Below are positions 1-64,000 of a stretch of 64,000 bases of DNA, piece by piece; positions within the stretch are counted from its first letter, which is position 1; the number at the start of each line of letters is the position of its first letter. Origin of the DNA: Histomonas meleagridis 2922-C6/04-290x (taxonomy: Eukaryota; Protista; Parabasalia); the NCBI GenBank assembly GCA_020184695.1, contig JAANOX010000082.1:124001-188000 (forward strand). Direction: 5' to 3'. The translations under genes were made by a program, and so were the position numbers. A model generated the notes under the pieces. The model was not told the origin of the DNA and made no database searches. It saw nothing but the letters and a program-made list of their open reading frames with translations.

Positions 1-1811
1 CCTTCATCATGTTGTTGACCTCCACCTGTTGGATATAATATTGTTGAATCACAAACAAATGATTTTTTGTTAATTACCTTAAGAACTTTAGCTGTATGTG
101 TATATACATGTTCATATTCCGGTAAATTATATAACTCTTTGGTAGCTGGTAAATTACTTACATCATATTGTGATTGTTGTAACATTTTTCCAGTACGAAT
201 ACGATGTTCATCAAACTTCAACCATAAATCATCTGGCGCTTGTTGCCCTGAAAATTCGGATATTTCTGCTGGATCTAATCCATATGATTCAATTGCTAAG
301 ATCCAGTCATTAATTGTTAATGTCTTATCACCTTTCTTTTTATCAATTAATGACTTCAACATACTAATGCTCTTAACTTTACCAGTTGTCCATCTTTCAT
401 ATTCTAACTTAATAACTGTCTCTAAGCAGCGAATGTTCTTAAACTCAGGAACAAATCCTTTAAGTCCATTAATGTGACTCTTAAATAAGCCAATGATTCC
501 TTCGACGCCGCCAATCTTTTCGAGCCAATTACGTTTCTTTAAGATTGCAAATACACGGCGAAGAACATTACGGATATTACCACCGCCGCCGACATTTGAT
601 GGTAATGCGCCATCTTCAATTGCAAACAAACATGTGCGGGTATGATCGCAGATGATGATAAGATCTGAAAATTGTTTAAGTTCTTCTTGGAAACGTTCAA
701 GTTTCGTCTTGTTTGGATCATCTTCGCATGGACAATTTAGTCCCATCTTTTCGCCAATTTTAAGCCATGAGCCACTGACGTCATCATTTTCATCTACATC
801 AAATAACGCTGTGTATTGCGCAAATTGACGGAAATGTTCCGTATCAATTGGTACTCCAAGTTTGGCGCTTAATTCAGGTAACATGTAATCAAAGACATAG
901 ATATATGATGTCCAGCCTCCATTAATGAGCCATGGAATTCGTTCTAAGCCAATACCAACATCAATAACTTTGGTATCAATTGGTGTAAATTTATAATCAG
1001 GTGAAACAGCATATTCCGTGAAAACCATATTACCAATCTCAAGGCCACCATAAAAGAACTCAACACAAGCGCCACAGTTACCTCCACCTTGCCATACATC
1101 TTCAATAAATGTTAGGCCATCTTTCTTAAGATGAAGAGTTTCGATGCACCATCGATAGTTGTTTTCAATGCAGCTGTCTTTCCAATAGATTTCTTCAATT
1201 TCGTCATATGGAGGTTGTGGTGGATGTGTATGATCAGCATGGTTAAAGACTTGAATACCAAGCATGTTAAAGCCGGAATAATGACGACCTGTAACACCGA
1301 TGTTATCAAGATCATTGAAACGAAGGCAAAATTGACATTGAATAAGTGGGTTACCTGGTGGTTCGGATTCACCAGAAACACAAAATGGTTGGTAACAATA
1401 AATACCAGCTGCTACAAAGTCAACATCACTACGCCATCGTGCAACAACTGGGTATCGGGGTACGACTGTATGAGGAACACGAGTAGTGGTGAACGATTTT
1501 TGGAAGTCTTCCCAAGCTTGATAATAAGTAATCTTTTGATTGGTGTTTTCTTGATTGATGAATGAATAACCTCCAGCACAAATGCTATCACCGCAATTGT
1601 CACGAGTAGGATCAGATGACCAGAAGTATTTGTGACATTTCTTGCATTGTAATCTTGTGAATCCTTGTGAAGATAAGAATTTTGTTGGCCATGGACTTTT
1701 ACCTTCGGCCATTAATTGATTAAAGAATACTCTAGCTTTCGATTTGACTTCAGATGGTGTTAATGGAACTGGTCCATTATCCTTCTTTTGAGCAGCTTTT
1801 GCTGGGCTCAT
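1..1811 (-). CDS. alaS: Alanyl-tRNA synthetase, archaeal-type (3' partial, runs off the window)
   Basis: Manual translation from ATG at 1811 is open to base 1. It has an N-terminal Zn motif (CKKCHKYFWS..CGDSIC), YPVVARWRSDVDFVAAGIYCYQP, QFCLRFNDLDNIGVTGRH, EDVWQGGGNCG, VIDVGIGLERI, DHTRT and LYPTGGGQQHDEG. It is absent from the ORF track because no stop lies inside the window. Confidence 0.93.
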   Translation of the reverse strand, partial: MSPAKAAQKKDNGPVPLTPSEVKSKARVFFNQLMAEGKSPWPTKFLSSQGFTRLQCKKCHKYFWSSDPTRDNCGDSICAGGYSFINQENTNQKITYYQAWEDFQKSFTTTRVPHTVVPRYPVVARWRSDVDFVAAGIYCYQPFCVSGESEPPGNPLIQCQFCLRFNDLDNIGVTGRHYSGFNMLGIQVFNHADHTHPPQPPYDEIEEIYWKDSCIENNYRWCIETLHLKKDGLTFIEDVWQGGGNCGACVEFFYGGLEIGNMVFTEYAVSPDYKFTPIDTKVIDVGIGLERIPWLINGGWTSYIYVFDYMLPELSAKLGVPIDTEHFRQFAQYTALFDVDENDDVSGSWLKIGEKMGLNCPCEDDPNKTKLERFQEELKQFSDLIIICDHTRTCLFAIEDGALPSNVGGGGNIRNVLRRVFAILKKRNWLEKIGGVEGIIGLFKSHINGLKGFVPEFKNIRCLETVIKLEYERWTTGKVKSISMLKSLIDKKKGDKTLTINDWILAIESYGLDPAEISEFSGQQAPDDLWLKFDEHRIRTGKMLQQSQYDVSNLPATKELYNLPEYEHVYTHTAKVLKVINKKSFVCDSTILYPTGGGQQHDE

Positions 1812-2159
1812 TTTTTAAGTGGGAAATTTGATAAAGTTCGGTTTGGCCGGGCGATTCAAAAGAAGCAAACAAATATCGCTTCAAAAAGTTTGTAGTGTGG
1901 CAAAAGAAATTGATGAAATTAATCGTTCGTCTATTTATCTTAGTGAAAAATAAAATATGAAATCATTTTTATCTGTCATTCGTGAATTAATTTGATATTT
2001 AGTTTCAGGTAATATTTCGCATCGTATGGAGATTTTAAATAATTTAATTGGTTTAACTTATCAAGAAATTATTTCCCTGTATAAAACAAGTAACAATATT
2101 AAGAGTTTCATAAAAAAATGGGTTTCATAGTATACAAGATTTATTAAAACAATTTAAGT

Positions 2160-2900
2160 TTATGCAGCGCTACCGCTACTGCTACTTGATGTATCAGATT
2201 TGCTAGATTCGTGGTCGCTTTCTTCTTCAATCAAATCTTCTTCTTCATGATAACTTTCACTTGATTCCATTGAATCTGTTTCATCATCACTGTAATCGAC
2301 TTCGTCGTCATCAGAGTCACTCGACATTCCTTCAGAAACATAGTCCTTGAGGACAAATTTCTTTGTGGTGAAATTGGAACCAAATCTTTTTTCAAATAAA
2401 TGAACATAAGTTGGTCCAAACCATCCTCCATCAATTTCTGAGTACTTATCAATCTTTAGGTCATAGACATCGTGGCAACAAGGACAATAAAACATCACAC
2501 TATAAAGACCTAATCTATCTGAAATACCATATGGAAGACATTGAGCATTGCAAAAAATTCTGGGACACTTAGGATATTTATTGCCTTTGTAAACATCTTT
2601 CATAAAATCAATTCCATCATCAGAAGATAAAAAACGTGCATGAAGATACCCATAGAGTAGAAATGCTTGTTGAATAATCTCTTCATTCTCTTCATATTTG
2701 GCATATACTTTAGGATCATTGAGAACGTCATAAAGATCATCCATATTTGTAAAATATTTCTTCAGACCATAATAGTTAAAGTAATCATCCAAATAGTATT
2801 TTGGGATTGGAATCATAACTTCACCATATTTTGAATTTTTCACGTATGCTACAAAATTAGAGCAATTAGTCATTTTCCCAAAGGAAAGTCGAACAAACAT
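2160..2900 (-). CDS. CSNK2B: Casein kinase II regulatory (beta) subunit with acidic C-terminal tail
   Basis: LLYGYLHARF, Zn-finger CPRIFC...FYCPCCHDVY and IDGGWFGPTY motifs. First ATG is at 2900 (the track starts at a TTG, 2906). Confidence 0.88.
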   Translation of the reverse strand: MFVRLSFGKMTNCSNFVAYVKNSKYGEVMIPIPKYYLDDYFNYYGLKKYFTNMDDLYDVLNDPKVYAKYEENEEIIQQAFLLYGYLHARFLSSDDGIDFMKDVYKGNKYPKCPRIFCNAQCLPYGISDRLGLYSVMFYCPCCHDVYDLKIDKYSEIDGGWFGPTYVHLFEKRFGSNFTTKKFVLKDYVSEGMSSDSDDDEVDYSDDETDSMESSESYHEEEDLIEEESDHESSKSDTSSSSSGSAA

Positions 2901-2935
2901 AGTCAATTTGTGAGTACGTTATTTCTTCAAGTAAA

Positions 2936-3673
2936 ATGCACCACCATTTTGATGAGAAAGAAGAAACCCTTTTAGATGTAACACTTAAAAAATACCCAAA
3001 AGAATCAATGAACAAAATTTTTAATTTGAGAATATTTATGACTACAAAAGTTACAGAGGAATCTTCAAAAGATAAAATTTGTTCTTATCTCACGAAATGG
3101 ATTGGAAAATCAGACTCAGATTCTATTTATGGTCTCTCACTTTTATATCCAGGATCAACAATTCATTTCATCCAATCAAATTATGAGAGAATGTTTCAGT
3201 TTTTAAGGGCATTTAAAAAAGACAAAGATGTTCATGGTATGTGGCCTGTAAGGATGTTAATTTCTACTGATAATGTTGTTCCAGACACGATCAAATTTTA
3301 TGATGTTTCACAAATTGATTCAATGAAACAAGATTTTTTTACAGCAAATGCAGCTCTTGAAATATCTATTGCAGAAGTTTATAATTCTTTTCTTTATTTA
3401 TGTGAGAGTTTATCCTCATTACCAGATAATACAAGAAATGACTCTTTGCAAAATTTAATTAGAGACTATTTCAAATGCCTCCCAGCGGACTTCCGCGTTT
3501 TGGGATTTGCTGAGAATGCAGAACTTCCAACACTCGAAGAATATCTTGAAATATATGATGAGCCTATTGAATGGACGCCAATGTTTGAAACAATTTGGCC
3601 ACCAGAACAGCGACATGATCTATCTGTGATTGAGCAAATATCTGAAAATGATAATGAACAGAACCAATCTTAA
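2936..3673 (+). CDS. Hypothetical protein, possibly TEX47/BLUF-like fold
   Basis: 245-aa ORF. GLSLLYPGSTIHFIQS and LPTLEEYLEIY resemble my recollection of TEX47-family motifs; not verified. Confidence 0.5.
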   Translation: MHHHFDEKEETLLDVTLKKYPKESMNKIFNLRIFMTTKVTEESSKDKICSYLTKWIGKSDSDSIYGLSLLYPGSTIHFIQSNYERMFQFLRAFKKDKDVHGMWPVRMLISTDNVVPDTIKFYDVSQIDSMKQDFFTANAALEISIAEVYNSFLYLCESLSSLPDNTRNDSLQNLIRDYFKCLPADFRVLGFAENAELPTLEEYLEIYDEPIEWTPMFETIWPPEQRHDLSVIEQISENDNEQNQS

Positions 3674-3992
3674 TTTATAAAGATTTTTGTGTTTTATTTT
3701 TGTGCATCTTTAAATGCTAGTGTAACATATCTAAAAAGCATTGTTATACTCGATTTTTTGATAATAATTAGATTGAATAATGTTTTTAAATTCTATTAAA
3801 AAAAATAGATAAAATAAATTGATAAAAGCGAATGAACTTTAATAACAAAGTTTTTTCTCTATTAAATTGTTCTTAGTGAGAAAAGATTACCCAGATTTAT
3901 AACCGTAGAATCAGTATGGTCCATAAATTATAGAAAATTTTAATTGAGTCTCACAATAACCGCTTGAATTCAGAAATTTACTTGTTCCAAGA

Positions 3993-4709
3993 ATGAAGAA
4001 CACCCCACAAAAATCAACTCCAGCCCACTGGGAGCTTCTCACCCCAGAGGATCAACATGGGTACGAGATGCTTCAAAAGGCTCTTGCCTCACCAGAATGC
4101 AAAAATCGTCGAAATAAGTCAAATGAAACTTTTATTGAAGTGTTAAACACAATCAAAAATTATGTTGTAAGAGGTGATGAAGGCGATATTAAACGATCCC
4201 TTGTTTGTGGTATTGTTTGGCTTGAAAGTGGCATTGCAATAAATACTCATCAATTAAGCCCACTTATTCATAAATGCAAATCATCTATTAATGGTTCATT
4301 TCAATCTCTTGGATATGGTACAATTCCTACTGGTTCAGATTCCTCTAATGAGCTTCTCTCAACATTTCCATTCATGCGTGCTAATTTTTCAGAATTACGC
4401 CAATGGACCATTCGGCAGAAGATAACAGATAACCAACCAAAAGCAAAAATCAGTCAACTTGTTCTCCAAAAACTTCAGAATACAGCACCGCCCGAAGAAG
4501 ATAACTCAACTAATACCAACGAAATGACACTCACAGAGTTTGTCCGTAATCTCCTTGCACAAAAAGGTCAACGTGCTGTACTTTCAGCACCACCAATTCC
4601 ACCACCAAAAACCACAACAACACCTCCACCAGATATACGGGACGATCCTTTCACATTTATTGGTGATAGTTCTGGCTTCAATGCATTTGATTTTCTCGAT
4701 GAACTCTAA
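3993..4709 (+). CDS. Initiator-binding-domain (IBP39-like IBD) protein
   Basis: WELLTPEDQHGYEMLQ..RSLVCGIVWLESGIAINTHQL..KCKSSINGSFQSLGY is the typical trichomonad IBD signature, followed by a Pro-rich tail. Confidence 0.85.
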   Translation: MKNTPQKSTPAHWELLTPEDQHGYEMLQKALASPECKNRRNKSNETFIEVLNTIKNYVVRGDEGDIKRSLVCGIVWLESGIAINTHQLSPLIHKCKSSINGSFQSLGYGTIPTGSDSSNELLSTFPFMRANFSELRQWTIRQKITDNQPKAKISQLVLQKLQNTAPPEEDNSTNTNEMTLTEFVRNLLAQKGQRAVLSAPPIPPPKTTTTPPPDIRDDPFTFIGDSSGFNAFDFLDEL

Positions 4710-4879
4710 CCAAAATTTTTCGCCAATTTTTAACGTTCTCCGTTATTTTAAACGGTCTCTTTAAGACCTAAACGGCCACATCGAACACAAAATTAAAAGA
4801 TTCTGGAAAATATGGTTATTCTTTTAATGTGATGCCCGCCCAATTTTTATTAAAAGCTATACCAAAATCATGAAGATAA

Positions 4880-5905
4880 TGAGGAGATCTTCTAATAAGT
4901 TTACAGGTGACCAATTATGGAATCTTCATCAAGTAAATATTTGATACGTCGAACAGAATTAGCTGTGGTTACATGTAATACACCGGAAATACTTCCCATT
5001 CTAAAATTGCTGGATCATGTGTTTTGGCACTTTATGATCATGAAGTTAACGGTCAGCGCCGATAACGAATTTTCAACGGTCGATAATAACCGCCAGTAAA
5101 TTATCGCCCAATTCTGCATATGGCATTGCGCTCTCTTTCGTAGCAGCGCTGAGAGCAAATTAAAGTTGGTCGTGCGATTGTTCGGGATTACGTACATAAA
5201 CTTTGACTAAAGCTGTTAAAATTTGTAATTTAACTTCTGGAATTTCATCTTGAAATGAATCTAATAAAACATCAACGTTCTTTATGATGGTGTTGTACTC
5301 ATCAAGTATCCATATGGCAGCTGCTTTCGCTCGAGAATCTTTGTTTTTTTCAAGATTGGAACAAACTATTTGAATGATGGATTCAAACATTCCAGGGAAA
5401 TGTCGAAGGGCATCGGCAATAACAGTAATAGCTTCTTCAACGGCATATTCAGCTTCAACAAGTTTAACAAGTACATCTACACAACGACGAGCTCCTACTT
5501 CAACTTTAATAGCGATCTTCTTTAGAGAATTAATGGCTTTTCGAACAAAGTGAACATCAACTGAATTACAATATTCCTCAAGTTAACCCATACGTAAAGT
5601 TTTTAGCTGTTATAACATGAACCATAATATCAAGTTTTTCTAATTTTACATGGCTTGGATCATTATATTTACGAAAGAAAAATCAGATTTGGTTTGAGAG
5701 GAATTTTGGATACTTTATAATTAAAAGTGACAGGTTGAATTTCAACCTGAGATTATAAACTAAAGTTATGATTGTGGGATACCACCGCTCATTAATGAAA
5801 CAACTTTATTAGCCGCTATCTTTCGCTGGTGACTATTATTTGAGTCAAGCATATCTCTGAGTTTGGAAATTTCTCCTTTTCTTGAACATATGTTAACATC
5901 AGAAA
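4880..5905 (-). pseudogene. Beta-adaptin (AP-1/AP-2 beta subunit) pseudogene with internal deletions
   Basis: Fragments RKGEISKLRDMLDSNNSHQRKIAANKVVSLM, YVNSVDVHFVRKAINSLKKIAIKV and AKAAAIWILDEY..EVKLQILTALVK are separated by stops, frameshifts and deletions. Confidence 0.75.
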
Positions 5906-6860
5906 CAAATTCTTTTCAAAAGGTAAATCTTACTTCATTGTTGTGAACAGGTTATGTTACTGTGATAGCAAAGCAGATTGAGGTTAAAATGACCTTTTTA
6001 AGAAATTCAATATTTAATAAAAGTTGTCCATAATTTTTAAAATCGATTATGATCTCAAAATATATTGATCTAAAACTAATCTGTATGTTATTCATCAGGA
6101 CTATATGTTTTTCGCTATCATTAACTTAAATGACATGTTAATGATTTTATAACTACTATATATTATATTTGTATCAAACGTAATAGTAATTGTTATTGAT
6201 GGCAATAAGATTTGCTTTCCACTAGAATCAGGATCCTGATTTGGAGATCTAAAAACGAGAAATGGAGTTGATCCAATCCATTTGAAGGTTTTAAAAAAAG
6301 CTCATTTTAAATGTGATGTTTTCGTTAAAGTGCATCTTTTGTACAAATATGAAATATTTTACAATGAAATCTGATTTAAACGGATTAATGAAAAATGTTT
6401 TAGGAAATTTATAACATGTAAATATATATATATATATATAATTGTCATGCTATATGGCAAGATCTACTTAGGATTAAATTTTTTTCTTTTTCTACTTTGA
6501 ATGGATTTGTTCAATAAGGTTTTAGAATGATAACAATTCTTTACCAAAATGGAAAGAATTCCATTTGATCATTTGCTTCATCTGTTATCTCATCTTGTAT
6601 TCCTTCTTTTTTACTAAACATTTTAATTATTTCGGTAAATTCATTTTTTTTTTTGCATACATGTATGCTGTACTTTATATAATTTTCAAATATAATAATA
6701 AAATCCAAAAAAAATTGGATAAACATTAAGCTTTATACATAAACATCTTTAGCATTAACATCAATTCCTTCTTGTTCAAGAAGTAATTTAACTATTTCTG
6801 TATGACCATTTTTAGATGCAAACATAAGTGCTGTCCAAAATAATTTAAATAATTTCCAAA

Positions 6861-7444
6861 TATTATTTGTGAATTCTCATCAAGCCACTTTTTGAAATGA
6901 AAAAATTAAAAAAAATAATTTCGTTCACAATTTTCAATTCAATTTAAAATTGCAAAAATTTTATTGTTTATAAGAAAGTGCCTCTGCAATTTCCATACCA
7001 GCTCTGCTCATGTCTACTGAAAATAATGTGCAAAACTATTAATGTAAGCTAGTAACGTACAACATTTCATATTCTGATTCTTTTTAAATATAATGAATGC
7101 AACCATTTTGTCATGAGTAATAGGAAATGGTTCTTCGTGTATTAGATTTATCATCACTTTGGCATATGCATGAATCAGCCTATCATATGTACTTTTTCGT
7201 TCCTGCTGAAACATTTGCGGCTGATATTGTATCAGCTTCAGCAAGTAATTGCTCCATCAATGACATTTTAAATATGATTCATAAAAAAAAACTTAAAAAC
7301 AATATTGAAAATTGTGAACGAAATTACTTTTTTTAATTTTTTCATTTCAAAAAGCGTCGATGAGAATTACACATAATAAAGGCAACTTTTTAAGACGATG
7401 ACCAAAGTTCATCGTCTTAAAAAGTTGCCTTTATTATTTGTGAA
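6861..7444. mobile_element. Non-autonomous inverted-repeat element inserted in an ankyrin spacer
   Basis: Imperfect IR of about 67 bp (6872-6938 vs 7304-7368). A 13-bp direct repeat TATTATTTGTGAA lies at 6861-6873 and 7432-7444, and the interrupted spacer resumes on the far side. Confidence 0.55.
7373..7437. repeat. Perfect 29-bp-arm palindrome with a 7-nt loop
   Basis: ATAATAAAGGCAACTTTTTAAGACGATGA-ccaaagt-TCATCGTCTTAAAAAGTTGCCTTTATTAT. Confidence 0.92.
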
Positions 7445-7479
7445 ATATTAAATTATTGAAATAAATTTTAAACTAAATA

Positions 7480-8152
7480 AATAAAACTCTTTATCATTAA
7501 TATCAATTCCTTCTTGTTCAAGAAGTAATTTAACTGTTTCTGTATGACCATTTTTAGATGCTAACATAAGTGCTGTTTTAAATAATTTAAATAATTTCCA
7601 AATATTATTTTGAAATATCGAATTATCAAAATAAATTATAAATAAAATAAATAAATATCTTTTGAATTAATATCAATTCCTTCTTGTTCAAGAACTAATT
7701 TAACTGTTTCTGTATGACCATATTCAGATGCTAACATAAGTGTTGTTTCAAATAATTTAAATAATTTCCAAATATTATTTTGAAATATCGAATTATCAAA
7801 ATAAATTATAAATAAAACAAATAAATATCTTTAGCATCGATATCAATATTGTCTTGTTCAAGAAGTAATTTAACTATTTCTGTATGACCATTTTCAGATG
7901 CTTTCATAAGTGCTGCCCAAAATATTTTAAATAATTTCCAAATATTATTTTGATTTATCAAATTATTAAAATAAATAATATATTTAGCATTAACATCAAT
8001 CCCTTCTTGTTCAAGAAGTATTTTAACTATTTCTGTGTTACCTTTTGAAGATGCTCTAATAAGTGCTGTGTTAAATAATTTAAATATTTCCCAAATATTA
8101 TTTTGAAATATGAAATTATAAAAATAAAAATTAATTAAAACAAATAAATATC
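7480..8152 (-). repeat. Tandem ankyrin module (102 nt) plus spacer (68 or 51 nt) array
   Basis: Modules at 7972-8073, 7819-7920 and 7649-7750 are each 102 nt (34 aa). Spacers are 8074-8141 (68), 7921-7971 (51), 7751-7818 (68) and 7581-7648 (68). Confidence 0.85.
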
Positions 8153-9776
8153 TTTAGTATTAATATCAATTCCTTCTTGTATTAAAATATATTTAATAAG
8201 TTCAATATTTCCTGACTCTAATGAAAATACTAAAATATCTTTCGGAATTTGATTACTTTCAAGAAAATGTTTAATGAGAAATATGTTTCCAATTCTTGCT
8301 GCTTCATTAATAATGTATTCGCAAATTGGCATCCCTTCTTTTTGTAAAAATATAAAAATTTCATAATTATGAGATGAAATACACTTCTTTCCAAATTCTT
8401 CTAAATTATTAATTTCAGCAATTTTATTTTCATAAAGATATTTAAAGATATTATTTCGATGAAATTCAATTGCTGCTTCATATCCACTTTCAAATGATGA
8501 ATGATTTTGTTCACATAAATGAATGATTTCTTCATTTCCACCTGCAACTGCATATTTACCTGTATTATTTACTTTTGCATTACTCATAAGTAAATATTTT
8601 CTCATAAAGTGATGGTTTAATTGTTTGATTAAAATCGAATTCATTTTGTGATGATATTTCTTGAAGTTTTTCTATTTCATCATTTCGAATTATTTTCGAA
8701 ATTTCATTAGGATTATGTCCTTCTTTAATAAGTTTCTTATGAATTTCCCAATCATTCTTTGAAAGTTTTTCAATGTTTACTATCTTTTGTTTCAAATATT
8801 CTTTTTTTTCTAGAAATTTTTTGGACATGTAATGTATAAAATACGATTCTTCTCTCATCTGTAAAACTATGTTTGATTCGCATAAATTTTCTTGAATCAT
8901 TCTCTCAAGAAAATAATTTGATTCTTGAGAATGTATATTTAAAATCATTTGTAAAAAAACTTTATGTATTTTACTTTGAATTTGTTTGTTATCTTCAAAA
9001 TTTTTTATTTCTTTAATGAAATTCATATAGATTTCAAAATCATTCATACCTGATACAAATGATGAATAAATTATTTGACTAATAAGTAAGTTAAATGAAT
9101 AATGGTAATTATTATCAAATATATCAAATATTGAAAGAGTTGATTGGACAATATTTTCTTTATTTAATGAAAATATTATTTTTTGAATATACTGAATTGT
9201 TTCCCAATTGTTCATTTTTGTTTTATCTCTTTGTTTCATTTATAAAAAAATGTGGCAAAATAGTTCGTGGATTTTAAACGGTCGAAAATCTGTACGTTAA
9301 GGGAATATTTTTTTGCTTGCAGCTTTATCCTTGATAAATAAAAACTTATCCTATTCAACAAAGCTCCTGTTTTCTCTAATCTATCTTTCTATATTATAAT
9401 TATCCTTTGCTAACCGATTTGATTTTTTTTGAGTTTTAAATGCCTCTAAAACTCATTCATAGTAAAATTTTTGCTTAGCTAATATACTTTACACCATCAA
9501 AATAATAATTTGTTTCGATTTATATAAGAGAATTTTCAAGCAAAACAAAAACCCGCCTGACAAATTTTATTATTCTAAATTAAGGGGAAAAAATTATTAC
9601 ATTCTCGTGAACAAAATCTTTTCCTGTATAAAATTCTTGGAAAACGATAGGTACACGAACCATTTTCATGTGCATTAATTCCGAGCTATAGTGAAAGGAT
9701 AAAGTTTACTAATAATTTTTCATCGTTACAAAAATAAACGGTTCCCATTGCTATTGTTACGAAAGTTTTTACAATA

Positions 9777-11276
9777 TCACTCTACATTACTTTCTTTATT
9801 AGTGTCATTGCCACTAGTAACATCCATTGAATCCACATTCCAATCAGCTATGAGTTTTAGCATAGTAACTTTGGCCAAATGAACATATTCTTTGATGCAA
9901 TCTTTTGGTAAATCTTGTATTTGTACGATGTTTGAGCTGATTATCTGAGCATACGGTTCCACATCTTTATTTCCATTTTTACAAATTTTCCGAATAAATT
10001 GTGTTAAGTAAGCTAAAGTATCTTTTTGGATCTTTGGTAAGTTGTTAATTACTTTAGGGATGTCATCCAACGGAACATCTTTAACATCGTTAATAGATAT
10101 CAAAGGAGGTTGTAACTTACTTAGAAATCGTTTTAACAATGAGCCTAATTCTTTTACCGTTGCATTTTGTAAGACATCTTTACCTGCTTCGATATCGACC
10201 ACCAATGAATTTAATCTTTCGGAATCAGTATTAAATAATATATCTTCAACATCACCACGTGCGATTAATGTTTCACAAAGCTTTTGCAAAAATAATGGTA
10301 ATGGTGAGTTATTGTATGAATAAAAGTTTTGCACATACAAAATTTCAGACAAAGACGATCCAAACAAATGGCGGAGTTTGTTCTCAATAATTGTGTCAAT
10401 GTACGTATCGTTCAGGTCACTTGGCGGTTTCCCTTTGATGAGCGTGACGAATCGGATATATGACAAACGTGAGATACGTGCAATGACTTTGTTGATGTCA
10501 TATGAATATGTGGAAAGAAATGAGCGAACTAATGATTGAACTTTTTGTGAAGGAATGAGTATTGTACACATAACTAAGATTAAATCCCACCCTCTATAAC
10601 AAGCATCATTGGATTTACATGTGTATACTTGTCGAAGTAATTCTACATACGTTTCATCAATTAATATAGGTGACTCATTGGCAATATGGATAAATTGTGA
10701 AATTGGAGTTGTCTCAGAATCATTCATATAATGGACAATATAGGTAAAGGTAAGCACAGCTTTTTTGGCAAGTTTGGAATCGGAAATTTCTAATAATGGC
10801 ATCATATTTGGATTTTCATCATATGATAATACGTCCGCACGTGCGTTAGACTTTTTCTTGCCTACTTTACGGAAGTTCTTTTGTGCAAAATCTTGGAACA
10901 AAACAGTATCTTTATCAGTAAGAATTGAAAGAGGCAAATATGGAGGTAAATCAGAGCTAATTTTGGTTTCACATGAAAAGAGAGTGGCTTTTCGCCCTCT
11001 ATGGCGTGTAATGATCTTTTGTTGTGAATTTGTATGTTTAGTTAATAAAGGAGTTGATCGAAGTTTGCCATTTTCATTTCGTACTAAAGACCTCAGCGAA
11101 TTATGGCTTGCTTGCTTATAACTAATCTGCATATTTGTGGTTCCATCATAAATAATTGAATTATCTGGAACATTCCAATATACCTTATTTTTAATTGGTT
11201 CATGAAAGTAGTTTTTTCCATTGTTTGTTTTGAATAAATAGAAAATTGTTCTACTTGCACTTGCTTTGGATATCAT
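9777..11276 (-). CDS. WW-MyTH4-RhoGAP protein (ARHGAP39/Vilse-like architecture)
   Basis: N-terminal WW-like GKNYFHEPIKNKVYWNVP, MyTH4 DETYVELLRQV..RGWDLILVMC..IPS, and RhoGAP LPLFLQKLC..LGSLLKRFLSKLQPPLI. Confidence 0.8.
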   Translation of the reverse strand: MISKASASRTIFYLFKTNNGKNYFHEPIKNKVYWNVPDNSIIYDGTTNMQISYKQASHNSLRSLVRNENGKLRSTPLLTKHTNSQQKIITRHRGRKATLFSCETKISSDLPPYLPLSILTDKDTVLFQDFAQKNFRKVGKKKSNARADVLSYDENPNMMPLLEISDSKLAKKAVLTFTYIVHYMNDSETTPISQFIHIANESPILIDETYVELLRQVYTCKSNDACYRGWDLILVMCTILIPSQKVQSLVRSFLSTYSYDINKVIARISRLSYIRFVTLIKGKPPSDLNDTYIDTIIENKLRHLFGSSLSEILYVQNFYSYNNSPLPLFLQKLCETLIARGDVEDILFNTDSERLNSLVVDIEAGKDVLQNATVKELGSLLKRFLSKLQPPLISINDVKDVPLDDIPKVINNLPKIQKDTLAYLTQFIRKICKNGNKDVEPYAQIISSNIVQIQDLPKDCIKEYVHLAKVTMLKLIADWNVDSMDVTSGNDTNKESNVE

Positions 11277-11849
11277 TATCGAAATGTCACTTTTGGAAAA
11301 CAGGTGGATAATTCTGAATAAAAATAATTATTTTATTGTGTTAACAGCAAATTTGATCGCATATTTTATTTCGATAATGTAAAAAATAAAGAAGTGTTAT
11401 GAATTTAATGTTTGTTTTGTTTAAATGAATTTATTTATTGCCTGGGAGAAACATTGTTATTTTGTAAAAATAATGAGAAAGTGAAATGACAAAATTTGAA
11501 TGATTATTTGACTTTTTCATAAGGCAAAATGCTTTGTTTTCAGAAATTAAACGTTTAACCGGCAAATAATCATTTTATGACAGAGCACCCCTGTTATAAA
11601 ATGCGACTTGAAGTTCGCACAAGAAATTCTCCTTAAATTTTAATCTTATAAAATGTAATCCTGAGATCGAAGAAAAATTTAACCAGATCTTCACAAAAAA
11701 GATGTTGATTTGAGATTTTTTTTAATTTGTAATTTAGTTGTTTTGATTATGCTAGTTTAATGATTTTTCTTTGATAAGGAGTAAAAGAACGAAATTTAAT
11801 TTTTATATAACAAATATTTTTTTTTAAATCAATCCCTTTGATCTGATTT

Positions 11850-12293
11850 TATGGTACTTCTACAGAAAGCTTTGTTGAAAAATTACAGCAACTTCTTGTA
11901 CAGTGCGATTTTACATTTCAAGAAGAAAAAACATAACTAAAATCAACACCACCACCTCCACCAGAACAGAAACCTACACCTACATCAGCACCTAAACCAA
12001 AACCAACTCCAGCACTAAAACCCAAATCAGCAACTTCTGATAATACAGAGCAAAAAATAGCAAATCCTAAACCAACACCAAAACAAGAGAAACCAAAAGT
12101 CACAAAAACTTTGGTTTCTTCATTATACGAATCCTTCCCTGATTCATCAATACCAAATTCCTCTAGAATATCAAAAACAAAACCACAGCCCAAACCTTCA
12201 AAACCTGAGCGTCCCATTCCATCTCAATCACCATCACCCAAGGAAATAATTCATGATTGTTCACAACCTCCCACCATATCAAGAAGAAATTGA
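11850..12293 (+). pseudogene. Remnant of a Pro/Lys-rich protein
   Basis: Frame FYGTSTESFVEKLQQLLVQCDFTFQEEKT*LKSTPPPPPEQKPTPTSAPKPK... has an in-frame stop and no start. Confidence 0.35.
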
Positions 12294-12490
12294 ATCCAAA
12301 CCAATCAAATCCAAGCAAGATAAGTGGGCTAATTTTAATCGGCGCTCAGCCCAAAGCCACGAAACAGAAGACCTCAGCAAGAAGCCGAAGACTCGGACAC
12401 ATCGGGCATTGAAAAACCTCCACGATACGTGATTTCATTATATAAATTTTACATCTTAAGAAATTAAATCGTTTTTATTTATTCTATTTC

Positions 12491-13918
12491 TCATTCTTTA
12501 CATATTAAATCCAATACCTTTGTAGCCTTTTCGCTTATATTTTCATCATCAATTACGACCAAGTCATTTAAAATATCCATTAAATCGTTTGAAAAGAACT
12601 CATCAATTTGTTGCGACAATTGGTTTCCATTTTTCAAGACACAGTATATGTTTCCTATCATATCCAATGCCTGGATTACGAAATCTTCATTCGACGAAGA
12701 CATCACTTCAGTTACCACATACATTACTCCGCTATTAAATAACTCCTGAATATAATTAATATCGGAAGTTATTGTAGCAATTATCAAAGCGAATAAACAT
12801 AATTCTTTTTTACTTTCGAAAGACAAATTTTCTTTTTCTTGACAAAACTTTTGTAAAATTGGTATAATTGGTAAAACTTTTATAATGTTATTATCGATTT
12901 CAATGTATTTTAATAATATTTTGATAGATATCGAACAATATTTCCCATTCATATTCCATAAAATTAAATCACAAATAGTTTCAGGTTTTACAATTCGATA
13001 TAATACATTAACAATTTCGGGAGGCGACTTATCTATTAATAGATATATTACATTAAGTATCGAATACCAATATTTTTCTTGGTTTACATCTTTTAAAAAT
13101 GTAAATAGATACGCAATTAAACCATGTTCTGCAATTAGTGTTGGCGTAAATGGATATTTTTCAATGAGTAAAAATAATATACTATTGATTTCAATAAGTA
13201 ATTTATACTGCTTTTTGTTTAATAAATCGATAAATAATAATATAAATTTGTCAATGATTTCAACGGGTGTATTGTCTTGGAATTCGAAAAAAGCTATGAA
13301 GAAATGAAGAATTGCTTTTTCAGATTTAACAACATCAAGAGTTGGCTCTGGTATTGCGGTACAGTTCGCTTCAAGTACAGTAAGAAAATGCATAGGTAAT
13401 AACGAAGTCATAAACGGTTGATAAAAATCATCCGAAAATGATAATATTGAACCTGATATTTGTGCCATGTAGCGGGCAGAAAAAATGGTGTCATTTTGTG
13501 TTAGTAACATGGAAAAACTTTTAAAAATATCAAGTGATATTAAATTATAAGCTATTTCATTTGATCGCAATGTACTAAATAAAAGAGTTTGAAAAGCATT
13601 TTCGCGTGTGGAAAACTCAAAGTTGGAACACGCAATATTCAGAATAACAGGTAACGCATTTGTTTTCAGAATTAATTGATGATCACAATTTTTAACTTGA
13701 ACAAATTTCGAAATAGTATTAATGTTTGCTTTAAGGACAGGATAGTTTTGTGATTCATAAGCTTGAACAAGTATTTCTAAATCACCAACAAAATTGTATG
13801 TTTGATTTGCAAATGACAGTGGAGCTTCTTGTTCACTAAAGGTAGGCGTTGTAATCATAAGCATTTTTTGCATTTGGCGAATATCATTGGGATTTCTCAG
13901 TTTGTATGTGCTATTCAT
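12491..13918 (-). CDS. Armadillo/HEAT-repeat protein (importin-alpha-like helical repeats)
   Basis: 475-aa helical ORF ending in ARM-like ELFNSGVMYVVTEVMSSSNEDFVIQALDMIGNI..LNDLVVIDDENISEKATKVLD. Confidence 0.65.
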   Translation of the reverse strand: MNSTYKLRNPNDIRQMQKMLMITTPTFSEQEAPLSFANQTYNFVGDLEILVQAYESQNYPVLKANINTISKFVQVKNCDHQLILKTNALPVILNIACSNFEFSTRENAFQTLLFSTLRSNEIAYNLISLDIFKSFSMLLTQNDTIFSARYMAQISGSILSFSDDFYQPFMTSLLPMHFLTVLEANCTAIPEPTLDVVKSEKAILHFFIAFFEFQDNTPVEIIDKFILLFIDLLNKKQYKLLIEINSILFLLIEKYPFTPTLIAEHGLIAYLFTFLKDVNQEKYWYSILNVIYLLIDKSPPEIVNVLYRIVKPETICDLILWNMNGKYCSISIKILLKYIEIDNNIIKVLPIIPILQKFCQEKENLSFESKKELCLFALIIATITSDINYIQELFNSGVMYVVTEVMSSSNEDFVIQALDMIGNIYCVLKNGNQLSQQIDEFFSNDLMDILNDLVVIDDENISEKATKVLDLICKE

Positions 13919-14273
13919 GTGAGACTTAAACGAACTCTTTCTGAACTTTGGAGCACCCCGTTGATTATGTCGATTTAATTATTATTCAAAACTTTAATAT
14001 TTTTCTTTATTTATTTTATAAAATCAAGTTATCATAATATTTATAACATAACAAAGAAAAATTTATCCAAATTTTTTTCTTATTTGATTTATTTTTTTTT
14101 ACACAAACGATTGAAACACATATTAAACTATGAAAAGTTAATGTTTTTATGGATTTGCTATAATAAACATATAATATATATTAGAAAGCATGAGATTCGA
14201 TAAATAACGAAAAAGTTTGTATTTATTAAATTAATAAACAAATTAAAATATTATGTTCTTAAAATATGTTTAT

Positions 14274-15708
14274 TTATATCTGACTGATAAATTTTTCTTC
14301 TTTGAAATCGTCTGCAAATTGATCTTCTTCAATATTTGAATTATTAATCCCAACTGAAAATGTATTATCGATTTCATTAATTTTATTATTATTTTCATCT
14401 GAAATATTCATTTCTTCTTCATTTTGTTTTCGCTTCTTATTTTGGTATTTAATCATAAATATTATTATTATCATTACAAATACAATAATTATTACAATTA
14501 CAATAACAATTATAATGATAATTAATGTATTATTATCATCAGTGTTTATTATTACATCGATATAAGAAATATAAAAGAAATTCGAATAATAAGTAAAATA
14601 TTATAAATAATATATATAATCGAAACAAATATATTTAGTTTCAGATTCAATGAAAGTAATTGAATAAAATTTTAAGAAAGTATAATGATAAACTGATAAA
14701 GTTTTTGTATATGATGAAGAATAAGTTAAAGTATTAGTATTAACGAATGAAAAATTCATCGAAAATGTATTAACAAAAGTATTTGAATCAAAATTACTTT
14801 TTGTTCTCGTAAATGTATTTAACTTAGTTAATGTTTAAATTAACATATGTATTTAAATTAGTGAATGTATCACTTTGTGTGAATGTGCATGTTGGCTGGT
14901 GACATTCGTCAAGTGTTGTTCCCTTAGTAACACTCATATTTCCAAATGTTTCATTTTGATATGTTTCTAATGTCATAACTGTTGTCGCTTTTATATTAAC
15001 AAATGTATCATTTTTTATTTCTGGTGAAATTACTCCATTAAAATGAATACATTGAAGTGATGTACAATTAATAAATGCATATAAACCAATATAATTGACA
15101 TTTGCACCAATAAAAATTCTTTCTAAATTATTACAACTTGCAAAAGCATAATCCATAATAGAAGTGACTAAATTCGGAATTGTAAATGTTTTACTTTTCA
15201 TATTTGGATAACAAATAATTTGTGTAATTTCTTTAGCATATAAAACGCCATCATTTTGATAATTCGAATATCCAATATTTTCTTCTGAAACATTAATAAA
15301 TTGAAGTTTTGTACATTCTAAAAATGGATTCCCAATCGAAGTAACAGAAATTGGTATATAAATATTCACAAGGTTTGTACATCCTCTGAATGCATCAGAT
15401 CCAATACTTCGTACGCCTACATCTAAAGTTATCGTTTCAAGTCTTGTACATTTATAAAATGCATTACCACCAATGTTATTACAACGAATTGTAATATTGT
15501 TTGATGAAATACATTCATAAAATGCACCGTCTCCAATTGAACTCATTAATTTTTCTGGAAATTGCACATATTCTAATTGTTTACATGATGCAAATGCTCC
15601 ATTATTCATATTCATATAATCTTTTGAAAGATCATTCAAATCAGATACTGTGAGTGTTTTTGTCTCTGCTTCATATGATTGCTTTGTATTAACAAAAAAT
15701 ATTATCAT
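14274..15708 (-). pseudogene. BspA-like LRR surface protein, disrupted (copy 1)
   Basis: TpLRR repeats (IGDGAFYEC, IGSDAFRGCTNL), a Thr-rich stalk, TM and acidic tail. Frameshift/stop at about 14824 and in-frame TAA at 14601-14603. Confidence 0.8.
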
Positions 15709-16828
15709 CAAAATCAAAAAAATTTTGAAATTTTGTTTATTTTTGTGACAAATTAAATAACTTTTATAAAATATTTTATAATAAAAAAAAGAATATTAAA
15801 AATAATTAAAAATGAAATAATATACAAATTGTTAATTGTCGATTTAAATATTCCACAAAAGAAATTCCTCAAAAAATAAAATATTTTTACTTTATTTATT
15901 ATATAAATATCAAAATATATTGATTTTTTAAAAGAATAAAATGATTTTTAAATTTCAAAGAAGAAATTAATTCGTAAACATTTTTTTATGTATCAAATAG
16001 TTTTATAAATAAATGAGTTAATAAATGATAATATTTATAACTTATTTTATGAATCTTTTCATATGAGAAAAATAAAATTTTGCTATTTGATTTTTGATAT
16101 TATTTAACAAATAATGAGTATATTCGTTCTGAATATATTTATTTGCTGTTTCATTTTTGTTTTTGAAATTTATATATTTTATATTTTTATGAAGAATATT
16201 TTCATCATGAAATATGTTGGAAATAAAGTCAATAAAATAAATGCTGAAAGTAATTAACAGATGTATTTCATTATTTTTCATTAATTTGATGCTTGCAATT
16301 GGAAGATATATTCTCGATTTAAACTCGAACAAAGAACTTTCAAATTTTCATCAGAAATGTGTGAAATTGGTTGTTTTCCATCTGAAATTGAAATTATGAT
16401 CGAAAATTTAATGCACCAATATTAAAATCAACTATTATATACACAAAACGCAATTATTTAAGATCTTTATCTAGATGTTAACAAAAGAATGAACTTTTAT
16501 TCAGATACATATATTGGACAAACTCAGTAAACAAATATGAACAAAACATAAATACTCCATATATTTTGAATAGAAATTGGGTATCTATAGATGAACAAGG
16601 AGTGTTTATGAATTCTGGCTTGCCAACTACAGTAGTTTACTAATAAAACAATTGGAAGGATTGTGTATCTAGTGGTACCGTTTTATAGAACTCTAATAAA
16701 AAGATATGAATCTGCCTTCGTCAACGGTTTTGGCCATATTCCCATTTTGAATAATTTACTAAAAATTGCGCTGGCAGCCGTTAATTAAAAAACAACCAAA
16801 TTCAGGAAGCAACCAAGTTCTCAAACCA

Positions 16829-17950
16829 ATGGTAAATTTAATCAATACTTTCTTTAGAGAGAAGATCGTAAGACGTGGCCCAATAGCAGTTGTTTTTTTC
16901 CTGTTTATTTGTGATATTGCATTGATTTTTATTAATATTTCTTTTCCCCGCAGAATGCCAAAAGATGAGTTATGGATAACTGATTATGACGTTGATGTAG
17001 TATATTCATGGGTTGATGGTGAAGATAAGTACTGGCAAGAAAAAAAGACCAAAGCCGAATTAGATTTTAAACATCTTACACGACCAAATGTAGACAAAGG
17101 GCGCTTCATCAATTTTGAAGAAATCAGGTATTCACTTCGTTCAGTTGAGAAGTTTGTTCCATGGGTTCGTAAAGTTTTTATAATAACAGATAATCAAACC
17201 ATCCCATATATCAAACGTGACCATCCCAAGATTGTTTATGTTGATCATAAAACCATATTTCCCAAGGAAGCATTACCATGTTTTAATTCCAATTCCATTG
17301 AACATTCCATTTCCAATATTCCAGGTCTTTCAGAAAACTTTTTATATCTCAACGATGACTTTTTCTTTTCACGGCCACAGTCCAAGAAAGAATATTTTGT
17401 CCGCAAAGGAGTACCGAAATATCATGTCATCAATGAACGGTGGCAAGATGTTCACGAAGAATACTATAAATTATCGCAGCATCCGAACCGTAGTGACTCA
17501 GATAAAACGAATTATTTTGCCTCGTTATATTATACCGCAAGTTTGTTCCACAATTTAACAGGCGTCTATCCATATAGTCGTAACTTCCATAGTGTATTCC
17601 CATGTACGCTCACCATAATGCGCGAAGCGTATAAAATATTTGGCGAAACTATTAACCAAACAATTGCCCATCATTTCCGAGAATATAACGATATCATGTT
17701 CCAATTGTCATCGATTTTGGCGTGCGTCAAAAACCCGAAACTATGTAAAATGTATTCGCATGGAGAAAAGAGTTATTACGCAAAAGAAATTAATTTCCAC
17801 GTCGACCATAACCCGTTCAGGAAAATTAAGGCAAAGAACTATTTGTCTGTTTGCGTAAATACAGGAGGATCAACTATAGACGATTATAGGAAATATGCAA
17901 AGATATGGCTGGAGCAATGGCTGCCGGAAAAGTCAAGTTTCGAAATTTGA
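16829..17950 (+). CDS. Stealth-family (capsular polysaccharide hexose-1-phosphotransferase-like) type II membrane protein
   Basis: CR1 DVDVVYSWVDGED, CR2 EIRYSLRSVEKFVPWVRKVFIITD..FNSNSIE..IPGLSENFLYLNDDFFF, CR4 HHFREYNDI, and an N-terminal TM. First ATG is at 16829. Confidence 0.9.
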   Translation: MVNLINTFFREKIVRRGPIAVVFFLFICDIALIFINISFPRRMPKDELWITDYDVDVVYSWVDGEDKYWQEKKTKAELDFKHLTRPNVDKGRFINFEEIRYSLRSVEKFVPWVRKVFIITDNQTIPYIKRDHPKIVYVDHKTIFPKEALPCFNSNSIEHSISNIPGLSENFLYLNDDFFFSRPQSKKEYFVRKGVPKYHVINERWQDVHEEYYKLSQHPNRSDSDKTNYFASLYYTASLFHNLTGVYPYSRNFHSVFPCTLTIMREAYKIFGETINQTIAHHFREYNDIMFQLSSILACVKNPKLCKMYSHGEKSYYAKEINFHVDHNPFRKIKAKNYLSVCVNTGGSTIDDYRKYAKIWLEQWLPEKSSFEI

Positions 17951-18306
17951 TGTGATCACTTTGATAATAAATAAAAAATATATCTTAAATTCTATAAGTT
18001 TTAGTAAACTAAAAATTTATATATTATTTAATTTGTTATGAATTTTCTACAAAATAAATCAGTTGAAGAACTTAAATGGTTTTTAAAGACATTAGATCAT
18101 TATCCAAATATGATGTGATATTATTTCGAAATTTTATATCTTTTTTGAATATTTTGTGCTTCAGACCGTTAAGTAAGATTTTTAAATTTAAAGTCAAATT
18201 TAAGTTTTTACCTATGCAAATATCTGCAAAGTGATGCTTTTATTTATAAAAATGATTTTTAAATGTGGTTGTATATTGGAATTCCCCAACAATATAAATT
18301 TATATA

Positions 18307-18549
18307 CAGTACCGGACACGAAAATCTGTCCATCGGCCATAAATTTCTGTCCAAAAAATAACCGCTGTTTAGAGTAAACGGCCGCGAGCCGAAAACATTG
18401 TCCATCGGCCGGAAATTTCTGTCCAAAGTCTTTTGGGCTAAAACGGTTTTGCAGCGAGCCAAAAAAATTGTCCATCGTTTACTTCAAATGCCGATCATTT
18501 CGTGGACAGAAATTTCCGGCCGGTGGACAGATTTTCGTGTCCGGTACTG
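18307..18549. mobile_element. 243-bp MITE, Tc1/mariner type
   Basis: TIRs of about 47 bp (CAGTACCGGACACGAAAATCTGTCCA...) at both ends, TA target duplication at 18305-06 and 18550-51, and an internal third copy of the subterminal motif near 18399-18425. Confidence 0.92.
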
Positions 18550-18834
18550 TAAAATGGTATTTAAGGTATTTCAAAATTGAAATTTTCAATGCGATTTGAT
18601 CAGATCTGAATTGAGAATATATTTGGTCTTGACGTTAGCTGTTTTCGATTATTTCAGACACGAACACGAACTTTTTCAGTCAGTGTAATTGTGATGTTTT
18701 AACTCCTTCTAAAAATACACCTTCTGCAATCCAATCAATTTTATACCAAAACTTGATAATGTATTTAATAAAGCACAAACTGTTTCAAAATTGCATCCAA
18801 ATATTTTTAAAATTTTATTTATGTATAAGGATAT

Positions 18835-21507
18835 TTACTCAAGTATAGAATGCAAAAAATTGTATATCGACTTATCACGTAACATTTCTGGTGATTTTCC
18901 ATTTCTACATATTTTACCCAATGGGAGTGCGACAGAAGCGATTACCACCGACAGCATCCAATCCTTAAATCCCAAGCGATGACATCCTACGTAAGTACCG
19001 CACAACAGCAGCAATATTTGGAACAACACAATTCCGCATATTATCATTATAATCGAAGGGCTTTCATTGAAGTTTTTCGTTGTTGGGTTATTTCTTTCTA
19101 CGGCCATTGCGTTAAACATGTTAAAAATTTGGGCGAATACGAAAACATTTAATATGAATGAGTAATGATAATCTCCGAAAGGAAATGCGTTCATTGGAGG
19201 GAATATTATAATCAACAAAATGACAACGAATAGATATAATACTTGGAATGTTATATTCTTCACCATAAATGGAGTTAACAAAGAAGTGTTATTATTTAAC
19301 TTCTTCTTTTGTAACATATAATTCTTCGGCTTTCCAATGCTATAAATGATTGCGCCCAAAATTACAATGACGAAATTTGTATAAAGTGTTTGGAAGCCAT
19401 TAAATATCATTTCGGAGATGAAAAACGATGTGACAATCGATGTTAAAAGTGTTGACGTAACAATCATTAATTGGAACTGTATGAAACAACGAATTTTATA
19501 TAACAAACAACAATTCCATTTGAAATAATTCGATATGAAATTAATGTCATTCCCCATATTAACTATTCGATGAATATTATTAACATTAGGAAATGTTAAT
19601 GATATATTTTCAGTGATTCCAATGTTTTCATTATATTCTTTTAATAACAAATTAATGAAATTCTTTTTATCATTTGTTGATGCATTAGTTACAACTGCAA
19701 TTTTATTTAAGATTTCCATTTGTTGTTGATAATTCAGACCAAAGAATTCTTTAGCTGTAATTGCAATTTTGTTTTTGGTTAATATATGACATTTCTTAGC
19801 AATAGTTTTAGATGTTATTAAACTATCGCCTGTTATCATGATAACTTTAGTTCCTGCGCTTTGACATTCGATGATTGCCTTACGTGAATTATCACGAATT
19901 GGATCATAAACGCAAATGATTGTCACTAACGTTAAATCGGACTCAATGATATCATTTGTTAATTCATTTGGTAAACTTTTGATGTATTTTTGTGCAATGC
20001 ACATTGTGGTAAATCCTTGTTCACATTTCGAGTTATTAATTTGTGTTAACTTCTCAATGAAATCTTTTGTGATTGTTTCGACTTTCCCATTTTCATTATA
20101 ATAATGTGTACATAACTTAATGATGTCTTCGGGTGTACCTTTAACATATATATTATATCCTTCATTTTGTTGTGTAATTGTGGAAAATAAATTTCGACTT
20201 TTATCAAATTGAAAACATTTTACAACTTTCGCATTCTTTCGAATTTGTTCTGAATCAAATCCAAAAGTATTAACTAAGTTTAATAATGAATAATCTGTTT
20301 GCGTTAAATATTCTTCGTTTAAGTTACAACTTAATGAAAATGTATTAGCTAAAAGTGGTTTGATTTCGGTCGAGAAATTTGTGATGTCTTTGCATCGAAA
20401 AATTCGATTGTTAATTATACATTGTTCAACATTCATTTGATTCTTGGTCAAAATACCTGTTTTGTTGGTACAGATAATGTTGATAGGGCCATAAGATTCA
20501 TATAAACAATATTTGGAGAAGTCCTCATTTGATAATTTTCGTTCCATATAATCAAGTGATAATGAATATACAAAATGTGGCCATTTTTGGGAACTACAGG
20601 TTATAAATGATAGGAAAATAACAAAGAAATTAATGGGCTCTCGAACATAGCCCCATGGCAATTTACTGTATCGAATATTGATTATCCAAATGACTATAAG
20701 AACTAGTAAAATGTTAAAGGAAATGACACCAACTTTCTTGCCAAGTCGATTACCAAAGGAATCAACGCGTTTTTGAAGCGAATTAGAATGTGATGATATA
20801 TCATATCGTGGTTGATGGCCAACGCAAAGGGTTAACATTTGGCCACTCCCACTGGTAACAGTTGAACCCGATATAAGAAATGGATCATGCTCATCCTTGG
20901 GAATTGAAATATATTCACCATTAATTGATAATTGGTCAACAAAAATTTGATCATAATCAATAAGAACTCCATCAGAAGGAACAGTACTTCCAGGTTGGAG
21001 TTGGATAATATCACCAACTACGACATCATAATTTTTGATTTTTGTTAATACTCCTTTTCGAATAACATTTACATCAAAAACTTCGCGCTGTTTTTTGGCT
21101 AATATAAGTCTGTGGTGATCTCTGTAATCTATATAGGATTGAATAAATATTATTGCAATGATTGAAATTAACATGAATATTTCATCAAAAACCGAATACT
21201 CTTTGTCTGAGTAAGAAGCAAGTCGGTAGTCTGTTATTAAACAATATACTACTAAAGAAATTAAAAGTATTGTTTTGATGCTAAAAAAGTATCGTATTGC
21301 TATAGTAAAAAAAGGTTTAAAATCTCTATCAAAAAATTCGTTGTTCCCGTAAAGTGAAATTCTCTGCGGTATTGAACTCGGGTCAATGCCTTCACTTAAA
21401 TTTACATGAAATCTTTTTCCTATGTTACCAACGCCGCCATTGCTTTGAATACTACGAACATTATTGGAATTAACTATGTTATGAAGTTCATCTGATGAGA
21501 TTTGCAT
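18835..21507 (-). CDS. Divergent P2B (PMCA-like) P-type ATPase lacking the catalytic aspartate
   Basis: VVGDIIQLQPGSTVPSDG, VKGTPE, DPIRD, VIMITGDS and FNMFNA motifs are present. The phosphorylation motif reads ICTNKTGILT instead of DKTGT. First ATG is at 21507. Confidence 0.85.
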   Translation of the reverse strand: MQISSDELHNIVNSNNVRSIQSNGGVGNIGKRFHVNLSEGIDPSSIPQRISLYGNNEFFDRDFKPFFTIAIRYFFSIKTILLISLVVYCLITDYRLASYSDKEYSVFDEIFMLISIIAIIFIQSYIDYRDHHRLILAKKQREVFDVNVIRKGVLTKIKNYDVVVGDIIQLQPGSTVPSDGVLIDYDQIFVDQLSINGEYISIPKDEHDPFLISGSTVTSGSGQMLTLCVGHQPRYDISSHSNSLQKRVDSFGNRLGKKVGVISFNILLVLIVIWIINIRYSKLPWGYVREPINFFVIFLSFITCSSQKWPHFVYSLSLDYMERKLSNEDFSKYCLYESYGPINIICTNKTGILTKNQMNVEQCIINNRIFRCKDITNFSTEIKPLLANTFSLSCNLNEEYLTQTDYSLLNLVNTFGFDSEQIRKNAKVVKCFQFDKSRNLFSTITQQNEGYNIYVKGTPEDIIKLCTHYYNENGKVETITKDFIEKLTQINNSKCEQGFTTMCIAQKYIKSLPNELTNDIIESDLTLVTIICVYDPIRDNSRKAIIECQSAGTKVIMITGDSLITSKTIAKKCHILTKNKIAITAKEFFGLNYQQQMEILNKIAVVTNASTNDKKNFINLLLKEYNENIGITENISLTFPNVNNIHRIVNMGNDINFISNYFKWNCCLLYKIRCFIQFQLMIVTSTLLTSIVTSFFISEMIFNGFQTLYTNFVIVILGAIIYSIGKPKNYMLQKKKLNNNTSLLTPFMVKNITFQVLYLFVVILLIIIFPPMNAFPFGDYHYSFILNVFVFAQIFNMFNAMAVERNNPTTKNFNESPSIIMIICGIVLFQILLLLCGTYVGCHRLGFKDWMLSVVIASVALPLGKICRNGKSPEMLRDKSIYNFLHSILE

Positions 21508-22238
21508 GTGGAAACAAGATCTCCTTTGTGAATAAGATAGAGGATTCAATTTTTCAGTGCATGTTAAATGTAAACTCTTTAATTTCCTCTGAAATAGGGT
21601 TCATTAAATCCAAAACCACTTTTGAATTAAGTAAGGCCACCTAGTTTTTGAACGTGGTGGGGTGACTTTTGTACGTTAATATATCAAAACAACTTTTCAA
21701 AATTTTATCTGTGATATGTTTGTTCTATCTTGCATGTTAAATCGCAAACATCTTCAAAATCTTTAACTCTTTCTGAACTCTTTCAACCGGGGACAATCGT
21801 TGCCATATGGCATTATTTTTCATCTAACAATTTTTTCATAAATACAAAAGTGCTATTTAATAAAAAATAAACCCAACAATTTCTAACGTCTTGAATGACA
21901 CCGATCATTCCTCGTACGAGTACATGGTATTATAAAACCTAAATTTCACTAGCGTTAGTTTAGAATTATAAATAATATTGTTTGTTTTTTCACCATCTAT
22001 AACCATATTATTGAAACGAAAACATTAAAAAAAATAGTATTGCATTACATAAATTGAAGAAGCGAAGGACTATAAATAGATAAAATTTTATTTTAACTAT
22101 AATAGATTAAATTTAATCCATTAATGAATTCATTATTAAAATTTTGAAACTTCTAAAATGTAATTTTTTTCTTAATCTATAGAATTATCAACAAAAATTA
22201 TAAACAATGACTTTATTTAATATAAAAACATTTCTATT

Positions 22239-22763
22239 TTACCACAAATCAAGGAAAAATTCTTCAATTTCTGATTCTGTATAATTTGATCCAGGACCAA
22301 TACAGTGCTTCATTTCATCAGCAAGTTCTTGCATGCCGATGTGAGGACACTTTCCGTATTGATGTCCTCCTTTTTGGCCACAGTTTAAACAAAATGTTCC
22401 ATTTTTCCAATTTGAATCTGCAGGAATTGAATTTTGGATATTAACATCGGAATATACACCAAGCTCATCTTCTAAGTATTGCCCTTCTTCTATAACGCGT
22501 TTATATACATATTGGAAATCTTTTTCAAGCTCATTTTCAAGATCTTCTAATTTAGGGAGATCACCTGTACAAGAAGATGACATGTGTCCAAGCTTTCCAC
22601 ACCTATAACATATTGTCTTTGGTAAAGTCAGTGTTTCAGATTTTGATCTTTGGATTTTAGGTTGAACAATTGTAGTTCCAGGCATAACATTTACTTTGTG
22701 AAAGAACGTGGATAGATAAAATCCAGCTTCATCATCCAATGAAAGACCAGTGCATTGAATCAT
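22239..22763 (-). CDS. CCHC zinc-knuckle protein (Air1/ZCCHC-like)
   Basis: CYRCGKLGHMSSSC and CLNCGQKGGHQYGKC. Confidence 0.65.
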   Translation of the reverse strand: MIQCTGLSLDDEAGFYLSTFFHKVNVMPGTTIVQPKIQRSKSETLTLPKTICYRCGKLGHMSSSCTGDLPKLEDLENELEKDFQYVYKRVIEEGQYLEDELGVYSDVNIQNSIPADSNWKNGTFCLNCGQKGGHQYGKCPHIGMQELADEMKHCIGPGSNYTESEIEEFFLDLW

Positions 22764-23744
22764 ATTGCTTCAGTTTTTTGGTCATTGCCGATCAAAGAGA
22801 AACACGATCAAAAATTATTGAAAAAATGGCGCGCTGTTCCTTCTTGACCAAGCCGATAGAATATCAAAAGTGCAGAATGAGCGTTTGTTGAAGTCTTGAC
22901 TCAAACTTCTAGAAGTTCTGTTTTTATTCTAGAATAAATACACTCAAATACATTAAAAATTTTATTAATTTTTTCAAAATTTATACCTTTCTTACGAAAT
23001 TTTTCAGTTTTAAAGTTCGGGCATAGATGCAAAAAACATTTAAAAATAAGAATGATTGCTTTAATAAATACTTATTTATGAAATTAATTAATTTAGAAAA
23101 TATTTTGATGAAATAATTATGATAAAATGATAACGTCTTAGTAATTGATTATATATATTTAATTATTAACATTTAATCGATGATGGTGATGAAATGAAAT
23201 CAGATCACATCATTAAAAGAGATTGATATGGAATAATGTTCCATTCAACAACTAGAACAAATAGAAGATAAAGTTATTCTATTGCAAGTACATCATACTC
23301 AAGTAATTTTTTTTTGAAATCCAAAAAGGTTGGTTGAACCAAAGTTGGAGAAAAGGAACAACTTTTCAAGGCAACTAACATTAAGTATTAATCATATTTT
23401 TATTTAAAGCATATATAAATTTTTGAAATAATTTCATATGCATTAGTGGAAAATCAATAGAGAGATAAACTCACCATTGTTCAAAATGCAGAAATGCTAT
23501 ATTAAGCTTGGTCATCAATGTAATTATTTTGGAAACTATATTTCTTCTTCCATATCATTTACTTTGTTTCTTTCCAATATATCATTCATTTCAACTCAAT
23601 TCTCATCGTTTAGATAAGATGTTTCAGCATCTCTGTGAGTCTTGGAATGTTTACATGATACTCAATGATTTTTGGAACAGAATTTTTCTCATCAAATTGA
23701 GTTAATTTAAAAAAAAAATCATCTTTTTGATTACAAACAAAAAT

Positions 23745-24899
23745 TTAGTAAAAAATAGAACTCTTTGCAATTGTTGGCTTTGTAATTGCATTATTTCGTC
23801 TTATAAAACCGATTTTCCTTGATCCTAACGTTCCACCTTTCCTTCCCGAAATGCGGATTATGCCTGATTTCCCTCTCTTTTTCAGATCAGTGTTTCTGTC
23901 TAAAGTGATAATTTTTTGATGTTGAAGGGTTCTTGCGGTTCGATTAAATTCAATTTCTTTTTGGGTGTAACTTCGTTCGATATCGCTTTCGCTTACATTG
24001 CAATCTTCCTCCCAGTCTGGTTTGTTAAAGAAGTTGTCGACTTTTCTCATCGAAATAATTATTGATTTTGATTCTGGCGAAATCGCGTTAGATTCGATAT
24101 TGCAGAGCCACCTATGCGAAAGGGCCTCCGATTCTGTGATTCTTTTGGCTGGATCAACAGTTAAAAGTCTCGAAATTAAATCTGAGCATTCTGGACTTAA
24201 AGATGTTGGGATACTGTAATCACCTGCTCTTATCTGCTCGATGAGCTGTGCTTGGTTTCGGTTCGACCAGGGAAGTTGACCTGTTACTAATGCATATAAA
24301 ATAACCCCAATGCTCCAAAGATCAGAAATTCTTCCATCATATGGTTTACCTGTAAGGCATTCTGGAGATGTGTAACATAATGAACCACACGGCGTTGTGA
24401 CTAAGCCATCTTTTCCGACAAATTTTGATAATCCAAAATCAGATATTTTGATTCTTCCTTGTTGATCTAACAGAATGTTTTCTGGTTTGATATCTCTATG
24501 GGCTACTCCTATAGAATGGATGTATTGTATAGCATTTAGCAATTGATAGATAAGATTTGCAGCTTCTGGCTCTGGTATTTTCCCACGATCAATAAGAAAC
24601 TTATACAAATCACCACCTGGACAGTATTCCATAAAAATATATATGTTAAATTCGTCTTTAAGAAGATCAATTATTTGAACAACCCCTGGATGGTACATTT
24701 GTTGATTAACCCGTATCTCTTCTTCAGTCCTTTCCCATAAGTCATTTGTTATAAGCGTGTTTATAGGAATAATCTTACAGGCATAATGTTGCTTTGATTC
24801 ATTTTGCAATGCAAGCTTCACATATGAAAATGCACCTGCGCCAATCGTTTCTAAGAGTGAGTATTTGCCAATTTGGGATGGGACAACAAACGTCTTCAT
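23745..24899 (-). CDS. CAMK-group (AMPK/SNF1-like) Ser/Thr protein kinase
   Basis: IGAGAFSYV, YACKII, HRDIKPEN, DFGLS, TPCGSLCYTSPE and DLWSIGV; all catalytic motifs are present. Confidence 0.93.
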   Translation of the reverse strand: MKTFVVPSQIGKYSLLETIGAGAFSYVKLALQNESKQHYACKIIPINTLITNDLWERTEEEIRVNQQMYHPGVVQIIDLLKDEFNIYIFMEYCPGGDLYKFLIDRGKIPEPEAANLIYQLLNAIQYIHSIGVAHRDIKPENILLDQQGRIKISDFGLSKFVGKDGLVTTPCGSLCYTSPECLTGKPYDGRISDLWSIGVILYALVTGQLPWSNRNQAQLIEQIRAGDYSIPTSLSPECSDLISRLLTVDPAKRITESEALSHRWLCNIESNAISPESKSIIISMRKVDNFFNKPDWEEDCNVSESDIERSYTQKEIEFNRTARTLQHQKIITLDRNTDLKKRGKSGIIRISGRKGGTLGSRKIGFIRRNNAITKPTIAKSSIFY

Positions 24900-25087
24900 C
24901 AGCTTCGGAGTTGGATATCAACAACTTCGAAAATGCAGTACGATCAAAAACATCTTAAAAGTTTTCACTTTTTATGAATGAATTGAAATTTTGAGGCGAA
25001 ATTTGCTCGTGAATTTTTTTTTTTTGATAGAATTGAAGCTATCGCTTCGCGCTATATCAACAGCGAGCTCCAATAAATATTAGCATC

Positions 25088-25120
<33 letters not shown>
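25088..25120. repeat. (TA)n microsatellite
   Basis: About 33 nt of alternating TA with one interruption. Confidence 0.9.
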
Positions 25121-25124
<4 letters not shown>

Positions 25125-25644
25125 TAATCTTCCCTTAATTCTTTTATGAGGACGAAGTGAGTTTTTATTCATTGAATTTTAAATTAACAATTTTTTAATG
25201 ATTTAATATAAGAGGGACTCAAACTTCAAATCCGACGATATTTTTTCATCGATAATTTTATGTTGATAATGGTATCTGTTGGAGATACAAAAATACCATC
25301 GTCATGAAATTTTAATCGTTAAATCTAGATAATTATCTTTTATCATTTTTTGAAATTTGAGAAAAAGTGAAAATACATGAAAAAAACAACTTCTTTAAAC
25401 GATTTGGGAAAAGTGACACTCAAATTTCCACGTTCCTCTCAGAAGAATTGAAAATGATCCTTAATGTCATTCCAACGTTGCTAGCATATATGAGGAATAT
25501 CAGACAAAACAAAAATACATGTCAGTGGTCACATTATCATCATTATAAAGATTTCTTATACAAAAACAATGCAACAAATTACATTCTCTCTCACAGTAGT
25601 TTTCAAAAATATGTTTGGTCAAAGGAATCCTTTTACTGATCTTT

Positions 25645-27474
25645 TCAATTGGTAAATGAATTCATTTGACCTTCTTGAATCAATTGCGATTCTTCAGGAA
25701 TCTTGCTTCTTTTATTCTTATACTTAATTACCAAAACAGTAACCACAATTATTACTGTCAAAGCTGCAATACATCCCATAGTAATTGCAAAAACTGCGTT
25801 ATTTTTATTACAATTATTTGTAATATCATTATTCCCTTCTTCAACTTGAAGTTCTTTTATTACATTTAATGGACCGAATTTTGTTCCATTATAATTTTTT
25901 GTTGTTATTACATATTTTGCTTTCATTCTTGTAAATACGCTATCTCCAAACTTTGGTTCAACTTCACCATAAAAAGATATGTTTTGAAGGTTTTTACAAT
26001 GAAAGAAAGCGTTATCACCAATTGAATTTACTTTTTCTCCAATAATAATTTTTGTTAATGTTAAACAATATTTAAAAGCGTATTTTCCAATTGAAGTAAC
26101 TGTATTTGGTATTTTGAATTCTTCATTTTCTTTCTTTATTGGATAACAAATTAATTTTGTTATATCTTTATCATAAAGAACACCATCATTTTTGAAATTG
26201 GAATATTTTTCGTTTTCTAATGAAACATTAATGAAATATAATCCAGTGTTTTGGAATGCTTCTTCTCCAATAAAAGTAACTGATTTTGGAATTTGAATAT
26301 TTTTCAAATTATAACTGCCCGTAAATGCTGATTCATTAATTGTTTTAACATTTTCTCCGATTTCAACTGTTTCTAAATGATTGCAATTCATAAAAGCTCT
26401 TTTTCCAATTGATGTAACTGAATTTGGAATTATAATATTTATTAAGTTGCTACAACTATTAAAAGAATAATCATCAATATAAATAACTGAATTAGGAATT
26501 ACAAAAGTTTTTCTTGGATTATCGACTGGATATAAAATTAATTTTTTTATTCTTTTGTCATAAAGAACATCATCATTTTCGAAATTAGAATACTTTAAGT
26601 TATTTTTGTCAACTTTAATAAATTGAATTTTATCACAATGAATAAATACATTAGTTCCAATGTAATTAACTGATTTTGGAATTGTAACATTTTTTAATGA
26701 GAAGCAAAATTCGAATGCATTATCTTCGATTCTTTGAACATTATTTCCAATTAAAACATTTTCCAAATTCATTACAAAACTAAAAGAATTTGAACCAATC
26801 GAAAGAACTGAATTTGAAATTTCAAATGTTTTGAACTCATTACATGAATTAAATGCATAACTTTTAATATATAGAACTGACTTTGGCAATTCATAATTAT
26901 TTACTGATTTTCCACATGGATAACATATGATTGAACTAATATCTTTACTATAAATGACTCCATCATCTTTGTAATTGCTATAATTTTGATTTTCATTTGA
27001 TATTTTTATATATTGAAGTTTAATACAATTTGAAAAAACATTTTCTCCAATATAAGTAACTGATTTTGAAATTGTGATTGTGTTTAATAATTCGCATCTC
27101 TGAAATGCATTGGAATCAAGAGAAATAATCGAATTTGGTAATGTGAGATTACTTAAGGAACAACATGTTTCAAAAGCACTTTCTTCAATTGTTCTTAAGT
27201 TATTACTAAACTTAATCGATTCTAATAATGAACAGTGATAAAATGCTTTGAAACCAATCGATGTAACTGAGTCACTGAGATCTACAGTAATAATTCTCCA
27301 TAAAGAGAATGCATAACTTGGAATCTCAGTGACATTATTCATTATTATTATATGTTTCGCTACTGCTCGATATTGCTTTATAGATATACCAAACAATGAC
27401 AATGTTAGTGTTTGTGTTTTTTCATCATATGCTTGCAATGTGTGAAACAAAAACAATGAGAACATAAAACCCAT
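25645..27474 (-). CDS. BspA-like (TpLRR) type I membrane surface protein, intact
   Basis: Signal-peptide-like N-terminus, many IPxSVTxIGxxAFxxC repeats, TM AVFAITMGCIAALTVIIVVTVLVI and a short cytosolic tail containing EESQLI. Confidence 0.92.
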   Translation of the reverse strand: MGFMFSLFLFHTLQAYDEKTQTLTLSLFGISIKQYRAVAKHIIIMNNVTEIPSYAFSLWRIITVDLSDSVTSIGFKAFYHCSLLESIKFSNNLRTIEESAFETCCSLSNLTLPNSIISLDSNAFQRCELLNTITISKSVTYIGENVFSNCIKLQYIKISNENQNYSNYKDDGVIYSKDISSIICYPCGKSVNNYELPKSVLYIKSYAFNSCNEFKTFEISNSVLSIGSNSFSFVMNLENVLIGNNVQRIEDNAFEFCFSLKNVTIPKSVNYIGTNVFIHCDKIQFIKVDKNNLKYSNFENDDVLYDKRIKKLILYPVDNPRKTFVIPNSVIYIDDYSFNSCSNLINIIIPNSVTSIGKRAFMNCNHLETVEIGENVKTINESAFTGSYNLKNIQIPKSVTFIGEEAFQNTGLYFINVSLENEKYSNFKNDGVLYDKDITKLICYPIKKENEEFKIPNTVTSIGKYAFKYCLTLTKIIIGEKVNSIGDNAFFHCKNLQNISFYGEVEPKFGDSVFTRMKAKYVITTKNYNGTKFGPLNVIKELQVEEGNNDITNNCNKNNAVFAITMGCIAALTVIIVVTVLVIKYKNKRSKIPEESQLIQEGQMNSFTN

Positions 27475-27935
27475 TTCTCCAAAAAAATATGTGAATATGT
27501 AAACTACTCAAATAGGTGGCCGGGGTGAGGTGATGTAACAAACTTTTTAAATGTCTATTTGGTTTTGTCCTTTGAAACAATCATGATTACAACAGTCAAG
27601 TGACTCAACCGAAATCTACATACAAAAAGATTTGTAATTATCTCAAAATTCTGAAGATGAACTGTTTCAGTGAAATTTTTACGGTTAAAGCTGCTTGTCA
27701 AAATGGTTTGAAAGAAAAATTTGTTTTGCTGTGCGAAAAGAGATCTCTTATCAAAAAATAAACATGTTAAAGGAAAGTGATTTTAAAATATTTTGTGAAT
27801 TGTTATTATTTACCTTGGTTTCATAGAGTTTTGTGCTTCTACAAGAGGAACTGTTTTATTGTTATTTACCTTACTTTCAATTGATTGTTGTGATGTTTCT
27901 ATGCGTGAATTACTATTGCTTATCTTTGTCTTTAA

Positions 27936-28020
27936 AATATGTTTTAATAATTTGAAGCAACACTTCATATAGCAGTTAGAAATAATAATATGGAAATAGT
28001 AAAATTACTTTTTGATAAAG
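27936..28020 (+). pseudogene. Solo ankyrin module with the 3' end of a spacer (same family as 60.2-61.1 kb)
   Basis: aatatgttttaataattt followed by EATLHIAVRNNNMEIVKLLFDK, nearly identical to the modules at 60253-61124. Confidence 0.75.
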
Positions 28021-28901
28021 TTTATGGGTACATCTTTTAAACCGATTATATGAGGCAGTGAATGATATGAATAAGTTCTGGAATGTTTAATTACATTTCA
28101 CATTCATTTTGGTAGTTATTAAAATGCCAAAAAACATTATATAAGTATAGATCTCCTTCATGTGAAAATATAACACTGTCATATCGTGATGAAGGAACAA
28201 AATTAAAATGATATTCTCTTAATTATTACATTTGATACTTCTTCAAGTGAATTAATTCCATATTTTTCTTTGAATTAAACACAATCAATGATATAATTTT
28301 TATGCTCCTAATTAATTTCTATGATATCTTTGGAAACATGTGCTTCCCATTTAGTCACTAAGCATGCTTAGGGCAATACATGTAAAAATGTTCATAATAA
28401 AATATGTTTTCTATTTCATGTTTGTCTTTAAAGGAATATAAAAAAAGTCAGTTCAAATAATTCATACCTAATTCTTGAGTAACAAAAAATTAAAATATGT
28501 CTATGGAAAAATAGATGCACAATAGTATTTACATATTCGAATTCATCATACCAACATTGTTGAATTTGGGAATGCTTGAGAGGAACTAGAGTAAACAATA
28601 ATGATTTGTGGAACATAATTTGCATGGTATGATTTACCTATGTTAAAAGATATTATTGAAATACATTGTAATTGCTAGTGTTAATGATATATTTTATGGG
28701 TTAAGTTAGTTCATACATTAATCCCAATGTTCATTAAAGAATTATAAAAAGTCACGAAGCTAAAATACTTATCGTTATTATAAAAAAGTCATACATTGAA
28801 TAGTTTACATCATTTGTAAGCACGACGATAGAACATTCACAAATAATTTATAACAATTGTTATAAAAAATTATAATATATCCTTTATCAACAACAAAAAG
28901 T

Positions 28902-30215
28902 TCAATACGCATATCCAATTATTCTCTTTCTTATTGACGGGACATTCATAATCACCAAAAATCCAAACAACAGAACCATTTCTACAACAGATCCGAACAC
29001 AACAATTTTCATAGCGGGAGATTTATCAGCGCTTTTAGCGATCGATGATATTACATTTTCATGGTCAATTCCTTCTTCATCCATTTGTTCGAAGATTGCT
29101 TTCAAGTTCAGAATCTGATCATAAGTTTTGAAAAACTTTTCTTTCAGTGTCGAGTTAAAAAAGTCCAACATCTTCTGCGCCGAATTCATTGCTGCGCCTG
29201 CAACGTCGCGCGCACTTTGTACCCGCTCCACAATTTTGATCGTTCGCTTCTGCCACTTTTGTGAATACATCAAAAGATTTTCCTGAACAAACTCAGTCAA
29301 ATCTGAGAACGATGCGACGTCAAATGACGCGTGGTTAACCTCATCGACAACATCGAAAACGCGATCTGTTGTTGATTCTGGGGTTTCCGTAACATTAGGA
29401 ACACCTGACGGATTCAAGCGTTTGAAGGATTGAAGCTCAGATGTGGTTTTGTTGAAAATTGGATTTCGGAACCCTGATTTATGTGGATGTTTGACATGTC
29501 CATGATTTCTATGGTTCCCAAGTGTGTGTTGATGTTCTTCAAAATTTAATACTCTGCTTGAAAAGTCGTCGATTTTAAATAATATTTCATAAAGATTAAT
29601 TTGCGTGTAATATTTATTGCACGCGGCAGTAAGGCCAATGTAGTGCTCATAAAGGCTGACATTAAGGCGTTGAGTAAAATATTGTTTACCATCAATATTA
29701 ACGGAAACTTCTTTATCGTTGAAATTAAGGGTAAACAAAATTGGAGTGTTGTCTTGAAAAGGAATTGATATATCTGGGTGATCAAAATTTTCAAGAGAAT
29801 ATGCTTTTTCTCCAGAAGATTGAATTAAACTCATTTGAAGAGTTTGTTGTTCTGTTGAATGATCTATTAAACCTACAAAGGAGATGCCTCTGAATTTTGA
29901 AGGCCCACCACAAATTGGACCAGAAGTTCCATACTTGTTAACTATTAAAAAGTTAAATCCACCTCCACCATTTCCTTCGCCAAATTCAATCTTAAATGAA
30001 ATAGACCAAGGAAATTCTGGAACTTCCACTTTAGTCCATAAAAAGCCTTTTCTATATTGTATTGGTGGAGTGAGCATAATCATGTCTTTGTATATAACTG
30101 AAGAGCCACCAACTTCCCAATAACCAATATTTCCTTCCTCTGTTGGTTCAAATGGTGGTGATAAGTCTGCAGTTGTTTTAGAAACACATTGAAACACTAA
30201 AACAACAACAAACAT
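28902..30215 (-). CDS. L-type (legume-like) lectin, ERGIC-53/VIP36-like cargo receptor
   Basis: WEVGGSSVIYKDMIMLTP..GFLWT, YIGLTAAC, a coiled-coil stalk and a C-terminal TM. Confidence 0.8.
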   Translation of the reverse strand: MFVVVLVFQCVSKTTADLSPPFEPTEEGNIGYWEVGGSSVIYKDMIMLTPPIQYRKGFLWTKVEVPEFPWSISFKIEFGEGNGGGGFNFLIVNKYGTSGPICGGPSKFRGISFVGLIDHSTEQQTLQMSLIQSSGEKAYSLENFDHPDISIPFQDNTPILFTLNFNDKEVSVNIDGKQYFTQRLNVSLYEHYIGLTAACNKYYTQINLYEILFKIDDFSSRVLNFEEHQHTLGNHRNHGHVKHPHKSGFRNPIFNKTTSELQSFKRLNPSGVPNVTETPESTTDRVFDVVDEVNHASFDVASFSDLTEFVQENLLMYSQKWQKRTIKIVERVQSARDVAGAAMNSAQKMLDFFNSTLKEKFFKTYDQILNLKAIFEQMDEEGIDHENVISSIAKSADKSPAMKIVVFGSVVEMVLLFGFLVIMNVPSIRKRIIGYAY

Positions 30216-30426
30216 TTTGCGGTTTTGACAGTGATTCGAAATGTTATGTGAAAAATAACACAGAAGTGCAAAAAATGATGAAAATGAAACTGAATAACAA
30301 GCTTTTAATGTATATAATTTACAAAATATTATATCCCTATCACAAATAATCTTGCAAAAATGTTTTGCAAAAAGTTGTGAAATTTTGAAATATACAAAAA
30401 AATTCTTTGATAAAACAAAACAATTG

Positions 30427-30636
30427 TCATATGTACAAGTGCTTTATCACTAAGCAGGCAATGCAAATTACTACAAACAAATGAGGTATGTATCCATTCC
30501 AATCAATTTTTGTGTCAGATATCTTATCAACATTTTGTAATTCTTCGCGAATACAATCATTTAATTCCTTTAAAGCATCTAACTGCGATAATAATTCCAA
30601 TCTTGTCTCTCTTCCTTCTTCTTTGGTTTCTTCCAT
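30427..30636 (-). CDS. Small coiled-coil, tail-anchored membrane protein
   Basis: 69 aa with a heptad-rich N-terminus and C-terminal hydrophobic segment. An Inr-like TCACTT lies 9-14 nt upstream. Confidence 0.55.
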   Translation of the reverse strand: MEETKEEGRETRLELLSQLDALKELNDCIREELQNVDKISDTKIDWNGYIPHLFVVICIACLVIKHLYI

Positions 30637-30644
30637 CCAATGAA

Positions 30645-30650
30645 AAGTGA
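30645..30650 (-). promoter_or_regulatory. Trichomonad initiator (Inr) motif in a 23-bp divergent intergenic gap
   Basis: TCACTT on the minus strand just upstream of the ATG at 30636. Confidence 0.55.
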
Positions 30651-30659
30651 CAAACGTTT

Positions 30660-31202
30660 ATGATAAAAACCGTTTTGACACTTTTTAGACCAATGCTAAC
30701 TGTTTTTCTTTATCTTGCAAGCCTCACAGCACCCAAATACATAACAATTTCTGTGTCCGACTTTTATCAAATGGAATACGAGATGAACACACAAGGTACA
30801 TCATATGCTGTTGAACCTTCTAATTACAATATAAATAAAACTGTTTATGTAATGCGCGAGAGTGGTGAAAGAGAAGATGGTTCTAACTATACATCTTACA
30901 AGGTTACTGGAACTACACAAGAATTAGCAGAATTAAGAGCTTCATTGAACTTAATTTCTGATCCAATTTCAAATATTTCCGATTATACTCAACAAGGATA
31001 TACAGTTAAATTCATCTTTCTTGAAAAGGCAGCTTCCTTTAGTCAAATGAGTACTTTCTGGGTGAATATAGTTGTATGGATAATTTTCATTGCAGCAGCT
31101 TTATCTGGTTATTTGATATGGCACTTCGACAACTATAGCAAAGATCCAAGGAACTCATTGTTGTTCGTAACCGAAGGAAATAGGATTGTCACAGGTGAAT
31201 AA
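30660..31202 (+). CDS. Single-pass membrane protein, possibly ATP6AP2/renin-receptor-like V-ATPase accessory subunit
   Basis: Signal peptide and a C-terminal TM FWVNIVVWIIFIAAALSGYLIWHFD followed by DPRNSLLF, resembling the Renin_r tail (MDPGxDSILY). Confidence 0.5.
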   Translation: MIKTVLTLFRPMLTVFLYLASLTAPKYITISVSDFYQMEYEMNTQGTSYAVEPSNYNINKTVYVMRESGEREDGSNYTSYKVTGTTQELAELRASLNLISDPISNISDYTQQGYTVKFIFLEKAASFSQMSTFWVNIVVWIIFIAAALSGYLIWHFDNYSKDPRNSLLFVTEGNRIVTGE

Positions 31203-31571
31203 ATAAATAATTATCCATTTTCATTTTAAATGTTTATAACTTCCTACTGAAGCAGCAATTAACTGAGACACATATTGTTACAATAAAAATTTAGAGTCAG
31301 AGCACACTGACTAAATTTAGCAAAAAATTCCGAAATTTTAAATTCATTATCTTCATCATTATTCTCTTGTATGGTATAATAAAGGTAAAAAAGTTTTTTC
31401 TTACTGCATTACACGTTATGAAATCTTAAATTAAATTTGTGCGCAACAAATGTCATTTAACACTATACAGTGAATAATCCAAAGATTTGTTATTAATAAC
31501 CAAGAAAAAATTTTATCGAATTGTTTACATATCAATTGAGAGTTGGAATTATTTCGCAATGATTTATGAAT

Positions 31572-32711
31572 TTATTTTAAGTCATCTTTTGCAAGTTCAC
31601 GCGCGAAATTTTGCAATATGTTCTCGAACTCTTCGACCGAGTCCGCTCTCAGTTTTTTGATTTCGATGATTGAGACGTCGTAAACTTCGTCTTTCAAAAG
31701 TTGAATGGAAAAGCCGGTTTGAAACGGTTTTCTTACGAAGACTTTGAACCTTGATTTCCCGCCTGCGGAAGTCAAGTTCGTGTCAGGCCCATCGAAGAAT
31801 CTGCGAATTGTTTCTTCGATTTCGTTAAGTGTCTTCAGCGACTCAATAATGAATTTATTTGATGTTTTTTCAACTTCTCCTAATCCAATGTCATTCTCAT
31901 CTCTGTCTTGTGCGAGCCATGGATGATTCAAAAGTTCGTCAACTGATGGCCTTTTTGCAGGATCATGTACCAAAATTTTCTCAAGAAGATCATTAACTTT
32001 ATCGGAGAAATATGGTGGGAACTCGATGCTGTGCTTAACAATTTGTTCCCCAAGACTCGCAATTTGGAGGTTTGGAGGATCATCTGGTTTGGAAATAAAA
32101 GGAATATGACCAGACAAAATACTATACAGAAAAATGCCACATGCCCAAACATCTGCTTTCTTGCCATCGTATTTTTCGCTGGTGAAAATTTCAGGTGCTT
32201 GGAAATTTGGAGTTCCATAAGCACCTGAAACAAAACCATCGTCAGGAAGAAACTTAGCATTGAAAAAGCAGCCAAGTTTGAATTTTCCATCAACAATGAA
32301 CACATTTTCAGGACGAATATCAAGATGAACAATTTGATTAGAATGCAAATGTGATACAGCAACAAGTAGGTCATTAAAGATGATTTTTGCAGAAGATTCC
32401 TTCAGAGGGAATTGAGATCTATAATGATGAATTAAATTAACATCTTCAGATTCAACAATTTGAAAATAAACAGAATTAAAAGTAGACTCTATAAAACTTT
32501 GAATAAGGTTGTGATGAACAGATCCAAGAACTTCACATTCGGCACGAAGTTTATCGATAAATCTTGTTGATAAAACTGCTTTCCTATGAACGCAGTGTGC
32601 AGTGCATTGATTACTACCAATTTTTGAAACCAATTTTCTGCGTACGTATGGACCTGGCATTGGTGTTTCTTCGAGAATTCTGTATCTTCCGCTTGGATCT
32701 TCTGTATCCAT
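31572..32711 (-). CDS. CAMK-group pseudokinase with a KA1-like C-terminus
   Basis: The C-lobe is intact (YGTPNFQAPE, DVWACG, RPSVDELLNHPW), but there is no Gly loop or VAIK lysine, HRD reads HLDIRPEN and DFG reads CFF. Confidence 0.8.
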   Translation of the reverse strand: MDTEDPSGRYRILEETPMPGPYVRRKLVSKIGSNQCTAHCVHRKAVLSTRFIDKLRAECEVLGSVHHNLIQSFIESTFNSVYFQIVESEDVNLIHHYRSQFPLKESSAKIIFNDLLVAVSHLHSNQIVHLDIRPENVFIVDGKFKLGCFFNAKFLPDDGFVSGAYGTPNFQAPEIFTSEKYDGKKADVWACGIFLYSILSGHIPFISKPDDPPNLQIASLGEQIVKHSIEFPPYFSDKVNDLLEKILVHDPAKRPSVDELLNHPWLAQDRDENDIGLGEVEKTSNKFIIESLKTLNEIEETIRRFFDGPDTNLTSAGGKSRFKVFVRKPFQTGFSIQLLKDEVYDVSIIEIKKLRADSVEEFENILQNFARELAKDDLK

Positions 32712-33044
32712 TTTAGTTTTGTAAAATACTCAAAAAGTTTTACATTGCATTTGACTCGAACTTTATCCACTAAAATCACTTGTATTATCAAAATAAACAA
32801 CAAATTTACCCAATGCTCAAAAAATTGCTTTTATTTGTCTGATGTTTAGGCATTGAATTAAGCTCATCGTGAATTTGATTTAATCTCAAACTCTGATCCA
32901 AAAATTCATAAACAAACACATAATGACTTTACCTAACTAAGATGTGCAATTCTCGTCAAACTGGTGAATAAATTTTAATATTAAAAATATTTTAAAATGC
33001 TTTTACATGCTGACAGAGTTTGTTAATTTTGACACAAAATTCGA

Positions 33045-33345
33045 TCAAAGATATTCAATCTCATTTTTCGGTCTCCCCAACTTAGTACACCACCGTCCAT
33101 ATGGTGGTGGGGTTTTTTTGTTCCACTTCGCTAATTTCTTCGAAATATATTGTTGTTCGGATTCAGTAAATTCCTTACCTTCTATTTCGTAGAAGCTTGG
33201 AAGATTTGGGTCCCAGTTTGCGATCATCTCAGACTTAGAATACGATAAATATTCATCAAGGATGACAGGATCATTCGTGAAGCGATGTTCTTTGCTCATT
33301 CGGAGTTGATCGTTTATGCATTCTCCGTTTAAGTTACAAACAATA
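33045..33345 (-). other. Unassigned ORF fragment fused downstream of the transposase remnant
   Basis: Open frame ILISIVCNLNGECINDQ..WDPNLPSFYEIEG..GRPKNEIEYL*. The upstream part of the track ORF is an alternative frame of the transposase. Confidence 0.3.
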
Positions 33346-33349
33346 GATA

Positions 33350-33933
33350 TTAGAATATAATGATTCATTATTCCTCCCAGATCTGTACCAGACGTATTTT
33401 TTATCTGATTCTCGGCAAAATCTACTCTCATCTGAAAAAATAAATTTTTCAACTTCAATTTGATTTCCAATCAAAGACCGACAGAATTTTAAACGATTTT
33501 ATTTTTGAATTTCGTATAAGTTTGAGCCCTTTTTTGGCGGCCTATATTTGTAACCAATAAAACTTAAAGCTTTGGATAATGTGGATTTTGATACTCGTGT
33601 TTTTGTTTGCGAATAAATTTCATCCCCTATTTCTACTAAAGTATGTCTTCCATTTTTACTGAGTATATCATCAATAATTTATAATTTATTCTCATTCATT
33701 GAATTCGGTCTTCCTAGAAATTTAGCATGGCACATGTAATCCTGGCCATTATCAATAGAAGTATGAACTTTTATAATCAAATCATGACTGATATGTTTTC
33801 CATGAAAATTCTGCTGCCTAGCTTCATGTTGCGACATACCTAGACTTTTAAACGCTGCTATTGCTTGAATTCGGTTATTTTTTAAATCGATATCTTTTTT
33901 ATATTTGATTGACATTGGAAAAATGTTTTGCAT
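33350..33933 (-). mobile_element. Decayed IS630/Tc1/mariner transposase (HTH domains plus first Asp of DDE)
   Basis: GRPNSMNENKL*IIDDIL..TLVEIGDEIY..VSKSTLSKAL..YKYRPPKK, then after a frameshift NRLKFC..FIFSDESRFCRESDKKYVWYRSG. Truncated thereafter. Confidence 0.82.
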
Positions 33934-34275
33934 TTTTTACTTATATTTTGTATAGTTTATTAGTGTCACTTTTGATAACTTTTTGAACAGCCCAAATTTA
34001 TAAATTCAGTTTATATATTAAACTTGCGATTTCCACCCATCGTATATAGCGATCATCCTACGATCTTGATATTATGAATATATAATATATGTACATAGTT
34101 ACATCTATGATTAATATAAATCTAAGAATAATATCATGATGAGCACGAGATAAATTTATTCTTTCATTCCAAAAAGTGACAAAAATCGACTTTTGCATGG
34201 TTTATATCAAACGATAGCAACAACGATAAGTGACGATAGGAGCGAATTTGAATGATGATAAATATTATCAAAATT

Positions 34276-37200
34276 TTACTTAAACTTCAAGTAAATTGTT
34301 GGCGTTTCAACATTTCTTCTGTTTTCATCACTTTCCATGATAACACCTACTTGTATCATACCTTTTTCTTCAGGCAGTTTCATTCCAGCTTCCTTCACAT
34401 ACACATCTGTAATTTTTCTATTTGCATATTCCTCTTGTCTTTCTTTCGACAACAAAAAGTTATTATTTGCATAAACAATTGTTGTACCAATCATTATAAT
34501 CATTGGCCTTAGTTTATACTTTTCAACAAATCTTTCATTGAATTCTCCAACCGTCAAATCGCCTTCAATTATCCACTTGTCCCACATAGAAAAGTGGTAA
34601 TCAATTTCTTTGATGTATTTCATATCACATTTCATCGGCTGAATAAATTGAAAAGACGCCGTTGAAATGTTGATGAAACCGTCTTTGAAATCTTCCAAGT
34701 TTTTCTTAGAAATATTGTGCACTTTTAGCATTTCTAAGGTTACAAAACCGCAGATCATTGATGTTGTCGTGGCCAAAGCAGGGATTATATTGCCAGCAAT
34801 GCCCTTAATTTCAAGTTTATTACTTGTTGGTATCCGATATGAAATGGCTCTTAAGTTAGCAGCTGCACTAATAAAGTCAATATGACCATTAGTGTTATCA
34901 TCTTTTTCAAATTCTTGGACATTTAACAGGGAATCATTGTTTCTAACGTCAGTTAATTTCTTGCATAATGATTGTACCTTACTAAGAAATGCCTTGTTGG
35001 AATTAACTCTCTTTTTCTTTGTATCATCATCATTTTCATTAGTATTTATGATGTTTTTACTTGGCTTCCATTCAGGTACTTCAACTTCATTTGCTTTAAT
35101 ATTTATATTATTAAAATCAATTTCATTAATGTTATAAATTTTGGCGTACAAGAATGCTGCTGATTTAATAAAGTCAACATGAAATTCATTGTTGGCATCA
35201 TATTTTTGAATCTCTGGAATACGTCGACTACCAGTCCAAAATGGTTGTCCGTTCTCGACTTTATCTGGTGGGTTTTGGTATAATAAGTCTCGATAATAAA
35301 AGTTGAATAATTCTTCAAATTTGATTCGCGCAATTTTGATACAGTCATCAAAGTTATGAGGCTTCTCTTCAACTAAATATTTATAAGCCGACTCTAATGT
35401 CTCTAACAATGTGCCTGGATCAGATTTTAACATTTTTTTCACATAGCCTTTGTCTTTGATGTATTGATTAATGTTCGACGGTTTTTGTGTGAATAAACCA
35501 TAGAATGTGTCCTTGGCCCACATGGTGCAGTGGTTGATGTTTGTGGGGAATGAATGTAATGTACATTCAGGAATACCTTTGGTCGGGGGATCTATGTAGC
35601 TGCCATAGCTTTTAGTTAAAAATGGGACAATGATTTGGAAATGTCCCATTGGTCCTAATGTACCACTTTCTAATAATGGCTTTTGGTAATAAATACATTG
35701 GGAATCATTGTAAAGACGAGTTTGTTGGTTATCTAATGCGTTACAAATTCCATCTAATGATTCATAAAATGAATTAGTATAGATATCTTCAGACTCAGGA
35801 CCTACACGGTTTTGTTGTGGTTCGATTTTAAGAGATGGATTCATCTTTAGGACAGAATTTGCAGCAACCATTGATTTGGATTGACCAATGTTAGAATTCC
35901 GGAACAAAAATTGCCGATTGAGGTTAGAGCGTTCGATTTGGTCCATATCTGTTACATAGATCTTACCATTTGGTCCAGTTGATAATCCCATTAATGCCCA
36001 ATTCTTTAAGATTTCACAACCAATGGCACCAGCGCCTACCATAAAGTATCGTAAGTTTTGTATTTTCTCTTGTTGTGCGTTTCCAAAAATTAATCGGTAT
36101 GGATCATATCGATCATTTTGTGGGATGTATTGGATATCTTCTAATGGTGGCAATGCTTCTATGTTGCTATATTCGAAGAACATTTGGATTGGTGTATATT
36201 TAGATGATACTGATTTAATAGCTTCTTGACCTGCTATACCTCCGAAAATTGATGATGTCTGTGAAATGACTGCATTTTCACGGACAAATTCTTTAAGTAA
36301 TGTTGTGTCTATTATTTCGACTATTTGATATTCATTATTAACTTCTTTTGCGCACTGAATAAAGCTGTCAAAATCGATGTCACTTTTGCCTAGGTCCAAA
36401 TAACGGTGTAAAGCTGTGAATGCCAAAAGTACTTGATTTTCTCTCCCGAAGTTTGTGAAGTCTGCGTTAATACATTCAGGGGATTTAATGGCTTCGGTAT
36501 AACGCTTGAAATGCATTGTAACTGGTAAGATAATTTGGTTGCCATAACCGTTGCCATTTTCACATGTATATGGATGAAATGATGATGTATCACCAATGGA
36601 AAAAGACTTTTGATCAATCACCTTAACCGGAAATTCACGTCCATTTAATTCAGTCATACCTTCAACTTGATCAAATATAACATGATCACCATTAGATAAA
36701 CCATGTTCTTCATGATCACCGATGACAACAACTCCTTCTTTATCATTGGTTACACCTGATAAAAGAAATCTGGTTGGCTTTTGACCGGATGGTTCTTGAA
36801 CGAAAAAGTTATCTCCAAAGTCATTAAAGATAGAACCAAATACACCTCTTGTTTCAGTCATTATGAACTTGATATTGTTATCATGACAAAAGTTAGAGTA
36901 TTCAATAATTTGAGATTCTTTCATTGGTGTAGTAAAAACTACGCAATTAAATTGTTGCAAGAAACTATTTGTAAGTTCAACTGTAGAAGCTGAAACAGAA
37001 ACATATTCATTTAATTGGATTAATTTTGATAATGAAGCCATTGCTCTATTTTGACCGATATCTTCTTCAGTCAAATAAAATTGGGAAGCGAGGTCTTCCA
37101 TTGTTGTTTTTTCCGTGTCATGAATCGTTACATTTTTTATACCAGCTAGAATCACATTTTTAGCGATTTCAACACCTAAACCACCCATTCCAGAAATCAA

Positions 37201-37314
37201 AACAGAAGAGTTCGACATTCTCTTCATTGCCTCAATCCCTAAAGCATAAATTTGGCGACTATAAAGATCTTCATCGATTTGAGTTTCTGTTGGCTTCGAC
37301 ATTAAGGATGACAA
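34276..37314 (-). CDS. UBA1: Ubiquitin-activating enzyme E1
   Basis: LYSRQIYALG, GMGGLGVEIAKN, VGAGAIGCE, DMDQIERSNLNRQFLFR, catalytic PECTLHSFP and AGNIIPALATTT. Confidence 0.95.
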   Translation of the reverse strand: MSSLMSKPTETQIDEDLYSRQIYALGIEAMKRMSNSSVLISGMGGLGVEIAKNVILAGIKNVTIHDTEKTTMEDLASQFYLTEEDIGQNRAMASLSKLIQLNEYVSVSASTVELTNSFLQQFNCVVFTTPMKESQIIEYSNFCHDNNIKFIMTETRGVFGSIFNDFGDNFFVQEPSGQKPTRFLLSGVTNDKEGVVVIGDHEEHGLSNGDHVIFDQVEGMTELNGREFPVKVIDQKSFSIGDTSSFHPYTCENGNGYGNQIILPVTMHFKRYTEAIKSPECINADFTNFGRENQVLLAFTALHRYLDLGKSDIDFDSFIQCAKEVNNEYQIVEIIDTTLLKEFVRENAVISQTSSIFGGIAGQEAIKSVSSKYTPIQMFFEYSNIEALPPLEDIQYIPQNDRYDPYRLIFGNAQQEKIQNLRYFMVGAGAIGCEILKNWALMGLSTGPNGKIYVTDMDQIERSNLNRQFLFRNSNIGQSKSMVAANSVLKMNPSLKIEPQQNRVGPESEDIYTNSFYESLDGICNALDNQQTRLYNDSQCIYYQKPLLESGTLGPMGHFQIIVPFLTKSYGSYIDPPTKGIPECTLHSFPTNINHCTMWAKDTFYGLFTQKPSNINQYIKDKGYVKKMLKSDPGTLLETLESAYKYLVEEKPHNFDDCIKIARIKFEELFNFYYRDLLYQNPPDKVENGQPFWTGSRRIPEIQKYDANNEFHVDFIKSAAFLYAKIYNINEIDFNNINIKANEVEVPEWKPSKNIINTNENDDDTKKKRVNSNKAFLSKVQSLCKKLTDVRNNDSLLNVQEFEKDDNTNGHIDFISAAANLRAISYRIPTSNKLEIKGIAGNIIPALATTTSMICGFVTLEMLKVHNISKKNLEDFKDGFINISTASFQFIQPMKCDMKYIKEIDYHFSMWDKWIIEGDLTVGEFNERFVEKYKLRPMIIMIGTTIVYANNNFLLSKERQEEYANRKITDVYVKEAGMKLPEEKGMIQVGVIMESDENRRNVETPTIYLKFK

Positions 37315-37481
37315 CGGTTATCGTCGTGGCAAATATTTTTTACATTTTGTCAATTTTCAATAGAACATAGACCTAACAAACATTGTCAAATCTACGTCAC
37401 CGGTTCATTAAATTAATTTGTATAAACTCAATGAAAAATTAAAACTATCTCAAAAACCTCAATACTTCAAAATACAATAAT

Positions 37482-38939
37482 ATGAAGCTGCCTTTAAAAC
37501 CCTTTCTTTTCTTCTATTCTTTTATAGTATTTGGTTTCATAGCTATTGCTGTTTTCCGCGGTCATTCGAAACCTGGTGATATTTATGTAGATAGACATGG
37601 AGAATCTTGGAGAATTCCGTCCGACGGTGCTATAACTTCTGTATCAGATTGGTTAATATCATCAATACCAAGATTTACTCGTAAGTTCAGTTTAATCAAC
37701 CCAGATTTTGATCTAGAAAACGACGATTATCTTGACTCATCAGTTATGTACATTTTGTTGTTCAGTGTTCTTGGAGTGCTTTTGTTGTTGATTTATATTC
37801 TTATTTTGATTTTTAGATATTGTTGCAATTGTTGTGGAGGAAAACAATTACCACGTCGAGGATTTTCACAAACAGTTGTTAACTCAGCACGTATTGGAAT
37901 CATTGTTTTTACATTCCTTTTCGAAGGCATTCTTATTTATGGTTATTTTGCAAATACAGATTTTCATGTCTCTTTACGAAAAGTTTTTGATGTCTTTGAT
38001 CAAGTGCCAACAAAGCTTGAAGAGAACATGACACAGTTTATTTCAACACTTCCACAAACAACAAGTAATAGTCTTTATAACAAATTTCGTAATGAATTCG
38101 AACAAGATCTTCGTTTTTCAGTTCGTTATGCCAAAGGTCAATCTCAAATTATGGGAAATCTTATCAACAAATTTGAAGATGCTCGTATGGCTGTCATTTT
38201 AATCAATCTTATTCTTGCCACAGTTTCATGTTCCTTTGGTATTGTTGCAGGAAGTATTTACCGTGGATGTTTCATGATCATTATGGTCGTTTTGAATGCG
38301 ATTGCATGTGTTTTCTTCTTTGTTTCAACCGGAATCCATTTTGCAGGCAGCAAAATCATATATGAATACTGTGATGAAATCTCATTCTACATTGATGATT
38401 CTACTGTTGAGAACATCCCTATGCGACTTCAGTTCTTTGTCCCATGTGTGAATTCACCGCTTTACCCAGTTTTTGAGGACCACTATGTAATTTTAGCGGT
38501 TAACTCAGTCAATGAATTCAATGACAAAATGGTCGAATATTATCCCATCACAAACGCATCAAAGGCATACTGGTTCAACATCACAGACCCTTATTACCAA
38601 CAAATTAGTGCCAACAGGACTGATCTGAATGCATTGTATGCGCAGGCTAAGAACAAATCTACAAATTTGGCAAATCTCGAATCAATGAAACAATGTGAAT
38701 TCTCAAAGAACGAAATGAGAGGTGAAAAATTCTTGTTCTGTTCCTACATGAAAGACAATTTGGATATGTTGATGTTATCACAATTTGTCGGTTGCATATT
38801 AATCATTATTATAACATCAATCGGTGTTTCGGCAATTAAGAAATTCGAATGGGCTGGAAATGCTGGGCTTGGAGGAATAGCAGCTTCTGCAGCAACTAAA
38901 AAGAAAACAAAGCCAAGGGCAAAGAGGCGGGCAACATAA
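37482..38939 (+). CDS. Tweety/prominin-like multipass membrane protein
   Basis: Five to six TM segments, a Cys cluster CCNCCGG after a TM, large helical loops and paired extracellular Cys. Confidence 0.62.
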   Translation: MKLPLKPFLFFYSFIVFGFIAIAVFRGHSKPGDIYVDRHGESWRIPSDGAITSVSDWLISSIPRFTRKFSLINPDFDLENDDYLDSSVMYILLFSVLGVLLLLIYILILIFRYCCNCCGGKQLPRRGFSQTVVNSARIGIIVFTFLFEGILIYGYFANTDFHVSLRKVFDVFDQVPTKLEENMTQFISTLPQTTSNSLYNKFRNEFEQDLRFSVRYAKGQSQIMGNLINKFEDARMAVILINLILATVSCSFGIVAGSIYRGCFMIIMVVLNAIACVFFFVSTGIHFAGSKIIYEYCDEISFYIDDSTVENIPMRLQFFVPCVNSPLYPVFEDHYVILAVNSVNEFNDKMVEYYPITNASKAYWFNITDPYYQQISANRTDLNALYAQAKNKSTNLANLESMKQCEFSKNEMRGEKFLFCSYMKDNLDMLMLSQFVGCILIIIITSIGVSAIKKFEWAGNAGLGGIAASAATKKKTKPRAKRRAT

Positions 38940-39207
38940 TATTTACAATAAATGTATCTTCTTTATGTTGTTTTTGGTAATAAAAATGTAATTTAATTCA
39001 AAGATATTCATTTCTATGCGCTGTCATCCAAAAAACAGTGGCAATTAATTGTTGTCTTCGAAGACAAAAAGTTTCTCCTGTAAAGAAATACCAAACTATC
39101 AGATGAAATATGAAAAATAGAACTCAAATATATGATGACTTTGCTTAATATAAACTATATATGCACATATAAATTTAAAACGTTTTTCAATTTATTTATA
39201 TGAATTT

Positions 39208-39570
39208 CCATTGTCAATTCCTTCTTGTTCAAGAAGTAATTTAACTTATTCTGTATGACAATTTTGTGATGCTTTTATAAGTGCTGTTCTAAATAATTTA
39301 AATAATTTCCAAATATTATTTGGAAATAAAAAATTATTAAAATTTATTTTGTATTTAGCATTTATTTTCATTCCTTCTTTTTCTAAAATAGTTTTGACAA
39401 GTTCAACACTTCCAAGTTCCATTGAAAATTTTAAAATATTTTTTGAGATTTAATTGAATTTAAGAAAATATTTTGAACGAAATAAATTTCCTGTTAATAC
39501 AGCTTCATTAATAATATCATCATTGATTTTCATTCCTTCTTTAACTAAAAATGAAAATATTTCACATTTT
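39208..39570 (-). pseudogene. Ankyrin gene remnant with one 51-nt spacer
   Basis: FSFLVKEG..SMELGSVELVKTILEKEG..NAKYKINFNNFLFPNNIWKLFKLFRTALIKASQNCHTE*, with frameshifts and stops. Confidence 0.75.
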
Positions 39571-39948
39571 CATCGAAATGATATCTTCAAATATTTTTAT
39601 GATCATGAATATATTTAAATTGAGTATAATAAACCATTTAAATTTTTCATAAAAAGTGCCATCAAGCTTTATAATTTTTCCAAAATTAGTTATCCTGTGT
39701 CTGATCACTGTTTTTATGAATTCGCTTTTGAGCAACCTAACAAAGTTAAACCTTTTAGTGGCATTGATAAATTTATATATGGAATCATGATTTCTTGCTT
39801 TTATTCTTAGTACACCAAAAGATGCACATTTCATTTTTAACGAAAAAAGCAATATTTAAATCAAGTATAAAAAAAAATTGACCCTTTTTTTTCTTCTTTA
39901 TTTTCAAATATGATTATGATTTGGTTGAAATGGTATCAAAGTTTTATT

Positions 39949-40133
39949 GAGATTCTTCTGCTGAGTTATGAGAAAAAGTTGTTAGAATATGCATGAATAA
40001 CATATTTTCTTCTACCGACGATTATTTTCCATCTAAAAAGTTTGCAACCGTAAAATATTTGAATGGTAAATCACGGTTTTTAAACCGTCAAGCAAAATAC
40101 TACTTTTTCTCGAAATTCAGCAGAAGAAATCTC
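39949..40133. repeat. Short imperfect inverted-repeat pair (possible MITE relic)
   Basis: GAGATTCTTCTGCTGAGTTATGAGAAAAAGT pairs with ACTTTTTCTCGAAATTCAGCAGAAGAAATCTC. Confidence 0.45.
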
Positions 40134-40459
40134 TAAATATTTCAAATTAATTAAATTTAGTATATATAAATGCTTATATAAAATTTTTGAGAGAAAAAAA
40201 GAGGGTGAGTTTATTAAATCCTTGATGATCTTTTGGCATGTGAGTTTTTATAATAAATGTACTTTTTTCTCAAAATCAATAATATTTGTTTTAGAAAAAA
40301 CCTAATAGCATACTTAACGATGTCATTGTGCACATCAATATATATAAATCATCAAAAAATTATGAAATATTCAATTTATATGAATAAGAGTCATATACTC
40401 AAATAATCCGAATCTAGCCAAATAATTTTTGCTATAAAATTTTATTTATATTTTAAGTG

Positions 40460-41030
40460 TATATGCTCGAAAAAGTAATTACATTTTCTGAAGGGACATC
40501 TCCAAGAGTCGGAACCACAAGAGCGGCTTTATTTTATTTAATATTTCAGGAGAACAATTAAATTAATTCCTCTTCCATTTCAAATTGCAAAAATATTTCC
40601 ACTCCACAAATCACTTCTATTCCTTAGGTCTCCTGAATCATCCATGTCACAGAATTTGAATTTTCCAATTTTATTTACATTATTTCATCCTTTAGAAAAA
40701 ATTCGTCCTATTACCTTTAAACCTCCAGATGCATCTATTTCTGTTCCAAATACACAACTATTGCTTCTCCTAGCAAAAGATCTTCATTTAATGATATGTT
40801 TGATGACGACGAAAAAAACTTATCATACATACAGATTTTAGCTTTGTTGCACTACAAGCTTCTGATGAGCGAGGATATCTTCTTGCATCTTCTGAACAAT
40901 CGATCACTATCTGGAAATTAACAGAGAACTTCTTTTTTCATCACCATATTTTATTCGTTTGCCATCCATATTTTCACCACCTCTTCCTAAAAATATAATA
41001 GATCGTAACGATGTATTTCGTTCTTATTGA
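40460..41030 (+). pseudogene. Fragment resembling the N-terminus of anaphase-promoting complex subunit 1 (APC1)
   Basis: LIPLPFQIAKIFPLHKSLLFLR..FPILFTLFHPLEKIRPI matches my recollection of the APC1 LPFxVxxxWP..LLLxR and PxLFSLxHPLEExxPV motifs. No start; stops on both sides. Confidence 0.5.
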
Positions 41031-41351
41031 ACATCATAATTAAAACGATAATTCTGTATCGATATATATATATATATATCTTGCTTTCGAAAGCAAGTAC
41101 GACTCAAAACACAATTTTGCACACGAATTTTGATTTTTTTGATCTTTATAATATTGTATATAGATATATATATTTTTTGATCAGGTGTTTGGCTTGAGTG
41201 TCTGCTTTTATAAGCGTATAATTATTGATTTACAACTTCGAACGTATCACAGGTGAATTGTTTTTTTATATGATATTGAAAATTGAATGCCAAAAGAATT
41301 ATGAGTTCACAACCACCCATTCAAAAACTGGTTACAACGGTTGAATTTTTG

Positions 41352-41357
41352 TCACTT
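41352..41357 (+). promoter_or_regulatory. Initiator (Inr) motif of the small Cys-rich gene
   Basis: TCACTT 12-17 nt upstream of the ATG at 41369. Confidence 0.55.
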
Positions 41358-41368
41358 CATATTTTAGA

Positions 41369-41554
41369 ATGGGTTGCCCATATTGCCACACTGGTAACAA
41401 TTGGAAGACATGTCCTCGTTGCGGAACAACATACTGCAATAGCTGTGGTCGTGATGCTAATGGTAATCGTCTTCGTGCAGGAAATTTTTGCTCAAGATGC
41501 AATTGTACTGTAGCCTTCCAATACTCACAACATGCACCAGCATGGGGCAGGTAA
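41369..41554 (+). CDS. 61-aa Cys-rich putative zinc-binding microprotein
   Basis: Four CxxC pairs (CPYC, CPRC, CNSC, CSRC), an Inr upstream and GC content higher than the flanks. Confidence 0.68.
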   Translation: MGCPYCHTGNNWKTCPRCGTTYCNSCGRDANGNRLRAGNFCSRCNCTVAFQYSQHAPAWGR

Positions 41555-42107
41555 ATCAGTAAACAAATAGTTTGAAACTTTGATTTTCATAATTTTGCAC
41601 AAATACTAAAAACCGTTTGATATTTGTGCACAATGTGAAATGATTTAACGTCTTTTTCGCACGTTAATCGGAGCCCCACCCATCTTTTTTGTTGATAATT
41701 TAATGGATATTATGAAAATTACTTACTGGATGGAAATAGCTAAATTACAATTTGGATAAGAAGAAGGAATTGATTTCAATACTTTAAAAATAATTATCAT
41801 TTTTCCTTTTTAAATTTTATATTAAAAATGTAAAATTTTGCAATAAGGTTAAAAAAATTTGTTTGGTTGAATTTAAATAAATTTATTTACTCATGGTAAA
41901 GCATATTTTTCTGTTGAAATAGACCTAATTTGAAAAATTAAATCAGATCTTAAATCAATCAAATCTATTTTAACACATAACAAATGATAGACACAAAAAT
42001 TAAATTTAAATTTTAAAACATGCACTTTAAATTTTCTATATACCTTCTTTTGTTCATGAATTTCTGTTTCCAAAGTAAACGGTCGTAATTTTTCAGTTAG
42101 AACACTA

Positions 42108-43028
42108 ATGTCGGACGAGTTTACAAGACATATAGTGAAATTAATAATTGCAAGAACAGCTCAAAACAAAGGATTTACTTCCATTTCCAAGACATCTTTA
42201 GAAATTCTTGTTGAAATTGTGATAGACAGGCTTTTTGATTATGGAAGATCTGTTGCTGATGTTACAACATTTTGCGGAAGAACAGATTCAAATGGTTATG
42301 ATGTTTTTGTAGGTCTCAATAAGTTTCAAGAAACAGTTGATTCTCTTTCTTCTTTTTTAAATGCTGGAAGTAGTGTTCCTCAATTCGATTTTCTTGTTGA
42401 ACCTTACCCTATTCCAGTTCCATCTAAATTTTTTGCAGTTTCAACATCTAATCAACAACAAAAATCAACATATCCATTTCGCGCTAATACATCATTTGTT
42501 GTTTCAAATCCAGGACAAGGTAAACGATATCATATTCCACCATTTTTTGCTCCTCCTCCTGATCCATTTACGTATGACCATACCATTAAACCAGATCCTC
42601 AATTATCTGACGAGCCTGAAATTATTAAAAGAAGGGAAATTGATCAAGCTTCTCTACAAGTAGCACTAGCACAAATACTCTCAGGTAAAGGTACAGATTC
42701 ACAAACTTCTGTTAATTTTGATTGCGAATTAACAAAATTAACATCAACCGAACTTGTTACCAAACCAACAGAACTCCTTGAATCATCGTTATATACGTTA
42801 GAGGGAGAAAGGCCACATGTTGATCCAGAATTTCTTCCAATTAAAAACTTCAAAGATTCAGACATCATTGGAGGTAATAGGGACACCCCAAATATGCTCT
42901 CAATTCTGGCTATCGGTCAAGGCACCTCAGAACCAGGTACAATGAAAGATTCAAAATATGTTTCTTCCACAGCAAACGTATCAGAACAAAAATTAAATAT
43001 GAAATCAAATTCTCAAGAGAATGAATAG
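42108..43028 (+). CDS. TAF8: TFIID subunit TAF8-like (bromodomain-associated histone fold plus TAF8_C)
   Basis: GFTSISKTSLEILVE..FCGRTDSN histone fold and HIPPFFAPPPDPFTYDHT. Confidence 0.85.
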   Translation: MSDEFTRHIVKLIIARTAQNKGFTSISKTSLEILVEIVIDRLFDYGRSVADVTTFCGRTDSNGYDVFVGLNKFQETVDSLSSFLNAGSSVPQFDFLVEPYPIPVPSKFFAVSTSNQQQKSTYPFRANTSFVVSNPGQGKRYHIPPFFAPPPDPFTYDHTIKPDPQLSDEPEIIKRREIDQASLQVALAQILSGKGTDSQTSVNFDCELTKLTSTELVTKPTELLESSLYTLEGERPHVDPEFLPIKNFKDSDIIGGNRDTPNMLSILAIGQGTSEPGTMKDSKYVSSTANVSEQKLNMKSNSQENE

Positions 43029-43095
43029 AGAATGTAATCAATAAAAAATTATAAATTGTTGTATAAAACTCTTTAGGGTACCCCAAATATGATAA

Positions 43096-43728
43096 ATGAT
43101 TTGGAAAAATTCAACATTTCCGATTTCAAAGATAAATATGATCATCAGCATTGCTTTTTCACTTCTGGTTTACTTCCAAGTTTTAACACCAACTCAATTA
43201 TATTTCAATTTTGATTTAATTTTCAAACATAAAGAATGGTGGAGAATATTTACATCATTATATTATATCGGACCTCCATGTGCTCAAGTTATTACAATAA
43301 TATCAGGAATTTTCTTTTTTTCATTTTCCATTGAATCAACAGATTTTGCCAATAAGCCATTTGATTACTTTGTATTTCTTCTTTTGGGATTTGTGGGAAT
43401 GATATCATGTTCATTGTTTTTGCCTTCCATTGTTTATTTTAATGAATTTTTTTGTTATTATATTTTTACATATTGGCTTAAGAAGAACACTCATCGAAAT
43501 ATTAACGTAAACGGACATGAAGTTTCAATGAAGTACTTATGCGTATTTGGCTTTATAAACATATACAGAACATTACAAAGATTAGATTCTTTGATTTTGG
43601 TTATGTTTATATGTTTTTTGAGTTACATATACGTGCACATAAAAGAAGTCATTAATCCAAAATTCAATTTAAGATTATTCTGTTTCTCACAATCTCTGAA
43701 TTCGAAGTTTAACGAACTTATCAATTAA
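43096..43728 (+). CDS. Derlin (DER1-like) ERAD membrane protein
   Basis: QLYFNFDLIFKHKEWWRIFTSLYY, SIES..F..KPFDYFVFLLLG and multiple TMs. Confidence 0.78.
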   Translation: MIWKNSTFPISKINMIISIAFSLLVYFQVLTPTQLYFNFDLIFKHKEWWRIFTSLYYIGPPCAQVITIISGIFFFSFSIESTDFANKPFDYFVFLLLGFVGMISCSLFLPSIVYFNEFFCYYIFTYWLKKNTHRNINVNGHEVSMKYLCVFGFINIYRTLQRLDSLILVMFICFLSYIYVHIKEVINPKFNLRLFCFSQSLNSKFNELIN

Positions 43729-43818
43729 CCAAAGACAAAAATTTACCATCAAACAGAACCTTAATAAAACTTTCATTTGTTTGTATATATTAAATTTTTA
43801 AAAAATTCGAGTTTTTGT

Positions 43819-44673
43819 TTATTGTTCAAAATGCATTCCATGAAGTCTATAAACCTCTTCAAGGCTTGTGATATTTAAGATAAGGCATTTACCTGTATCC
43901 ATTTGTTCAATTTGTTCAATATCAGTATCTGAAAGATTGAAATCATTGATATTAATGTTTTCTTGAATTCGATTTTCATGAACTGATTTTGGAATCGCAA
44001 TGATTTGACTTTGAATAAGCCATCTTAAAATGACTTGTGCAGGCGTCTTATGATATTTCTCACTAATGGAGTTAAGTATTGGGCTCTTGAAAATATCATT
44101 TTTACCTTGTGCTAATGGCCCCCATGCCATTGGTTTAATTTGATACTTTTCCATAACTTTTCGAAGCGACTTTTGTTGGAAAAATGGATGAAGCTCAACT
44201 TGATTGACAGCTGGAACAATTTTGTGGGTCAAGACTAAATCAACTAAGCGGTCTTCTAAGAAGTTAGAAACACCTATAGCCCTAATTTTTCCTTCGGAAT
44301 ATAATTCTTCCATTGCTCGCCAACTACCATGATAGTCACCATAAGGCATATGTATTAGGTATAAATCAAGATAGTTTGTTTGAAGATTTTCTAAGGTTTT
44401 AGCAAATGATTGCTTGGTTTTTTCATAGTCTGCATCTTGAATCCAAACTTTAGAAACAATAAAAATTTCTTCTCTTGGAATGCCGCTTTCTTTTATAGCT
44501 TTACCAACAGCTTTTTCATTTCCATAAACAGCGGCTGTATCAATCATTCTATATCCTGATTTCAAAGCAAAGAGTACGGACTTTTCACACTCTTCTAGAT
44601 CTGTGACTAAGTATACACCAAATCCTAAAAGAGGCATTTCAACATTGTTGTTAAGCTTGATGGTATTTTTCAT
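43819..44673 (-). CDS. Aldo/keto reductase (AKR5/2,5-DKG reductase-like), bacterial-like
   Basis: GYRMIDTAAVYGNE, SKVW, LDLYLIH, IRAIGVSNF, NQVELHP and IAIPKS. Likely start is MKNTIKL at 44673. Confidence 0.95.
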   Translation of the reverse strand: MKNTIKLNNNVEMPLLGFGVYLVTDLEECEKSVLFALKSGYRMIDTAAVYGNEKAVGKAIKESGIPREEIFIVSKVWIQDADYEKTKQSFAKTLENLQTNYLDLYLIHMPYGDYHGSWRAMEELYSEGKIRAIGVSNFLEDRLVDLVLTHKIVPAVNQVELHPFFQQKSLRKVMEKYQIKPMAWGPLAQGKNDIFKSPILNSISEKYHKTPAQVILRWLIQSQIIAIPKSVHENRIQENININDFNLSDTDIEQIEQMDTGKCLILNITSLEEVYRLHGMHFEQ

Positions 44674-45302
44674 AAGTGAACAAAACAAAAATCATAATTT
44701 TCGTCCTTTCAAATATTATCGCATGTTGAATTGAACAGCTACAGAAAATTATCGTTTGACTCAAAAATTCAAAGACTAAGGATCGTATCGGCTATGGACA
44801 ACAGATGTTACTGAATGAGAATGAAGTTTGCAAACTCTCAAAAAAGCTGCATCATCGGGCTTAAACATGAAAATTATTAAACTCTTTTTTGAAATATCTC
44901 TAATACAAAATTTTCGAACTTTAAATTTCGAGCAAAAGTTTACTCATAATTGTTATAATCTTCGAAAGTTTGGATAGAATAATTGTCAAATATTTAAAAA
45001 AATAATTAATGCTAAATTATTTGCTAATAATAAAATTATCGTTTGCATTAACCAACTGTTATCAACTTATAGGTAAATCACCGGAATGCTATGTGCATAA
45101 TAATTAAAGTTATATATGTGGAAGACAATATGTTTATTAGTTCCATTCGAATCGAATAAAAAAAGAATTTTTTATGAAAATTATAAAAAATAACACTACA
45201 ACAGAATGTCTTTATTAAAGTTTTTGCTTGCAACATAAACTCAGAATTTTAATAAATTATGATTTAAAATATGATTTAAATAATAATGATGTGATACATT
45301 TA

Positions 45303-45515
45303 TCATTCTCCACTGTTTTCATTTTCTTGGCTATCCCCTTCTGCTGCTTCTTCTTGCTCACTTTGTTGCTTCTTTTCAAAAAATTGTAAAGCAAATTTAT
45401 AAATTCCAACTGCATCTTCGGGTTGCTCTCTTAGAATTTCTGTTGTGAGTTCAGCGAGCAACTCTGGGAATCCATCAGGAATTTTGAAAATTGGTGCATA
45501 AGTGCTGTAGCTCAT
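45303..45515 (-). CDS. RIIa/DPY-30-type dimerisation-docking domain protein
   Basis: FKIPDGFPELLAELTTEILREQPED..IYKFALQFF followed by an acidic tail. Likely start is MSYS at 45515. Confidence 0.8.
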   Translation of the reverse strand: MSYSTYAPIFKIPDGFPELLAELTTEILREQPEDAVGIYKFALQFFEKKQQSEQEEAAEGDSQENENSGE

Positions 45516-46338
45516 TGAATAACGTATATTCGGTTTATGAAAAAGTGTCACATTTTCACAAATATCTCGTTCATGATTTAAATGTCAATTTAAATAATTA
45601 TCAACCTCAAATTATTAAACAACAATTGGGAAATTTTTTGCATTTTCCTTCTACAATTTTGATAAATTTATCAAATTCTTTCATTTTTTTCATTACTTTG
45701 AACTAAATTTCTTCTGAATCAATGGTTTTCTATTCCATGAACTTTATTGATAGTTGTTTATTTTGTTTGCATTTGTGGGAAAATTTATTGGTGTTACGTC
45801 TCATTTTTTTTGAGAAGATAAAACAAATGCATTTGTTTAAAATGCATGGCAAGAAAAATGTAATTAAAAATCGATTTTCATTAATTTTTTCTTCAGCTTA
45901 TTATATATTTTCAATCATAATGGAACATACTTAATTTTTTGTAAATAACTTAAGGAACTTCTTCAGTGTTCCTGTGTTGATTATCGTGTGTGTTCATATG
46001 ATTTTTAATTAATTCAGCAATTTCAGTGAAATGATTTTTCTCAGCAATCTCAGCTTCATTTCCAGATGTGTAAACTCTTTCTGTCTGATATAGCATTTCA
46101 TTTAGAATTAATTTACATTTTCCTAATTGTTCTATTCACTTTCCTCTTCTTCCAATAATAAGAAAATGATATCAGATCTCAGAACTTAAATATTAACAAA
46201 ATTATCCAAAGTTTGGTGATAACTCCTTCATTGATATTGAAAAGATCCATAAATTTTTTTTGAGTATTTTACACAAAAAGTTCTTGCAAAAACCCAAAAA
46301 TAAACGTCCGCTTATATAATAAATCATTGAATCATTTA

Positions 46339-47848
46339 TTAGTACTTTAGATCAGAACCGCCAACAAACTCGCGAAGGCAAGAAGTGTGTGGAACGATTT
46401 CAACTGAGAGTGGGTAGAAGAAGTTTAGGAATCCTTGTAGCCTCAAAGCCTCCTTAGTTACTTCTTGCGACTGTGGGTCATCTGGGTCCTCGTCAGGCCC
46501 CGGAATTGAAGCCTCAGCCAAAAGACCTCTTGCGTAAATGGACAAAACAGGCAGCTCGTAAACCAATGCCGAGTTAAAGAACAGCTCTGCGTTTGCCTGG
46601 AATGGGAATATGTTATTTTCTTCTCCTCTACGAACGCTTACCCATCTTTGGAGAGTTTTCCGTGGTGAATGACCACGGAACTTAAAGTCACGGACAAGTC
46701 TTCTTATCAAACGTAATGATGCTGTTGGGAATCTATGTGTAGCATCTATATTAATTGGGGTAAGTGCAGATACATATATTGGACAAACTCTATCTGCTCC
46801 AAATGCGTTAAGAAGTATAGGGTTAAGTCCGTGGATACCTTCAAGTATAAGGAAGCAGTTCGGTGGAAGAGTGATGAACTCAGTGGTGCTGTCTTCGCCA
46901 ACACCCTTTTTGAATATGAATTTGCGGCGCGGAACGGTTTTGCCATTGAGGAGATCGTTAACTCGCTCGCTCAAAAGTTTGATGTTGAGAGTGGAAACAT
47001 GCTCAAAATCTTGAAGACCGTCGGGGCCGAATGGGATCTCGGAGTTGTCCTTGAAGTAGTCGTCCATTTCGATGATGACTGATTGATAGCCAACAACACG
47101 AAGTGAGATTGCAAGACGTTTGGCAAATGTGGTCTTGTTAGAGGATGATGGACCGGCAATGGTAATGATCTTCTTCTTGTCGAAATTAGCTACAAGATGA
47201 TCTGCAATTGTGGCTAGTTTTTGCTCATGAAGACCTTCAGCAAACCCATTTGATTCCATCTACTTTACGATCAAAGATCAGTTGGTTGAGATTTGAAGCA
47301 TACTCACACTTGAGAAGTTTGGCCCATTCTGAATATTCTTGGAACATTTGATGAAGTACTTCTGGATCTTTGAATTCTGGAATTACATCTCCTGCGAAAA
47401 ATGTTGGCGAACGTAAAACAAGACCATCTGCATACTTTCTGATTTCGAATATTTTGAGTCGATCTTTATCAGTTGAACATGGCTCAATGATATAATCAAG
47501 AAAGTCCTCGTACTTGATGCATGAAATCTCATGATCTTGCCATGTCTTTAACACATTAACTTTATCGATTTGATTTCGTTCTTGGAAATATTTGCAAAGT
47601 TTAGAATGCTTCACTGTGACAATTTCAATGGGCTGATCGCTCTTAAGTATTTCGTTGATTGAGTCTGTTAGTTTTTTGCACATCTCTTCTGTTATTGGAT
47701 TTCTTTCCAAATCGGTGCAATATATACCGTCATTTAAAGTATGCTCTACTTTTATGTTTCTTTTGAAGTTTTTCCAGTATTGAGAGGATAGAAGAAAAGT
47801 AAGTGTAGCAGTTTCTGCATGGAGTTGGGAACGTGGAACTTTGCTCAT
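46339..47848 (-). CDS. Uridine kinase/phosphoribulokinase-family protein with ThrRS-like N-domain, split by a 1-nt insertion near 47245
   Basis: Walker A AGPSSSNKTT, MDDYF, ILEGIHGLNP, RLIRRLVRD..RG and NIFPFQ..A..FFNSAL. The junction tgg gtt T gct gaa restores to IKWVAEGLHE if one T is removed. Confidence 0.85.
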
Positions 47849-48357
47849 TTCTGAAAGTGTCACTTTTATCACAATATTTCTGATGTTTATTTTCATTCGG
47901 CCAAACTTTAATTGATTAATGAGTGAGAGAACGATGTAAATTATGAAGTTTACACGTCCAATCATTCAAAATTGAATATAACGATAGATCATTGACAATG
48001 AATTTGACTCTTTCTGCTATATTATTACAAAAAACCTTCATTGTGGTCATGCACATCTAGTTCTTTTGCAAAGCCAAACATGGATCAATGAAATAAATTT
48101 CTTTAATGAGCAACTTATCCACATGAAAAGTTTTCTTTCATTTAAATTTTCAAACAGAAATTTCTGATGATTCCGATCGTCCTATCGCACAAACTGAAAT
48201 GGTGAGCAGAATGAATCTATCTTTATCCAAAATGTTAATAAATGCTATATTTATAATATATACTCAAAAAAAATAGTGTAATAAAAATATTTTTTTCATC
48301 ATCAGTCATTGGCTATCAGTTGTGAATCATGAAATATAATTTGCTTATTGGTTTCGT

Positions 48358-51300
48358 TTACTCTGCTGAATTTTCGATGTTTTCGACTGACGTTTCTACT
48401 CTAAGCGAAGTATCCAATGCTTTTTGTATCGAATATGAATTATCTTCATCAGGCGAATAATCCTGTAGACTGGTGCGAATTATGTTCAAGTCATCCTTTA
48501 AGCAGTGCAAATATTCCTGAACAATTCCGACTAATGACAAATCTTTGGAAACTTCAACAGGTAATCCGTCTGATTCTAATTCACCTTCAGAGTCTTCGTC
48601 GAATGTATCATAGTCATAGTCGTAGTCATATTCATTGTATTCGTCATCTTCTCCTGGTGGGATAAAGAAGACACCGTTATTATTATCGTTGCCATTTTTC
48701 AGAAACATTGAATTGTCGTTGCCATTCATCAAAAACTTTGAAAAAGGTGAATCGGCCGGAACTTTCAATGGCTCTCTGAAATTAACCGTCGATTTTCCTC
48801 CAGCGTTGTTGCCAAACTCTGGAAATACAGAGCCAAAGTCAAATTTTGATGCTTTTCCTTCATTGTTTCCTTTGTTTTGAGAATTACCATGTCCAAAATC
48901 GGAAAATCCAGAGCTAAAATCAAATTTGGAGACTTTTCCTCCAGTGTTTCCCTTATCATTCGAATTTCCACTACCAAAATCAGAAAATCCAGAACCGAAA
49001 TCAAATTTGGAGACTTTTCCTTCAGTGTTTCCTTTGTTAGAATTTCCACTCCCAAAATCAGAAAATGCGGAACTAAAGTCAAATTTCGATACTTTTTCAT
49101 CATTCTTTGTCTTGTTATTCAAGCCACCAAAATCAAAGATTGGGTTTTGTGGAGAATCATCAAATTCACTTGGCGGTGTTGGAGCTCTCGCTCCGAATAA
49201 GTCGTCACTTTTTCTAAGAGGCGACGACCGTTTATTGAACAGTGGCAAATTTTCTCCATCGTCAAAAAGTGGCGATGGCATTTGAGACTTATTTCTTTGG
49301 TGGTTAATTGGCGGTTCTGGAGGTTGTAGTATTGAAAACTTTGGAGATGAACCTCTTCTAATTGGAGAATCAGGAGGCGGCAGACCCAACAAAGCATTAT
49401 TAGGCTGAGAAGATCTTCTTGTGATCTTCGGCGTTTGATCAAAAACAGGTTGTTGAGCATAAGAAGGCGGAGGTATGTTAATCTGTGACACATTTTTCGG
49501 TGGCATTTCACTTTCAATCATAGCCGTAAATTTGAGAGGTTTACGTTCTAACTGCACATCAAAATGTACATCATCGAAATGAGGAAATTCCTTTTCTTCA
49601 TATTCGTCTTCGAACCCTTCAATTGGAGGGGTAATGATATAACCAGGAATGTCGTCGAATGATTTAATATCAGATTCGACATCGTTAGCGAGAAATGGGA
49701 CAAATTGAAATGGAACTTTCAAAAATCCATCATAAGAAGGAGGGAATTGGATATCAAGAACAACAGGTTTCTCTTTATCTTCCTTTTCGACAACAACTTC
49801 TTCAACATCTTTTTCTTTTTCTTTCACTTCTTCTTTCACTTCTTCTTCTTTCGTTTCTATTTCTATATCGAAAGCGTTTGTAGTTGTTTTGATTTCGGGC
49901 TTAAACATTTCTTCAAGTTCAGGTAGCGTAAGTTCGAGACTATCTTGAGAAGTATTCTTCAGAACTTCATTTGCTTCATCGAAACTGATTTGTTTTTCAT
50001 TCGCTTTAGTATTTTGTGCCTTAATTTCATCAGCGAAATATTTCTTCATTTGATTCGTAACTATTTCAGCAATAGGTAATAAGTTTTGTATGTTTTTCAC
50101 TATTTTTTGTAACATGTAATTAATGTTTTGCTTCTCACTGAGTTCGCCAATTGATAAACCTGCTGAAGACTTCGGTATTTCCATCGAATACATTTTGAAG
50201 AGACGCGAAATATCAATAGTCTCTTGAAGGAGTGGGAAATATTGGTAATAATCGGATAACTTATATGAGAACATTAGACCTTGAATCGAGATCTCCTTTT
50301 TGTTGTTGTTCTGTGATATACTTAAAAACGTCGAAATGAATTGTGTGACATCATTTAATATGTATGTAATGAATGGACCAGAAAAGAATTTGTTAGGCGT
50401 TTCTGGTTTATATTCTGAGAATAGTTTCGAATATTGATCGAATGTGTTTAACTCTTCGATGATTTCTTGTGCATTTTGATAATTCGATTCAACAATATCT
50501 TGAAGATATGTGATGTTCTTGAACTCTAAACTGTCTTTAAATATGTCTAGAAATGTGTTCTTCATTTGTGTTATGTCTTTTAAGAGGTCTTCATAATCAA
50601 AACAATAGTAAGTGAGCTGTTGTTTATGGTCGTTCAATTTTAATTCAAATGATTTCAATAGCTTTGTTTGCTCTACAACAGTGAATTGAATTTTGATTAA
50701 ATTATTTGTCGGTTGTAATTCAATTAATTGATTCAACATTACAATTGAATTTGACCCTAAAATTTCAAAGATTTCACAACAATGATAAAAGCTAAGACGG
50801 ATTGTACGTTTTAAGATCCATAAGAAGAATGAAATGAATTTAATTTGTTCATCTATTTTCTCGTTTTGATATTGTGTATAAAGTGTGATTAACAAAATGT
50901 AAACCTGTGAAATTTGGTTGTAAAACTCTTTTGTGTTGTCTTTGTTTGGATTTTCTAAGATATCTGAAATATTTGAAATGATTTCTTTGTTGATTGAAAT
51001 TTGTTCGTCGGTTAAGTCATCGTTTGTAACGGTTTCCAAAATTTCTTTGATTTCGTTGTAATATAATTCATCGAACTTTAAAAACTTATTCCAAACTTCA
51101 TATTTCAATTCCTTTAAAGTCGGCAAATAAATATAATCAATATCTAAACAACAAAATGATATTTGTAAGTTGATAATTGATAACTCGACAATATTATGGA
51201 AATATTTCGATTTATTTCCATTTAATTTCTCGACACACGAATCGAATTCTTTCATTGCGAAGTTTAATATGTCGATCATCAATTGGTAACGTTTCTTTTC

Positions 51301-52659
51301 AGATGATTTACTTTGTTTTGTAATTTCATTTGCTAAAACATTAATGAATTCATCGAATTTTTGTTTCATAACTTTGACACTTTCATTAAATTTGTCGATT
51401 TCATTTTTCATAAAAATTTCTTTCATCAAATTAATCGAATCCAACAAATCTTTTCCAAGTATTGTAACTTCGTTTATAATTGTTTCGATCGAAATACTTT
51501 TATATATCAATGATCTCTTATCTGATTCGACTCCTTTTATAAAGTTATTCAAACTCGGCTCAAACATCACTGAAATTTTTCCGATTTTTTCGAGTTCTTC
51601 ACCAAACAATATGTTACAAAAGCTTTGCGCTGGTACATAATCATTTACAAAACTTTCAAATAATATCTTTTTAACACTTCGTAAGTTTTCGTCGAATTTG
51701 GAATACGAATTCTTCATTACCAAAAGTTCTTCTTGGAACTTACTTCGAAATCGAGATATTTTATAAAAAGAAGATGCAACATTAAATACATTCGTTGCCA
51801 AGTCTGATAATGGTGTAAATAGTAATTGAACTTGTTGCGTATTAAGTAAAATGGTGTTAATACTTAAGAAGATACATAATGTAATGTAATGAATTTGAAT
51901 ATGAATAAAATGTTGAAATTGACTAAAAGGTACTTCTGTAAGTGTAGTGACGTAATTACTTTTGACGGCATTGTTTAAGTTCTCAAAGACTTTGCTGTAT
52001 TGTGGCGTTAAGTTTTTGATGTTTGTGAACATTTGTGAAAATTGGACTTCGTTCAAAGCAGTGGAATGACGCTCTAGAATGCCCGCTTTGATCGCATCGG
52101 CTAAGGAGATCATGCTGATGAGGTCGTTGCAGAATTTTTCCATATCTGATCGTATCGGTGGAACTTGAACAACTGAGGAAAATCGACTGGATTCAACATC
52201 GCAAACCAAGGCACAGGTCTTAATGCTTTGCATTAACTTGAATAACTTAAAACATAACGAATGAAATGCATCTGGATTTGGATTCAAGCGTAATGCTAAA
52301 AGTTTTTGATTCATGTCATCAAGACAAACAGGAACAATATCCATAAGGAACTTTAAGAGCGTAAGGAAAATGGAAAGGGAGCAACCAGAAATTGAAGTTT
52401 GTATTAGTCCATTTTGAACATTTGTCTTGACTTTACCAAGTGTACTTGTACATGAAATGAGAGCTACATTTAGAATACTAGCAAGCGTTTCAATGTAAGC
52501 AGAAGGAATTCTTGTAGAATCATTTAATGTTGGATCTTGATTTAAAGTTGATATAAAATCATTCATAATTTGTGGAATTTCAATGGAATCTTGGTCTACT
52601 CCTTCAACGTTGAATGAGTTATGAAGTAATTCTTGTAGTTGTTTTGTTGATAATTCCAT
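48358..52659 (-). CDS. Large (1433 aa) helical protein with Pro-rich and repeated Phe-motif C-terminal region
   Basis: Long intact ORF with four copies of (G)KVSKFDFxSxFSDFGxGNS at about 48820-49090 and an acidic tail. Confidence 0.85.
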   Translation of the reverse strand: MELSTKQLQELLHNSFNVEGVDQDSIEIPQIMNDFISTLNQDPTLNDSTRIPSAYIETLASILNVALISCTSTLGKVKTNVQNGLIQTSISGCSLSIFLTLLKFLMDIVPVCLDDMNQKLLALRLNPNPDAFHSLCFKLFKLMQSIKTCALVCDVESSRFSSVVQVPPIRSDMEKFCNDLISMISLADAIKAGILERHSTALNEVQFSQMFTNIKNLTPQYSKVFENLNNAVKSNYVTTLTEVPFSQFQHFIHIQIHYITLCIFLSINTILLNTQQVQLLFTPLSDLATNVFNVASSFYKISRFRSKFQEELLVMKNSYSKFDENLRSVKKILFESFVNDYVPAQSFCNILFGEELEKIGKISVMFEPSLNNFIKGVESDKRSLIYKSISIETIINEVTILGKDLLDSINLMKEIFMKNEIDKFNESVKVMKQKFDEFINVLANEITKQSKSSEKKRYQLMIDILNFAMKEFDSCVEKLNGNKSKYFHNIVELSIINLQISFCCLDIDYIYLPTLKELKYEVWNKFLKFDELYYNEIKEILETVTNDDLTDEQISINKEIISNISDILENPNKDNTKEFYNQISQVYILLITLYTQYQNEKIDEQIKFISFFLWILKRTIRLSFYHCCEIFEILGSNSIVMLNQLIELQPTNNLIKIQFTVVEQTKLLKSFELKLNDHKQQLTYYCFDYEDLLKDITQMKNTFLDIFKDSLEFKNITYLQDIVESNYQNAQEIIEELNTFDQYSKLFSEYKPETPNKFFSGPFITYILNDVTQFISTFLSISQNNNKKEISIQGLMFSYKLSDYYQYFPLLQETIDISRLFKMYSMEIPKSSAGLSIGELSEKQNINYMLQKIVKNIQNLLPIAEIVTNQMKKYFADEIKAQNTKANEKQISFDEANEVLKNTSQDSLELTLPELEEMFKPEIKTTTNAFDIEIETKEEEVKEEVKEKEKDVEEVVVEKEDKEKPVVLDIQFPPSYDGFLKVPFQFVPFLANDVESDIKSFDDIPGYIITPPIEGFEDEYEEKEFPHFDDVHFDVQLERKPLKFTAMIESEMPPKNVSQINIPPPSYAQQPVFDQTPKITRRSSQPNNALLGLPPPDSPIRRGSSPKFSILQPPEPPINHQRNKSQMPSPLFDDGENLPLFNKRSSPLRKSDDLFGARAPTPPSEFDDSPQNPIFDFGGLNNKTKNDEKVSKFDFSSAFSDFGSGNSNKGNTEGKVSKFDFGSGFSDFGSGNSNDKGNTGGKVSKFDFSSGFSDFGHGNSQNKGNNEGKASKFDFGSVFPEFGNNAGGKSTVNFREPLKVPADSPFSKFLMNGNDNSMFLKNGNDNNNGVFFIPPGEDDEYNEYDYDYDYDTFDEDSEGELESDGLPVEVSKDLSLVGIVQEYLHCLKDDLNIIRTSLQDYSPDEDNSYSIQKALDTSLRVETSVENIENSAE

Positions 52660-52814
52660 TGGTTATCGGTCTAATTTTTTTTATAAAAACCGTTTCCTCA
52701 ATTCAAAAGTCGATTTAAATCAATTATTCACAAAAAGTGGAATTTTATTTTTAACTTTTATCCAAATTATCTACTAAAAAAAATGAAAAATAACAAATTC
52801 TAAGTTTTATATAA

Positions 52815-55691
52815 TCAAAAAATAAATTTATTTCTTTGTCTTATTACCAGACTTGGATACACACATCGTATTGTATCATTTTCTTGTAATTCTTTAGTGT
52901 ATTTATATTCTAAGTCCATCACTTCCAAATCCAACACATCCATTTGTTGTGCAAATGAATTTTTGTTTAGGCAAGAAAATCCGACAATTTCATTATAATT
53001 TTGACGGATTTTATCTTGAATTGATTTTAACATATTAAATTTGTCATAATTATTATATACCATAAATGCACCAATTTTACCATTTATATTCATATAACAT
53101 AAAATGTCATTAATTCTCATTAATGCGGAAATGTTATTTTTCATATTAATTTCAATTAAATTTTCATATTTCATATGACAATTATTATAAAATCCATGTG
53201 CTATATCAGATTTAATTCGGACAATTATAATATTATTTTTATCATTAACAATAGCAACAGTTAAATCATCGATTATACAAATGTTTGTAATAAATGAATA
53301 TTTACCATAAGAAACATATTCGATTTGTTCTGTTTCAGGATTATATATTAATGTCATTAATAAATTATTACCTAAAACAGCCCAAATATAACCATTCGAA
53401 CATAATAATGTCGTTGGAAATGGCATTGATATAAATGAATCAGAAAGAACAATTTTATTATTAATAATTTTAGCAATTTGGATTGAACTTTCAAATCCAA
53501 TTATTAATTTATTTAATGAATATGTTAATGCTAAAGGTGTTTTATTATCAATTAATTCATATGTATATATTAAATCAATTGTTGTATCAGTAAAATGATA
53601 TAAATATAATTTATTAATACAACCAATTATAATATAATCATTAAATGATATATATGAAATTACTTTTCCATTTTGCGTATTAGAAATTATGTTTTTATTT
53701 ACATTTATTATGACAAATTCATTTTCTAATTCATTAATTACAAATGTATAAAATTCATTTTTTATTAATTTTGTTGCTTTTATTGAAGGTATTTTTATAA
53801 CATTAAATCCAATATTATCTAAATCAAAAGGAATTGTTTCAATCGAATTATTATCATAAAGAATAACTAAATTTAAATTAGTATTTTCATCATTAGTTAA
53901 ACAAATAGATAAATAATTAGTAATATTTGTTTTATAAAATTTATTATCTTTATATACATATAAAAACTCATCCAAAACTAAAAACGAATTATTGTTAATT
54001 TTAATTAATTCCAAATTTTCTTTACCGAAATATACATAAGAAAACTCATTTAAAAATCCAATTGAAGATGAAACGAAATATTGAATAATTGCGCCATTTT
54101 TTAATGATACAAATATTTCAGTTCCATTATTAATAAATAATATCGATACTATAGGCGAAGGAACCTCAAATGACAATTGTAATTTAATAAAAGAAAAATC
54201 ATATAACGAAATTATTGTATTAGAACCAACACAAATGAAATTATTACTTACATCGATCGAATTAATTTCATTTAAATCACATGAAAACTCAGATTTAGTC
54301 TCAATGTTTCGTAAGAAAAATATAATTCTGCAATTCTTTAACGCGATTGCTAACACATTTTTATTTGATGAAAGACAAACAACTTTTTGATCAAATTGTA
54401 TTAATTGTTTTCCATCAATTAAATATATTCCATCATTACATATCTGTAAATTTTGATTATTAAATGTAATTAATGAAATTGTTTTCTTATTTGTAATCTT
54501 TTGTTTCCCATTTATGATTTGAGTAATGTTTTTAGAAGACAGAATTATTAATGACTTTAATGATAATACTTTTGTTTTTTCAGTGATTTGTTCTTGAATT
54601 TGAATTTTTTCTCTTTCTAAATTATCAAATGTAACGATTTGACTTATTTGATATAACTCTTTTTGTGGCGTTAATCCATATAAATTTCCATTAGTTGTTA
54701 TACCATTAATAAATGTAAAACAATTTCCAATTTCTTTAATAGATAACGACTTATAAAAAATTTGTTTCTTTTGTGATCGATTTGAATTAGATTTCGGTAA
54801 TGAAATTATAGAATTACAACAATTGTTTCCGCTTAAAAGAATAAATTTATTTGGTAAAAGCCATAGTCGATTAAAATTAGGAACTTCTTGAATCGTTATC
54901 GTGTTTTTGGTTTGTGTGTCATACACAAAAAGTGAATTATCTTCTAATAAGCATGAAACAAAATTTTCGAGGTATTGCGAAACTAATGTGATCGTTGACT
55001 TGGTTTGGATTGTTATGTCAGAGATATTTAATGAGTTGGATGAATAAAATGATAATTCTTGTGAATTATGAATAAAATTCTTAAAACCTTCAGGTGCTGG
55101 AAATTGCTCAATAACATTCATTGTGACTGGATCAAGTTTTATAAGATTATGTGAGTTATCTGCGCTTTCAGTATATAAAATAAAATAATTATCATTGATG
55201 CTTGTAAGGTTCAAAATGATTTGTTGATCAAAAAAAATGGTGGCAATCTGTGGATTTGTAATATTGGTGATATTAATAATAAAACAATGATCTGATTTTG
55301 AGGAGATACAAATAAAATGTTTGGAATTTGTAATTGAAAAAAAAGTAAATTCCTCTGGTGAATTTTTAGTAATTTCCCCTATTGATAAGGAAGAAACTTT
55401 TTTTAATGATAGCCCAATTTCTGAAATTGTAAGTATTGATGATTCTGTAAAACTCACTAAATAGTTATTGCTTAGAGTTTCAACCCAAAGAAGCGGAACT
55501 TCTATGGAGAATGTTTGATGGTTTTGAAATGAAATTTGCTTATCAGAGATTAATAATGATGCAATAATTGCACGATTTTCATAAAATATTATCATGTCTA
55601 CAATACCTTGAGATCTAAGTTCTAATACCAAACAATGTTTAATTGAATTTTCTGGAATTAATGGGTCATGAATCAATTTCATTTTAGTCAA
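52815..55691 (-). CDS. Multi-beta-propeller protein, probably RSE1/DDB1/CPSF1 family (divergent)
   Basis: 958 aa and beta-strand rich. The C-terminus GKIGAF..FNMLKSIQDKI..GFS..DVLDLEVM resembles the CPSF_A terminal helical domain. Confidence 0.62.
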   Translation of the reverse strand: MTKMKLIHDPLIPENSIKHCLVLELRSQGIVDMIIFYENRAIIASLLISDKQISFQNHQTFSIEVPLLWVETLSNNYLVSFTESSILTISEIGLSLKKVSSLSIGEITKNSPEEFTFFSITNSKHFICISSKSDHCFIINITNITNPQIATIFFDQQIILNLTSINDNYFILYTESADNSHNLIKLDPVTMNVIEQFPAPEGFKNFIHNSQELSFYSSNSLNISDITIQTKSTITLVSQYLENFVSCLLEDNSLFVYDTQTKNTITIQEVPNFNRLWLLPNKFILLSGNNCCNSIISLPKSNSNRSQKKQIFYKSLSIKEIGNCFTFINGITTNGNLYGLTPQKELYQISQIVTFDNLEREKIQIQEQITEKTKVLSLKSLIILSSKNITQIINGKQKITNKKTISLITFNNQNLQICNDGIYLIDGKQLIQFDQKVVCLSSNKNVLAIALKNCRIIFFLRNIETKSEFSCDLNEINSIDVSNNFICVGSNTIISLYDFSFIKLQLSFEVPSPIVSILFINNGTEIFVSLKNGAIIQYFVSSSIGFLNEFSYVYFGKENLELIKINNNSFLVLDEFLYVYKDNKFYKTNITNYLSICLTNDENTNLNLVILYDNNSIETIPFDLDNIGFNVIKIPSIKATKLIKNEFYTFVINELENEFVIINVNKNIISNTQNGKVISYISFNDYIIIGCINKLYLYHFTDTTIDLIYTYELIDNKTPLALTYSLNKLIIGFESSIQIAKIINNKIVLSDSFISMPFPTTLLCSNGYIWAVLGNNLLMTLIYNPETEQIEYVSYGKYSFITNICIIDDLTVAIVNDKNNIIIVRIKSDIAHGFYNNCHMKYENLIEINMKNNISALMRINDILCYMNINGKIGAFMVYNNYDKFNMLKSIQDKIRQNYNEIVGFSCLNKNSFAQQMDVLDLEVMDLEYKYTKELQENDTIRCVYPSLVIRQRNKFIF

Positions 55692-55985
55692 GTCACTTTT
55701 TTGAATACGTTAAAAGAAGTTAAATAAAAAAGTGACATACCAAAATGATTATAATTTGCTCAAGTTTTGCGATGTGAATATTATTCCAAACTTATGCAAG
55801 GTTTCTATAAAGACTGCTATCTCTTGTGAAATCGGAATATCATAATTTTTAAAACCTATTCATAAATTATAAAGAATTTCATTATTAATACTATCAGATT
55901 GTATAAGTAAAAATTCTGAAATGCTATGGTTTAAAATATTAAGTTTAAATTTTTAGGTTATACAAGTTAATGTTTAATGAGATAA

Positions 55986-56588
55986 CTAGCAACAAATCTT
56001 TTGACCATCATTTTGAACTTGTTTGGCGTTTACAGTGACAACTTCTCCTTTGTCTTGTGGAACAATACTCTTTGATTCTTTTGCAATCTTTTCGAAAAGT
56101 TCGTGTATATGATCACCTGTTTTGGCCGATACTTGTATATGTTCCATTTGAGTAGACTCAGTGAATGAGTGTATTGATGATTCTTCTACTTTAATTTCAA
56201 GATCAATTTTATTTCCTGCTAAAACACACTTTGCTTCATTTCCACGATATTCTAAAACTTTTTCGTACCACTCCTTAGCTGACTCAAAAGATTGTGGTTT
56301 AGACACGTCATAAACAAGAACTGCAATTGATGTGTCACGAATATAAGTTGGAATTAGAGAATGAAATTTTTCTTGTCCTGCTGTATCCCATATCTGTAAA
56401 TTTACTGTTTCTTCACCAACTTTTATTGGCTTTGTGAAATAGTCTACACCTATTGTAATTTCGTATTGATTCGTAAATTGTCCATACATAAAACTATTTA
56501 TTATAGATGTTTTCCCAACGCCAGCAGATCCCAGAAAAACAACTTTTAATTCTGTTTTGGACTTGTTTTCCTGTTTTGGATCAGACAT
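55986..56588 (-). CDS. Rab GTPase (Rab6-like)
   Basis: GSAGVGKTS, TIGVDY, WDTAGQEKFHSLIPTYIRD, GNKIDL, SAKTG and a CC prenylation end. Likely start is MSDPK at 56588. Confidence 0.92.
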   Translation of the reverse strand: MSDPKQENKSKTELKVVFLGSAGVGKTSIINSFMYGQFTNQYEITIGVDYFTKPIKVGEETVNLQIWDTAGQEKFHSLIPTYIRDTSIAVLVYDVSKPQSFESAKEWYEKVLEYRGNEAKCVLAGNKIDLEIKVEESSIHSFTESTQMEHIQVSAKTGDHIHELFEKIAKESKSIVPQDKGEVVTVNAKQVQNDGQKICC

Positions 56589-57748
56589 GAGTGCAAAACG
56601 GTTGGTTTTCGCGGGTGGTGAAGCGTCTTTGACCGTTAAGAATTCGGTTTGTAAATTTAACAATTTTATAGAAGATCTTCTTGGTAAGTCTCTAACGGAA
56701 TAACCAAAACATATTTTTCAACAATTAAAAAACATTACTATAGCTAATTCAAATGAATATGAAGAAAAAGATAAATATAAAAAAAGTTCATTGAACTTGA
56801 GTTCATAACGGCCTTCTCAGCCAACATTTTAAGTTGAAATAGAAAGTTACTGAAAATATAATGTCTTGCATTCAAACAATACCAATTCCATCCACATGTT
56901 CAACATTATATTCATACTGTCGCTGACTCAATTTGCAAATGCATTTTTTTTTTTGAGATTATACATTCGAATAAATATTATAATACCAAAATCAGTTACA
57001 ATAATTGGTTGCTGTCCTTATACATTACATGTCTGGCTAAGCATAAAGTAATGGCTTTAAACTTGAAAATCTGAGAACCCTGCTTGAGTGTAAAAGATGG
57101 AACAATATTTGATGGAAGCTTTTTCTAAATATTTGAAATGGCATGAGAAAATCAAAATATTATTTCGTCATTGATGAATTAATACCAACAAGAGATAATG
57201 GTATAATGCTCTCTTATCTTGCTTTTAATGTCTTTGAACTAGATTGATTTATTTATTAATTCATTTAATTTTTCACAAGCTAATGTTAAATTTATCAACT
57301 CCCAAAAAACCTGCCCTATATTTAGGGTTTCTTCTTTTACCATATTTTCTATTCCCTCCCATAAAGAAGATGTATATAATAATATGAAGATCATTTCAAA
57401 ATAAAAATCTGTATCCTAAAGTCATCAACTTCAAAAATTTATCTATTTTAATGAAGAACCCCAAGGATATCAAAATTTTGCATAAAATTCATGTATCATT
57501 TTTTTGAAAGATTTTTATTTTATTACTACTAAAAAATTTTGTTTTTAAGGAAAATAATTTTTTTTACTCATCAAATAATGATTTAAAATCATGTGTTTTA
57601 TATTCATTTCTTTAAATGTCTTTGTACAGATCTTATTTAAGTTGACCAATTTTTTGACGTTTTTTTTATATATAAAGAGAAACGAAAATTTATATCTTGT
57701 TAATAACAAAATTATTTTTGATTTATTTATTTACCTTTGTTTCCTGAA

Positions 57749-58292
57749 TTATTTCATCTTATGAATTTGTTCAACAAGCCAATCTAATCCCTCATACAAT
57801 CCATCTCCTGTTGTTGCACATGTTCCTTGAACATGCCATGGACGATTTGTGTTTGTGTTAAGTTTTAATCTATTTCCTAATTCCATTGACTTAACTGCAT
57901 TTGGAAGATCTTGTTTGTTAGTATAAACAAGTAAAACGGAATTACGTAATTCATCTTCTTCCAGAAGTCTATGTAAAACATCACGTGCTTCATCAATTCT
58001 TCCGATATCATTAGAATCAACAACAAAAATAACTCCTTATGATGTGGAAATAATGTCTCCAAAGTGGTCGAATTCGGTCTTGACCTCCAACATCCCATAC
58101 ATTCATGTTAAGTCCTTTGTATTCAAATGTTTCAACATTAAAGCCAATTGTTGGAATTGTTGTTACTCGTTCTCCAAGTTTAAGTTTATATAAAACTGTG
58201 GTTTTTCCTGCTGCATCAAGTCCTAACATTAAAATCCTTGTTTCTTTATTCTTGAACCATTTGTTATATATATCACTAAAAAATAAACCCAT
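57749..58292 (-). pseudogene. ADP-ribosylation factor (Arf) with an apparent 2-nt deletion near 58040
   Basis: MG myristoylation start, [17 protein letters not shown] and WDVGGQ. After the frameshift: [38 protein letters not shown]. Confidence 0.85.
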
Positions 58293-58971
58293 TGTATAAA
58301 TGATGTGACTGAATGCTTGATCAACACATTTCTACAACTTTCCATCTGACCAGAATCGAAATTTAACGATACAAAAATTTAAACGTTCTGTTTCACATCA
58401 CTTTCCCCTCTTAAATTTACATTTGAATTCATGTGGAAATTGATTTTCTTTAATATTTTCTCTGATCGTTCCAGAAGTAAATATTTTGGCTGATAATACA
58501 ACACTTTCTTCAATTTTTGTTTCTTTTTACGAAAAAGAATAGAATATCACTGTTACTATTACACAAATAACAATAATCGCAATTGAAACACAAATAAGAA
58601 ATCAGATTAAAAACTGATGTATTAAATTATAATCACTTTATTCATAAAAAAATTCGTATATGTATAGATTCCATTCGAATTAGAAATTGTATTCAACACA
58701 AATGAATTATAAAATGCAACTGTTTGTGATAATGATATTGCATATGTGAACTAGATAAATATCTGTTTTATGATTTACTTATTAGTGCCTCAAATAAAAA
58801 TAATAAATAAAGTACGAGTTGCCTCCAAATGTAGGCTTTCAAACATTTTACTTACATGATGAAAAACATACTAATAATAAAATTCACATTGATTTAACAA
58901 AGATTTTTAAGTTGTTCAGGAATTTCATTGGAATGAACGATTCGATTTGAATTCGATGGTTTATTTCCTAT

Positions 58972-60279
58972 GTGTTTAGGATTGACACAAAAGTGTCATT
59001 TCATATGGAATTTCAAGCAAAAAGCCAAATTCATGGGAACGAATGGGAAACATTACAATATATTAAGAATTTAATATTCAATTTAAACAAAGAAAATATC
59101 ATTCAATCTTCAAAATTAATTATAAGTAAATTTGATGATATTTATCCATTATCTTTTAATTTAATTATTGTTAGGATTACATATGCAATTACTCTCATAC
59201 GAATGAAAGATATTGATTTATATTTGGATTTTCTTAAAGAAATAAAAAAACTAGAAATGAACATTCATCAAGAAATTGATATTTTTGATATATATGGACA
59301 TTTTCTTGTTAGTAAAAGTACACAAGAATCATATTATCTTCTTTCCAAAATGATTGAAGATAATTTACTTGATAAAAAAATCATTAAAAATATAAAACAC
59401 TCGATTGCTTCTCAAGGATATTTTGTGCAATACATGCCAAATGAAACAATTAAAGAATTGGGGGATTATAAATTTACTGAATATATTCAAAAAAATTATG
59501 AAGAACTTTCAAAGAATGATTGGGAACTTCATAAGAAATTAATTAAAGAAGGAGCTAATCCAAATGAAATTGCAAAAATAATTCGAAATGATGAAATCGA
59601 AAAACTTCAAGAAATATCATCACAAAATAATTTTGATTTTGATCAAACAATTGAACCATCACTTTATGAAAGATATTCATTTGTTAATAAAAAGAATGTT
59701 AGATTAATTGATTATGCAGCATTTTTTTCATCAGTTAAATGTTTTAAATATTTACTTATGAATGGTTCAAATGTATTAAACACGGGTAAATATGCAGTTG
59801 CAGGTGGAAATATTGAAATCATTCATTTATGTGAACAAAATCATTCATCATTTGATAAAGCATCTGAAACAGCAATTAAATTTTATCAAAATGATATCTT
59901 TAAATATATTTATGATAATAAATTAGAAAAAATACAATCAAAGCCAAAAACGCCTAAAGTCACACATTATTTGATAGATCTTTGTATTCAAAAAGATAAT
60001 TATGATATTTTAGCATTTTTGGAAGAAAAAGGAATTGATATTAATGCATGTAATATAAATGAATCAGCAATAAATGGAAATTTATATCTTGTTAAATGTT
60101 TCCTTCAAAATAATCAAATTCCAAAAAATATTTTGCCATTTGCTTCAGAATCAGGAAATGTTGAACTTGTGAAATATATTTTAGATAAAGAAGGAATTGA
60201 TATTAATGCAAAAAATATTCATTTGAATAATTTGGAATATGTTTTAATAATTTGGAACAGCACTTCATATAGCAGTTAG
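58972..60279 (+). CDS. DUF3447-type ankyrin-repeat protein (locus B); ORF ends inside the first spacer
   Basis: Intact 435-aa ORF with IRNDEIEKLQE..LIDYAAFFSSVKCFKYLL..YAVAGGNIEIIHLCEQ and ankyrin repeats. It extends to the TGA at 61122-61124 if four spacers are removed. Confidence 0.85.
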   Translation: MFRIDTKVSFHMEFQAKSQIHGNEWETLQYIKNLIFNLNKENIIQSSKLIISKFDDIYPLSFNLIIVRITYAITLIRMKDIDLYLDFLKEIKKLEMNIHQEIDIFDIYGHFLVSKSTQESYYLLSKMIEDNLLDKKIIKNIKHSIASQGYFVQYMPNETIKELGDYKFTEYIQKNYEELSKNDWELHKKLIKEGANPNEIAKIIRNDEIEKLQEISSQNNFDFDQTIEPSLYERYSFVNKKNVRLIDYAAFFSSVKCFKYLLMNGSNVLNTGKYAVAGGNIEIIHLCEQNHSSFDKASETAIKFYQNDIFKYIYDNKLEKIQSKPKTPKVTHYLIDLCIQKDNYDILAFLEEKGIDINACNINESAINGNLYLVKCFLQNNQIPKNILPFASESGNVELVKYILDKEGIDINAKNIHLNNLEYVLIIWNSTSYSS

Positions 60280-61124
60280 AAATAATAATATAGAAATAGT
60301 AAAATTACTTTTAGATAAAGGAATTGATATTAATGCAAAAAATATTCATTTGAATAATTTTATATATGTTTTAATAATTTGTAATATGTTTTAATAATTT
60401 GGAATATGTTTTAATAATTTTATATATGTTTTAATAATTTGTAATATGTTTTAATAATTTGGAATATGTTTTAATAATTTGGAATATGTTTTAATCATTT
60501 GAAATATGTTTTAATAATTTTATATATGCTTTAATAATTTGGAATATGTTTTAATAATTTTATATATGTTTTAATAATTTGAAACAGCACTTCATATAGC
60601 AGTTAGAAATAATAATATAGAAATAGTAAAATTACTTTTAGATAAAGGAATTGATGTTAATGCAAAAAATATTCATTTGAATAATTTGTAATATGTTTTA
60701 ATAATTTGGAATATGTTTTAATAATTTGGAATATGTTTTAATAATTTGGAATATGTTTTAATAATTTATAATATGTTTTAATAATTTGGAATATGTTTTA
60801 ATCATTTGAAATATGTTTTAATAATTTTATATATGCTTTAATAATTTGGAATATGTTTTAATAATTTTATATATGTTTTAATAATTTGAAACAGCACTTC
60901 ATATAGCAGTTAGAAATAATAATATAGAAATAGTAAAATTACTTTTAGATAAAGGAATTGATGTTAATGCAAAAAATATTCATTTGAATAATTTGTAATA
61001 TGTTTTAATAATTTGGAATATGTTTTAATAATTTGAAACAGCACTTCATATTGCAGTTAGAAATAATAATATAGAAATAGTAAATTTACTTCGGAACAAA
61101 AATTCTAATTGTATTCTTTTATGA
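60225..61124 (+). repeat. 99-nt ankyrin modules alternating with spacers of 8+20n nt (20-bp VNTR)
   Basis: Spacers are 60225-60252 (28), 60352-60579 (228), 60679-60886 (208) and 60986-61033 (48). The unit is NNNATATGTTTTAATAATTT. Confidence 0.92.
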
Positions 61125-61507
61125 TTAGAATACATTTGATTATCTGAAGAAATATTAATAATTTGAAGACTTCCACATGAACTAAAAAGTATGTGGTGAT
61201 ATTAATGTAACACTAGAATTGTTATGTTATTCAAGGAATAACAATTGTTTCCAAGTTTTATTTAAATGTAACATTTTCCTATATTAGCAATCATATCTTG
61301 TATGCTCATTAATTTATCTCATATTGAAGAAGATCTATTTGCTAAAGATTTTGAAGAAAACAATTTAATATGAAAATTTAATGTTATTATTATATTTGCT
61401 AATGATAATCATATTATATATAATAGAAGAAAACATATGATTTACCAAACAACAAAAAGGTTTATTAAAATAATAAATAAATTATTTTATTCTTAAAATA
61501 TGTTTAT

Positions 61508-63080
61508 TTATATTTGACTTATGAATTTTTCTTCTTTGAAATCGTCTGCAAATGGATCTTCTTCAATATTTGAATTATTAATACCAACTGAAAATGTATT
61601 ATATATTTCATTAATTTTATTATTATTTTCATCTGAAACATTCATTTCTTCTTCATTTTGTTTTCGCTTCTTATTTTGATATTTAATCATAAAAATTTTT
61701 ATTATCATTATAAATGCAATAATTATTACAATTACAATAACAATTATAATGATAATTAATGTATTATTATCAAAAGTGTTTATTATTATATCGATATAAG
61801 AAATATAAAAAAATTCGAATAATAAGTAAAATATTATAAATAATATATAAAATCGAAACAAATATATTTAGTTTCAGTTTCAATGAAAGTAATTGAATAA
61901 AATTTTAAGAAAGTATAATGATAAACTGATAAAGTTTTTGTGTATGATAAAGAATAAGTTAAAGTATAAGTATTAACGAATGAAAAATTCATCGAAAATG
62001 TATTAACGAAAGTATTTAAATCAAAATTGCTTTTTGTTCTCGTAAATGTATTTAACTTAGTTAATGTATGAATTAGCATATGTATTTAAATTAGTGAATG
62101 TATCACTTTGTGTGAATGTGCGTGTTGGCTGGTGACATTCGTCAAGTGTTGTTCCCTTAGTAACACTCATATTTCCAAATGTTTCATTTTGATATGTTTC
62201 TATTGTCATAACTGTTGTCGCATTTATATTAACAAATGCATCATTTTTTATTTCTGGTGAAATTACTCCATTAAAATGAATACATTGAAGTGATGTACAA
62301 TTAACAAATGTTCATGAATTAATATAATGACCATTTTCATCAATAAAAATTCTTTCTAAATTAATACAACTTGCAAAAGCATAATCCATAATAGAAGTGA
62401 CTGAATTCGGAATTGTAAATGTTTTACTTTTCATATTCGGATAACTAATAATTTGTGTAATTTCTTTAGCATATAAAACGCCATCATTTTGATAATTCGA
62501 ATATTCAAAATTTTTATCTGAAACATTAATAATTTGAAGATTTGTACATTCTAAAAATGGATTTCCAATGGAAGTAACAGAAATTGGTATATAAATATTC
62601 GCAAGGTTTGTACATCCTCTGAATGCATCAGATCCAATACTTCGTACGCTTACATCTAAAGTTTTCGTTTCAAGTCTTGTACATTTAGAAAATGCATTAC
62701 AACCAATGTTATTACAACGAATTGTAATATTAATTAACAAAATACATTCATAAAATGCACCGTCTCCAATTGAACTCATTAATTTTTCTGGAAATTGCAC
62801 ATATTCTAGTTTTTTAAATGATGCAAATGCTCCACTACCTATATTTTCAACTGACTCTCCAATTATTACTGTTATTAATAAAAACCATTCTCTAATTGCA
62901 TTATTTTCAAGCTCCAACATTATTAATTATAATACATTGTATAAATTAAAGATATTCCAAAAAATTGAACATTTTATCAGTATGTAATTCGGTATTTTTG
63001 TTTATCCACCCTGTAAAAATTATATCTTCGGATCTACACATAATTCAGATACATGACAATGGATTAACCCCATGAAATAA
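61508..63080 (-). pseudogene. BspA-like LRR surface protein, disrupted (copy 2, paralog of 14.3-15.7 kb)
   Basis: Closely matches copy 1 from the LRRs through the tail, with the same stops at 62057-59 and 61834-36 plus a private break near 62312. Confidence 0.8.
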
Positions 63081-63199
63081 AAAAGTAAATGATTGGAAAT
63101 ATTTACTTTTACATAAGAAATAATTCTCAAATCATATTAAAAAATGCGAAAAGGATTTTTATGATTCTTTAAAACATATAAAAATTTTAATTGAATGTT

Positions 63200-64000
63200 T
63201 ATCTATGTTTACAAGATGATTTTTTTGTTGAAATTTCATGAATTAATTCAGTTAATTCTGTGTGACCACTATTTGTTGTGCAATCATAAATGCTGTTTTA
63301 AATAATATAAATTTTTTCCGAAAATATTTTGAAATAAGAAATCAAATAAATTAATATGTTTAGAGTTGATATTAATTCCTTTTTGTTCGAGAAGTAATTT
63401 AAATACTTCTATATGTCCTTTTTCAGATGCAACCATAAGTGCTGTTTCGAATAATTTAAGGCATTACCAAATATTATTTTTGAATTAATTAATAACAAAA
63501 TTAATATCAAATAAAACATATAAATATTTTTATTATTAATATTAATTCCTTTTTGCTCGAGAAGTAATTTTACTATTTCTGTATAACCTTTTTCAGATGC
63601 TTTAATAAGTGGTGTTTGAAATATTGTTCACACAAATGAATGATTTCAAAATTTCCACCTGCAACTGCATAATCACCTGTGTTACTTACATTTGCACCAT
63701 TCATAAGTAAATATTTAAAACATTAAATTGATCCAAAATATGCAGCATAATCAATTAATGTTACATCTTCTTGATTAATATATGTGTATCTTTCATAAAG
63801 TGATCGCTCAATAGTTTGGTTAAAATCAAAATCATTTTGTGATGATATTTCTTGGAATTTTTCTATTTCATCATTTCGAATTATCTTCACAATTTTTGAT
63901 GGTTAACTCCTTCTTCAATTAACTTCTTATGAAGTTCCCAATCATTTTTTGAAAGTTCATCATAATTTTCTTTAATTTTATCTCCAAGTCTTGTATGTTC
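63200..64000 (-). pseudogene. DUF3447-type ankyrin gene remnant (locus C, 5' partial) with spacer-separated modules
   Basis: IRNDEIEKFQE..LIDYAAYFGSI and YAVAGGNFEIIHLCEQ, then a deletion, then modules TPLIKASEKGY and TALMVASEKGH separated by 68-nt and 47-nt spacers. Confidence 0.8.

Follow-up and report, generated by a model that had tools for sequence, protein, structure and literature searches.

The repeat-joining loops of an ankyrin gene (gene A) located in the 64-kb window analyzed here (the whole stretch of DNA, 64,000 nucleotides) are interrupted by elements of 17 nt that alternate with single codons. Gene A is a single gene (59005–61124) and codes for a 547-aa protein once its 28 elements are removed. 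The same grammar of elements and codons is conserved in related genes from gut metagenomes and Histomonas meleagridis, and contigs from RNA-labelled runs contain joined forms that were not found in a DNA run. We propose that the elements are excised from the transcript by an unusual, length-measuring process that does not use GT-AG borders and that fuses the kept codons with the flanking ankyrin modules. We assign this reading a probability of roughly three in four.

Interrupted ankyrin loops in gene A and its neighbours

An open reading frame (ORF) of 435 aa (table 11) spans positions 58972–60279 and, as written, closes at a TAG codon (60277–60279). The N-termini of homologous proteins (MEG.../MKG...) indicate that translation probably starts at the ATG at 59005. 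Pfam identified in this ORF the conserved domain DUF3447 (PF11929) followed by ankyrin repeats (Ank families), the arrangement of the DUF3447-ankyrin family that is typical of parabasalids. The repeats of the first coding block are degenerate and contiguous with each other and with DUF3447. Four stop-free modules (60251–60349, 60578–60676, 60885–60983, and 61032–61124) follow the ORF, the last of them ending in a TGA codon (61122–61124). The initial annotation had described the ORF, the modules, and AG-free spacers between them whose deletion (28, 228, 208, and 48 nt) restores the frame, and we confirmed all of these features. Its observation that the spacers lack GT-AG borders also held: there is no AG in the gene A spacers and the element at 60237–60253 has AT..TT ends. 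Its view that translation does not read through the spacers is supported as well.

The gene A spacers are built from a 20-nt tandem unit that combines a 17-nt element and three kept bases (Table 1). We found 25 copies of AATATGTTTTAATAATTTGG with three or fewer mismatches when 0.2 were expected by chance, and tandem repeat statistics returned a period of 20 with 26.8 copies for the arrays plus a higher-order repeat of 307 nt. This larger repeat is a duplication (97% identity) of spacers 2 and 3 together with their modules. Because the spacers are a 20-nt tandem repeat, their lengths (28, 48, 208, and 228 nt) all conform to 8+20n. In order, the four spacers contain 2, 12, 11, and 3 elements. 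Deletion of the 28 17-mers generates a 1644-nt frame (59005–61124) in which the natural TGA is the sole stop. The decoded loops read N-G-GTALH, N-YVGYVGGEYGY-ETALH, N-VGGGIGEYGY-ETALH, and N-VG-ETALH, and all 24 kept triplets are sense codons. For example, array 2 keeps the codons TAT GTA GGA TAT GTA GGA GGA GAA TAT GGA TAT (0 stops in 11). The initial annotation had treated each spacer as one excised unit bounded by GA..TT and joined between NIH and FGT, with NIHFGTALHIAVR as the product. The unit is instead the 17-nt element with a codon kept between neighbours, the product reads NAKN-G-GTALH rather than NAKNIH-FGTALH, and joints in RNA contigs (60254, 60581, 60887/8, and 61035) end 1–3 nt further downstream.

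Sequence variation within the arrays is concentrated in the kept bases, which differ 7, 16, and 6 times among the 28 units, compared to four times at most for each of the 17 element positions. This pattern is the opposite of that of a neutral minisatellite and would fit a constrained cis-element adjacent to a freely varying codon. Like coding minisatellites, the gene A arrays are a tandem repeat (20 nt) whose copy number varies by spacer (2, 12, 11, 3). Unlike them, the 20-nt unit is not a multiple of three and becomes neutral to the frame only once 17 of these bases are removed. Only gene A carries head-to-tail copies of a single unit; the four elements of a spacer in genes B and C are unlike one another.

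Genes B and C belong, together with fragment D, to a group of three further family members in the window, all of which have conserved AT-rich spacers between modules. The junctions of gene C decode to KD-I-D-G-ETTLM, KD-N-H-G-NTALI, and KYI-D-G-WAALM. We found neither a joined nor a template copy within the window, nor a single 17-nt interruption in any of its other ORFs, where control lengths gave 1–5 chance matches.

Table 1. Coordinates of gene A segments and of related sequences in the 64-kb window.
Feature	Position	Strand	Description and evidence
Gene A, first coding block	59005..60216	+	ATG to AAT (Asn) after ...GIDINAK; ORF, Pfam, homologue N-termini, unique RNA contigs at 0–1 differences
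Gene A, element ATTCATTTGAATAATTT	60217..60233	+	17 nt, opens each of the 4 arrays; skipped in X1 RNA contig joining 60216 to 60254; parse
Gene A, kept codon GGA (Gly)	60234..60236	+	Letters between the sides of the same X1 joint
Gene A, element ATATGTTTTAATAATTT	60237..60253	+	17 nt, minisatellite-amplified unit, ends AT..TT unable to slide; X1 RNA joint; parse
Gene A, ankyrin module 1	60254..60343	+	Reads GTALHIAVRNNNIEIVKLLLDKGIDINAKN; module parse
Gene A, array 2	60344..60580	+	12 17-nt elements and 11 kept codons (237 = 12x17 + 11x3); tandem repeat; RNA joints end at 60581
Gene A, ankyrin module 2	60581..60670	+	Module parse
Gene A, array 3	60671..60887	+	11 elements and 10 kept codons (VGGGIGEYGY); duplicate of array 2 in the 307-nt repeat; RNA joints end at 60887/60888
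Gene A, ankyrin module 3	60888..60977	+	Module parse
Gene A, array 4	60978..61034	+	3 elements and 2 kept codons (GTA GGA) (57 = 3x17 + 2x3); five RNA-only joint rows end at 61035
Gene A, last module and C-terminus	61035..61124	+	TGA at 61122–61124; module parse
Gene A, probable 3' untranslated region	61125..61484	+	RNA contigs over 61101–61484, depth 1793 (X1) and 267 (X3)
Paralogue gene C	6739..9250	-	Five diverged modules; 4 (once 3) elements with kept codons between
Paralogue gene B, decayed	63200..64000	-	In-frame TAA 63725–63723; one junction decodes to KN-D-L-G-ETALM
Paralogue fragment D	39201..39440	-	3-element junction decodes to YKFGR-TAL; module with in-frame stop
Solitary intergenic copy	27936..28019	+	One element and ~70 nt of gene-A-type module

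Conservation of the 17+3 grammar

The grammar of the interrupted loops consists of n 17-nt elements at a period of 20 nt, with one kept codon between neighbours and a further one (the x codon) that follows the last element and precedes the Thr. We used it to decode junctions in the whole window, three gut-metagenome contigs (L001–L003), and four loci of H. meleagridis (L004–L007). The named relatives nearest to gene A are proteins of H. meleagridis (37–60% identity), and proteins encoded on gut-metagenome DNA contigs are ~50% identical. A search of JGI metagenomes found no further relatives, and the closest matches to a protein database search for transcript-derived proteins were metagenomic DNA contigs rather than cDNA. 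The grammar restored the canonical ankyrin loop (D-x-x-G-x-T-A-L) in the three other ankyrin genes of the window, the three metagenome relatives, and the four H. meleagridis loci. For example, the loops decoded to DIDGE, DNHGN, YIDGW, and DIDGK in gene C, NDLGE in gene B, DSSGY, NYGGE, DHDGS, and NKYGK in the metagenome relatives, and DNRGW, DKFGK, EVDGY, and DNNGQ in H. meleagridis.

The gap between the Lys and Thr codons that flank the loops is quantized at 15, 49, 66, and 83 nt (15+17n). One junction in gene C has a gap of 66 nt, exactly one element fewer, and one junction in L001 has no spacer (gap 15) at the equivalent position, which argues that elements are gained or lost as 17-nt units. 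H. meleagridis has a few gaps that are off by 1 nt, such as one with an 18-nt element carrying a T7 run, and one codon decoded in L004 is TAA, which a 1-nt shift of the element turns into Lys. Decay is seen in the arrays of L007 and gene B. We also identified two H. meleagridis gene models (P0016 and P0026) that end at the first element though modules continue downstream.

We scanned trial element lengths between 10 and 25 nt and recovered a Gly at the G-x-T position only with 17, in 17 of 24 junctions that share ancestry and are not independent trials; every other length returned it in 0–2. The Gly codon was GGA, GGG, GGT, or GGC inside spacers with more than 80% A+T, and the Thr codon following the x codon also varied (ACA, ACG, ACC, ACT). 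Synonymous variation of the Gly codon across species that are only ~50% identical in protein reads as a signature of selection on the translated product.

Outside gene A, the 78 elements yielded the consensus RTTT-N9-ATTT, with A (50 elements) or G (19 elements) at position 1 and T-T as the final two bases. The ends vary (AT..TT, GT..TT, GC..CT, and AA..TC are all present) and the A+T content exceeds 85%. The ACTAA(C) branch-site motif is absent from every element, in which the only conserved A is at position 14. Between species, the identity of the elements (0.68–0.70) is similar to that of the coding modules (0.60–0.62), with a shuffled baseline of 0.42, and within the four-element spacer it is highest for the third element (~0.8). 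Folding of five spacer RNAs was not significant relative to shuffled controls (z from -0.87 to +0.29), and we rejected on this basis an RNA structure that pairs the element ends.

Other ways of restoring the frame were also rejected. GT-AG borders in other registers (a GT inside the unit and the ACAG ahead of CA-CTT) were out of frame in every combination. Furthermore, relatives carry ACG-GCA, ACC-GCA, and ACT-GCT where gene A could have ACAG/CA as a 3' splice site; this position is coding, because the relatives show synonymous Thr variation there. The idea of a frameshift came from the open frame downstream. One -1 or +1 shift per spacer would add some 17–22 hydrophobic residues to each repeat and leave the quantized gaps unexplained. 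A hydrophobic C-terminal tail encoded by the spacer is what T-rich DNA gives in translation.

Joined forms in RNA contigs

We compared contigs from two RNA-labelled runs of 2023 (X1 and X3), a small older RNA run (X9), and a DNA run (X2) over positions 57700–61700. X1 and X3 were labelled as RNA by an automated guess, and their contrast in depth between genes and intergenic regions looks like RNA. Two SNPs separate the RNA runs from the assembly and, thus, the runs come from another strain. Thousands of paralogue contigs cross-map to the region at ≥95%. The evidence for joints comes from assembled contigs rather than reads, is summed over the gene family, and has joint sides of only 20–36 nt.

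An X1 contig with a depth of 2497 joins 60216 to 60254 with GGA between, which corresponds to gene A minus 60217–60233 and 60237–60253. The contig reads AAT-GGA-GGA-ACA-GCA, or NAKN-G-GTALH, and the right side of its joint starts with GGA-ACA, which is unique to module 1 within the window. We found this joined form in one run (X1) and not in the DNA run X2. More generally, 14 of the 15 best-supported joints were RNA-only. Their right ends (60254, 60581, 60887 or 60888, and 61035) match the first base past the last 17-mer of each spacer, and in 8 of the 15 best-supported joint rows the skipped stretch has AT..TT ends. The remaining joint of the 15 was also present in the DNA run, which indicates that the method can see joined forms encoded in DNA. 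The 12 inserts listed between the two sides of a joint all keep the frame and contain no stop. They encode loops that are one to eight codons long and purine- or Tyr-rich, as processed paralogues would be expected to give; none of those listed matches the product predicted for the 12-unit or the 11-unit array.

Sequencing depth revealed a similar loss of spacers from RNA. The depth of a bin specific to spacer 2 relative to the neighbouring module bin was 0.072 in X1 and 0.075 in X3 versus 0.69 in DNA, that is, relative spacer depth was ~10-fold lower in RNA. Unique RNA contigs covered the ORF body of gene A and positions 61101–61484. Depth was 1793 over this 3' region versus ~600–860 over the ORF body in X1, and 267 versus ~85 in X3. 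Coverage of the 3' region at least as deep as that of the ORF body suggests that the transcript runs through the whole array.

The proposal by the initial annotation of an unusual removal at the RNA level is supported by the RNA-only joined forms and the ~10-fold loss of spacer depth but not in its anatomy, which had whole spacers removed. The two options it had offered besides are disfavoured: ribosomal bypass by the lack of the elements in RNA contigs, and DNA cassettes for recombinational assembly by the absence of joined forms from the DNA run.

It is improbable that gene A simply ends at the TAG (60277–60279), with the downstream modules and minisatellite as untranslated debris and the joined RNA contigs derived from paralogues without spacers. 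The ORF does stop at this codon, annotators of H. meleagridis closed homologous genes at the first element, and paralogues cross-map heavily. The modules of gene A are also recent duplicates (97%) whose intactness proves little by itself. However, the diverged modules of gene C and other species are open in shifting frames, separated by gaps quantized in steps of 17 nt, and decode to canonical loops. Furthermore, the joined forms were absent from a DNA run where one DNA-encoded joint was detectable, and the region 61101–61484 was present in RNA at or above the level of the ORF.

Proposed excision of the elements compared with other mechanisms

Under the excision reading, the repeat-joining loops of gene A would be written in an interrupted form, as AT-rich 17-nt elements (RTTT-N9-ATTT) alternating with single kept codons. 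The elements would be cut from the transcript, leaving the kept codons and flanking modules as the continuous 547-aa protein. The machinery would act as a length ruler that does not read GT-AG borders, and could be a strongly derived form of the spliceosomal reaction or else a pathway that uses an endonuclease and a ligase. No known enzyme accounts for a 17-nt ruler. Because each 20-nt unit yields exactly one codon after excision, the gain or loss of units would alter loop length in frame. Gene A, with its 12-unit and 11-unit arrays, would represent an extreme of unit gain, and we infer that these long arrays are fully processed as well.

Ribosomal hopping over 17-nt pieces that are left in the mRNA, in the manner of T4 gene 60 or of byp elements in yeast mitochondria, has only a slim chance. 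Bypass elements, such as T4 gene 60 and those of Magnusiomyces mitochondria (byp), remain part of the mRNA and depend on structure and on take-off and landing codons that match. The 17-nt elements are, like them, short non-coding inserts in ORFs that lack splice signals, and their fixed short length fits hopping. At the protein level, the canonical loops cannot separate bypass from excision. But the RNA contigs, unlike a bypassed mRNA, lack the elements: the RNA runs include joined forms, and spacer depth falls ~10-fold relative to the modules. Furthermore, the codons flanking the elements do not match (AAT/GGA, GGA/GGA, GAT/ATA...), no significant hairpin is formed, and twelve hops in succession would be extremely inefficient. 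For reference, the as-written read-through peptide that is the alternative to the decoded NGGTALHIAVR of gene A is NIHLNNLEYVLIIW.

Removal of the elements from the DNA of the transcribed copy, whether by recombination or by programmed elimination, has an even slimmer chance. Short, AT-rich, and precisely cut segments recall the internal eliminated sequences of ciliates. However, the elements lack TA..TA ends, the DNA contigs of X2 carry spacers and no joined forms, and the window has no joined copy. Nuclear dualism is not known in parabasalids. Least probable is that each spacer is one non-canonical intron (GA..TT) removed whole to join NIH to F-x-TALH: the deletions restore the frame and the spacer-free junction of a relative reads NVMFES-ALM, with F at that position, but RNA joints end 1–3 nt downstream of those junctions, the gene-A-type contig keeps GGA, and neither the 17-nt quantization nor the conserved Gly codons inside spacers are explained.

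Like introns, the elements are present in DNA and appear to be missing from RNA, judged from contigs pooled across the gene family. The introns of trichomonads have GT/AG ends, a length of 23–196 nt, and a branch site (ACTAA) fused to the 3' end; there are ~63 per genome, with one or two per gene at most, and those of type B are short (23–25 nt) (PMC12316389). According to the H. meleagridis genome paper, introns are scarce and no gene has more than one (PMC8529796). The 17-nt elements resemble type B introns in that they are from the same phylum, very short, T-rich, and apparently removed from RNA, with a conserved A a few bases before the 3' end. They differ from trichomonad introns in their length (17 nt) and ends (R-T...T-T, with no AG), and in being arranged in series of up to 12 that are separated by 3-nt exons and found only in ankyrin loops.

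Tiny introns of near-fixed length are known in other organisms. Those of Stentor (15–16 nt) and the Bigelowiella nucleomorph (18–21 nt) have GT-AG ends and are spread over all genes. The likeness shows that excision of ~15–20 nt is sterically possible, although the elements lack GT-AG borders and leave single-codon exons in tandem. U12-type AT-AC introns have a 5' ATATCC, a 3' AC, and the branch site TCCTTAAC, whereas the elements start with A-T-T-T or A-T-A-T-G and finish with T-T-T. The non-conventional introns of euglenids interrupt nuclear protein-coding genes and have non-GT-AG borders, variable length, and pairing between intron ends; the elements share the borders but have a fixed length (17 nt) and no significant structure. 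Splicing of the IRE1/HAC1-XBP1 or tRNA type requires stem-loops or a bulge-helix-bulge at both cut sites, and we found no significant structure in elements with >85% A+T. The elements thus depart in at least one defining property from non-conventional euglenid introns, from the eliminated sequences of ciliates, from bypass, and from splicing of the IRE1 or tRNA type. A literature search found no paper on 17-nt elements or arrays of single-codon exons.

Excision of the 17-nt pieces from RNA would be a mode of gene interruption without a described counterpart, in which length is measured strictly, canonical splice signals are absent, and exons of one codon follow each other in runs. It would also call into question the minimum sizes assumed for the definition of exons and introns. 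More tentatively, the elements could be a new class of RNA-excised sequence (fixed at 17 nt, RTTT-N9-ATTT, no GT-AG) that is interleaved with single codons in the target-binding ankyrin loops of the Histomonas/Dientamoeba lineage. Slippage of the 20-nt minisatellite might then change the loops codon by codon and in frame, as a built-in diversity generator for a large family of binding proteins. The excision machinery would be new to science, and the lineage concerned counts a poultry pathogen and probably also a human gut protist among its members. With excision from RNA, current parabasalid annotations would truncate many ankyrin genes at the first element, as in P0016 and P0026 of H. meleagridis. 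The 20-nt unit offers a testable route by which repeat slippage may vary a binding loop without frameshifts.

Disrupted copies of the ankyrin family

The family of the ankyrin gene at 59005-61124 (gene A) has left stray and interrupted sequence elsewhere in the window (Table). One such copy consists of a solitary 17-nt element, the AT-rich piece of the ankyrin spacers proposed to be excised from the RNA, together with part of a module. It is a fragment of a duplication at the DNA level that carried the element along. This copy adjoins a BspA-like gene.

Table. Coordinates of the features in the window.
Feature	Position	Strand	Remarks
Solitary 17-nt element with ~70 nt of gene-A-type ankyrin module	27936-28019	+	intergenic DNA
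560-nt insertion	7431-6872	-	within gene C
ARF GTPase gene	57749-58292	-	frameshift near 58040-58030

Two paralogues of gene A look like copies in decay. Gene B has an in-frame TAA at 63725-63723 (minus strand), where the paralogues encode Lys, has lost its middle part and contains one element of 16 nt. Fragment D carries a stop within its module (39250 region). In gene C, another paralogue, one junction has an insertion within its third 17-nt element. The insertion has terminal inverted repeats of ~68 nt, is flanked by the duplication CACAAATAATA (at 7442-7432 and 6871-6861) and looks like a non-autonomous DNA transposon. With the insertion taken out, the junction deviates by 1 nt from the 83-nt rule, by which gaps between modules measure 15+17n nt.

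Frame break and single-base differences

The only defect of the ARF GTPase gene is a 1-nt frame break, which reads HYF-HII-a-GVIFVVDS, with 10 nt present where 12 nt are expected; the rest of the gene is intact. An assembly error was ruled out as the cause because a contig from the DNA run X2 (57743-58174) spans the break with 0 differences from the window. The copy is either a pseudogene or contains a recoding site, and the RNA depth over it may come from paralogues.

At 61184, probably in the 3' UTR of gene A, one window base is missing from all three covering runs (X2 and the presumed RNA runs X1 and X3). This reflects either a 1-nt assembly error or a strain difference and therefore calls for caution with 1-nt departures from the 17-nt rule. 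At 58766 and 59394, the bases are T and A in the window and X2 but A and T, at full depth, in X1 and X3. The simplest explanation is that the RNA and DNA studies used different strains; RNA editing would be another possible reading.

Annotation of ankyrin genes in relatives

Two loci (L004 and L006) from H. meleagridis GCA_020184695.1 and GCA_020186115.1 have published gene models, P0016 and P0026, that stop at the first 17-nt element (L004 4287 and L006 4604). Ankyrin modules run on for more than 1 kb past the ends of both models. Many ankyrin genes in the H. meleagridis annotation are probably cut off too early. In a gut-metagenome relative (L003), a three-element spacer at 1918-1985 would lose 51 nt if processed and is open and in frame if retained. 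A gene caller therefore translated the spacer, as FNDFIFQNNIWGFLKLF. Such in-frame spacers can go unnoticed within annotated proteins.
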